Notes: generated by a model from the sequence alone, not told the origin. A stretch of 56,074 bases of DNA, filler included, from Circinaria calcarea (GCA_051942165.1; 2 parts of 2 records of this genome joined end to end with filler, not necessarily neighbours in it), one strand, 5' to 3'; counted from the whole stretch's first letter, positions 1-56,074 are shown. Translations and numbers: made by a program.

Positions 1-705
1 GATGGATGGATTAGGTGGGGGAAAAAAAGGCGGGGGGGGAAAGGAAAGGGGAAAGAAAACATGATGGAAAAAACCGACCAGACTGTCGCCCTTCTCGTTC
101 GTCATGTTTACGGGTAGACCGGCGGGGAGGGCCTGTTGGAAGACTTGGACGTCTCCTGATCGGGCGGCATCGTACATGCGAGTGGCGAAAGCGATGGCTT
201 CTGGCGGAAGGGAGGCTGTGTTTCCTGTGCTTCTATTGCTGCCGGCGTCGTCTGTCATTTTACTGCCCGAACGGCTAGAATATAGTTGCAAGAGGAGAAA
301 ATTGGAGGGGCAACTATCACTTGAAAAGGAGACTAATTGTGTAAGTTTTTAGGTTTGTGTGTTAGGGACGGTTTCGTGATAAAAACTCTAATGCATGGGC
401 GTAGCTGCACACTTTTCAATCATGAATACTATAGACTCATAAAGAGTATTCCGTAGCCCCTGTATTATCCTCAGTCGATATCTGCATAAACATTCTACAT
501 ATGCTTTCCGAGCGCCATAAATGCTAAACTCCTAAGTACTAATAGGCAGCATGTCCTCAGGCCAATTACTACCCTTTCCATATCCTGCCATCATAAAATG
601 GATTTTCAAATCCAATGGCCCTTTTACCAATAGCCCTTGCATCCAAAGCACGACAGTCGATTGTCTTACCAATAACGCCTTCAATATGTTCGAAATCACA
701 TCTCG

Positions 706-2550
706 CTACAATTCAATCGCAAAAAGACTTGCATCAAAGTCTTGGGGTACCCAACCATCATTGCCCTTCAGCCTTCCGGTCTGGTCCTTTTCGATAGTCT
801 GCGTATTTGCCGACCCGAAAGCATCTTCCCACTCCATACCCAGGAGCTCGTCATCCATAAGCGAAGAGTCAAGCCGGGGAAAGAGGGTGTCTTGAAAAAA
901 ATCTGGCGCTATCCATGAGTCCGTTTCGAGTCTAATCTTGAGAAGATCATCCTCGCCAATGTCACTCTGTTTTGGGCTGTTCTTGTCCGATTTACAGCTC
1001 GAAACCGTCGAGGACGGAGTAAGGACGTCCTGATTCAAAGAACCTTGGAGCTCCGTGAGGGTAGGAAAGCATGCTGCCAAGTCGGCGGGTGATATCGCCA
1101 GATCGTCCCAAATATCATCGGGAGGTGTGATGGGTTGATTGGTAGAGGGCGCTGGGTTGATCTTTGACTGAGGGAGGTTAGCTCCTGAGCTCCGAGCGTT
1201 TGAAAGGGATTCCCTGTTTGGACCAGCTGCTTGCTGCGGTCCATTCTGAGTTGGGACCCTGCTCATGGGAGTGTTAACCTCTTGCTTCATAGGAGTCGAG
1301 CCTTGGGTAGAAGCTGATTTCTTCATCTCATGAGAAGACCCGAGTTCGATCTTTTCCTGGACACCATTCTCGCCGGGTTTGAGCTTTCCATCCTCGGCTA
1401 TCCCTAAGCCGAATCTCACACTCTCCAAAGCCCAAGCCAGAGGGTCCTCAATGATAGGCTCCTTGACTTTATGTGCCTCTGATGTATGCTTGGCAAGATC
1501 CTCTGTCGATGCAAAGTCATGCTTGCTCAAGGCGCACCCGAAAACGGGGCACTTAATTCGGTTCCCCATCACACTTTGTCGTTGTGTCTCCGGTGATGGC
1601 ACCTTGACAAGTTGCGGTGATGCATTGATGACGGGGGTACCTAGGGTTTGAGCAGGTGTCGTTGCTGTGCTACTCGCCTGGTTACCCTTCCTTTTCTTCG
1701 CAGGCGGCAGATTGAGCTTGTCCTGGGTAAATCCATTCGGTCCGTAGGCTTGAGGAATACCATGAGGAGAAGGAGAGGTTGCTCCAAAAGTAAATGGTGG
1801 TTGCGTGGAAGTCGGTGCAGCCGGCGCTCGGTTGTCGCGATTGCTGTTGTTGCGTTGCATAGAGGTTTGCCGTGCCGCTTGGAGGTTTTGCAATTCAACT
1901 TGTTGATTCTGATGGAGATTGGCAGCATTTAATGGAGCCATCGATCCATGCCCCTTGGATACACTAGACGTTTGAGTTAATTTAACGCCCTGCAGACCAC
2001 TTTCGGCACTCTGTTTGTTCTTCTCCTGAGCCTTTCCCATTATATTACGGAGTACATCCATGATTGTTTGAATGGCCTTGTCTAACTCTTCTGGAGTGAT
2101 GGTGAACTGGTCTACCAGGTTTAACTCCACATCACGATATTGCTTAATGAGAAGTGATCGCTGCAATTGTTAGTAGTCTGTTGTAATCTCACAGGCTCAC
2201 ATAACTCACAGCAATTGTAACATCCCTGGCCGTCTTTTCGTCATCAATCATTCGGTACAATGAGCTCAAGGACCCCTCTACTCTAGATATCAGAGGTCGG
2301 TTTTTGGTGAGTTGCCCTGCCATCATCTCCCTCGTACGACGGTCCATGGAAACTGGCTTTCGAGCGACTGACTGTTGCATGACTTCTTTTATCATGTGCT
2401 GCAGACGTGCTCTCTTGCTGTCTTCCTCGACATTGATATGTGCCGGTTCTGTATGCATATCAATCTTTGAGCCATCAGTGGCTTTCTGCATTGGCGTTTC
2501 TTGGCCCTGAGCGGCTTGCTTTCTTAGCTCAGCTTCATATGAAGTTCTCG

Positions 2551-2589
<39 letters not shown>

Positions 2590-5500
2590 ACGCCGATGCA
2601 GCCTGCCCCTGATTACTATGAGGCCCACTCGGCTTTTGCTTTTGCTGTCCCTGCTTGTTCGCATTCTTGGTTTTCTGCTCTTGATTGTGGACAGTATTGG
2701 GATTGGGCACTTCAATAACGTCATCTGTGCTGCTTCGCTTCAGCCCTTTCGGGGTAGGTTGTCCATGATTTGTGTTCTGGGGCACGGCTCGAGGCTGTTG
2801 GACTAGCGAAGGCGCTTTGATGTTGGCCTGGCCGGCCAGCTTTCTCGTGTTTTGCTGCGCATGCGAGGCTTGATTGGTCACTTGTTGAGGTTGATCTTGT
2901 CCAGCTTGGCCCGCCTGCATCTCTTGTACTTGCCGTGGGGCGTCTTGCTGTTGCTGAGATTGCTGCAGAGTCGAATACTGCATCGGTTGTAAAGTCATAT
3001 TCTGTTGCATGAGTGCCATTTGTTCCTTTCGTCTTTGCAGGATCATTGTGCCAAGGTGTTGGTCCGTCATACGCTTCATATGCTCCGGTAACCTAGCACG
3101 TGTTGCATGAATCTCCTGCATGGTGATCGGTGGGACCTGGGGAATATGTCCGAGTCTCGACATTTGAGAATTCATCGCACGCGCCACGGGTGGTTGCGGA
3201 GTACGTACTTGTAACATTTGTGCTTGGGGGGCAGGACCCGGTTGCGGAGCGGAAACAGATGATTGCATGGCATTTGCATTTAGTCGCAGCTGGGGAAGCA
3301 TCTGCTGATAGTGAATCCCTTGTAGACCTTTCAGTTTGTTCATGATATTTAAAGGCATGACATGCATGTTCTCAGCGACCCAAGTTTTCAATTGAGACCA
3401 CGTCATTATCTCTGGGGGCATATGCTGCAGGTACCCCTGCGAATTCAAGATTCCACGAGGAAAGTTCTCAAGGTCCATGAGATGAGCCTGCTCCTCGGTC
3501 AAGGAGTCAGCAGCCTGCTGGACTGCTCGGTTTTGCGAATGTTGGGGGTTCTGTAACATGTCCTGAAATCGCTGGGGATTTCCCTGTAAATGTACGGGCA
3601 ACTGATTCGGTAGAGACATGGTGTTCTGGTGTTGAAGGTTAGGGTTCCCTTGTTGTAGAGAAGTTTTGGGGCCTTGTGATTGAGCGAATAGATTTTGGTT
3701 CATTTGCTGAGGTTGGCCTGGTAGCTGTTGATTTATCTGAGCGCTCAACCCAGTGCTACCTACGTTACCTGATTGCATCGCAGCTCGTGCGTTCGCCAGG
3801 TGCTGCTGCTCTTGAGCTTTCCGCTGGAACATTTCAAAAAAGTTATCCTTTTCCGCTTCCGACATATTACCTATCTTCTGCTGCGCCAACTCGGGAAGAC
3901 GTGCTATTGCCGTTGCTCGTTGCTGGGCAGCATTCATTTTCATTGCCCCATTTGATATCGCTGGTTGCTGTTGCTGCTTTATCGGGTTCTGTTGATTTAA
4001 ATGCGCCTCTGTTTTTGGAACGGGATCCTGAGGACGAGACTGTTGTCGAGGCTGAGGTGCACTTTGAGATTGGGGTTGTGGCGTCGAAGTAACAAGAGGT
4101 CTGTTCAGGTTTGGCATCGCTGGACTCTGTTGTGGTGGTCCTTGGCCTAATTGGTTTGTCAGACCACCAATCTGGCCTTGCAGAGTCTGCTGCGCTGCCT
4201 GGTTTGGCGTCCCTTTTGCATTTTGAACTTGCGCTGCCTGCATTCGAGCCGCTTGGATTCTCTCCTTCTGGTGTTGCTGTGCTTGAAGATGCTGTTGTTG
4301 CGCACTATTCGAAGTCGGTGCTGGTCGGGCCACATTTTGCGGGTGCAAGGTCTGCTGGTGTGCCGTTACCTGCGGTAAGCCTCTCTGTTGCTGGTGCTGC
4401 TGTGAAGGCCTTTGACTATTACTAGCAGGGACCACTAATTGGCCTAATTCTTGCGAGCGTAAAGCTTCCTTTTGGAGTCCAAGTATTTGATGCATGTTCT
4501 GCGGCACGTTTCCCGTAAAGGATGGATCGGCCAAGTTGGGAGTCGCTGATGTGGCGCCAAAAGGTTGGCTTTGGTTGTTACTTGGATTTCTGGAAATAGG
4601 TAGCGATTGTTGAGAAGTGAAGCCAGTGCCTTGAGCCACAGGAGCCTGTATGTGATGATTTCCGACAAGTTCTCGTTCTCTCGTTCTAGCTCTTCCGGCA
4701 ATAAACTGTTTAGTAGCTTGTTGACGGAAGTAGAGATGCACAGGTTCAATCCCTTGCTGTTGCCATAACTTCTTTTGGGGCAAGGGAACGTTAGCTAACT
4801 TTTGCTCTATCATCTCCATTTCTTCCTTCGAGGCGTTCTGTACATTCCTCTGTGCCATCTGCATAATTTGATGTTGCTCTTCCAGCGTGAGCTGTTGCTG
4901 AGTCTGACTTTGAGGTACTCGTTGCTGCATGTTTTGCAACGGCTGCTGATTTTGCGGCACAATCGGTTGGCCGTTCATCATGACATTACCCAGCAAACCA
5001 GGCTGTGGCTGTTGTTGTTGGTGCTGCATTGGCATAGGGGAGGGCTGTATTTGATTCTGTCCTTGAAGATTTGAGAAGCCCTGTGGAAACTGACCTTGCA
5101 TGTGCATTGGCATACCATTTTGCAACGCCATCTGCTGCTGGAAAAGATGCATCTGAGCAGCCCGAGGATCTTGCATTTGTTGCTGTAATTTAGCCACGTT
5201 ATTCGTGCGTGTATTTGCAATCTCGGCAAGTTTCGAGTGGCATTGATTCTCGTATGCAGCCTGGAATACTATGAGCTAACGGCGCACATTTATGTTCCGA
5301 GGAAGCAGGCATACCTTATCAGGAGACTCCACGAACGTTTTGCGTTCAAAATTTATCGCCACCTCAATAACCTCGGGCAGACCCATCCCTGGTTTGATTA
5401 ACCTCAGAGAAGATACGCTGTAAGAGGTTAGCTAACCATGGTACCCGAAGATCTAATCACTTGGCTAAAACAGAGGGTCGCGGCTTGATTATCTCAGAAA

Positions 5501-5774
5501 ATCGTTGCACGTGCCGTGCTTGGTAGGGTGGATATACTGACAGTTGGAATACCATCATGGTCCTATGTTGTGGCGGCACGGTCGTTTGCCATCCCGGAGG
5601 GATATCCTGTCTTTGCAGAATTTGATGGATGTGGCGCTGAATCTGCTGGATCTGCTGGCGCGGATCATTCCTCTGCATCGCACCTTGTTGCTGTTGCTGA
5701 GGACCCTGACCAGTGGCTCTGGGCCCTGTCATGTTCGCCATGGTTGCCATATTCTGCATGTTTCCGGGATTCAT
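706..5774 (-). CDS. MED15: Mediator subunit Med15/Gal11 (KIX domain plus long Q-rich region), 4 exons
   Basis: Exons 5774-5542, 5417-5315, 5260-2210 and 2160-706 splice in frame at GT..AG. The N-terminus has a fungal KIX-like motif (PPGWQTTVPPQHR..LVSSLRLIKP..AINFERKTF..DKAAYENQC). It is followed by a very long Q/M/P-rich region and the C-terminal motif RAPAAPTSTQPPFTFGATSP..KLNLPPAKKRK typical of Pezizomycotina Med15. Confidence 0.85.
2551..2586. repeat. (GTGCCT)6 coding microsatellite encoding a QA dipeptide tract in Med15
   Basis: Six perfect hexamer copies are visible and translate as QAQAQAQAQAQA on the minus strand. Confidence 0.95.
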
Positions 5775-6930
5775 CGTGTAGAAAACCTATCCGCTCCGGA
5801 CGATTCGTGGTATGTGGGAAAGATAAAATAAATCGAGTCGGCGTTGAAAGGATCGCTCAACGTGTATCATTTATACAACACCTAGCAATGTTTCCGAGCG
5901 ACTAGATACAATACTATAGTCTAGTTAGAGAAGAACCTAGGACCGTTCGCTAGCTAGACACGGTTCGCGGGCTATTGAACGGGGTATTTTGAGCTGACTT
6001 GCATGTATGATGGGAGCCAATATCTCGGACTTGGAAGGGAGCGTCGGCACTTACAGTAGGTCGATACATCCAGGTGGTTGTTCTGGTAAATTCGTAAACC
6101 ACGCAACTATTTATGCTCTCCAAACACTCCAGAGGATATGATATGGTGGGGGATTCAGTGGAGGGCCCAATCAACCGGGCGTCGCTGGAATTATTGCGAA
6201 ATGTAAGCCTGGTGACAACGCATAGATCGCCTGATTCGGTGACACACTGTGGATAAAGTCCGACAGAAATAGCGATAGCAGTAGGTAGCGAGTGTGCAGT
6301 GGTGAAGGTAAAAGTTGCTGCGGCACCTATCCGATCAGTTGAGTCTATCAGGCAGTCGGATTTGCTTCCATGTGAAGGTCAATGCGGCAAGTCGCGAAGT
6401 TGAGGAAACCTAGGTAGACCGAGCTCACCGATGGTGCGGACCATGGAAGAGGACAGAACCGATGATGTTGTCGACAGCTCGAGGGCAGGAGACGTACGAG
6501 AGGGAGAGTAATGAGTGAGTATGTAGGTGAGTGGGAGTGCGAGATCCAATACGGGTACTCCAGTAGGGGCACCCGCACTCAGCCGTAGAGGGGCGTCCAG
6601 TGTTATTATTGGCGGGCGAGCACCAGGCGCAATCAGTCAGCTGTGACTCGGTATCGTCGTAGGGAAGGTGGAATGATTCACGGTTCAGGATCCATTCGTG
6701 CGTGTATCGAGGTATCGAGGTATCTACTACAGCAGAGTGGCTTACGGCCTAAGTTGAATATTAATGCCGCCTGCATTGGGTGCATTGGGGTGATGCCCGA
6801 GCATTATCATCCCGGTCCGTTCCACACCGATGGGACCCTAACTCAAACTGCGTCACTTAACTACGTTCACTCTCATTGATAAGAAATGATTATCGACAGC
6901 GAGGTACTCGACCGTTAATCATTAAATGCC

Positions 6931-9139
6931 ATGGGGAACTTTCTCTCCACCTCCTTCTCTGAATTTTCAGCGGCAGCAGCATCGGCCTCATCCACCAGCT
7001 CCAATGCCTTTGTGCTGGCGTCCTTGTTCACCGCCTCTTCCCTCGTCTTATTACTCCTCCGGCACTTCATCCCCTTACGGACCACCCCAGCCTACCTCCT
7101 AATACCCATCTTTCTTGCCCTCACCCTACCCATCAGCATCATCCTGTTAGTTCCCATCGATCTCGCCTCCAGCTCCCGAACAAACGATGAAGCTACGAGG
7201 GGAATCTGGCTTCCGGAACGGACCGTGTTGGTGGCCTGGCGCATTACCTACTGGCTGACTTTCGCTTTGACCTGGTAAGTCGAAAACAGACACCCGTTCA
7301 CCATGACTCGAGTCTGAGTGTTTGCAGGATAATATTGCCCTTGCTTGGAGAATATACAGACTCCGGCTTCCGCACACCCAGAGACCGCATACTGTACTCC
7401 TTGCGATCGAACGCTCGTTATCAGCTCATCGTCCTGGGCTGCGGTACAGCGGGATTGGTCTATGTGTTTTGGTCCAATGGCTTTGAAGGAACGTCAGTGA
7501 AGTCGTTGATTATGGCGTTGGCCTATTGCTGGGCTTTGATCCAGGCAATCTACCTGATGGGCCACGGCTTGGTGGCAGTCCCAAGGAGATTGTTTCGGAA
7601 TGCAAACGTTAGCGGAAGGCTCCGTCGTATACAATCTCAGGCCCCAAAGGTCCATGAAAAGCTTCAAGACGCCATCACAGAGGTTAGGGAATTGGAGGGC
7701 CAAGTTGCTCAATTACGGCAACGCAAAACCGGAATTTCGCGGGATCATCAAGAGTGGGTCCAGGACTTGGCCGAAGACTCGAATATAACAGATTCCTACA
7801 CAACTCCGAGCTCTGTTACACACGGATCCGGCGCGCCCGTGCCGGCTGTAGTTACAGATAGGTACTTGGCAGATTTAAGCCGGCGGTTAAACCGAGCTCG
7901 TCACAAGCGTCTCCGATTCACCGAAAGATGGGATCGCCTTGTCCAGGAAGCGGCGAGGACGCAAACAATTCTTGATGCATCCGCTTTAAAGAAGTTGGAC
8001 TTTGGCAAAGCCGCCCCTCACGCCTCTGTACTTGAACGCTTCACGATCCTCACGCCGTATACTCGCCATTTGCTGCATTATCACGTTATGCCGGCCGCTC
8101 AAATGGCCCTCGGATCAGTACTCTCACTCGCCTCGATATGTATTGTCTGGTCAGAGCTCATCAAAAATTTAGCGCCCAAACTATCGTTGGTCAGCCTGAC
8201 TGTGATACATCACCGAAAGAACGAGTATGGAAAGGTTGGATTTGCAGGCCAGGTGACGGCCTCCCTTTGGATATTGTATATGTGTGCTACGGCACTTGCC
8301 AGCTTTGACGATATCAAGGTCTGGGGTAACCGTGCCCTAGTGCGACGCAATACCTACGGCGAGAGTGCCTGCTGGTATGCTGGTCAGGTAAGCTGTTCTA
8401 GCTGACACCTTGTTGGCCGCACTAAATCAGGAATCATCAGGTTGCTAAACTTACTGTGCCGTTGGCATATAATTTCATCACATTCTTGCCTCAAGCTGTC
8501 CATCGGAAAACCACGTTCTATCACTTTCTTGGTCGGCTGATTGTACTTACACCACTGGGAAAAGGATTTGACTACTTCTTCCCAATACTCATCTTAGTAC
8601 CTGTATGTGCCACCCTATTCAATTTGTACGGCAAGGCAAAGCGGATTCTTGGCTTTCGCATTCTAGAGGACGATGAGGACGAAAACCCTACTGGATATGC
8701 AACTGCAGACTGGAGAGAAGGACGCAGCTTGATAGAGGGAGACCTTAGCGGTCGCCCGGACCTCGGGTCCGCTACATTGTTAGCTGGATCGTCACATAGA
8801 CGGCCTGTGGACGATCATAACCCGATCAGACAAAGCGCCCACGCACCCGATATTCCTCCCATTCAGAGGAATGAGAGGGCCCAGCGGCAGGCTGACCGGC
8901 TCACTGCTGCAACTCAAGCCGCCGAGGAGGAAGACGAGAACGTCTTTTCTGGTTTTGCTCACCGAGTTCGAAACACAATTGACAACGTCGAAAGACCCGA
9001 ATGGTTGTCGGACCTAGGAAAGCGGCCCAAATGGATGGGCGGACGGGATGGAGATCAGGGCGGCGGACAGACGGAGTCTGGGAGAGGACTGGGAAGATGG
9101 TTTGGCGGTCGACCCCCGGACGGTCGGGTAAGACTATAA
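6931..9139 (+). CDS. LMBR1-family multipass membrane protein (LMBRD2-like), 3 exons
   Basis: Exons 6931-7274, 7328-8387 and 8441-9139 join in frame. Motifs include LLVPIDLAS, WRITYWLTFALTWIILPLLGEYTDSG, YLMGHGLVAVPRRLF and KLTVPLAYNF, plus several hydrophobic helices and a coiled coil. Confidence 0.85.
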
Positions 9140-10429
9140 TCAGCTTGGTGTATCTGCATAGCGATGGAGTATGGGGGCTGTTGAACAGGGTCAGACTTAT
9201 AAGATGGTTGGCTATAGTTGGTTTCGAGGTCATACCGAGGGCTAAACTTAGCCGGCTGGGATAATATAGATATGCTGATTATGGTTGGATTCTACAGCTT
9301 GTTTACAAATAAGATCCGTTACTGCAAGAGAATAGCCATGATGATGTCTTCTAGCCGGTGGAGTCCGTCCTTTGGAGACGGTCCAGGTAGAAGGTCAGAG
9401 ACATGGGATCGGAGATGCGGGCATTTCATCCAGTACAGTATATTGATGATAAAATCCTCCAATAAGTCGAAGCACCCACATTTGTTGGGAAAATGGGATC
9501 ACCTCGCAATCTGGTATATGTACAAAACCACAGGTAATGGTTGTGGTGAAGTTAGCGAATTAGACACAACAAACACCAGATTGTAAACATCAAACCTGTT
9601 TCCCATATTATTAACTGTACATATATTCACCGAGGTAGACAATAATACCTCTCCATGATCCATTTGTCAACAAATTAAGTTTGACTACCCACCTTCTGGG
9701 GTCAGTTAAACGTTATTAAAGGCCCCACTGAGACTAGAGGGCCATGCGCATCTAATATAAATAGCATGGGTATGCCATATGGGACCTTTGTGAACTTGAT
9801 ACCAGGTATAGTTTAGGCATGCCAGTATAAGTCTGGGCGTAGGGATTTGTGAAAAGAGATCGGGGTAGCCGGAGCATCTATCAGCGCTGGGAATAAATCG
9901 GCATAGATAGACAGGGAAAGCCAGGGGCGTGCATCAGGACCTAGTAAGTACGTTTGGCCCACCCCATCGTTCATCCCATGTAGCCGCCATGACTCTTCAG
10001 GCGCCCCTTCAACTTGGGACGGTGACATGCATCAACTCTAAGTCATGGAGTCTCTTGCTAATCCTCGTCCAAGAGACCAGGGACCAGAATCAGTCTGGTC
10101 TTCCATCACCCTAGGCAGCTTCAGTCCTCCTGGTCTGACACTCTGTGGCTTGAGGGACCTCGAGCCACTTCGCAGACGCAAACATCCACGACCTTGAGCT
10201 CGAGCATACAGCCGCAAGGCTCCATATCCTATCACGCCGAGAGCTTCAACACCAAGGTTTGCCATTAGGGGGGTTGGACCGATGTCGCTCAAGTACGGTA
10301 CGGAAACAATTAAAGCGTCGTACCAAAAGGTAATACCGCTCTCCAATGGTTTCTAGAATCACATAGGTCAAATTTCTTTAGCAGCTAAACTTCGAGGAAT
10401 TCTAGTCCCTCAATAGATACCCGCTGACT

Positions 10430-12061
10430 TTGATGTTAAACCAGGCAGGCCCCCTTTTCTATTCTCGATCACGTTCACCAGCTCATGAACCATCTTCCCA
10501 GGACCGACTTCAAATGCATCCACCCCATCATGATCCGTATCACGGAGCGCCGTGGTCGGAAAACCCTGCAGATAAGGTTTCCTTTCCGCGAAACGATTCT
10601 CTATCACATCGTCCTTCAAATCAGCCGAAGCGCAAAAGTTCCAATCGTATTCCACATAGATCGAACGGGACTATAGAGAAACCGGAGGAATGGACCCTTT
10701 TCGACAGCGAGCTTTCTACAAACTCTAATCATCGCCTTCAAAAGGTAGGTGGTATGAACGTCGTAAATGGTAAAGAGAGGAAAGGCTTGGCACAAGACAC
10801 AATGGTGGATGATGACGAGGATCCGGAAGACTCAAGATGGATCCACCGGGACAAGCTGGCTATAATTGAGAGTCAAGAGATGCGGGAAATGGGGATTCCT
10901 GAAGCCTCGTACCCGTCGAATCCAGACCTCAGTTCTGATTGGCCCTGCCAGCACAGCACAAATCGCTACCACTATGGAATGCCTCGAAATGAGCAGGAGG
11001 GGTGGTCTACAAATGGTGCTCAACATCACCAGCATCAGAATTCCTCCCACGCGCGAACTTGGAGCAACCACGATCCGCGAACCTTAGGGGAAAGTTCTGC
11101 AGAAGTTTCAGAAGAAGATAGTCATATGGCGTATCATTTAACTGGGCAAAGAACAGCTTCTTCACGGATTCCACTATCTACCTCGAGCCCAATACCAGTG
11201 CCGCAAGAACGAATCGAAAGAACCACCCCTCTTCCTCGAAAACGAGGCACCAGTGGCAACTGGGGCGCCGGAGACGAGGAAGGTCTTTTTCACAGTAAAG
11301 TACGGAGTCGAAGTCACAGTGTTGGAAGTCAGGTCCTACTCGATGACGGAGAAGCCTTGGATGGCTCACCTCCATCAACTGCTCGACCATCCAAAAAGGG
11401 AGCTCTAGAAATTTCACCAGCAAAAGTCCGGCCAACTAGCAAGCAAGGCCTTGGCCCCGGCCAACGTAAGATTTTGGCAGGAGCCCGCAATGCTTCGGGT
11501 GTATACAAGCAACGCTCGACTTCTACAAATGCCCGCGTACCCTCAAACCAGAGACCCACCACTCGTTCGGGTATAGAAAGTCGGCCGGTAACAGCTAGAC
11601 CTGAGGGGGAAGCTCCTTGGCTGGCTACCATGTACAAACCTGATCCACGACTTCCTCCTGAGGAGCAGCTCTTACCCACACTTGCAAAGCGTTTACAGCA
11701 GGAACAGTGGGAACGGGAAGGAAAGGTTCGGCCTGATTGGGACCAGGAATTTAACACACCGCATCTACACGATGACAAACTCCGGTCTCCACCACGGTCT
11801 GTTAGGACCGAGGCAGCTCAAAATGATTTGGAGCCAGCTGAAAATGGGACATGGCCTTTGAACGTCGGTGCGTCGGACTTACCAAGGTCACCTTCAATTA
11901 GCACAGAGCATGCGGGCTACAGTACGGTCCCAAGGGTACAGAACACGCCTTCTGTAGGACCAATGCCTAGTCCGAGGTTACCTCAACCTATGCAAGTTCA
12001 GGAGCCGTCCAAGCCAGTTGAAGGGAAAAAGAAAGGGCTCGGATGCTGCATCATCATGTAG
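10430..12061 (+). CDS. teaR: Prenylated cell-end marker anchor, TeaR/Mod5-like; 5' exon not resolved
   Basis: The C-terminus is polybasic and ends in a CaaX box (KKKGLGCCIIM). Conserved islands WIHRDKLAIIESQE and RPEGEAPWLATMYKPDPRLPPEEQLLPT sit in a disordered protein. A GCTGAC..CAG acceptor ending at 10444 suggests an upstream exon. The family assignment is from recall. Confidence 0.62.
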   Translation: MMLNQAGPLFYSRSRSPAHEPSSQDRLQMHPPHHDPYHGAPWSENPADKVSFPRNDSLSHRPSNQPKRKSSNRIPHRSNGTIEKPEEWTLFDSELSTNSNHRLQKVGGMNVVNGKERKGLAQDTMVDDDEDPEDSRWIHRDKLAIIESQEMREMGIPEASYPSNPDLSSDWPCQHSTNRYHYGMPRNEQEGWSTNGAQHHQHQNSSHARTWSNHDPRTLGESSAEVSEEDSHMAYHLTGQRTASSRIPLSTSSPIPVPQERIERTTPLPRKRGTSGNWGAGDEEGLFHSKVRSRSHSVGSQVLLDDGEALDGSPPSTARPSKKGALEISPAKVRPTSKQGLGPGQRKILAGARNASGVYKQRSTSTNARVPSNQRPTTRSGIESRPVTARPEGEAPWLATMYKPDPRLPPEEQLLPTLAKRLQQEQWEREGKVRPDWDQEFNTPHLHDDKLRSPPRSVRTEAAQNDLEPAENGTWPLNVGASDLPRSPSISTEHAGYSTVPRVQNTPSVGPMPSPRLPQPMQVQEPSKPVEGKKKGLGCCIIM

Positions 12062-12874
12062 ATGTTAGGTGGGTTTATCGGAACTCGGGCTCGGTTGACG
12101 AAGATGCCTCTGTTCTACGTAGACGGCCTTTGTCCTTTCCCGAGACTGGGGTGTTGGTTTTACTTCCTGTGGTGTTTGTTGAGCGCGCTGGCAAGAGATA
12201 TACCAAAACGCTCGTGCTATGTAGCTTCACAAGGAGAGTACACATTCCAAGCGCCCTTTTATGATTTCCATGACCAGCAGCATAACTTTTTTCTCTTGTG
12301 CATAGATATCTTCCTTGTACATTGATGGAGGGAGGGGCTTGTTGCAGCAGGTTTGCCGAAGATTCCGACATGCTCATGGACGACATGTCAGGGCTGAGCA
12401 CGAGCGGGCGGTAGCAGGTCTGATAGACAATCTGCCCTCTGCCTTTTGGAAAACACCTGCCAAGCCTAGGTGGTTGAGCAGACCAAAGTTCCTGCGGATT
12501 CCAATTGTATGTAGGGTATCCAAGCGAATCAAAGAGGTATTCGATAGGAGAGCCACATCTTCAGCTGTGGATTGTAATGCCCAAAATATCCGCCCCCGAG
12601 TGAGACTGCGGAAATAGAAAATAAATCTGCCTTACCGTGCCTGGATGGAGGGTAAATTACCTCCGGGGGCCTTAATAGGGTACCATTGTCAATGATCGAT
12701 TGCAGAATATCTACTGTAAATGCCCGACAAGCTTTGGCCTCGAACTAGTGAAGATTACATTTAGATCAACGGCGCAACAACTCACAAACTGCACTGCTCA
12801 AAAGAATTTTCCCGGAGCCCCTTCACGACCGCCGCTCCGTGTAATAGTAATAGCTACCTATATACTCCGACATC

Positions 12875-14176
12875 GTGGCGTCTTTTACTCTATCAGACTA
12901 CTCGACACTGGCTCCGCTGTATGTGCACTCACTATATCAGCAGCTGTCGTCGCTCTTGCAGGATTTGAGCGGGCAAGCTGCGACCTCAGGCCAGCGCATC
13001 ATCGCCCACTTGCCCACCCCACTCGTCGAGTACATCGCCCACCTCGCTTCCAAAACCTCGCCCGGACTGCTCTACGCCGTCTTTCTGCCACTTCTGATCC
13101 TTCTGTTCTCCATGGCCAGCTGGCGCACCTACCTCAACGGCCGCTATTCACCTTTCGGCGCTCCCGCAACCCGCTCACCCCCTACAGTCTCCGAAGACGA
13201 CTACACCTACCTCGGCCCGGACGACATTGTCGACCCGCCTCGTCCACAACGGACCCTAGCACCGGGAGATAGTTATGGATTTCCTGCCACGTCTTCACGG
13301 CACCCATCCCGGAGTAACGCGGCTACGAATCCAGATGCCCCTGATATCCTCATCCTCAAGCACAAAGGACGGACTTATCCCTTACGTTTTCCGGCCTTTT
13401 CGGTTGGTGAAGGCCAGCTGGAAGTTAGAGACGTAAGACAAGCAGCTGCCAAGGTAACGGACTCGGGGGACCCACGGAGGGTCAAGTTGCTCTACAAAGG
13501 GAAGATATTGAAAGACGATGACGTGCCTTGCCGTGAGGAAGGGCTGAAGCAGAATAGCGAGCTGATGTGCGTCATCACGGAAGGCTTAGTGAACGGCCGC
13601 GGGGAAGGAGAAAGCAGTGAAAGCGCCGACGAAGATGAGATGAACCAATTAGGAGGTGGTGGCGTGCGTATCGAAGTCGACGGCTCCATTGCCGGCGGAA
13701 GCGGTGGACGGCGAAAGAAACGAAAAGGTCACCGAGGCGGCGCCAGGAAAAAGGGAGACTCGGGCGCAAACACTCCCCGCGATCCCCGAGACTCCAGCTA
13801 CCTCGCATCAGACAATTACACATCTAACCCCAACTCCGCGCCGAACTCCAACTCCCCTCTCCCTCCTGCTCAACCAGCCTCGTCCCGAACCGCTCCACCA
13901 CCCAGCTCCCCCCTTGCCAAAATCGAAGAGATCGCGTCGGCCTTCCACACGAAATTCGTCCCGCAATGCATCCAGTTCACGTCGAACCCACCCAGTGATG
14001 TCAAGACGCGGGACTTTGAGTACAAGAAGCTGAGCGAGACGATCCTGGCGCAGATCCTTCTGAAGTTGGACGAGGTGCAGACCGAAGGGGATGATGTGGC
14101 GAGAGGGAAGCGGAAGGAGCTGGTAAAGGAGACTCAGGCGCTGTTGAGCCGGTTGGATGCGGTGGGGAAGAGGTGA
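12875..14176 (+). CDS. BAG-domain Hsp70 co-chaperone with ubiquitin-like domain; first ATG at 13112, in-frame GTG at 12875
   Basis: UBL-like region ILILKHKGRTYPLRF..RVKLLYKGKILKDD..EGLKQNSELMCVI. C-terminal BAG domain FEYKKLSETILAQILLKLDEVQTEGDDVARGKRKELVKETQALLSRLD. Confidence 0.9.
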   Translation: MASFTLSDYSTLAPLYVHSLYQQLSSLLQDLSGQAATSGQRIIAHLPTPLVEYIAHLASKTSPGLLYAVFLPLLILLFSMASWRTYLNGRYSPFGAPATRSPPTVSEDDYTYLGPDDIVDPPRPQRTLAPGDSYGFPATSSRHPSRSNAATNPDAPDILILKHKGRTYPLRFPAFSVGEGQLEVRDVRQAAAKVTDSGDPRRVKLLYKGKILKDDDVPCREEGLKQNSELMCVITEGLVNGRGEGESSESADEDEMNQLGGGGVRIEVDGSIAGGSGGRRKKRKGHRGGARKKGDSGANTPRDPRDSSYLASDNYTSNPNSAPNSNSPLPPAQPASSRTAPPPSSPLAKIEEIASAFHTKFVPQCIQFTSNPPSDVKTRDFEYKKLSETILAQILLKLDEVQTEGDDVARGKRKELVKETQALLSRLDAVGKR

Positions 14177-14619
14177 GAAGGACGAACTGGGGAGGGGAAA
14201 GAGATGGGCTGGGGTCATGAATGGGGCACGAGGTGATGCAGCATTCGAGGCTTTGGAATGCGATGCTAGAAATTAGAGGTTTCCACCATACTGGTATCGG
14301 AAACCCGGCTATAAGGAAAAATATTTTACGACGATTACGCCTCCATCGAGCGGCGGCGTATTGGGTTGGTTTTCACGTAGATGGTTGTGTTTCGGAGAGA
14401 TGGGAGTAGAATTATATCAAGATAACTCCTCTCCGCCCTTCATATAGACGAATTCAAAACTCGGAAGATCATGTTTGGAGGTGGAAATCCGTATTTGGAG
14501 AGTCTTTCGATGCACGACGGTGCTATAACTACAGTCTTGGGTATCATATGCTGCGCAATCTAAACGCTCGCCCATGCACTTCCTTCCGAGGAATCATCCG
14601 ACCGATTTCGAACTCGACA

Positions 14620-16545
14620 TCATACCAGCACATAGAGAGCACACATCTATAGTGACGTTAGCTTCACATCCGAGGCCGTTTCCAGGAAAGGTCAATCCAT
14701 ACTATCGAAAGCCCCAGAATCATGGATATCCAGAAGAAAATATTCTGTACAACCAGTTAATCGGCTTCTGAGCCATATATCGAGATAATAGATGGGACTA
14801 GTAAACATACGTTCAACAGGGTCCGACCGCGGAATAGTTTGGTTCTCTGGAGTGCAACGATTGGCAACTGCAGATTCATCGCCACGAAACCATAGCCGCG
14901 GAGTTTCTTGGTGATGCAGCCCATGACTAATTCATGCAGAAGAGCGCTGACTAGGAAAGTCAACGCGGTAGACGTACCTCGCGACAAGTAGGGTCGCGAG
15001 GCACCGTAGACGTGTCGGCGGAGGAAGTGGTGGACGGGAATGTTCCATTCTCGAGAAAATTCAAGCCTGAAAAAGGTGGTCAACGGCAGTGGCCAGACTC
15101 TTGATACCACCAACCTACCAATCACAAGAATTCCACCAGTCGGAGTAGAAATGCCGATCGGCAAAGCAGGTGATTTCTGCAAATGCTCCTAGGACATATT
15201 CAAATACAGCCAGGAAAACGACCAAGAACATAACCATGAAGGGGAACAGAAGTAGACTAGTACTCTCTGCCAGGATGAGGCCCCTGTCCGTCCATTTGGT
15301 GGCACCTTCCAGTCGCAGGGCGGAATCGTTCAGCACCGGGACGATGAACTCCTCACTCGTAATGGTGAGGAGGAAAATACATCCAAATACCGCGAGGGTC
15401 TTCCAAAAAAGCTCCATCCACTGAGTCTTTTCAGTTCTTGGGTACTCAAGTTCATAACACAGGGTAGGACAAAGGAGATAGTCGACGTAGTTCCCGAGGG
15501 TCAGATTCTGGGGATATGTCACTTGGCCCAAGGGCGATGTTAGTTCTAATGCCAGATCTTCTCTCAACTGTGTCAATGCTTCTGTCTTATCTTTATCTTT
15601 TTTCTCTTTTCCTTTTTCCTGATCTAGCTCATGTAGGTTGGTACTGGAACTCGGATAGCGTACCGCGGCAGCGGTAGACGCCGTTTCAGGATGGTCAAGT
15701 GCATACAGACGTTTCTCCGTCGTACTCAAGTGGCCGTTGTAGAAAGAGTATGAATGCATCTTCATCAGGAGAACAATCGTATGAAGAGTAAAGAAGACCT
15801 GCGCTGTCCAGGTCCAATTCAACATGAATGGCCAGCTTCGCATGTCAGTACCGGATGCGCACTCGTGATTCTCGGCTTACTTGATCCACAGCACCATCCA
15901 GACAGCCTGAAATATACTTTGAATGGGCATTCCCCCTTTCGACCACCGAAGTGCCCCAGAGCTCCGTCTAAATATTATCTGCAAGGGGACACTCAATCCT
16001 GTACTGGACACCATTGCCAGGTCGCTCAGGGCCAATTGCCAGGTATTTGCTGTCAATAGTGCCCACGGCCGCACGCGTAAAGGATATCCAGTATCTTTGA
16101 TATTTCTCAACATTGTGGTGAGGACCATGATAGCCAAACCAATCCAAAACAAGACAAAGAACCCTCTGAAGTCTCTATAGTCACTCTTTGGGTCAAAGTG
16201 TGACACGCGGGCGGAGTAGTCAATTGTGGGAAAAAGACGATGCTTCTGCTGGGCTCGTATCTGTTTTCGAGCAGAGGATATAGACTGCACAGAAGGGGGG
16301 GCATCGGGAGGAACCGGGGTAGACCGGCCACTACAGTGTCATTAGCTGTAGAACATTCCACTTCGAACGAAGAGTATATACCTCGATACTCCGGATGGGA
16401 GGGTGTCTGTTGCTCCGTTTGGCCGTAACCCTCCATCTTCACTCTGGGCGCGAAATACCAGGGGATTTCCAGGCTTAACGGCGCGGGGCCGCAAGATCTG
16501 ATCATGACCTTTTTGCCCTTGATCTGAAGCCGTGGAAACCATCAT
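14620..16545 (-). CDS. ARE2: Sterol O-acyltransferase (ACAT, MBOAT family), 6 exons
   Basis: Exons 16545-16382, 16330-15881, 15835-15119, 15066-14811, 14744-14703 and 14646-14620. Motifs LMKMHSY, YLLCPTLCYELEYPRT, AEITCFADRHFYSDWWNSCDWLEFSREWNIPVHHFLRRHVY and the catalytic SALLHEL. ARE1 and ARE2 cannot be distinguished. Confidence 0.93.
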
Positions 16546-17072
16546 AAAAGGTTCGTGTACGAACGATGGTACATCTACAATGAGATTCTGGGTATAAACT
16601 ATCCAAATATTACCACTGACAGCTTCAGGGGTAAGTAGCCTTAATTCCGAGAGGAGGAAAGTGGCGTCTTTCGTACAGGTGTATATTGTGAGCAGAGGAG
16701 GTGACCGTTGGGCTGCCTCTGCTCCAAGAAGAATACGAGGACGTGGTCTCCATAAGCAAACGTGGCTCCAGAGTCACAAGGCATCCATGCGTCTGTTTGG
16801 ACATTTGGTAGGAATAAGGCTGACATCAGCCCCGTGGCACCGGCGGTCTTCGCCCCGGGACCCGGTAGCATCGGAGCATCGGTTTCCGGCAACTATCGAT
16901 GTAGGGCGCTCTGCGAACTTCGATGAACAGTGCCAGCGAATCAAATACCATCCGCTACAGAGTATTCTGTGGACCTTTCCTCACTTACTCCGACGTATGC
17001 CATGAAGATATCGTGAGGACCCTCCGTAATGCCCATAAGCCTCCTGAAGGCCTGGGCTAGCGTACTCCCATC

Positions 17073-19796
17073 ATGAGTTCCTGTAAGCCACTTGCTATCC
17101 GCCGGTCGTCAGATCTAGCTACTGAATATTATCCCCAGTGAAACAATTCATCCGCAATGTGCGTGCGTCCAAAACAATCGCAGATGAGCGGGCTGTTGTT
17201 CAGAAAGAAAGCGCAGCAATTCGCGCGAGCTTCAGAGAGGAGAGCGGGGACTCTAATGTTAGGTTCGTTGGAGATCATGTATAAATGGGTCAGGGCTGAT
17301 ATATCGTAGGAGGAACAATGTGGCCAAACTCCTGTATCTTTTCACCTTGGGTGAGAGAACGCACTTTGGGCAGATAGAATGTCTCAAGCTACTTGCTTCA
17401 CCCCGATTCGCAGACAAGAGACTGGGGTACTTGGGGACAATGTTATTGTTAGACGAGAACCAGGAAGTCCTGACCCTCGTCACGAATTCCTTGAGCAAGT
17501 GAGATACCTGCTGTACTGGGTCTTTGTCAGGATGCTGATGTCTGCTTCGGCACAGCGATTTGAACCATCCCAATCAATATGTTGTCGGCCTTGCGCTTTG
17601 CACTTTAGGGAACATTGCGTCCATCGAAATGTCCCGGGATCTTTTCACAGTAGTCGAGACCCTCCTATCAACAGCGAACCCTTATATACGGAGGAAAGCT
17701 GCATTGTGTGCGATGCGCATTTGTCGTAAAGTTCCCGATCTGCAAGAGAATTTCCTTGAGAAAGCCAAGCTTCTATTGAATGACCGGAACCACGGTGTCC
17801 TACTATGTGGTCTTACCCTTGTCACCAGCATGTGTGAGGCAGATGAGGCAGAAGGTGGCGAAGAAGGCATAGTGGAGATGTTCAGGCCGCTCACCGTTAC
17901 CTTGGTGAAGACACTGAAGGGTCTTGCCAGCTCAGGATATGCGCCAGAGCATGATGTGACGGGCATTACTGATCCATTCCTTCAGGTTAAGATCCTAAGG
18001 CTGCTGCGGGTGCTGGGTAGAGGGGACGCACATACTAGCGAACAGATTAATGATATACTGGCCCAGGTTGCAACGAATACTGATTCCTCGAAAAACGTCG
18101 GTAATTCCATTCTCTACGAGGCTGTCCTTACGATTCTCGACATCGAAGCAGATTCTGGTTTGAGGGTGTTGGGTGTCAACATTCTTGGGAAGTTTCTTGC
18201 CAACAAAGATAACAATATAAGATACGTGGCTCTCAATACACTCGTTAAAGTCGTTGCCGTAGAGCCAAATGCGGTGCAGCGACATCGAAATACCATTCTC
18301 GAATGCCTTCGGGACCCAGATATCAGCATTAGGCGGAGGGCGATGGAACTTAGCTTTACACTCATCAACGAAGGCAATGTCAGTCTACTCATTCGCGAAC
18401 TACTTGTCTTTCTAGAAATAGCAGATAATGAGTTTAAACCGTACATGACAAACCAGATCGGAGTTGCAGCAGACCGGTTTGCGCCTAACAAGAGATGGCA
18501 TGTTGACACTATGTTAAGGGTTCTAAAACTGGCTGGTAATTACGTGAAGGAACAACTCTTGTCATCATTTGTCCGGCTCATCGCCACCAGTCCTGATCAG
18601 CAAACATACTGCGTTCAGAAGTTATATGCAAGTCTAAAGGAAGACATTACCCAAGAAGGTCTGACATTGGCGGGTGCTTGGATTATCGGCGAGTTTGGTG
18701 ACTTGCTCATACGGGGTGGCGGATATGAAGAAGAAGAGCTAGTCCGCAAGGTTGAGGAAAGTGAGATTGTTGATCTCTTTACCACTATTCTCAACAGCGC
18801 CTACGCAACCCAAATCGTGACCGAATACATTGTCACCTCGGCGATGAAGCTTACCACAAGGCTCCAAGATCCCTCCCAAATAGATCGAATACGAAGGATA
18901 CTCTCAAGTCGAACAGCAGACCTCAGTATCGAAATCCAACAAAGAGCGGTCGAGTATGGCAATCTCTTTGCTTACGATTCAATTCGTAAGGGCGTGCTTG
19001 AAAGGATGCCACCACCTGAAATACACGATGCACAGAGAGTGTTTGGTGAGACCTCTACTCGCCAAAAGAAAGCTGCAGCAAAGGTACCGAAATCGAATAA
19101 GCAAATCCAAGCGGAGGATCTGTTGGACCTTGTTGGCGCTGCAGGGCCCATGGATTCCAACTATTCTACAGGTATGAACGGCTCACAGAACAACGCAAGC
19201 CTACTCGAGGATATCCTCGGAGGTAGCAACTTAACATCATCGCCCGCACCACAACCCAGGAAATCCAACGCCCAAGACATTATGGGGCTTTTCGGCACCG
19301 AACCCAACGGCCATTCCTCACAACCTCCCCAACAGACTTCTTCCGCATACGGTGACCTTATTGGCACACAGCCGCAACCATCAGCTTCACCTGCAAATGG
19401 GACAGTATCACATCCTGTTTACCACAACCATGATATAAGCCTCACTATGCAAGTACAACGGAGTGGGCCGGTAGCCCAGGTGCTCGCTCGTTTCCGAAAT
19501 GAAAGTGCCTTTGATCAATTCACCGGTGTTGGATTACAGGCTGCTGTCCCGAAATCTCAGAAACTGCAGCTCAATGCCATAAGTAAAGCTGACCTTGACA
19601 GTGGGGAAGAAGCTATACAGCAGATGCGGGTAACGGCCGTGAGTGGGGTAAGTCGTTCTCGTCGATGATCAACGTCGTATATTAACGACTGTCAAAGGCA
19701 CTCCCAGCGAAGCTTAGGTTACGGCTGAAGGTCAGCTTCACAAAACCTGGGCTTGGCCCTATTATAGAGCAGGTGGATTGGTCAGAACCAACGTAG
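17073..19796 (+). CDS. APL4: AP-1 adaptor complex gamma subunit, 5 exons
   Basis: Exons 17073-17082, 17139-17262, 17310-17498, 17556-19647 and 19698-19796. The protein begins [21 protein letters not shown] and has [10 protein letters not shown] and [18 protein letters not shown], then a gamma-adaptin ear domain ([20 protein letters not shown]). Confidence 0.96.
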
Positions 19797-20615
19797 TTTA
19801 TTATCTATGAGTGTTTTCTAAAGCGAGTATGGATGCATTAAAATGGCGCGACATGATTACATGAGGTAGGGCAAAGGCAAGCTGGTATCAATGTACCAAT
19901 TGAGCCTACTGAAAAGAGGATTGTTGCTATCATGAATGGGTGAGGTTCTAAGCTACAAATGGAAGGCATAAATAAGCCATACAGCAGCGTGTCAAGATAT
20001 ACGCTCCACACTACGGTGCATTTTTACTCTAGTACCGTTGATGTTCCTTTGAGTAAGCTGGACGAAAGGTGATGCCTTTCAAGTACCCTTGGACTCATGG
20101 TCAGAAGAGGGCGTTTTACATCATTTCTCCTTTGAATAGAGTCTGCTACATACACTATTTCAGAGCAGTTTCTTCGCAATCTTGAATTTTTCTTCTTACT
20201 ATGCGACCGCCGTTGAATATCACTAAGTGGGATTGCAGGTACGTAAGATATATGGCATCCATATTGGATAAAAGAATGATGAGGTCTAAGACCGGCAGTT
20301 TGTTTTACCGCTACTCCGTATGCTGATGTTGTTACACTCGCTACGCTCCTTTTCTTAGCCAACAAAAGTCGTTGCCAATGGAAAACAGTCAGTGTACGAG
20401 GGGAATGCTCCATTCCCAATACCTATAGATCGAGTCTCAAACAGGATATATATGCGCTCAAAGTCTTACTTTATTCGACGAGCTATCATTCCTGTGTGAG
20501 GGGTCCTCCGGTACCATATTTTTGTTTCTGCAACGACTTTTGCTCACCCGCCTCGTAACTGTCCTCGTAAGCGCCTTCCCTTTACGAAGCAGAAAACGAC
20601 CTATACACCCACACA

Positions 20616-22178
20616 TCACTCTTCCCCAAACTTCTTCGTCTTCTTCAAGATTCTTCCCCTCCCACCCCTGCTCCTCACCGGCCCCTCCGCCTTCCCTTTC
20701 TTCACTTTCTGTTCCATGGCACCCGTTTTCTGCCTTTTCGTTCTAGGCTCCGCAGATCCTGTTTCTGTATCGGCGGACGTGTCCTTCACCGCACCATCCC
20801 CGACATCTTTAGGTATAACGAGGCTAGAGCTAGCCTCGATGATAAATTGCTCTATTTGATTCTCAGACGTGGTTTTGGCTTGGACAGCTGCCTTCATCTT
20901 ACGTGAAGCTGCGGTGGGGGATCCCTTTGGAATCGTCTCGTGTCTGGCACCCGCGTCGGGAACTTTGGGTGGAGGTGGCATCGCAGCTCGGTCTGCCTCG
21001 AGCCTTGCTTCCCGAGCGGCGGCGGAGTCTTCGACGTGGCCAGAGGTGGAAGCGAGACAAGCTTGTCTCGGAGTATTCAAGATCAGGACTAGTCGGCCAT
21101 CAACGACGGCCTGGGAGCCGGTGGCAAGGTGTTCAGCGAGCGTGTTTGACGTTGGCTGACTGACTCGCCCTTTGCCCTCTACCTCTTCTTCGGCCTCGAC
21201 TTCGTCTTCACTTTCCGTCTCATCCCCATCCAACATCTGTGCCACTTTGTGCCTTTTCAAGGCCTTGTCCCTCACATCCAGCAATAAGCTAGCGGCGTCC
21301 TGCAGGTGCCTTCTTTCCTCGAAGCTTTTCGGGAACTGTCGCTGGCGGAGCTCGAGTGCTAGAACGCCCTCAGCGCGTTCGCAGCGGATCTCAAATGGGA
21401 CGCCAAATCCATATGCGTCTATAGAGGCGGCGCACAAGTCTTGCCAGCCTCCTTCTGTCCCAGGATCGCTCTGGGAGGATGTCTCGTCGACGGAGAATAC
21501 CTCGTCCTGCCTGTCAATATCTTCACCGTCAGAGTCCTCCACGGACATAATCTCTCCTCCCTCCTCGCTCTCCTCGTTGTCGCCAGAGCCGCAATACAAC
21601 GCTAGTCCATCAAGCCCATCCAGCAATGGCCTATTCGCCTGTGCTCTCCTTGCCGCTTCCTCCTTTAAACCTTTGAGCCGCCTCTGATGCTGCTCTTCCT
21701 CTCTGTCTTTTCGCATCATCGCCATCCACTCTGGACTCGGCGTTCTTAACAATTTGCTTTTTCCTTTGTCATGATAAGCCTTCAAGGCCACGGTCCGCGC
21801 GAAGTGAGATTCCTTGCTTGACGGGTCTAGCTTCCACAAGCGCTCGATTCCAGGCTCAACCTCTCTTTCTGCGACCTTCGACCGTAATACACGATAAGTG
21901 GAAGACATAAAGTCAGATTCGGTGTCTTGTACTTCGGACGGCATATCCCAAAAGCTCACAGGTGTTGGGGGTGAATCTACCGGCACCTCGACTACGTCTC
22001 CGCTGCCCTTGGTTGACCCAGAACCGCTAGAGCTCGTCAACAATCTTCTCCTCGGGTCGATGAGGCTCCCATTGCGCAGGAGAATGAGGCTATGGAGGAG
22101 TTCGAGGTCTTCAGGGCTACAGGCGGAGAGACAGTGGAGAGAGGCTCGAGAGGAGTAGGTAGGGATTTGGTGAGACAT
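20616..22178 (-). CDS. Hypothetical acidic/disordered 520-aa protein with basic C-terminal tail
   Basis: Uninterrupted 1563-bp ATG-initiated ORF with E/D-rich tracts and a K/R-rich tail (RSRGGRGRILKKTKKF). No domain recognised. Confidence 0.65.
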   Translation of the reverse strand: MSHQIPTYSSRASLHCLSACSPEDLELLHSLILLRNGSLIDPRRRLLTSSSGSGSTKGSGDVVEVPVDSPPTPVSFWDMPSEVQDTESDFMSSTYRVLRSKVAEREVEPGIERLWKLDPSSKESHFARTVALKAYHDKGKSKLLRTPSPEWMAMMRKDREEEQHQRRLKGLKEEAARRAQANRPLLDGLDGLALYCGSGDNEESEEGGEIMSVEDSDGEDIDRQDEVFSVDETSSQSDPGTEGGWQDLCAASIDAYGFGVPFEIRCERAEGVLALELRQRQFPKSFEERRHLQDAASLLLDVRDKALKRHKVAQMLDGDETESEDEVEAEEEVEGKGRVSQPTSNTLAEHLATGSQAVVDGRLVLILNTPRQACLASTSGHVEDSAAAREARLEADRAAMPPPPKVPDAGARHETIPKGSPTAASRKMKAAVQAKTTSENQIEQFIIEASSSLVIPKDVGDGAVKDTSADTETGSAEPRTKRQKTGAMEQKVKKGKAEGPVRSRGGRGRILKKTKKFGEE

Positions 22179-22298
22179 GTCAAGAAAATCGGGGGCAAGG
22201 AGGTGGACATTGAAAGGAGGGTAGGTGATCAGGGGAAAATCTCATAGATCCTGATTGATGCTTAATAAAAATGTATCCAAACACTTTTCCCGTTGCTT

Positions 22299-22334
22299 AC
22301 TCTGGACGAAACAAGCACTCTGGACGAAACAAGC
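22299..22334. repeat. 18-bp direct tandem duplication (ACTCTGGACGAAACAAGC x2)
   Basis: Two perfect adjacent copies at 22299-22316 and 22317-22334, at the shift from GC-rich to AT-rich sequence. Confidence 0.9.
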
Positions 22335-22720
22335 AAGTATCGTTCATATAGTCCAAGGATGAATGGACCTCCAAAATACCAGTGAACAGAAAACGTATAT
22401 AGTCAATAGGAAAGAATTTCCATGACGGACTCAATTCAGGGCTTGAAGAAATATAGTTATTGCTTGTTATATACACCTCACTCTCAACATTCCCTGCATC
22501 CCAATATATATCCCCTACATAGGCCAGTTTGAATCGAAATGATATTTTACCCGCCACTAACAGTCGTTATCTAAAAACCGAATTTAAATATATCGAATAG
22601 AACCCCATTTCAGCTTAGAATATATAATATTTAAAAAATTGTGTGCGTGAGTAGAAAAAATAAAATATATTAAGCTATAACAATCAATTATGGCTTAGTG
22701 GAGTAATTGGTGAATTTATT

Positions 22721-23839
22721 TTATGTAGAATTTATAAGACTTTTAACAGATGCCCATGCTTGTACAATTCCTGTAATGGATTGGATTAATCCAAAAACGA
22801 TTGTCAGCGCCAATATCAACACTGCTACCCAGAAGGTGTACCATTGGACCTTCTTTCGATCGTCGTTCCACCACTGTTGAATTTTCTTTGGCTCGGAATC
22901 ATCGAAAACTTGCTTTAATATCACGAGACGGTCCCGCCAGTATTTAAATTCCCCAATCTGACGGCCAGCAGTATTCAGGTGTCCACAAGAGCATGCCTTG
23001 AAGTCAAGGCATCCCCGCTCCTGTTGCTTTGCACGTCGTCCTTGCTTCGCACGGAACCATTTCCTCACTGTCTGGTTGTTAGGAGGAAGAAGAAGCGAGA
23101 GTGTGCGGAGAGTCTCGTCCACGAATCCAGGAGGAAAGGCATGGCTTATAATGTTCTGGTGAGCACGGTGTCAATACTGATAAAAGTACCAGGTAACCTA
23201 CTAAGCCGAGTCTCGATGGAGTTCTAGAAATGTAGCATGATGGAAAATCATGACTCGGGTATCGTCGTCTTTCATAAGGAGATGATCGGCTAAATTGTTT
23301 GTCCAAGATACTCGTATGCCTGCGACCCTCTCCAGGTTACAGGCGTTGAATATCTTCTCGAGTTTCACCGTGGACTCAATTTCGTGCCGGCCTGAGAACA
23401 CTCCACCTATCAGATCATCCAAAGTCTCCTCTCGCCACATGATTTGGGTACTTCCCGGCGTCAAACTATGACCGATATCACCTATATACATCATAAGCCA
23501 TAGTCTAGCAGCTAAGGCAATGAAGGCGTCCACGTCTTTGCCATCGCCAGCGGGGTTGATGCTTGGACACAGTTTTTGCTTGATAGATTCGAGGTTCTCT
23601 CTGCCATCTTTCAAACACCTAATGACCTCCAAAATATCTTGATGGCTTTTGACTGTGATGCGGGACTGACTACATTGGTCTTCATAATACCTAAAATAAG
23701 ATTGGACTTTATCTGCTAAATTGGCGAAATGCTTCTCGTCGTGATCTGTGTTCCAGACTGCATTGAAGATTGATCTGCGAGCGCTGGGTTGCAGGGGAGT
23801 GCGCGAGACCGGGTCAAGTAAGCTCGCCATCATTAACAT
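22721..23839 (-). CDS. Uncharacterised fungal protein with C-terminal transmembrane segment, 2 exons
   Basis: Exons 23839-23202 and 23144-22721, with a GTAGGT..AAG intron at 23201-23145, give a continuous frame. Motifs YFRYY, LAARLWLM, WTNNLADHL, IFHHATFL, DETLRTLSLLLP, YWRDRLVILKQVFD and QWYTFWVAVLILALTIVFGLIQS. Confidence 0.8.
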
Positions 23840-24336
23840 CGGTGGCCAACAGATTTGGTGCGGATTTTTTCTAGTTGATTATGAAGTCTGCTTTAAAAGC
23901 CTCAAGCACCGTAGGCATATCAGCCTTGCCCAGCAACTGCGGATTCGCGTCAGGTGGACCCCGGTCTTAGAGGGGATCGCTAAGCTTCCCGGGGAAAAAA
24001 ATCGCCCGGTATTTTTGTAATACCGGCCGACACCCTCCCCCCCCCGAAAATTAAGTGACGACCCATAAAAGCCGGGGGTTAGGTAGCGCACTCGTCCACC
24101 TCTTTTAGCTGAATAAAGAAATATCTAGATAGAATAACTCATTCAGCATCGTCAATTATCCCAAACTCTTGGAAAATCTAAGATGTATGTATATATTATT
24201 CTCAACTTCATGCATCGCTACTAAAGACACGACTGGCGGTGCTTATGCTGCATTCGTGGGCCACAGGACTACACCGAAGGAACCATCAAAAGTAGTACAT
24301 CGGCTGCGTCTCCAAGTTGCTCAGAATCAGGTGACT

Positions 24337-27300
24337 ATGTTCAAGAGGAAGAAGAACAGCTGGCCAAATCCAGAACTATCAATTGGACGGCCTTGCCCTA
24401 CTTACTCTACCGGCGGTTGTTGCTGGGAAGCTGTCGGTCCAGCTCGTGATGCCTTTAACGAAGTCGCCGAGAAGGTAAAGGACCTCTTTCAAAGCCAAAG
24501 TGACTATCTAGACGAAGGCGAGGAAGACTCATTCTCATTTTCATATGGTATATGGATGGTAGGATGGGATAAGTCCCATGCCGTCCCCACAATCATACTC
24601 GGATGCCAGAGTACGGCTGTCCGGACAAAGGCGAAGAACATATTAAAGGAGAGTGGTCTTCTAAAGTCATTTCCGGGGATTGCCTTGAAAAAAACAAATA
24701 GGGCGCCGGATCCTCTAGCCGCTGGTGATGAACTTGACGAATCCAATAACCGTGATGATGTGGACGCTATCTACACCCTTAAAGGAGCAAAGGAGCAGTG
24801 TGGGATACGCATTTTCCTCGGCGGTGCCGATAACCCGCCTACTCAATCTGCGCGTGAAGCCACAATGGGTGGAATTGTACTTATTGATGGCGTTGCTTAT
24901 GGAATATCTGTTTCGCATGTATTCGCTCCGACATTTCGAGCTCCACAAAGTCCGGCAAAGGATGACCTTATAGCGTTTGATGAAGATAGCGATACTGATG
25001 CTGGAAACTTTACCGAGCTGACAAGTAAAGGTGAATGGCATCAATCCATACGGGCATTATAGGGATAAAGGAACTTATTCAAAAGCTGACTCAAAAATGA
25101 TTATGAACAGGGAGCATCTCTCCGCCATCTAAGCTTAGCGTGGCCTCGGAATCTTCATCTTCAGATAACGAGGATATCACTCGCGCGAGCTCGAAGTTCT
25201 CTGCTTTTAACTTGAGTTCGAGCCAAAGCTCTTCTAATCGACCTACCCTGCCCGCTACAGGACAGTCTCTCGTGAGGATTGGAAAACTCTCCGAGAGAAG
25301 TAAAGACAGCGGCCCTGACTGGGCTCTTCTACAGTTGGACTCCAACTCATGGCGTTATTCCAATAAGGTTACCGTGCCTCCACGAAATAGAGGAGGCGAA
25401 CGTGTGATAGATGAGTATATTTACTGTGAGACGTGGGCTCCTCAAGTTATGGACAGTGATATCTTGGTGGCTACAGGCAGAGGAGGTACCATTCAGGGCT
25501 ATCTATCGGCAACGCCAACGTTCATCAAACTACCAGGTTGCCCAAATTTTCTAAAGATATGGCCTGTGGGCTTAAAAAACTCGCTCGGTAGCGCTTAATT
25601 ACCTAGTGCTCAAGGCTTCAAACTAACAACAAATAGGTGCCGGCGATTGCGGAGCCTGGGTTGTGAATTCCAAAAGTGGAGATCTCTACGGTCACATTGT
25701 TGCTGGTAATTCTGGATCCCTTCTGCATTATATTATTGCAGCCGAAGATATATTTGACGATATCAAATTATATAAAGAGTCAATAGTCAGCTTGCCACAT
25801 AAACGTCCTCATTATGATCAAAAAGTTGGATCGGTGCAGGGAAAGCTCCGAGTTTGGATTGAAGGAGTTAGGGATCTGGTACCATGCCATGAACCCTATT
25901 TAATCGTAATTGTCGAAGGCAATGAATACTTAGCGAGAGGACGACCCGCCGAACCTAACGATTTAGAGCCGCCATTCTATTTAGGATATCCAGAAGCAAT
26001 GCCGCAAACGTCTGTTGAGATAGAATGGCAACGCGAGATCTTATTGTGAGTTTTTAACCATGCTTTTAAAATATATTAATTAACTTAAAATAGTGATATC
26101 ACGGCCGAGCCTGTCGACATTGATATATCGATTCATGATAAATATGGTGGTCCGAGATCCATCGGAAATATCACAATTTACCGGGAGACTAAGGATCTGG
26201 TGGGTGTTATAGAGTCGTATCAACTCGAAAATCGAGGTTCGGAAGAGATTCCTGTAACGGGAAGCATATCACTGTCCTTCGAGTTCCAGAATACAACACG
26301 CACTAGATATGGGTACGATGACTTCCAATTTCTCAAGGTGATAGGCATTTGTATTTATCCCTCCCATATACCTAAATTCAGGAACTGACCCCACGTGAGG
26401 CTGTACTGGTCAAACGTACCAGGCCCGAAATCGGAACACGCAGAGAAATTATGCTATTGAGGTGATTCCTCGCAATATTATCGCGAGCGAATCTTCACCG
26501 CAAACTGGCCGACTAGAAAGCGAGCTACAGCAACTCAAACTTCTATCCTCGCCATATGTAAACACTTGGAAGTTTTACTTCCATACCCCGAGCGACCATT
26601 ACCTGGTCACAAACTTCAAGTCTGGAGGGGAGCTTTTGTGGCATCTGCAGGAGGGAAGATTTCAGGAGGACAGGTCAAGATTTTATGCGGCCGAGCTTCT
26701 CTGTGCACTGAAAAGTTACCATGATCATGATATCATCTTTAAGGATCTTAGACCACAGAAAATATTATTGGACGCTAAAGGACATATTGCTCTAAGCCCT
26801 TATAGTTTGCGAACTCATGGCATAGCAAAGGCTACGGATGGCTCGAAAGATGATATATGTGCACACTCGACTATCGAATATTTGGCCCCAGAGGCTATTC
26901 TAGAACCAGATGGGTACAGCAAAGCTAGTGACTTCTGGGCGCTTGGGGTTATTATCTTCGAGATAGCCTGCGGCTGGAGTCCATTCTTCGCGGAAAACAT
27001 TCAACAAATGTACAAGAATATTGCCTTCGGGAAAATTCGATTTCCCCGCGATGGATTGAGTTCTGAGGGTCGCAGCTTTGTCAAAGCGTTATTGAATCGG
27101 AACCTCAATCGACGCCTTGGAGCGAAACATGGAGTGCAAGACCTAATGGCGCATCCTTGGTTTGCAACAATCGATTGGGAGAGATTTGAGAAGAAGCTCA
27201 TAGAGCCTCCATTTCGACCAAAGTTGAAAAGCGACAACGTTTCAAACAATGATCCTAAGGTTCCTGAAGAACCATGGAACGCTCCTAATCTCAATCAGCC

Positions 27301-27523
27301 TGCGGTGATGCGCGGCTATCCTTCATCTGCGCAATACTCGATAGATTCTGGCATCGGCTTATCATCCCGGTTCAGCTCTATAAGAAGCACACCGTTCTCA
27401 TACGATTCGGCTCTGGGAATGCCTTCAACGCTGGAATCCCAGTTCGGTGGTTTAGACGCTATGTACGAAGAGTGGGATGAGGAGGAGAAAGATGAGTGGG
27501 ATGAAACTCTATTCGGTGATTGA
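24337..27523 (+). CDS. Fusion of trypsin-fold (Cys-nucleophile) protease, C2 domain and Sch9-derived AGC pseudokinase, ~986 aa, 5 exons
   Basis: Exons 24337-25030, 25111-25587, 25637-26045, 26094-26350 and 26400-27523 sum to 2961 nt (987 codons) with no internal stop. Protease motifs GISVSHVF, DWALL and GDCGAWVV..LYGHIVAG. Sch9-like segments FDI..IDISIHD..GSISLSFEF, SGGELLWHLQ-EGRFQEDRSRFYAAEL and CGWSPFFAENIQQMYKNIAFGKIRFPRDGLSSEGRSFVKALLNRN. The last intron has weak sites (GTATTT..GAG). Confidence 0.72.
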
Positions 27524-28034
27524 AGGGTACATGGTCGTAGACTTCATTGTGTAAAAAGTCTATGATTTGGCTCTCTGTATAAATGAAGTCCTTTAGAGCT
27601 AGGTTATCAAGACCTACGAGCCGTGCCAATATCAGGTAGTCTTGGTGGACGATCAGCAGCGCCGCCAGAAAGCAGGTTCCAGGGGCTTGACTGGCCCGAA
27701 CGTTACTAATATGGCATGGTTTATGATAGCTAGCTAAATCAGTTAAGCCTTATGATGCGCTCGCAAATCTACTCTCTTTGCTGCCTCGAATTGAATCTAG
27801 GGTTTTTATTAATATATGGGGAAATGAACAGAATTCTCTACCTTCGTTTTCCTCCCGGCGGTGAAAATCCAATCAGAGCGTTAAGGTCGGAAAATGAAAT
27901 AATAATTTATATTTATATACAATTAAAGCTCCGTTCCATTATAATTTACGTTAATACTGTGGGCTAACGTGCCAATAAGGCTGGGAAGCTTAAAACCCGA
28001 GGGCTAGACCTCTTCCCTCCACATACGCCCACAG

Positions 28035-28134
28035 NNNNNNNNNNNNNNNNNNNNNNNNNNNNNNNNNNNNNNNNNNNNTTAATTAATTAANNNNNNNNNN
28101 NNNNNNNNNNNNNNNNNNNNNNNNNNNNNNNNNN
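28035..28134. other. Artificial 100-bp contig linker / assembly gap
   Basis: 44 N + TTAATTAATTAA (stops in all frames, both strands) + 44 N. Confidence 0.95.
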
Positions 28135-29747
28135 CCATCGAAAGCAACACATTCAGACCCCGTCCTTGGTTCGGCACCTACTGGGTTCTCTTCTTGTAGC
28201 ATACCAAGGAGGTGTGCTCCGCAGAAACGAGTGCAACGAAAAGTCCTGTGAACGGAGAAGCATATCCAAAATCAGGATTACCTATTTTCCCCCCGGTTGG
28301 TTGATATCTAAAGCGTTCGTGATCGCGGTTGATGGGCCGAAGACATCTCTTTCCGCTCTACGTGTACGCCCGGCCAATAGTTATGTATTCCACTGTGCCC
28401 AACGTGGAGACATTCAAACCTTGAGATTTTTATCGAGTACTAATCGTTGTTCTCCGCTGGATGTTGACTGTGATGGACGGTCTCTTTTGCACGTAAGGAA
28501 TTTGCCGAGCAATCCATGTAATCGAGCTAAAGTTCAAACGATAGTACGCTACTGAAAACGGTCATATAGATGCTTGTAAAGGCTTACTGGACTTAGGAGC
28601 CGACCCCGACCTACAGGACAAATACTTGTTGTAAGTTGAAGCATTTCTTGGTACCATGTACCAGCTTACACATCTTAGTTCTGCAAAAGATCTAGCTTCA
28701 AATCAAGTGTTTGAATATGATATACAACCGTGGGAATCAGTGTTTGATATCACGTCATGGGCCGAGGAGCAGGAATTCTCACGTCTCCATCATATTCTAC
28801 TGGATATACATCCCGGTGATTTGAGGCAAGAGCTTGAATACTCTTCAATAGCAATTAATGTACCAGACATTAAAGGTCAGACACCGTTACTATGGGCAGC
28901 CATGAGAGGAGACAATTACGCAGTCACGCTATTACTGGAGTTTGGTGCGGATCCCAATATCGCAAATGCTCTTGGCATCCTACCCATCTTTTATTGCTAT
29001 AACCTTTCTGTCGAGTGTCTTAAGGAACTTCTAGTACATGGTTCAATGATTGAATATCCCAGCAAACTAGATGTTAGTTCAGCTTTACATTACGCGACGG
29101 GATATTCAGATGATATTCAGATCCTTGAGATTCTCTTAGATGCTGGTGCAGACCCTATGGCAAGAAACTTAGTGCACTGGACTCCATGTCATTCTGCAGT
29201 CTGGAATAATAACTTGGGAGCATTGAAATTTCTTATTGACCGTGGTGCAGATCTCGACACAAGCAATGTTGAGGTCGCGAGCCTACTCCTTCATGCTGTT
29301 CTGTATAATTCGCACGCATGTCTTGTCTATCTCTTGGAAGCCGGTAGCGACGTCAAGATCAAGACTACACCTGGTGCAACAATACTACATGTAGCTGCCG
29401 AGGAAGCAGATGAGAGCACATTGCAAATACTTGCCTCATTCGAGTTATCTGGGGTGGACCCTGACGCTACATTCGAGGACTTTACTGCGGAGGAGTGGTT
29501 ATACGGGTGCAGGCCCTGGAACGGCAAGGACCCTCCTTCTGCGTCTTTGGAAAATGCCTTTCTCGATCTCCTTTTCAAGGTACGAGAGGATATAAAGAGA
29601 GCGACTGGGAACGAGGGTGACGAGGGTGACGAGGGTGACGAAAATAACGAAGGCAACGAAGGTGATGAGAATAATAAGAGTAACGAGGGTGGCAACGGCG
29701 CGGATCAAGATAAAATTGGAGTAAGGGTTCCGGGCTCATGGATCTAA
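28135..29747 (+). CDS. Ankyrin-repeat protein, 5'-truncated by the gap
   Basis: Exons (<28135)-28492, 28545-28630 and 28679-29747 are in frame. Multiple ANK motifs: GRSLLHYA, GQTPLLWAAMRGD..LLLEFGADPN, SALHYA..LLDAGADP, WTPCHSAV and GATILHVAA. The tail is an acidic (EGD)n repeat. Confidence 0.85.
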
Positions 29748-29968
29748 ACTCTCTCCCGAAAATGTGCAAGAGTCGGGAGATATACGAGAAACGAGAGAAC
29801 ACAGCTAAGGAAGAGGAAAACCTTTATAAGTCCATTATCATATCATCCTATTCCAGCGAGAATGTCTATTTTTATTGGCGTGTATCTGCGGGCGATTACC
29901 ATCTCCGATTTCTTCGAGGCAAGGGCCTAGCATAAAAAATTCCTGATACCTTAATCCGAAGGGATTGT

Positions 29969-30129
29969 TGTTGAGCAGCATGTACGATAGCATGCATGGA
30001 TTGCTGTGTAAGTGTGTAACTAACTATGCTACGAAAAGTGCTTTTATGAGGTGTGTGGAGAGTATAGAGCATGGATCACGTATTACCCGCAAGTAACACG
30101 TGATCCGGTAAGCCCTATGACTTCTAACT
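29969..30129 (+). mobile_element. Solo LTR, 161 bp, diverged copy (family A)
   Basis: Runs TGTTGAGC...AAAAGTGCTTTTATGA.GTGTGT...GAGCATGGA...GGTAAGCCCTATGACTTCTAACT and aligns with the copy at 42274 at the same length. Orientation is relative only. No TSD seen. Confidence 0.7.
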
Positions 30130-32203
30130 TTTATATCCCTCGCCACCTCCTTATCGACGTTATTTGAAGATCCGTCACTTAAGCTGAAAACCCTTCATGA
30201 AAAATACGTTTTCATTTTCCCTCTATCCTAAACACCGCAGATCTTCAAATCACGATTCCCCATCCCTTCCTAGTAACTGATGATGAGTACTTCCGGTCAC
30301 GTTATGCCCTAAGCATTGAAATAGGAAATTTAGATAGCTTGAAGCTATCGAATCACTATAGGTTTATGGTTCTATTTATGATGGTTATGACCCTGTAGCT
30401 TGCACCACTCAATGCGGAGGAATAAATGGATGAAGATAAAGGTTTCGAAGAAATCTGCCGGAATGGGATGCGTGGAATGCGCTGGTTCTCGGAGCTTCGG
30501 TACTACTTAAGTGCTTTGCTTCATATTCTAATATAGTGTACATTGTGCTGACTGCAGTGTTGGGAGGCCTTATGAAAGAGACAGGTGGAGGGAGATGGGG
30601 AAGAAATGGGGGGACGGAGATGTGCAAGGAAGGACAAAATAAAGGGGAATCCGGGGTGTGGATGGGATAGTGAGAGAGATAGGATAAGGGATGAATCGGC
30701 AGTAGATACGTAGAGATGATGTTAGGAGCCCCGTGTCTAGGGGGGGTTCGCCCGGTATCTTAAATCCGCCCTGGTACATAATAAAAAATACGCGTATTCG
30801 CCCTGAGCCAGGCGCAAGTCGCCCTGAGTGTCAGAACCGGCTCGAATTAGTGCATGAATAGCGTGAATTCGAAAGGGTATGCTGAATATGGAAGGCTAAT
30901 TGGCTGGTTCGGCACATTCCGAAGGCATGGAAGGCACGAATGGCATGGATTTTGGCTATAATACACGGAACGCGTACTACGATAGAGGGTTATGGGTCAG
31001 TTTCGTGGAAAAAAGCGGAGTATATTCAGTGCTATTTCGTGCGCAGTATGTTATACTAGGCCTGCTATGCCCCTGTTTCTGCCTCCGTCTTCATAAAATA
31101 TTTAAGTATTAAGCGAAGGCAGAGGCACGAGTATACTAATATTTAGCGGAGGTTGGGGCACGAGGCCCGAGCATTCGGCAGGCGTAGCCTCTGTGGATAG
31201 AAGATAGAGGCTTGGAGTAGTGAGTTCCGCTTAATTATAAATTCTGGTTTCGGGTAATACTCGGATCGGTATAATACCGGCCGGCCCCCCACCGACGGAC
31301 TCCCCCCCTGAAACCAGGGGCGCACTTTTATTTTGCACAATCGTCTATCCACCAGATGAAGATATAGATGTGGATGAGTGCAGCCGAAAACTTATTCTAG
31401 AGCGAGCAAGCTGGGATAGTGGCGAAAGAGATCATGATCAGCCGGAAACGCTGCTCTATATTGGCGAAACGCTGATTGAGCATTGTCAATTTCTTGGAAA
31501 AAAAAGCTCCATGCCAAAGTCCATATCTACTTTATATCTGGCATTCTATTAACGTCGATGAATAAATTTGCTGACGGAGCGTGCATGCGTTAGAAACGCG
31601 AGTATGCTAAGCAGAACGACACATTATGGAAAGAAATTGAGGCCTTAATGTTAGAAAGTGCAATCATGACATAGTGTAAATGCATTGCCATCAATATGAA
31701 TTAGCAGTTATCTATGTATTCTATATCGAAGGGAGAACAATGTGGTTATAGCCCTTATATACCGTAATCGTAGAGACAGTAGTATTCGCGCAAATAGCAT
31801 AGATAATGAAACCCTATGAAACTCCTGTATTCTGTATGCGTGCCGTGTATGCGCTAAGCCATAGTAGCTTGAATCGAATAATATAAGGCTGAATCGTGAC
31901 ATGAAGTCCGAATAGGCCCTGCATTCCCCGTGCTTTCAACGCTCGAGAGATAGGTGAGAGATGAGGAGGGAGAGGGGAGAGAGATGGGGGAGGGAGATAT
32001 AGGCCGGGGGGAGATGTGTGAGGGGAGAAAAGGAAGAAAGATAAGGAAGATTGGTAAGAGGATAACCGGGTTATAAATGCGACGGGAGATTTTTGTGTAA
32101 ATAAAGTAACTGAGTGGAATAGGTACTAGCTACACGCCAAAAGCTCCATTGAAATCGTAAAAAAGGTGTATATATCCACGACTTGGTTACAGAACGTGCC
32201 TAG

Positions 32204-34043
32204 CTAATCTTCATCCAGAACTTCCACTCTTCTATGCCGGTAGAGCTGCTGCAAAAGTGATAGAGCTTTCAACAAGACTTTGAACCTAGCGATTGCTTGG
32301 CCTTCGATGGCGGTTCCGATTTCTGCTTTTTCCCTAGCTCTTACCTCGCTGGCATATTTGCCGCCGAAGTAACGAGATGCTTCATCAAAATCAGATTCTA
32401 CATCCAATTGCTCCGTTATTTCCATGGCGAACGTAACTGTTCCTTCATACTCGAATCCAAGAACGTCCCGAATCATCTTGTCGCCTTCGTCATACCGCTG
32501 ATTTTCTATAAAGAGCTGAGCAACTTTCAGAATCATGAGGTTTTTTACCGAATCCTCGACAGCGTTTTCATGCCTTACTTGCTGCCAGAGAGCATCCAAT
32601 ATTTTGTATGCTTCTTGTATCCTAGATGCGTGGACTAATTCCGTCACTATCTGAGCCGCGACCCTTAGAATGTCATCTCGATTTGATGATTCGAACGCAG
32701 GTAATATATCTTGGAACGTTATCGAGATTGGAAAGTCCTCATCGATGTGGCCAGGTAATCTCTCAGGGTGGTTTGCCCGATAATGTAGAAACCCTTCAAG
32801 AATCCACATCGCCAGGAATGCTCTGCAAACCTTGCAAACCTTGCATTCTGTTTCGAAGGGAAATGGCGGCCCCTCTTTTTGAATATAACTTCTGATAATT
32901 GACCATGTAGAACCTAACGCTTCCTGCCGTCTCTGATCTTGATACGTATCAGCTTGCATAATCCATTGACGGATTACGTCTGCGAGAATATTTCCAGAAG
33001 GTGTTCTAGAAGAGGATCTTGAGCGGTAGTTGACATAAGCCTCAAACAATTCAGAGGGAGAAAGGCTAGGCTGCGCGATACGGGAAACTATTTGAACTGG
33101 TGAGGCGAAGGAATTGCTCGATGTTCGATGCCGAGGTGGTAAACTTAAAGGAGAGCGGATGTTCTGGTCTGGACTTCGCGACGACCTCCAGTATAGCGGA
33201 CTAGAATTGCGGATAAAAGGACTGATGGGTGGCGATCCATGATTTAAATTGGTTTGAGCCGGAGAAAGACTGTTGATCATATGGTGCTGATCTGGGCTGT
33301 GCATGCTAAGCTGAGGGCTGTTGGACAACATCCGAAGTGCTGGGTTAACAGAGATTGGAGTAATTTCCTGGGCCACAAGCTCAACGTGTTCAACGTGTGG
33401 GGTATAGCAGCTAATGTCTGATGGAGTTTCTACAGAAATACACTATTAGTTTCATTAGCACATGAAAGAGACGCGGACTCCGCTACCTGCATCAGGCATC
33501 TCAATATCATCATCAATTCTCTTCTCCATCTTGAAACGTTCAATCTTATTGGAGCCAACCGGTTGCTTCCGGACTCGAAAGCTGGATTCCTTTGGAGGGT
33601 CTTCTGCCTTTCGTTTTCTTTGCTTACGAATGATTACTCTCATCTCATGTTCTTTTACCTTCTTATCAAAGTGCCACTGCGAGATCTTGGTATTGTACTG
33701 CTTTCTCCTGAGCCTGACGTCAGTTATACGGATCTGGAAAAATAAATTCGTTGCTTGGGTTAGGAAAAACGTACGATGCTTTGAAGCTGTATTGCTTTTC
33801 CATCTCCTCCATTGCCACTTTCAGTGGAAGATCCTCTTCGACATAAAGTCGATGAAAATTCAGCTTCTGAGCGTCCCATTCTTCTTCCGTCTTCGAGGCA
33901 GATCTCAGTTGACGAGGTCCTTGTTGAGCCAGAGCCAGAGACGTAGGTATAGGATGGTCCGCATGGGCCATATAGGGTTGGCGTCCCAACCTGGACGACA
34001 CCGGTTTTGGAAGTAGTAAACGACGGGTGTTGAGTGGATCCAT
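32204..34043 (-). CDS. Clr5-domain protein with S/P-rich linker and helical C-terminal region, 3 exons
   Basis: Exons 34043-33775, 33707-33487 and 33429-32204. Clr5 motif EEWDAQKLNFHRLYVEEDLPLKVAMEEMEKQYSFKASRKQYNTKISQWHFDKKV, followed by FRVRKQPV..KIERF and TPSDISCYTP. Confidence 0.82.
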
Positions 34044-35137
34044 CCTGAGAAAGCCTAGTACCAATGGTAAAAGTTGTTATAGAAGCAATTGGAGGTAACA
34101 AAGGTTAAGAAGCTAGGCAGCGATAATACAAATAAAATACCAAGTAGAACTCTTTGACTTGTTGAGATGAGAGGAAAGTCTGGAGGTAGGTAGAGACGGG
34201 AGAGAAAGGCGGCCTTTATGGCCAGTTGAGTACCAGAGACATCATCCCCACACCTGAGCAGGCTGTATGGAACTTTTGCTTGATTGGCTGACTTGCTTTT
34301 CCCTTGTCGGGCACTTTAGGTGTTGTGCAGCCAAATGACGGGGGAAGCCAGACAAATTCTCCAATCAGGACGCCCGCTCCAAAAGTTCTTGGTGGAGGTA
34401 GGACCACTCAGCTGCCCAGGCTGTCACCGACCGTCCCCCGCATGCATAGTGCGGGGACGATTGCAGCGAGTGAAACGACAAGGCTGAGAAGGAACTTTTG
34501 TTCATTGGCGACAATCTGACTGACCATACTAGTCGGGTTCCACAACTGTTCTTGGCCCTAGTCGCTTCGAAGGCTTGTGACGGAGTGACACTGCCTAGTA
34601 CCAGAGTTCCATCGGAGCTATCTAGATTTGGATAGAAGGTTGTTCGTACAGCCTCCGTCGTTTGATTCACGTATCTACGAGATATGGCGCATCTCCATGA
34701 CCGTTGATCCATTTCTCCCGCTTTCTTCCAATCAGAAATCCTGAACAAAAGTTCTTTCAGGGGTTACATGCATTCAATGACCACGTAATTCCTGCCGGGG
34801 TTGCCTTCTTCTAGCCATTGCAAAGTCACCGAGCGCTTTGTGCACCAGAGACTCTTTATTGGTAGGCATGCTGGAAGAACTTTTGATTAACCAATCAATG
34901 CAGACAGACGACTCGAGAAGGGTTCTTGGCTGGGTACTCTTTCACTATGTGCCATTATCTGTTTCCCCCTCCTAGGTATGCTCCTGTCTGTTGCCGGCTT
35001 TCATCAAGTATAAAGAGAGCAGTCCAAGTCCCCTCAGGTTTCTTTCTCATACATCAAGCAGCCTGCCCCAATCCCACCTAGTACCATCATTCATCCATCA
35101 GCACCTCCGAGCTTCCATCTCAAAAGTCTCCGACAGA

Positions 35138-35519
35138 ATGAGTCCTCCCACATGCCCTATGAACAATTCCCAGGGTGACCCGGCACCCTCTCAACTGGAA
35201 AACACCCCGAAGTCCAAGACTAAAGGGAATTCCAAGAAACCCGATCTGATGACAAGTCTTCCGGCTGGTGGTACAGCAGGAGATCCAGCCGCCGGCTCCA
35301 ACGTCAGTCACGGAATGCAGCAATGGCTAGACCAAGACGCTCGCGACGACCCATGGAGTGGTGTCAGATACATGGTGGGTAATCCACCGAAGGTGGACAA
35401 AGACATCTCGGAGCAATCAAAGAAGGTACTGCACCCTTGTGCTTTCCTTGGGCATGACAAGCAATCTGGATACGCAATAGCTAATCGGATCACAGGGAGG
35501 TGAACATGGTCCATCTTAA
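35138..35519 (+). CDS. Small hypothetical protein (~103 aa), 2 exons
   Basis: ATG at 35138, donor GTACTG after 35425, GCTAAT branch site and CAG acceptor at 35495, stop at 35519. TATAAA lies near 35010. Confidence 0.5.
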
Positions 35520-36295
35520 CACCGCGGTCTCATCTTCATGCCTGCACCCCGTCACCTCTAGTATCTCACTGGTCTGAACGTTCTTGTGGAGTGAAAGGTA
35601 TGGTGTCTTCCTCGGGATTAGAGCTTGGGATGTTGGAAGGATGTATGGCAATCGATATCGGAGAACATATACTGCTTCATCTCTTCCTGCAGCCAACGAC
35701 AGAGATGCAAAGCAGACAGACAGATATGGTAGATCTTAAAGTTCAAAATGCGGAAACATGATCCTCCTTGGAATCGAATCCGTTCCCATTGTGACCAAGT
35801 CCACTATTATAATGTAAATGACTACATCACAAGACGCACCTTGCTTTTCGGCTACACTCAGCTTCGCCGTTAGCCCCTCCTCTACCCTTACCAGCTTCTA
35901 TCCTCATCGGAGAAGATATTCATGGCACGCATTACCGGTTTGTTACGTTCCGCAACCGTGCACTCTGCATATGAGAAATGAGGATCATAGCAATGTGCTA
36001 TAATAGCAGACCCGGTTCGCGAGGACATGGAGTATGGCTAGATGTAGTTTATCCCTGGCGTCTCGGCGGTACGGGGAAGCGCAGATAGGGTATCGGATCC
36101 ATCTCGAGCGTTCTCTGCTTTGCAAGTTTGCTTCTCGTGTATCCTCGATTTTGGCGGCTTGTACTATCCTCATCCACACAACGGCACCCCCTATGTGTAT
36201 CATACTGCTCCAGATCACTATCGCATAGACTGTACAAGCTCCTCGGCGTGGAAGGCCTCCCCATAGCTCGGGTGTTTGGCGGAGATTATACAGAC

Positions 36296-37801
36296 TCAGA
36301 CATAGGACTGCTCAATCCCCACAGTCTTCATGATATTCAACCGTAGACTCCTATCCGACTGCTCTCTGGAAGCTCTCCAGGCCAGATCCTGAATCATCGA
36401 ACCCTCGCCATGCGCGGTGGTAGACTCGGCTCCCCCACTAATTTTGGTCACAACCGCATCAGCAGGTATTGCAATACCGATGCTCTGGGAACTCTTCTCC
36501 TTCAGCTCTATATATTCATTATCGTGTCCAGTTCTTTGATCCAACCTTGGAGCCAGCCTCTGCGCATGGGCCGAGTGATGGGTAAATTTGAGGATGCTGG
36601 CACTGGGCCTGCGTAAACGACGGCGAGTAAGCACCGCAAGCGTAGGAAGGCAGACGCAGCAAATCCCCGTTGAGATCTCAGCTGCGCTAATAAATGTTAG
36701 TACCATGATCCGAAAGAGGGCTGGGTAACATACGCCCAGAGAAGGATTACGGAGGTATTGTAAGTAGTATCAGGGCTTGAGCTGACCCGGAAGCGAACCA
36801 CAAGACCGACCATGCTGAAAACAGGCGCACTTTGCAATTTCAGCGGAGAATGGAGGTGACATTCACCTCAAAAGATGCTGCGAAAAGAGATGCTGTCAGT
36901 GGCTATGAAATCGACCGACATACATCGAACCGACAGTGAATACAGCTATAACTCCGGCCTTGCGTGTTCTCTTCATTTGCAGATTCCATACTGCTTTCAC
37001 AGGTACTAGCAATATTAATATGTCACTCACAGTGTTAAAGGTGCCACTAGCATTGAGTATTCTTGATATGTCAAGGCATGTTCCTGGGATAGATTTGTCC
37101 CAGATACGAGCCCTTGGGATACACTCCCAGACCTTGACAAAGGTGGTAGTGACATAGAACAAGGTTATGATGACTATGAGAAATCGAATAGCTAAGTCGA
37201 ACAGGCCCCAGCGTTGTGGGGAAAAGACCCGTCGATAGAGCAGTAACACTGCAAGTTTGGTGAATAAGATGGTCGGAGAGTACTCTACTGAGGTGGTATT
37301 GAATAGCTGGATGATATGAGTTATTAGCCTTAACCTGATCAGAATCGAGTGCTTTAGGCTCCTCACAAAAGATAGCTCTTTAACTTGCGGAACGGTCAAG
37401 TCCCACTCGTGAACACCACCGTGTCTCACAAAGGCAATTGTCACGGTGGTACAGTATGTAATCAGTCCTGCCTAGTCTTGGTTCAGCAACTTTCGACTCT
37501 ATTCTCTTGAGACATTCCGCTAACGCCGTGGTACTGACCCAGGACATACAACACATATCTGCAGAGAGTTAACGCATAAAACCCAGCCCCATTAGCAACG
37601 AGACATACAATCCTCAAGAATCCATTGCCGCTTGATAAACACCCTGACATAGATCCTGAGGACAAGCAAGATGGTGGTAACGGATACACAGACTGTGACA
37701 CAGACGATGTTCCATTTTAGTATTGACCTAGGATGAACAAAGTTCGGAGTTACTCCAAGGGGTGGGGGGAGAGCAGATATTGGGGTTGGCGGAGACGCCA
37801 T
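36296..37801 (-). CDS. Pth11-like (fungal rhodopsin-domain) integral membrane protein, multi-exon
   Basis: Motifs ALPPPLGVTPNF, LRIYVR..W.LED, GGVHEWD, FTKLAVLLLYRRVF, ECIPRARIWDKSIPGTC, NTVSDILILLVPVKAVWNLQM and AEISTGICCVCLPTL. Confidence 0.88.
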
Positions 37802-38649
37802 GTCGTCTGGCCAAGGCAAGAAACACAAGTTTCCTTTGAGGAGTCATAGAAAGCGCAACATGGCCTGCTAGGATATCAAGTACATGAGAGCGCGAATTGA
37901 TGGGCCGATCAGCTTAATGAAGCTAATAAGGTGCCTCAAGGTTGAGGGAAGAAGAATGCCCTTATTGTAAAGGGTTTGCCAACTACTTTAGGCTGTCCTG
38001 GCTATATGCATCTAATCGATGCACTACCCCATCGATCGGCACCCCACAACAGCGGGGTCGGGCGGGTATAGCAGTCAAAAGAATGAATACCTCAACCCGA
38101 TTGGATCATCTGCCGTACCTATTCGCTGTGTATCAGTAAGCACATATGTCGATGACTTCCTATGGTCTCTTGATACTCACCATGAATGCCATACCATAGG
38201 ATCTGCTTACGACCTCGAGATGCCGCACTGACTCCGGTGGCCTGCCGGATTGCCATCATTTGTGCAAGTGTGCTCCAAAGGATCGCCCTTTGACAGCAAA
38301 GGTAATGGGTGGGGATCGAATTCGATGGGCCAGTCGTTACCCAGCCACGATGACGTATACAGAAATATCTACTCTCTCGCTTAAAATCTTGAGACTCTGA
38401 GTAGCCGAACAAGAGTCTTTGCTCTGTCCTTTATATACTCCTGAAACTCACTCTTGCATTTCGCAAAGTTCGGACGACATAAATTCCTTCGTACCCACCT
38501 GGGCATGAACCGTGAGATCTCTTTGGCGCTGGAGACGTGACTATAAGCTACCTTTGTATTGCGCCGGCACGGTGGGTGACCTCCTAGCGGCCAGAGTAGG
38601 CAGCCAGCAATCTGCACGGTTCATGCACTCGTTGCCTTAGCCAACTAGT

Positions 38650-38810
38650 TGTTGGCATTCATAGGGCTTACCGAAGCATGTTGTGCATAGGAGGTCCATG
38701 CTCAACACTTCCTACACACATCATAAAAGAACTTTTCTCTACGTAAATAGCTTAGATAGTTACATACTCAGATAGCATGAATGCCACCACACATTACTGC
38801 ATGCTTAATA
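38650..38810 (-). mobile_element. Solo LTR, 161 bp (family A)
   Basis: Near-identical to the 52475-52635 copy. The terminal CTCAACA is mutated to CTTAATA (CpA to TpA). No matching TSD. Confidence 0.85.
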
Positions 38811-39200
38811 ACATGTTCCAGGGTGAATATTGAGATAAAGCTATTGATAATTTGACCAGCCCTGCTCCAGCTAGGAAGAATACGATCAAAGCTCCCGCTG
38901 TAAATTGGGAAATAAACTGATATGAGTTGAATTTGCAACTCTTAGAAGAGGAGGTTACTCTAGATATGGAGGATAGTAGCCAACCCCGTGGTATTAATTG
39001 GGAAAAGAACTGATACGAATCGGATTTGCAACTACTAGAAGATAAGGATGAATTGGAGCTGCAAATCTAATTTTGGGAATTTTAGCCTATAAAACAATTT
39101 GAAAATAGATCAAGATGTTATGTTAAATTTTTTTAATATATTATAAAATAAAGTCCGAGATTTGAGTACTTTTTAAATTTAGGTATACCAAATCTTAAAT

Positions 39201-40960
39201 TTATACATTAATTAATAAAGTAACGCTCGGATCATGATAGTTGATTTTTGCGTAAAAGTACCAATTCGCCACTGTTAATAGAAACATACTAAATAGGACT
39301 ACGCACGTGTAATCTAATATTCCACTAATGATTAAACGGGTTCAGTATATGGGGTGTAGTTATACCACTTACTCATGTTCCCAGCAGTGACTGGTTTTAC
39401 CGTAGGAAAGCTATAAAAGACGAGTACAAGGCATGTCCAACCAATCACAATGCTATTGACAAGCCAGCCAGCCTTCCCCAGGTTGTAGCGTCCTTTTCTT
39501 GGGAGGAACTGCGGGGCTCGACGCTGCCACATAAGGAGGGCTGCCGGGAAGGCAAATGAGACCTGCTCCACGAGCAATCCAGAGCCGACAATGGTATTGA
39601 AAGCTAACAGTAGAGAATCAGCGTCAAGTTGTAAATATCTCAAATAAGCATCGAGCACGAGTGGCTTACCCGTAGTAGATCCAAGGTAGATACACCCGAT
39701 GATAAGAATCCAAAGGGCATTGAATAACAGAGCCCAGACGGGTACATCGCGTTTGGGATCTATCTTCTTGATGTACTTTGACCATATCAAAGCATCATCT
39801 CTCGCAAATGCCCAGGTGATCCTTGAAGCTGCCAGTACACTCCCAAGGAGAGTCAGAAAGGCCACGGACGTCATGAGAACCATGAACACGGTAGTGGCTA
39901 CTCTGGAATCTGTGGCCTGGGCAAAGATCTCGTACAATGGCACCCTATTCTCAGTCAGTACTAGAAGCAAAGAGTAACGGAGTGAATAGACTTACCCTGT
40001 TCGAGTCGACAAGACTGCGCGGATATCGCTTATACAGTACAGCATGGCCACAGCAAAGAAAAAGGCTGTGATAACTCCAATGACCAGGCTGAATATGGTT
40101 GCCAAGGGTACAGTCCGTGCAGCATCCAGGCAGTCTTCGGCCAGATGAATAGCTCCGTCAAGACCGGCAAATCCATAATTGGGGTTGACCAAACCAGTCA
40201 GGAATACAATGCCTTTGTTACTCCATCCGGTTTCATTGATAAATCCTCCCCATATATTACCGCTTGGCTGCTTGGGATTGGCGACGGCTAAGCAGGTGAT
40301 TGTGATTGTGATGAAAGAGACAATCGACACGATGACTATAGCAAGCTTAGTCAATGGACCATGGGTCGAGCAGCATAAGGTTTCTCGCAATACTGACAGG
40401 CAACATCATGTGTCCAGGGCGTTTGTTGAAGAATGAAAATGTCATACAATAAGACGACAATATTCAGTACTTGGTAGAGGAGAAACACATGCCACTGCCG
40501 GATAACATAAGAGTCGTTATAATATGATACGATACCGAGGGTAAAGTGAGCTACCACGACAGTAACGCTGGCGCAGATTGTGACTCTGCCAATGGCGTTG
40601 ACCGAGCCACATGCATAACTCTAAGCCAGGGATTAGAAGTAACAAGAATGCGATCTGGGAGACGTACTAGCCCCCTGCTTATCCTTTTTGGCGCAAGAAC
40701 CGAGGTCCAATGATATTGACCGCCAGCAGTAGGGTATCGTGCTGATAGTTCTGCCAGCGAAAGGGCCGTAGCTCCGTAAATTACGGAGATCAGAATAAGA
40801 CCATAGACAATGGTTACGGGACCCCCATTTGCAAAGCCCAGGACCAGTGTTGAACCCAGACCAAACCAGGTATTCAGGATATTGAATGATGCAGATAAAA
40901 TGCCGAAAGTGCCGATGGTTTTGGGAGGCTTCTCGACCTCACCCCGAGTAATGATACCTA
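39201..40960 (-). CDS. Amino-acid/choline/GABA permease (APC family, HNM1/UGA4-like); 5' end unresolved
   Basis: Motifs ANGGPVTIVYG..SLAELSARYPTAGGQYHW, NETGWS..FLTGLVNPNYGFAGLDGAIHLAED, SRITWAFARD and MNYTCVV. The last exon is 39313-39201. No in-frame ATG was found immediately upstream of ~40960. Confidence 0.82.
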
Positions 40961-42273
40961 AGTCTCACCTTCAGTTGAGTGGTGCACCGGCCTATCTAGC
41001 CTTGATTTGACAGCTCCCGAAAGCTTGATTGAGAAGCACGGTCAGAGTAGCAAACTCCCACATGAGAAATTGAGAAGTCAGAAATACCGCTCTCGTACAC
41101 AGATCAAGGCATGGGTGTAAGCTTAGCATGTTGTGTGAGTTGGATAGAAAAAAGACATACCCTCCGATTGCACCAGAGATTCTTTCTTTGCTTCCTGTAA
41201 GTCCATCGTGAATATAGATTTTTTGTAGATAGATTTTGACCGGAAACAGTAAAGCTCTTTGAATATGTACGTTCAAGGAAATTAGACCCCCACTATGTAG
41301 GAGTTGGCATAATACCGTGATTTCTATCTCGATGATTCCACGTCATCTAGCACGATGGGTCGTCTTGCTTACCCTAGTGACGCTGCACCGGAGCTGGAAC
41401 CAAACAAGGTATGGAACAGCACAAAGATAGCCGAGAATGGTGAACCACTGGACCATTGATTGCTTCAATGACAGCCAAACAAGGCATACCAGATATTTAG
41501 AGATAGCCACCCTCGTGCCTTAATTAGCGTTAGGATCAAACCGAACTAGTCAAACAATTGGACCAAACGGTTTGATTATGCCAGACAAAGCGACATCTCA
41601 TATGAAAACAGACCGAGCTTCCCGGCTTCTTCGGTTTGCTTCGGGTTAGTGCCAATGTTGACATCACCCACACATAATTCAAGGAGCTGGTTCTGGTAGG
41701 TCTAAGAAGATTTAAGCAGGCTTGTGAAACAGCTGATCATCTGACCATCAGTGCCCGGTACAAGTGCGCGATTATGAGGCATCCAACGGGTTGTACAGGT
41801 GGGTCTCTGGAAAAAGAATTACAAATAGCATGTCCAGGACAGCAAGCGTGTGGCGTAGAGCGTAAGAAAGAACGACTACGGAGCTGGAACGTTGAGCAGT
41901 ATCATATCCTTGGCTACAACGTAGTACACGGGATTATGCATCGGATGTAAGACCCAATTACCAGCCTTCGTTGCTGCAGATGGGGGTCAATGCTGCGATT
42001 TTAGAATAATCGGGCTACTGAGCCGTTGAGCCGTTGATTGCGTGCATGATGCGGGTGCGGCTTGTTCCGTTGTAACCTATGACAGCTGGGGTCGACCCAT
42101 GACTTGGGGTTATCTCCGAGTCTTCTAGACCGCCAGAAGACCCTTTCACGCGAAGGATTTCCCGATGGCGGGTCTAGGAAATAGAAATTATTTCGAGGAA
42201 CGCTAAAGTCGACCCGAGCTGTCTAAAAACACTACGAACGAAGCATGGTCACTTGACGAGCTAATGACGTAGC

Positions 42274-42434
42274 TGTTGAGCATGCAGTAATGTGTGGTGG
42301 CATTCATGCTATCTGAGTATGTAACTGTCTAAGCTGTCTACGTAGAGAAAAGTGCTTTTATGATGTGTGTAGGAAGTGTTGAGCATGGACCTCCTATGCA
42401 ACACATGCTTTGGTAAGCCCTATGACTTCCAACA
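42274..42434 (+). mobile_element. Solo LTR, 161 bp, with 5-bp target-site duplication GTAGC (family A)
   Basis: Ends are TGTTG...CAACA. Identical GTAGC flanks at 42269-42273 and 42435-42439. Three further copies lie in the window. Confidence 0.92.
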
Positions 42435-42902
42435 GTAGCCAACTCTGTTTCCGGGTCATCCTTATCTAGCGTTGAGTAAGCCGAATCCCGATAATCTGGC
42501 TTCTATTCAGGGGCTTCAGTGCGAGCCATGAGACTGTTATTAAACTTACTCGCATTTGGTAGCGGATTTGAGCTATAGTGGTAGTAATCCATGTTTTCTG
42601 CTTCAGCATTGAACCTATATTATCTTTATTTGCTCTGAAGTCAGTTATGCCTCCTCCCTTCAAAACATATTCTAACCAAATCTGTTTACTGTTTCTTTTT
42701 AATCCGTTAACTGGATTTCGATGCTCAGCAGGTTTTGCTCAGGTTTCAAACTATTATAAAACCTCAGAAGATTATACTCTTGACACTGTATTAAAATTCT
42801 CTGGTACATGATATATATAAAAAGGTGATATGAGAAGAGTATCGCCCCTATCATTACCCCACCCAAATCCAAGCTTCGTCTTGTAGGAAACAATAGAGTG
42901 AG

Positions 42903-44355
42903 TTATATGGAATCTCTCTTGATACTGCCACTGCGATTCTGGCTATCTTCGATGCCAATATTAGATTCCCTTAATAAATGCCTTGAAGTATTGGTCAACG
43001 GCCTGCTACTATTGGAGTATCGTCGATACTTCCTACTAGTATTTTCTGTGCGAATACGACTAGCCTCGCACAAGGATCGCTTGGGATTTCGGTCACTACC
43101 ACTTAAAGTAGATAAGTGGAAAGTGCCGGAAATCTTTGGCATCGAAGAATCGATAAGCCCCGATTGGATGTTGTTCAGAAAAGGCTTCAAGACTGGGATA
43201 TTGGCAGTTATAATGCTTAAGGTGGTAACGACCCTATCTTCGATTAGCATATAATTCGGTACCTACTCCTGGGTATATATACTGTGCCCAGATAGTGGGA
43301 ATAACATTGTTCCCTATATCATTATAAAGTTAATATGAGACATTTAAGAAGTTGATTTTGACCTACATGTTTGGTCCGTAGCCCACAAGTAATTCGACAA
43401 GGTACAGAGCTGTATGATTGCAGCGACGCAAACTCTATTCCAAACCAGTAAGTTTTTTTGCATAATCGAGAATATACACAAAATCGGTCTCATACAAAAT
43501 CCTCACCCAGAATATTAAGACTACCGCCCATTTATCTTTAGCCTTGATCTGAAGGTTCCACACAATGGAAGCTGGAAAGGTGAGGATGAGCACGTCAGTA
43601 GCCACGTTGATTATACCGTTGGTATAATATAGAGCGCCCTAGATTATCTTAGCCGTATATATCTGTATCGAAGGCATTCATTACCTGATTAAAGCACCTT
43701 CCCGGCAGGAACTTCCAGGGCCGTGGCGTTTGACACTGAAAAGCAAGTGCAAAAACTGCAGCCAAGCCCCACAGACCAATGAACGTCGCGGTGATACGAA
43801 AGGCAAGTAACATTCGTTTAGATGGCGTAAGATATGCGAAGATAAGTATTAAAGAAAATTTTGCCAAGCAGAGCACAAGGATAGAAAGGATTTGGCTTAT
43901 ATAAATGTTCTTGTTGAGCTGTTAGAGTAACTATATAAATAAAGCTATCAAAGATATATTATACAAACCCTACTATAAGCACTGAAGCCAGCCTCGGAAA
44001 GCGAGGTCTGATGTCGACCGAGACCGTTGTTGACGGCAACATGTACGAGTACAGTTTGCACTATAGAAATAATCTGAATATATTAGCGATTGCTTGTACT
44101 CAGTCATGCTAAGATGATATATTATTCAAGACTTACTGCTGCAATAAGGATAATGATATTATCATTACCGAAATTTTCGAAGGCCTTGATTCTAGTCCCT
44201 AGACGCGCAGACACAGAAAGAACCATAGCACATAGTAGTATCCAACTAGTCACTACTACGTAGGGCCCATGATCATTCGTCGTGATTACTCCATGTGGAG
44301 GGAAAGAGCCTCCATTGGACGAGAATGTGAGACTAGACGGTAGAGTATTAGACAT
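42903..44355 (-). CDS. Pth11-like integral membrane protein, multi-exon
   Basis: Motifs TTNDHGPYVVVTSWILL..ARL, GLGRH, LCLAKFSL, ALAFQCQTPRPW..GRC, WNLQI and LSIITANIPVLKPFL. Confidence 0.82.
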
Positions 44356-45497
44356 CTGCTGCGAGAAGTCAAGATTTCAGTGCTGTTCCAACTAGAATTT
44401 TGAGAAGCTATAAACCAAGCAAAGAGTTCTGATATTCACGTACGTAGCGAAAGAAAAGCTCGAAGAAAGCGTTAGATTCAATAGGAATCGCGGGCAATCT
44501 CGCAATTAAGCAATATTTATAATAACCAATCTTCATATCCAACTCTCTGATGTACCATCCGGTCGTGGAAGCAAATCCTAAAACGATCGAATGACGGTAC
44601 TACAAGGCTGCAACTTCATGAGGGTGTGTACCCATTAGATCGACGCGAAATACTGCTGATCGATGGACGGATCCCCAGTGATTGGGCAGACATCTCGACG
44701 GGACTGCAAGTCAGCCGTCCTCGCTTCGCCAAGCCTCCCACGGGCGAGTCATATGGAGCGGACATGCTGCAATGCACTCTTGTGGCTCTGGCAGTGATAG
44801 TGAGTTTTATGGTAGACCTGGTAACGAATCGTAGGTCGTTGTACTATCGCTTTTCAGCCCCCACAACTATCACGTATACTTTGTTCGCTCTGCCGCTCTC
44901 GTATTACTTTCGTGCCACTTCGGGGTATGCCAGATATAGGACTCCGTACGTACTGGTACACCGGAAAAACCCGAAGAGTGTTCCAATCGCATCTCAACTC
45001 GGTAATGACTAGACATGATCGCCGTTAAAGAATTTGAATTTCGGGATTCCGCCGTAATGAGCAAGATAAGACGATGCTCTCGCGAGCAAAATAATTCATA
45101 GCAATGTATCCACGCCGCATATGACTTCTTCTGACAAGAAAAAAAAGCGTCATCCCAACCACCCTTGGCCTACTCCTTTCGCTGCTCGAAAGGCGTGGTA
45201 CTTCGCCTGGACCAGCGCAATTCGAAAAGCGGCAGAAGAGTGATCTCAACACGGCTGACAATGTTTCAGATTCTCCGAGCATTGAAGTAGGATCCTTGCT
45301 CAGAGGCTAGCTACAATTTGACATTCCCCGAAGATTCATTGCTTAATGTTGCTCCCTTCAGTAGAGAGTACGAAGAGAGCTCACACATCTCATGCAATCC
45401 AGTCGATTCTTCTTGGTCTCATCTTACCTTGCTTGAAGGTAAAAATATTCTTTGATTGTTGATTCCCGTTCATATATAGCAAACGACTTAAGCCACA

Positions 45498-47549
45498 ATG
45501 GAATCTCAACAGAGGGAATCGGAGTTGAGAGAGCGGGTTTTGTCGAACACCTCAGGCGAAGATGGTCACCTTGAAGAGCAGACTCTTGATATTGATGCTA
45601 GGACCATGCAAATTATGGGCAAGAGGCAGCAGCTCAAGGTAAGAGTGACGCTCCTGTTCGTAGTCAGCGGAAGTCTAAAAAGCTGATTATTTGCATAGCG
45701 AAATTTTGGATCCATATCAATCACTAGCTTTGCGGCAACCGTGCTAGTATCATGGCAAGCATTTGCAAGGTTGCTGCTCCTTTCTATGTTTCCCTTTCCC
45801 ATGCTTCCCCTCACAGCCCCTCTGATGCAATTTCCTCTATATGGCTTCTCTATACATACTTCCCTATATACAATAAGCTGATGGTCAAGGTTGTTAGCAC
45901 CTTTCAAGGTGGTCTGGTCAATGGTGGTCCATCTAGTCTAGTCTATGGCTTCATCTTGTCCTTTTTCGGTTCACTCGCAACAGCTACCTCATTGGCAGAA
46001 ATGGCATCTATGTAACTCTTCATTACCTACAGAAATATTTCGAAGGAATCTGACATGCCCTGGATCTCAGGTCTCCAACGTCTGGTGGACAATATCATTG
46101 GGTAGCTGAGCTTGCTCCAAAGCGTTTTGCAATAAAACTCAGTTGGGTGGCGGGTAAAGTATCTTGGTTTCCATCCCCCATCGCTTACTTACACCAGTAG
46201 GCTGGGTCTCCGCCTTTACGCGAATAGCTGCCTCAGCAAGTGTCGCCTTTGTGGCTGGAACAATGATCCAAGGCCTGATTATTTTGAATTACGAATCTTA
46301 CGTCTACGAGCGCTGGCATGGCACATTCCTATACTGGGCGGTAATCCTTGTGTCAGTCCTAGTCAATATTCTGGGTATTCGATTTCTCCCATACATCGAG
46401 ACTCTCGCTCTTATCCTCCATGTTCTATACTTCTTCATGCTTCTGATCCCGTTGGTTCATCTTGCGCCACAAAGCTCTTCGATATTTGTCTTCAAGTCAT
46501 TTGAGAACTCAGGAGGCTGGAGTAACAATGGTGTTTCATGGTGCATCGGGCTGATTACCTCAACCTACGCGCTGTCAGGTAAGCATTGATTAACCTTACT
46601 ATATGCTCATTATTGATGACGCTCAAGGTATCGACTCTGCATGTCACATGAGTGAGTCGATTAACTTAAGGGGATGCTCCTGACAGTCATTATACTGAAT
46701 GGTACTTCTTCATCGTAGGTGAAGAGGTCACAAACGCAGCTGTTGTTGTCCCTCGAAGCATGATATTAGGGATTATCCTAAGCGGCGTCTTAGCGTTCGC
46801 CTTTGCCATCGCCATACTTTTCAGCATTGGTGATATAACTGCTGCTTTGAGCACTCCTACCAACTTCCCTATCATTGAGATTTTCCAAAACGCTACGCAG
46901 TCCAAACGTGCTACCAACGCAATGGTTACAGCCTTAATATCTTCTCTGATGTTCTCGACCTTCGGTCTCTTAGCTTCAGCATCACGCTTAACTTGGGCGT
47001 TTGCCAGAGATAAAGGATTGCCTTTCCCGGCCTATTTTTCCCACGTAAGGGCCCTCTTGGTGCTTCAGAAAATGCCTAACGATGTTTCATTAGGTGGACA
47101 AATACTATCTAATACCAGTCCGTGCAATAGGGCTCATCACGGTTGTCATGTTCATTCTAGGCCTTATCAACATCGGTTCATCTACAGCTTTCAACGCCAT
47201 CATTTCTCTCACCTTGATAGGACAGTACACTTCCTATCTTCTTCCCACTGTGCTGCTAGCAATGCGGAGGTATGGTAAGAAGCATATTCCTTTCGGCCCG
47301 TTTACATTAGGTCGTTTTGGGCTTCCGATCAACATTTTCGCTATCATATTCTCTACCTTCACTATTATCTTCAGTGTGTTGCCCCCGTATCAACCTGTCG
47401 ATGCAGTGAATATGAATTATGCAAGTGTCGTTTTTGGGACAGTGATGTTTATTAGCATCGTTTCCTGGTTTATTTTTGGGGAAAGGATATACGCGGGGCC
47501 GGTTAGAGAAGTCCTTGAAAACAACAACACCAGACGAATAATAAAATAA
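45498..47549 (+). CDS. Amino-acid/choline/GABA permease (APC family), multi-exon
   Basis: Motifs MGKRQQLKRNFG, GLVNGGPSSLVYG..SLAEMASMSPTSGGQYHWV, WHGTFLYW, GIDSACHM, SASRLTWAFARDKGLPF and MNYASVVF, with a consistent GT-AG intron chain. Confidence 0.92.
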
Positions 47550-47793
47550 CACTTTAATTTAAACTTTGAACTTTTATTTCACATATAAATGTTGAGCTTA
47601 TAATTTACGCTTTTTTGCAGCTGCGTAAAACTACAAAGATATGTTAGGCTATATTATTTCGAAAATCTTCCAAACAGATCTTGAAAGGGATTTTGTTATC
47701 TACTTAAGATTTCATTGGTTTTAGGTGGCAATAATAGGTGTAGCTTAAGATGAAGTTTTGAAGAGGCCAAAGCATAATCATCTTCAATTTGCC

Positions 47794-48899
47794 CTACCCA
47801 TAGACCTTCTCGTTCATTTTTTCCAAAAATCCCAATGCCGTGATCTCATCAAAGAGCGCTGGCTGCGTCTCGCTAACGAACTGTGGCATTGGCCCCACCG
47901 ACTTCTCACCATTAGCCCGATACAGGAAGATGGTCGAATACCGACTCGGTAGCCTGTATTCATTCCTGCCTTTCCACTGCTCTGCTGTCGAAACCTGATG
48001 TAGACCCGCACGCAGCAAGCCATTCGTCCACCGCTCCAGAGTATCCGACACATTGACGATCAGATCCGACTGCTCATCATTTTTGACGGGAAGAAAAGAT
48101 CCCGGTTGCGTACGGTCCTCGAACTCGAGCCCGCCTTCGCTGTCCTGAATGAGCAGGGTGAAGATCCCGAGATCGGTGTGCGGCCAGATACGTCGTGTGT
48201 TGGTAGTGCAGAGCTCGTGCGTTGAGATGGGTGGATAATGATTGAGGCGTAACTCGCTGGCGTCGGGGCTGGCCCGCGAGAGGAGCGAATCGGAGGGGAG
48301 GGCGAGACCAAGCTCGAGAGCTTCAAGCAGGTAAAGACCGGTTGTATGGAACGCGGTATAGAAGGATTCTACGTGATGGCGAAAATCCGGGAGGTGGGCG
48401 TTGGCGAGCCAGAGGTTCGGATACTGCGGGTCCGAAAGGGGTCCAATGTCAAGGGATTCCTGTAACGCACGGTTTAATGATGAGACAAAAGAGACTTCGA
48501 TGACTCTGAACTCACCCGTGCATCTTTGGCGTCGGACAAGTGCGTGTTGCCTGGAGAAAGTTTCCATGACTTTTCTTGGCTATAGCCGTTGTACCCTCTC
48601 ACCGGCGCCGACCCTCCCTTGTGGCTACAAGTCATCTTTACGTGCACTGGGAGATCAAAAAAGCGTTTCTCCTGTAGAGTTAAAACTTGTTAGCCTCCCA
48701 TTATGTTTGTCAAAGAGAGTCATAGCCTTTAGCGTACCCAAGCAAAGATCCCTTCTATAAGGTCGCTTGAGATACCGTGATTTTGCAGCTTCACGAATCC
48801 ATCTTTTTTGAAGCTTTCAATCAAATTTTCTGCAAATTGAAGACGTTCCGCGCCTGAGCCTGATGTAAAAAGAGAAGCATCAAGCGTTACGGGGAACAT
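47794..48899 (-). CDS. 2-oxoglutarate/Fe(II) dioxygenase (IPNS-like, HtyE/GloF-type amino-acid hydroxylase-like), 3 exons
   Basis: DIOX_N motif GFVKLQNHGI, then ELRLNHYP, iron ligands HTD (WPHTDLG) and H (GLHQV), and the 2OG-binding RYS. Exons splice in frame. Confidence 0.9.
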
Positions 48900-49513
48900 T
48901 GTGCTACTGAAACGAAATGCCAAGGGAAAAGGCGTTCTAAACAACCTTAGAGTACGTCCAAACAAGAGAACCACCCGCTTGGTAGTGTTTCGAGATATAC
49001 AAAACTTAGAATGAAGGCGGCAACGATCTGACCGTGGACTTACACAAGCTCAGCCGCACTAACTGTTACAAAATGACCGAGGCCCTTGTAATTGCTATTG
49101 GGATTAAAAGCTAATCAAGTCACGATCCCACTATCTTCCCCTCGTCTAGATAGTGCAATCAACTAAAGTTGTCCTTATCTGAACTGTGAGTCTCTGAGCA
49201 AGAGGGTGTCGTCAAATTACTCCCCCACTAATCGGAGTGGTTTGTGCATGGACGGGCAGCGGACATGCAGGTTTTTCTCCCCGCTTCAGTGTAACCTGCT
49301 CTTCACTTGCGGGATATACGTGCATAAAAATGAGATCATCAGGCAGGAGATGTTACATTTAACACGCATATTGCAGAATTATATGCCTCAGGGTCCACAC
49401 CAAACTATAGCGATCCCGGAAAGCTCCGATTCACTCAAAAGCTTTTTGACTTACGATCTTTATGACAGAATTTATTTCCGGAGGAGTCGCTCTTCCCCTT
49501 CAGCTTTGCAATT

Positions 49514-50299
49514 ATGCCTCTAACAATAGAGATGTGCAATGACGCTGATATTGATCGGGTATTTCGAATAATGTCCGATGCCTTTCAACACAATCAACCA
49601 TACATTGACGCAGTCTTCCCCAAACATGATACACCCACCGGGCAAGTGCAGGGGAGGGATCGACTTCTGCAAATGAAGCACACAGATCCAACAATTCGGT
49701 TCATCAAAGCCGTGGACACAAAGACTGGGAAGATAGTTGGCCAAGCAAATTGGTTAATTCTAGAAAAGGAACCCACCGATGAACAGCTCGAAGGACACTT
49801 CTGGGAGAATGAGGACGAGAAAGAACACGCACAGCAACTTTTTGCTCAGTTCATGGTGCCGAGAATCGAGGCTGTTAAATCAGCCAAAGGCCCACTTATT
49901 GGTGAGTCTCCTTAGGTTCTTAATGTTTCCCAAGTTTGAAAGAGCTAATCTTGGAATCTTAGTGCTTGACATGCTTTCTGTCGATCCGGAGTACCAGAGT
50001 AGCGGCGCTGGGGCAATGCTCACTAGATGGGGAACAGAACTCGCAGACCAGATGCAAGCAGAGGTAAGTACCCAAAAACCCAAGCTACTTTTCGGAAGTG
50101 TTTGCTTTACAGTCATCGGAACAAAGCTAAAGTTTGAGCTACCTAGGCGATTGTAGAGTCGACCATGAATGCAGTACGCCTATACGAAAAGAACGGATTC
50201 CGTGGAGTGGAAGAGATGAAGTTTGAGTTTCCAGAAAAATACGCAGATAAGCCGAAGCCTAATTTGCTTTTTATGCGTAGACCAGCCGCTCAGGGGTAG
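49514..50299 (+). CDS. GNAT-family N-acetyltransferase, 3 exons
   Basis: Exons 49514-49901, 49963-50063 and 50147-50299. Motif A LSVDPEYQSSGAGAMLTRWG and motif B VESTMNAVRLYEKNGF. Confidence 0.9.
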
Positions 50300-50949
50300 C
50301 CATAAATATGCACTCACGCCCCTATATTTTAGCACATCAGAATTAAAGGAAATGCCCACCATGACCTAGATAAAGGCGAGCTCTATTATCCAGGCGAGTT
50401 TCTTGCTTCTTTCAGGGAATCCTTATGTATTCATAGATCTCTTATAGTCAAATAAACCCCTTACACAGGCAATCATCTGATGTGCAGGAGACAAACAATT
50501 GCTAATGAATTCAAGGCCTTGAAGCCATAATAGTGGTCTGGATAAGAAAGACATCAGTTCTCGACTTCTTAGACGGACGAGTGGAGACTTTCATCCAGAA
50601 GGAATCTGTTAGAAACTTACTCCGTGCTTCAAGGCTCCTTTCAATATAGCTTTTCCCTTGTAGTCGTAGCTTCGTATCCCAGACTACGTGCCGGGTTACT
50701 TCATGGCATCTCGCTTCGAAGGGCCATGGCGGAGGTACGAGAAGGGTAACAGGGTCCTACTCGGCTACTAAAATAGCGAACGATCGGAAATGCAAGGAAA
50801 GAAGACTGTCAGATGGCTGATAAGCGTACCCCACTACGCTTACGCTTAAGCTTGTTGGGATACGGCTATCATCCACTTGGAAAAGAGGTTGCATAGTTAC
50901 GCGGGCATAAAAGAAAGCGAAAACCAACATCCACTGCCGATCGGCTTTT

Positions 50950-50979
50950 CCGGGCCTTTACCGGGCCTTTACCGGGCCT
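50950..50979. repeat. 11-bp tandem repeat (CCGGGCCTTTA x~2.7) upstream of the second dioxygenase
   Basis: Directly visible about 170-200 bp upstream of the ATG at 51148. Confidence 0.85.
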
Positions 50980-51147
50980 AACGAGCCACCCAGATCTCTG
51001 ACGTTGTCATCGGAGGCTGAAAGCAGATGTGTTTTCCCTGAGGCGTAGGTACTCGTTGGTTTGACAAAGCCTCTATGCACTAGATCATACTATCCTCATA
51101 AGAACAATGGTTGATGCATATATATAGCACTTCTTGGTTATTCTACC

Positions 51148-52252
51148 ATGGAGCTTCCTGTTCTAGATTTAACCTGCTTTACTTCCGGTTCCGAATTGCA
51201 ACGTGCTGAGTTTATCAAGCAATTGATTGATAGCTTCAAAAGACATGGCTTTGTGAAGTTGGTAAACCATGGGTTCTCGGACAATGCCATTCAGGAGCTC
51301 TTCTACTGGGTATGGTCGACAGTTGCGGAAACGGTCTCTCAGGGCTAAATGAGCGTTCAAAATTGCAGAGCAAGCGTTTCTTTGACATGCCAGTAGACAT
51401 GAAAACAGCCGTCGCGAATCCACCGGGTCCAAACCCACAGCGAGGGTGGACTGGCTTCGGCATCGAGGTGACCTCGAAGCTCTCCGGAAAAAAGGGAGAT
51501 AAAGCAGTATCCGATGGAAAGGTGACCAACCTATTAAACAGCTTAGATGTGGCACCGAAAAACTAACGCCGCTAATGTAGGAACATTGGGACCAGGGACC
51601 AGCAGATGATCCCGATTTCCCCAACCGGTGGCTTGAGAATGCCGACTTGCCTGGCTTTCGTTCCTTCATGGAACCTTGTTACGAGCTCTGCAACAGGATC
51701 TGTTTGGAAATCATGAGGGCTCTGGAAATTGGATTGCATCTTACGGCCGACTCACTCACAGAGCGCTGTACCCCAAGGGCAAGCGACTTGCGCTTGAATC
51801 ATTACCCTGCTGTTGGTGTTAAGGAAATGAAGCAGGGTCGCATAACTCGTATTTCACCTCACACAGATTTCGGAATCATTTCTCTACTCCTCCAAGATAA
51901 TGTCGGTGGACTCGAGATTGAAGATCGAGTACACCCGGCATCATTCATCCCAGTCTTACCACGATCTTCAGGTGAAATGATTATCAACATTAGTGACACA
52001 CTTCAGCGATGGACAAACGACAATCTGCAGGCTGGGGTACATCAAGTTACCATACCATACCATACAAAAACCGATCGGGTGGTCATGCTTCCAGAAAGGT
52101 TTTCGATGGCATACTTTTTCAAAGCAGCGCGTGAGGTACCGGTTGGTCCATTGCCAATGTTCGTGAATAGTCAGCAACCGACAAAGTACAGAAGTATGAC
52201 TGCCTTAGAGTTTCAGCAATGGAGGAATCAGATGATGTACGCACCGATCTGA
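51148..52252 (+). CDS. 2-oxoglutarate/Fe(II) dioxygenase, paralog of 47794-48899, 3 exons
   Basis: Exons 51148-51309, 51369-51521 and 51581-52252. Motifs GFVKLVNHGF, DLRLNHYP, SPHTDFG, GVHQV and RFS. Its two intron positions match the first dioxygenase. Confidence 0.92.
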
Positions 52253-52474
52253 AACTTATAAGCCTGGAAAGTAAAGATAGACATGATAAGCATACTTGAT
52301 ATAGAGAATGAAACAAATAAAACTCTCCCATCAATAGTTTAGAAATTTATAAGGTGATCATGGTAGCCCTACTACTTTGTAGCACCATTACAATCACCAT
52401 TATTCTCGACTTGCCCGAAGTGGCTCGATACATTAAAGGCAGGGGCTTTGAAGGCAAATGGGTAAGGCGAGTAA

Positions 52475-52635
52475 TGTTGGAAGTCATAGGGCTTACTGAA
52501 GCATGTGTTGCATAGGAGGTCCATGCTCAACACTTCCTACACACATCATAAAAGCACTTTTCTTTACGTAGATAGCTTAGAAAGTTACATACTCAGATAG
52601 CATGAACGCCACCACACATTACTGCATGCTCAACA
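52475..52635 (-). mobile_element. Solo LTR, 161 bp (family A)
   Basis: Ends are TGTTG...CAACA and the sequence is close to the reverse complement of 42274-42434. GTAA flanks both sides (4-bp match). Confidence 0.9.
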
Positions 52636-53109
52636 GTAACTAGACCGAGTCAGCTCTGGAAGAAGAAATTCTTGTGAAACTCACGCAAGGAGGTTGCAAG
52701 CTTGAAGCTAATGCTGGAGGTGAGAAAGGTGGTACTGGAGGAGAGGAATTGGCGCTCAGGGTATGGATTAATTAAGCTGAAGAGATGCAAGGTGGTAAGA
52801 GCAGGCGTTGCGGTAGCTAGTATAAGATCCGCAAGCAGGGAAACGATCTAGTTCCAATAAAGTAGGTGCAGCCAGAGGAGGAGTAAGGTGTCCAAAAGCA
52901 AAGTGGGGGTAGTTAGAATTGGATTGAAGATGATGGTTATATGTCATACAAAAGAATTCGACTCTTTATATAGGGATCACTGGGGGAAGCGTGGTGGAAT
53001 ATTAAGGTGAGAGGCCTGAGAGAGAAGGCTTGAAGAAGTGACAGGTATGGGTCTGAGTAGGCTCTTCGTCATCACTTCTGCCAACAGCGAGCGTTGAAAT
53101 TATCCAATG

Positions 53110-53433
53110 AATCATGTTACTTTTACGCAGATTAAACATGAAATCACCACCAGTAGAAGCCAACTCTTCAAATTCTCTTCTCATAATTTCTGCGTAGTTG
53201 AATGCGGTAAACTGCGGTATCATTTTTCGAGCAGGTTCCTTAGTATTCCAGTTGATTGTGTTATAATAGATGTAACTGACCAGCTATGTGATATTGGAGA
53301 TAGTATGATCCTGCTTACAGTCTGCAAATGACAACATATGGATAAGGCGCTGTAATGCAACTCGTTCAAGTTTAGGGATGAGCTTGGACTGGACAAAGGT
53401 ATAACTTTCGCATGAGAAATATGAGTTCTGCCA
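53110..53433 (-). pseudogene. Relic of a fungal BTB/POZ-domain protein C-terminal helical region
   Basis: The reconstructed translation HAKV/YTFVQSKLIPKLERVALQRL..NIT*LVSYIYYNT..EPARKMIPQFTAFN..EFEELASTGGDF needs one frameshift and contains one in-frame TAG. Confidence 0.6.
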
Positions 53434-54199
53434 TAACGGTACTCAGAACATGGAAATTTCTTGTAGACCTTCCTTCCGGAGCAATGGCTTGTCGGGCCCG
53501 ACCATGAACTTTATCCTATGAAAGGCGCCTACCGGGCCCTTCGAAATAGGACCTAGGAATTGTTACAGCACAGGGACGATTCATGATGACCGAGTTCCGA
53601 GTTCCGAGTGCTATTATCTGGCTTTGCGTACCATAGTACGGGGCAGTTTTGACTTTCAAGCCCATACCATAAGCTTACGAGGAAGGAAATGGGGATAAGT
53701 TGCACACCCTAGTAAAAGGGTTTGTCTACGAACTTATATAGAGATTGAGCGGGGTATATATCAGGGATCGAGGAGGGGTGCTGCACACCCCCCTTGTGGA
53801 ACCCTACCCCACATAGGGTCTCTAATTCGAGTCAAACTTAAAGTAGCTAATGCGCGCGGAAAAAGGTCGCATAAATTCTAGTCGACGACATCAGGGCGTC
53901 AAGGGGAGAAAAAAAGTAACATGTGCTATACCATACTGGTCAGATGTCTAGTCAGGTTAACCATAAGCAGCGCTAGCAATAGCATCAACAGTGCACCAGC
54001 AGTATCCACTGCCAAAAACCATCAAAAACATAACATAACAAGCTCAGTAATACCACACTTGCTAAATCCCCCCCAAAAAATTTTATCATAAATACCATAC
54101 CATATCATACCACAAATAATAAAACCCACCATGAAAAAACCATCGTGAAAGGAAAAAATCTAATTTTCCCCCTAATACCACACCAAACGGTTAAAATAA

Positions 54200-55032
54200 C
54201 GGAAATTTACAAATTTATACCCCGAGAAGTTGAAATTTGCAAATTTGTACCCCATCTTACAAATTTATACCCCGCCGCGCAAATTTTATATTTTGGCGCG
54301 AATCGAACACAAAACCTCTTGTTATTGCAATTAATATATATTATTAAGCACTATGCATACTACAGTAGTGATAATCGTGGGAAATACGCGATGTAATATA
54401 AAACTGGCTGTACATAATCTAATAACCTGCAATCAATAAACTAGCTGCATATTCCATAGCCCCCCGCATTCAATTAACTCCTCAAACTGCGCAGTAGTAT
54501 TTCCTCATAACTATGCCACCCCCCGTAGCTTTCCTGCCAGCTCGTAGCTTTGATCCACCCACCTACCCCCCACCCACCGCCAACCAATTCATTTGCGTAT
54601 ATCGAGATGGCGGAGCAGTACCAGGAAGGGCAGGAAAACGAGAGCGACAGTGTCGAAGAAGTGTTGCCAGTTATAACACCAAGAAGAACGCGCTCGGGCA
54701 GGCTTATAGCCATGACTGCGAAAGCGCAAGCAGCAGAGGCAAAGGATTCGATAGGCGCTGTGGCGGTGGTAGCAGGGCGTACACGGCAGCGAGGAACATC
54801 TACATTGCGGTCAGTTAATCTACCAAGCAAGAAAAGAAGCAGGAAGAACACTTAGCTAGTTGAATATAATCAATTGCTCAGTTTGCGCGGCGGGGTATAA
54901 ATTTGTAAGATGGGGTACAAATTTGCAAATTTCAACTTCTCGGGGTATAAATTTGTAAATTTCCGAAATTTGTAAGATGGGGTACAAATTTGCAAATTTC
55001 AACTTCTCGGGGTATAAATTTGTAAATTTCCG
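54200..55032. mobile_element. Non-autonomous Mutator-like (MULE) DNA transposon, 833 bp, 84-bp TIRs, 9-bp TSD
   Basis: The left TIR 54200-54283 is the reverse complement of 54882-54965. The outer 67 bp of the right TIR is tandemly duplicated (54966-55032). TTAAAATAA flanks both ends (54191-54199 and 55033-55041). Confidence 0.88.
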
Positions 55033-55577
55033 TTAAAATAAAGTTGGGAAATCTTTCCAAAAGTAAAGTTGGGGGATGATGATAATAATAATAGAACTAC
55101 CTATAATAAACAAATTCACGAAAAGAAAGAAAATTAATTTTTAGTTGTTGGTGGTGGTTGGTGTTTTTCTAGAAAATTTTCATTTCAAACGACCAGATTT
55201 ACCATACCATACTCAATAAAAGCCGAGTATGGTATAGTTTTTCAGGGGTCCCTTATCTATGGTATGTGATTTAATTGAAAATTCCTCCCGAGCTATACAC
55301 AATTTCCACATTTGTTTAGACTACAGTAATAGTGTACGAAACCCTTACATTGCCGGTGCAGTGTGGTGTGGTGTACCCCTCCACACTGACACTATTAGGG
55401 TTGGGAGTGTGGTGCTCTACTGCCAGCGTTGGGTTAATGGGAGAGTCGGGAGACAAAGATCCATGAGTGGTGTAAGGGAAATATGTCATTCCGGTACAAC
55501 TCGCTGGACGTCATTGATTGATTTGATGGGATAGATTTAATGGATTACAATGCGGAAGACTTTGGCAAAGGTCTAGG

Positions 55578-56074
55578 TTACTCTTCTATCGATTGTATCT
55601 CGTTTTCGGGCCCCTCATCGCGAGACGACCGGGTCCGACTCTCAATCGACCATCCCGTCACCTTTTTGATAATCAGTTGCCTGCTGTCATTACTGTCGCT
55701 ACTGTGAAGAGCCCGGCTCGGATCTGGATGTGAGATGGTGGTTTGATGGGTGTTTTCATCCGGCCTCAGGGTCAGGGGGTCCGTACTTGGCTCTCCACTG
55801 GTAGGACTCTTGAGTCCTTCCAGTGAGATGGCTGATTTGCGGGTCTTGGAGTGGAACGCCGAGGAATTGGAGATGCCGCTCGAGTACTGCCCACCGCTGG
55901 TTTTGTACGACGAAGATCGGGGTCTTTCGTAGGCGGCCATGAAGGGTTTCAAACATGGAACGGTCGTGGCCAGGATGGCGTAACCGAGCTGGATTTGGGT
56001 GCAGCAGGCTGTGGCTGCGGCGGTCAAAGTAGGGTTGGAGGATTGAATCTCACGGTTCAAGTAGTAGAGGCGAA
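55578..56074 (-). CDS. Pth11-like integral membrane protein, 3' part only (runs off window)
   Basis: Motif CTQIQLGYAILATTVPCLKPFMAAY, then an S-rich cytoplasmic tail ending LIIKKVTGWSI. Confidence 0.75.
   Translation of the reverse strand, partial: RLYYLNREIQSSNPTLTAAATACCTQIQLGYAILATTVPCLKPFMAAYERPRSSSYKTSGGQYSSGISNSSAFHSKTRKSAISLEGLKSPTSGEPSTDPLTLRPDENTHQTTISHPDPSRALHSSDSNDSRQLIIKKVTGWSIESRTRSSRDEGPENEIQSIEE

What the first reader, a model, noticed from the sequence alone, without database searches (positions are those of the whole stretch)
22721..27523. Head-to-head pair of a membrane-anchored orphan and a protease-C2-pseudokinase: candidate fungal sensor/executioner module
Seen: two intact-looking genes are transcribed divergently from a ~500-bp spacer (starts 23839 and 24337) at the edge of the accessory block. 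One encodes an uncharacterised ~350-aa protein ending in a long hydrophobic segment. The other encodes a trypsin-fold protease fused to a dead-looking copy of a host kinase. Established: fungal cell-death loci are often compact two-gene units in which a protease cleaves a membrane-targeting partner (gasdermin HET-Q1 and subtilisin HET-Q2), and plant immune systems use pseudokinases as decoys (ZED1, RKS1). Inference: the pseudokinase/C2 part senses perturbation of Sch9/TOR signalling and activates the protease. The protease would then process the neighbouring membrane protein, which shows no gasdermin or HeLo motif that I recognise.
Basis: partly seen in the sequence, partly recalled or inferred. 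Interest (0 to 1): 0.85.

Follow-up and report, generated by a model that had tools for sequence, protein, structure and literature searches.

The report
Conserved fungal protease and membrane-partner gene pair
Two neighbouring genes in a lichen fungus, a membrane-anchored protein of unknown fold and a protease fused to a dead kinase, are one copy of a two-gene unit kept side by side across many filamentous fungi, and I found no description of it in print.

Summary
Both genes are real and intact. Gene A (353 aa, one intron) is a tail-anchored protein. It is not an orphan: it belongs to a Pezizomycotina-wide family with no Pfam model and no recognisable fold. Gene B (986 aa, four introns) has an N-terminal alpha/beta domain, then a chymotrypsin-fold protease with a His-Asp-Cys triad, then a catalytically dead AGC kinase. 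The "C2" domain and a Sch9 origin could not be confirmed.

I took 80 metagenome loci anchored on gene A relatives, which fall into 60 clusters after dereplication. In 39 of the 42 informative clusters a protease-family gene lies head-to-head immediately upstream (median gap 536 nt). One further cluster has it downstream.

No third gene is conserved. The two genes diverge together (Mantel r 0.78). The protease's C-terminal domain differs between copies: PNGase-like, kinase, NDT80, CorA, patatin, BAG, F-box, CBM21 and DUF7896. The PNGase-like domains also lack their catalytic Cys.

This is a conserved two-gene proteolytic module, and nine literature searches found no description of it. That the protease cleaves the membrane partner, senses TOR/Sch9 or causes cell death remains inference.

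The parts
23202..23839 (-). Gene A exon 1 (residues 1-212 and two bases of codon 213): N-terminal part of the cytosolic domain, including the WTNNLADHL and FHH motifs
   Evidence: Homologues. Invariant T/N/H columns.
23145..23201 (-). Gene A intron, 57 nt, GTAGGT...TATAAG
   Evidence: The junction ...HRDSA-Y-HAFPPGF fits full-length homologues P0005, P0008, P0013 and P0014. The public model P0021 uses a different splice that removes conserved residues.
22721..23144 (-). Gene A exon 2 (residues 213-353 and stop): conserved C-terminal half of the cytosolic domain plus the tail anchor
22760..22840 (-). Gene A C-terminal transmembrane helix (about residues 315-341), preceded by the invariant QWYTFW
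   Evidence: Hydropathy. In the AF2 model of homologue P0005 the last helix spans residues 303-343. T, G, Q, G, Q inside the helix are nearly invariant.
23840..24336 (.). 497-nt divergent spacer between the two start codons; presumed shared promoter region
   Evidence: In 39 related loci the corresponding gap has a median of 536 nt and a range of 255-1270 nt.
24337..25827 (+). Gene B N-terminal alpha/beta domain plus chymotrypsin-fold protease (residues 2-454). It spans exon 1, exon 2 and the start of exon 3; introns lie at 25031-25110 and 25588-25636
   Evidence: Family HMM 474 bits, aligned residues 2-454. The AF2 model of family member P0143 gives Foldseek and VIA matches to NAL1, SGPA and alpha-lytic protease.
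24916..24918 (+). Catalytic His194 codon (GISVSH)
   Evidence: This column is His in 61 of 61 family rows.
25317..25319 (+). Catalytic Asp301 codon (DWALLQ)
   Evidence: This column is Asp in 60 of 61 rows and Glu in 1.
25648..25650 (+). Nucleophile Cys395 codon (GDCGAW)
   Evidence: This column is Cys in 54, Ser in 3, Tyr in 1 and a gap in 3 of 61 rows.
25828..26350 (+). Region between protease and kinase (about residues 455-612; intron at 26046-26093). The last residues of exon 4 (FQFLKVIG) begin the kinase domain
   Evidence: No Pfam or PDB sequence match. C2 is unconfirmed.
26351..26399 (+). Gene B intron 4, 49 nt, GTATTT...GTGAG, with a CTGAC branch site
   Evidence: This splice keeps the glycine-loop region at the usual length for AGC kinases; that comparison is from my reading and recall, not from a tool.
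26400..27163 (+). AGC-type pseudokinase domain
   Evidence: Pfam Pkinase 1.5e-38. PKA 1e-53 with alignment.
26459..26461 (+). Glu633 at the position of the ATP-anchoring VAIK lysine
   Evidence: Alignment to PKA; position.
26738..26746 (+). FKD in place of HRD/YRD. The catalytic-loop Lys is Arg730 and the Asn is Lys733 just downstream
26798..26806 (+). Pro-Tyr-Ser (residues 746-748) in place of DFG
27164..27523 (+). AGC C-terminal extension followed by a Ser-rich then acidic tail, and the stop codon
   Evidence: The alignment to PKA runs to query residue 289. Sequence.

Best explanation
Window 22721-27523 holds one copy of a conserved two-gene module of Pezizomycotina. Its two genes are transcribed divergently from a ~0.5-kb spacer.

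Partner 1 is a tail-anchored protein. It has a compact, highly conserved cytosolic domain of no recognisable fold and a conserved, polar-faced transmembrane helix.

Partner 2 is a cytosolic chymotrypsin-fold protease of the NAL1/alpha-lytic type, with a His-Asp-Cys triad. Its C-terminal extension differs from copy to copy. In this copy it is a dead AGC kinase.

Shown:
- both gene models;
- the protease fold and triad;
- the dead kinase;
- the recurrent head-to-head pairing;
- the absence of a third conserved gene;
- the co-divergence of the two partners;
- the variability of the C-terminal domain and the loss of the catalytic Cys in its PNGase-like versions.

Inferred mechanism: the module is a regulated-proteolysis switch at a membrane.
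- The variable dead-enzyme domain is the recognition (bait or adaptor) part. It decides when the protease fires.
- The tail-anchored protein is the constant output part. It is most likely the protease's dedicated substrate.
- Cleavage would free or rearrange its cytosolic domain relative to its oligomerising membrane helix.
- Whether the output is signalling or membrane damage is open.
For: Pairing:
- 288 gene A relatives were found in metagenome contigs and the best 80 loci were kept.
- 52 of the 80 loci carry a protease-family gene immediately upstream on the opposite strand; 2 carry it downstream; 26 show none.
- After dereplication at 90% nucleotide identity there are 60 clusters: 39 head-to-head, 1 downstream, 2 with none despite >=1500 nt of upstream flank, 2 with none and 700-1499 nt of flank, and 16 with less than 700 nt of flank.
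- Internal control: 196,267 nt of dereplicated downstream flank holds one protease hit, which is the one downstream cluster.
- In 28 representative loci of >=6 kb, gene A occurs in 28 and the protease in 26. The next most widespread ORF group occurs in 4.

Co-divergence:
- Mantel r is 0.78 over 29 pairs, and 0 of 2000 permutations reach it.
- Median identity is 0.52 for the gene A C-terminal part and 0.29 for the protease N-terminal part.

Protease:
- The profile search found 1155 representative clusters at E<=0.001.
- AF2 of P0143 gave pLDDT 79.2.
- VIA-align gave Z 16.6 (rmsd 3.1 A, 181 aligned) to 2sfa, Z 16.5 to alpha-lytic protease, and Z 16.4 (275 aligned, N-terminal domain included) to rice NAL1. 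Foldseek E-values were 4e-7 to 2e-6.
- The triad is conserved.

Partner:
- AF2 of P0005 gave pLDDT 94.8 and pTM 0.89.
- 22 columns are invariant, including polar residues and positions in the membrane helix.

Variable domain:
- 55 long family members gave Transglut_core/Rad4 17, DUF7896 3, CorA 2, kinase 2, one each of NDT80, patatin, zf-C2H2, Fungal_trans_2 and Sugar_tr, and none 26.
- Loci linked to gene A add CBM_21, F-box, BAG and ULD_2.
- The PNGase-like domains have V, A, S, L or M at the catalytic-Cys position in 14 of 14 cases where the motif was found, out of 17 proteins.
Against: - There is no evidence here of binding, cleavage, localisation or expression.
- Gene A's invariant polar residues (T, N, H, E, D, R) could equally mark an enzyme that needs no cleavage.
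- Two clusters with ample upstream flank lack the protease. L038/L039 is a truncated gene A copy; the other is L072.
- One gene A allele is found both with and without the protease neighbour: L025 versus L027, whose contigs diverge 409 nt upstream of gene A.
- One cluster has the two genes in tandem rather than divergent (L017/L075).
- The pairing was tested only from the gene A side. How many protease-family genes lack a partner is unknown.
- Related loci share ancestry, so the 39 clusters are not 39 independent events.
- SltB shows that a protease of this general kind can have itself and an unlinked transcription factor as substrates.
Confidence: 0.4

Rival explanations
1. SltB-like signalling protease. 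The protease's main substrate is itself: it cuts between the protease and the C-terminal domain. A further substrate could be an unlinked regulator. The tail-anchored protein only docks or restrains the protease at a membrane. The output is a non-lethal stress or developmental signal carried by the released C-terminal domain (transcription factor, pseudokinase, PNGase-like and so on).
For: - SltB of Aspergillus nidulans combines a pseudokinase and a chymotrypsin-like serine protease. It is limited to Pezizomycotina and is processed by intramolecular autoproteolysis that separates the two domains. It also processes the transcription factor SltA (PMC4557415 passages; PMC4985261 abstract and headings).
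- Several C-terminal domains in the family belong to transcription factors: NDT80, zf-C2H2, Fungal_trans_2 and possibly Zn_clus. That fits release from a membrane tether.
- A disordered stretch follows the protease in the model (pLDDT below 50 at residues 464-476 of P0143).
Against: - In SltB the domain order is reversed and the nucleophile is Ser.
- Homology to SltB was not tested.
- A mere anchor would not need a membrane helix with nearly invariant polar residues, nor a cytosolic domain more conserved than the protease.
- Many C-terminal domains (CorA, patatin, CBM21, BAG) are not obvious cargo for release.
Confidence: 0.25
2. The pseudokinase (with a C2 domain) is a decoy of Sch9 that senses perturbation of TOR/Sch9 signalling. 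It activates the protease, which cleaves the membrane protein into a cell-death executioner, by analogy with HET-Q2/HET-Q1.
For: - The conserved pairing with a membrane protein is shown.
- The kinase is dead and of AGC type.
- The C-terminal domains look like copies of host regulators and, where checked, are catalytically dead. That is what a decoy model predicts.
- The heptad-spaced conserved G/Q face of the membrane helix is compatible with an oligomeric pore (this is inference).
Against: - C2 is not detected.
- A Sch9 origin is not shown: the best solved relatives are PKA, PKC and Akt, and the Atlas search was uninformative.
- There is no evidence of toxicity.
- The partner's model gave no Foldseek match at E<=0.001 in the PDB.
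- Fungal host PNGase is said to be inactive anyway (recalled, not checked here), so 'dead' may simply be inherited from the host gene.
Confidence: 0.12
3. A selfish or allorecognition pair, of the toxin-antidote or het-locus type. Tight linkage would be kept because mismatched partners are harmful.
For: - Linkage is tight and the two genes co-diverge.
- There are many paralogous copies: several distinct loci come from the same metagenome samples, and several family members carry the same species name.
- The pair lies next to lower-GC, poorly conserved genes in the window.
Against: - No polymorphism data are available.
- Gene A is strongly conserved (median 52% identity, 22 invariant columns), unlike typical allorecognition determinants.
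- No HET, NACHT or repeat domains are present.
Confidence: 0.08
4. The two genes are unrelated neighbours, and the adjacency reflects inherited synteny only.
For: Some loci are plainly syntenic orthologues: the L062/L063/L064/L067/L079 group aligns over many kilobases.
Against: - Pairing persists at 22-46% protease identity and across at least 6 deep gene A lineages.
- No other flanking gene is shared.
- The downstream flanks serve as a negative control.
Confidence: 0.03

Closest known systems
HET-Q2/HET-Q1 and other fungal protease-gasdermin gene clusters
   Same: A multidomain protease gene is clustered with a gene for a membrane-acting protein. Clustering is the rule in that system: more than 80% of fungal gasdermin genes are reported as clustered with protease genes (passage of PMC12881547).
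   Different: - There the proteases are S8 subtilisin or CHAT caspase-like, with WD40, ANK, TPR or NLR parts. Here it is a chymotrypsin-fold Cys protease with non-repeat, host-like C-terminal domains.
- The partner here is a tail-anchored helical protein. Its model gave no Foldseek match at E<=0.001 in the PDB.
- Cleavage and toxicity are unknown.
SltB (Aspergillus nidulans Slt cation-stress pathway)
   Same: Restricted to Pezizomycotina. One polypeptide combines a pseudokinase lacking VAIK, HRD and DFG with a chymotrypsin-like protease. It acts by regulated proteolysis.
   Different: - SltB has the pseudokinase at the N-terminus and the protease at the C-terminus, with a Ser nucleophile.
- Its substrate SltA is a transcription factor, not a linked tail-anchored protein.
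- The SltB authors found no source kinase for its pseudokinase, whereas this one is clearly AGC-like.
- Sequence homology between the two proteases was not tested.
Rice NARROW LEAF 1 (NAL1) protease
   Same: It is the best structural match covering both the N-terminal alpha/beta domain and the protease barrels: Z 16.4, 275 residues aligned, rmsd 6.0 A, model residues 24-460; Foldseek E 4e-7.
   Different: - Sequence identity is about 10-15% (9-11%, 13-15%).
- In the abstract shown in the listing, NAL1 is described as a protease cage of two stacked trimers. It is a plant protein.
- No linked tail-anchored partner and no variable C-terminal domain are known to me (recalled).
- Oligomeric state was not tested here.
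Bacterial S1E proteases (Streptomyces griseus protease A/B, alpha-lytic protease)
   Same: Closest match to the catalytic core: Z 16.5-16.6, rmsd about 3 A, 175-181 residues aligned out of 181-198.
   Different: - Those are secreted Ser enzymes made with a pro-region.
- This one is a cytosolic Cys enzyme with a large acidic, Ser-rich insertion between the His and Asp segments and extra domains.
Integrated-decoy immune receptors of plants and pseudokinase decoys (ZED1, RKS1)
   Same: The logic is similar: a constant signalling part is joined to a variable domain that resembles a host protein and is catalytically dead.
   Different: - No nucleotide-binding domain is present.
- The constant part is a protease.
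- The resemblance is conceptual, comes from recall, and was not tested.

Membership tests
Chymotrypsin-fold (clan PA) endopeptidase | Two beta-barrel fold | tested here: met
   The AF2 model of family member P0143 (the window's exons are rows in its alignment A4) matches 2sfa, 2sga and 2alp at Z 16.5-16.6, rmsd ~3 A, over 175-181 residues. Foldseek probability is 1.00. The window's own protein matches the family HMM over residues 2-454.
Chymotrypsin-fold (clan PA) endopeptidase | His, Asp and nucleophile in that order, all conserved | tested here: met
   His194, Asp301 and Cys395. The family columns are His 61/61, Asp 60/61, and Cys 54 or Ser 3 of 61.
Chymotrypsin-fold (clan PA) endopeptidase | Peptide-bond hydrolysis | not testable with these tools
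   Needs an enzyme assay.
Active protein kinase | VAIK Lys, HRD Asp with catalytic-loop Asn, DFG Asp, and glycine-rich loop | tested here: not met
   The Lys is Glu633. HRD is FKD (the Asp is kept). The Asn is Lys733. DFG is PYS. The glycine loop reads GICCTG (alignment to PKA; positions). The kinase fold itself is present (Pfam Pkinase 1.5e-38), so this is a pseudokinase.
Sch9-type AGC kinase | AGC kinase domain with C-terminal extension | tested here: met
   The best solved relatives are PKA (1e-53), PKC-eta and Akt. The alignment runs into the AGC tail.
Sch9-type AGC kinase | C2 domain directly before the kinase | tested here: inconclusive
   No Pfam C2 hit at E<=10 on exons 3 and 4 or on relative P0195. 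No PDB sequence hit at E<=10.
Sch9-type AGC kinase | Closer to Sch9 than to other fungal AGC kinases | not tested
   No fungal Sch9 or Ypk sequence and no host genome were available. The Atlas search gave only generic kinase clusters.
Gasdermin or HeLo membrane executioners | Gasdermin or HeLo/4HB fold of the partner | tested here: inconclusive
   Model of P0005 has pLDDT 94.8. Foldseek against the PDB gave 0 matches at E<=0.001. VIA-align wide gave a best Z of 5.1, on the last helix only. BFVD gave none. The PDB profile search gave 0 hits at E<=10. The globular part was not folded and searched on its own.
Gasdermin or HeLo membrane executioners | Gene clustered with a protease gene | tested here: met
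   39 of 42 informative clusters are head-to-head.
Gasdermin or HeLo membrane executioners | Toxicity released by cleavage | not testable with these tools
   Needs co-expression experiments.
SltB-type signalling protease | Pseudokinase and chymotrypsin-like protease in one protein | tested here: met
   The domain order is the reverse of SltB's.
SltB-type signalling protease | Sequence homology to SltB; autoproteolysis | not tested
Autoproteolysis needs experiments.
NAL1-like protease | N-terminal alpha/beta domain plus protease, superposable as one unit | tested here: met
   8pmi_B: Z 16.4, 275 residues aligned, rmsd 6.0 A, model residues 24-460 against chain residues 84-452.
NAL1-like protease | Serine nucleophile | tested here: not met
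   The nucleophile here is Cys395, and it is Cys in 54 of 61 family rows. That NAL1 uses Ser is recalled.
Tail-anchored membrane protein | A single hydrophobic helix at the extreme C-terminus and no other membrane segment | tested here: met
   Kyte-Doolittle windows above 1.6 start only at residues 311-324 of 353. The homologue's model ends in a helix at 303-343. Membrane insertion itself cannot be tested here.

The most novel reading that the evidence does not exclude
This is a Pezizomycotina-wide, so far undescribed surveillance system. A cytosolic Cys-chymotrypsin protease carries 'integrated decoys', meaning dead copies of host hub proteins: AGC kinase, PNGase, NDT80, BAG, F-box, PP1-targeting CBM21, CorA and patatin. 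When a decoy is attacked or its pathway is perturbed, the protease cleaves a dedicated tail-anchored protein of a new fold. That protein's conserved polar-faced membrane helix then assembles into a membrane-damaging or signalling oligomer. This would be a protease-with-decoy counterpart of NLR-ID receptors, paired with a new class of executioner.
Probability: 0.2. Interest if true: 0.95.

Novelty: new variant of a known kind. Interest (0 to 1): 0.8.

Why it matters
- Clustered protease and membrane-protein genes are a recognised theme in fungal and bacterial cell-death control, but the described fungal cases use subtilisin or caspase-like proteases with gasdermins.
- Here both components are different and uncharacterised. 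Neither the partner's family nor the protease module has a Pfam model.
- The pairing is kept across six classes of filamentous ascomycetes.
- The protease's swappable C-terminal domain looks like dead copies of host regulators.
- This gives genomic context to hundreds of "hypothetical proteins".
- It offers a simple testable pair: co-expression, with the Cys-to-Ala mutant as control.
- It may extend the integrated-decoy idea to a receptor type without a nucleotide-binding domain.
- It also corrects a chimeric public gene model at this locus.

Tried and rejected
- Whole-genome search: no genome is held for this window. The host's own Sch9 and other copies of the module could not be looked for.
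- RNA evidence: no RNA holder was listed. Read laying was therefore not used, and expression and transcript structure remain untested.
- Complex prediction for the cognate pair from L005 (protease residues 1-500 plus the 364-aa partner): no verdict, score 0.00, and the alignments were not used by the tool. This is not evidence either way.
- Fold of gene A:
  - Foldseek against the PDB had a best E of 0.55.
  - VIA-align wide matched only the last helix.
  - BFVD had a best E of 0.14.
  - The PDB profile search gave nothing.
- C2 domain: Pfam, PDB phmmer on exon 4 and on the end of exon 3, and BLASTP of exon 4 against P0195 (E 0.1-0.33) gave nothing significant.
- Sch9 origin: the Atlas search returned only generic kinase clusters.
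- Protease Pfam families: none at E<=10 for P0143, P0152 or the L005 protease.
- PADLOC and NCBIfam: no hits.
- Earlier findings of this scan: nothing returned.
- Fused forms: among the 120 listed of 219 'longer' hits for gene A, the only long one (P0021, 796 aa) is a chimeric gene model.
- Literature: nine searches found no description of this pair. A 2025 review of fungal cell death has 0 occurrences of 'trypsin' and 'tail-anchored'. A 2022 survey of fungal NLR effector domains has 0 occurrences of 'trypsin'. The library lacks most subscription journals, so this is not proof of absence.
- Shared promoter motif: the 8-mer GCACAGCC occurs in 12 of 40 spacers against 0.5 expected, but partly in related loci and not in the window's spacer. 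I did not use it.
- Third conserved gene: none found.

Full report
**What is in the window**

The region is fungal. A public protein named for a Circinaria calcarea metagenome-assembled genome is 100% identical to the window's translation (P0021). Circinaria calcarea is a lichen-forming member of the Lecanoromycetes.

To the left of the finding lie conserved genes: LMBR1, a BAG/ubiquitin gene and an adaptin gene. To the right lie lower-GC genes: an ankyrin gene, a fungal-rhodopsin-domain gene, permease fragments and two 2OG-Fe(II) oxygenases.

**Gene A (minus strand)**

Reading the sequence, I placed one 57-nt intron at 23201..23145, with GTAGGT..AAG ends. The exons are 23839..23202 and 23144..22721. 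The product is 353 aa with no internal stop.

Full-length homologues read straight through the junction in the same way. A family HMM covers the protein end to end (443 bits).

The public model P0021 uses another donor. That removes the conserved "VMIFHHATFL" stretch, skips the membrane helix, and runs on into the next gene at 20616-22241. It is a chimera.

The last ~35 residues are the only hydrophobic segment, so this is a tail-anchored protein.

**Gene A is not an orphan**

- Its first exon found 19 relatives.
- Its better-conserved second exon found 219 proteins at E<=0.001 among 835 candidates.
- These come from Leotiomycetes, Sordariomycetes, Dothideomycetes, Eurotiomycetes, Lecanoromycetes and Geoglossomycetes.
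- Nearly all are 310-420 aa and named "hypothetical protein". Several can come from one species.
- There is no Pfam model. In the ESM Atlas, 25 of 30 nearest clusters are unnamed Ascomycota clusters.
- An alignment of 79 members has 22 invariant columns.
- AlphaFold2 on homologue P0005 with this alignment gave a confident model: pLDDT 94.8 and pTM 0.89. It is mostly helical, with a small sheet and a 41-residue terminal helix.
- No fold match was found. Foldseek against the PDB had a best E of 0.55. VIA-align wide matched only the terminal helix. BFVD gave none. The PDB profile search gave none.
- I could not fold the globular part alone, so "new fold" remains open.

**Gene B (plus strand)**

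Five exons with four GT..AG introns give 986 aa with no internal stop.

The first ~454 residues match a family profile (474 bits). That profile, built from exons 1 and 2 plus one relative, found 1155 representative clusters at E<=0.001 and 76 at 1e-30.

AlphaFold2 on family member P0143, with the window's exons in the alignment, gave pLDDT 79.2 with confident cores. The structural matches were:

| Match | Z | rmsd | Residues aligned | Source |
|---|---|---|---|---|
| Streptomyces S1E proteases (2sfa, 2sga) | 16.5-16.6 | ~3 A | 175-181 | |
| Alpha-lytic protease (2alp) | 16.5 | ~3 A | 179 | |
| Rice NAL1 (8pmi_B), including the N-terminal alpha/beta domain | 16.4 | 6.0 A | 275 | |

Foldseek E-values for these matches were 4e-7 to 2e-6.

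The triad columns are His in 61/61 rows and Asp in 60/61. The nucleophile column is Cys in 54 rows, Ser in 3, Tyr in 1 and a gap in 3. In the window they are His194, Asp301 and Cys395. No Pfam protease family matches, even at E<=10.

**The kinase end of gene B**

Exon 5 matches Pfam Pkinase (1.5e-38). Its best solved relatives are PKA (1e-53), PKC-eta and Akt, so it is an AGC kinase with the AGC tail.

The alignment to PKA shows the following changes:
- Glu633 sits at the VAIK lysine.
- FKD replaces HRD/YRD.
- Lys733 sits at the catalytic-loop Asn.
- PYS replaces DFG.
- The glycine loop reads GICCTG.

It is therefore a pseudokinase.

One family representative, P0195, has the same arrangement. 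Its kinase is 32% identical and also degenerate, and shares the Asn-to-Lys change.

A Sch9 origin could not be tested, because no genome is held and the Atlas search was uninformative.

**The decisive test: is the pairing recurrent?**

I scanned metagenome contigs with the gene A alignment. This found 288 relatives, and the best 80 loci were kept, each oriented with gene A on the plus strand. I then ran tblastn with the 150 protease-family representatives, counting only matches to their first 520 residues.

By locus:
- 52 of 80 have a protease-family gene immediately upstream on the opposite strand.
- 2 have it downstream on the same strand.
- 26 have none, mostly because the contig ends near gene A.

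By cluster, after dereplication at 90% nucleotide identity (60 clusters):

| Outcome | Clusters |
|---|---|
| Head-to-head protease upstream (gap median 536 nt, range 255-1270 nt) | 39 |
| Protease downstream, same strand (L017/L075) | 1 |
| None, with >=1500 nt of upstream flank | 2 |
| None, with 700-1499 nt of upstream flank | 2 |
| Fewer than 700 nt of upstream flank (uninformative) | 16 |

The window's own gap is 497 nt.

The exceptions:
- One of the two clusters lacking a protease despite ample flank (L038/L039) holds only the C-terminal half of gene A. The other is L072.
- L027 carries the same gene A allele as L025, but its contig diverges 409 nt upstream of gene A.

As an internal control, the dereplicated downstream flanks total 196,267 nt, and 25 clusters have >=2500 nt of downstream flank. 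They hold a single protease hit, which is the one downstream case.

Further points:
- In 28 representative loci of >=6 kb, gene A occurs in 28 and the protease in 26. No other ORF group occurs in more than 4. The unit therefore has two genes.
- Only 29 of the 39 pairs could be aligned well to the window's gene pieces. Over those 29, pairwise identities of the two genes correlate (Mantel r 0.78; 0 of 2000 permutations reach it; r 0.35 among the 355 distant pairs).
- Gene A is the more conserved partner: median identity 0.52 against 0.29 for the protease.
- The loci share ancestry, so these are not independent events. However, the pairing has survived divergence down to 22-46% protease identity.

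**The variable end of the protease**

I scanned 55 long representatives (655-1208 aa) of the 150 listed against Pfam:

| C-terminal Pfam family | Proteins |
|---|---|
| Transglut_core and/or Rad4 (PNGase-like) | 17 |
| DUF7896 | 3 |
| CorA | 2 |
| Kinase | 2 |
| NDT80/PhoG | 1 |
| Patatin | 1 |
| zf-C2H2 | 1 |
| Fungal_trans_2 | 1 |
| Sugar_tr | 1 |
| None | 26 |

In loci verified as linked to gene A, I scanned 86 of the 121 ORF segments downstream of the protease module. This added CBM_21, F-box, BAG, ULD_2 with DUF7896, and Zn_clus with Fungal_trans_2. Some of these may belong to the next gene.

The PNGase-like domain of L005 aligns with mouse and yeast PNGase (E 6e-50 and 5e-45). It has Ala where both have the Cys of GRCGEW. 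That this Cys is the catalytic residue is recalled, not checked here. Across 17 such family members the motif was found in 14, and none of the 14 has Cys: V in 9, A in 2, and S, L and M in 1 each.

So at least two kinds of C-terminal domain are dead enzymes. This points to a binding or recognition role rather than catalysis.

**How it probably works**

Shown: a conserved, co-diverging, divergently transcribed pair made of a likely active protease with a swappable non-catalytic domain and a strongly conserved tail-anchored protein.

Inferred:
- The variable domain sets the condition or target.
- The protease is the transducer.
- The tail-anchored protein is the constant output, most likely as the protease's substrate at a membrane. 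I put this at about 0.4.

Two observations favour "output" over "mere anchor":
- Gene A is more conserved than the protease.
- Its membrane helix has nearly invariant polar residues at heptad spacing.

The main rival (0.25) follows SltB. There, a Pezizomycotina pseudokinase-protease cleaves itself and a transcription factor. Under that model the partner would dock the protease, and the released C-terminal domain would carry the signal.

A selfish or allorecognition pair (0.08) and chance adjacency (0.03) are less likely.

**Comparison with what is known, and novelty**

The module shares the clustered protease plus membrane-protein logic of fungal gasdermin systems, but neither component is the same. 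It shares the pseudokinase-plus-protease idea with SltB, but in reverse order, with Cys instead of Ser, and with a linked partner. Its protease is structurally nearest to plant NAL1 and bacterial S1E enzymes.

Nine literature searches found no description of the pair. Two relevant surveys do not mention trypsin-like proteases in this role. The library is incomplete, so an earlier description cannot be excluded.

I rate it a new variant of a known kind. The bolder reading, a decoy-carrying protease guarding host hubs with a new executioner, gets a probability of about 0.2.

**Limits**

- There is no expression evidence: no RNA holder was listed.
- No host genome is held.
- The complex prediction gave no verdict.
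- Pairing was tested only from the gene A side.
- Supplements of the papers were not consulted.

Noticed in passing
window 20616-23830 (-): The public gene model for this locus (P0021, 796 aa) is a chimera. It joins gene A to the next gene downstream, an acidic 541-codon ORF at 20616-22241. It uses a different splice that deletes conserved residues and drops the membrane helix.
   Followed up: yes
window about 28090-28136: A short run of N (15 X in two reading frames) sits just upstream of an ankyrin-repeat ORF at 28635-29747 (+), which lies downstream of gene B. Whether the ankyrin gene has anything to do with the pair is unknown. It is not part of the conserved unit in other loci.
   Followed up: partly
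window 39332-39991 (-), 46670-47278 (+), 47794-48579 (-), 51581-52252 (+): There are two amino-acid-permease fragments and two 2OG-Fe(II) oxygenase ORFs. They look like duplicated or fragmented genes in the lower-GC right half of the window.
   Followed up: no
L001-L080 spacers between gene A and the protease: The 8-mer GCACAGCC (either strand) occurs in 12 of 40 spacers, against 0.5 expected from block shuffles. CAGCCTC occurs in 18 of 40 against 3.0. Some of the loci are related, and the window's own spacer lacks the motif. It is a possible shared regulatory site.
   Followed up: partly
L005:3583-4500 (-), L031, and 14 of 17 PNGase-like family members: The PNGase-like C-terminal domains keep the fold (E 6e-50 to mouse PNGase) but have V, A, S, L or M at the GRCGEW cysteine, and never Cys.
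   Followed up: yes
L054:5386-8703 (-): A protease-family member of 1106 aa, linked to a gene A relative, ends in a CBM_21 domain (1.1e-35), the module found in PP1 glycogen-targeting subunits.
   Followed up: partly
L027 vs L025; L038/L039; L017/L075: These are variants of the unit. The same gene A allele occurs with and without the protease neighbour: L025 has it, while the L027 contig diverges 409 nt upstream of gene A. L038/L039 is a truncated gene A copy without a protease. L017/L075 has the two genes in tandem instead of divergent.
   Followed up: partly
window 24006-24026: An 8-bp perfect inverted repeat (CCGGTATT..AATACCGG, 5-nt loop) lies in the divergent spacer. An 8-bp repeat like this could well arise by chance.
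   Followed up: no
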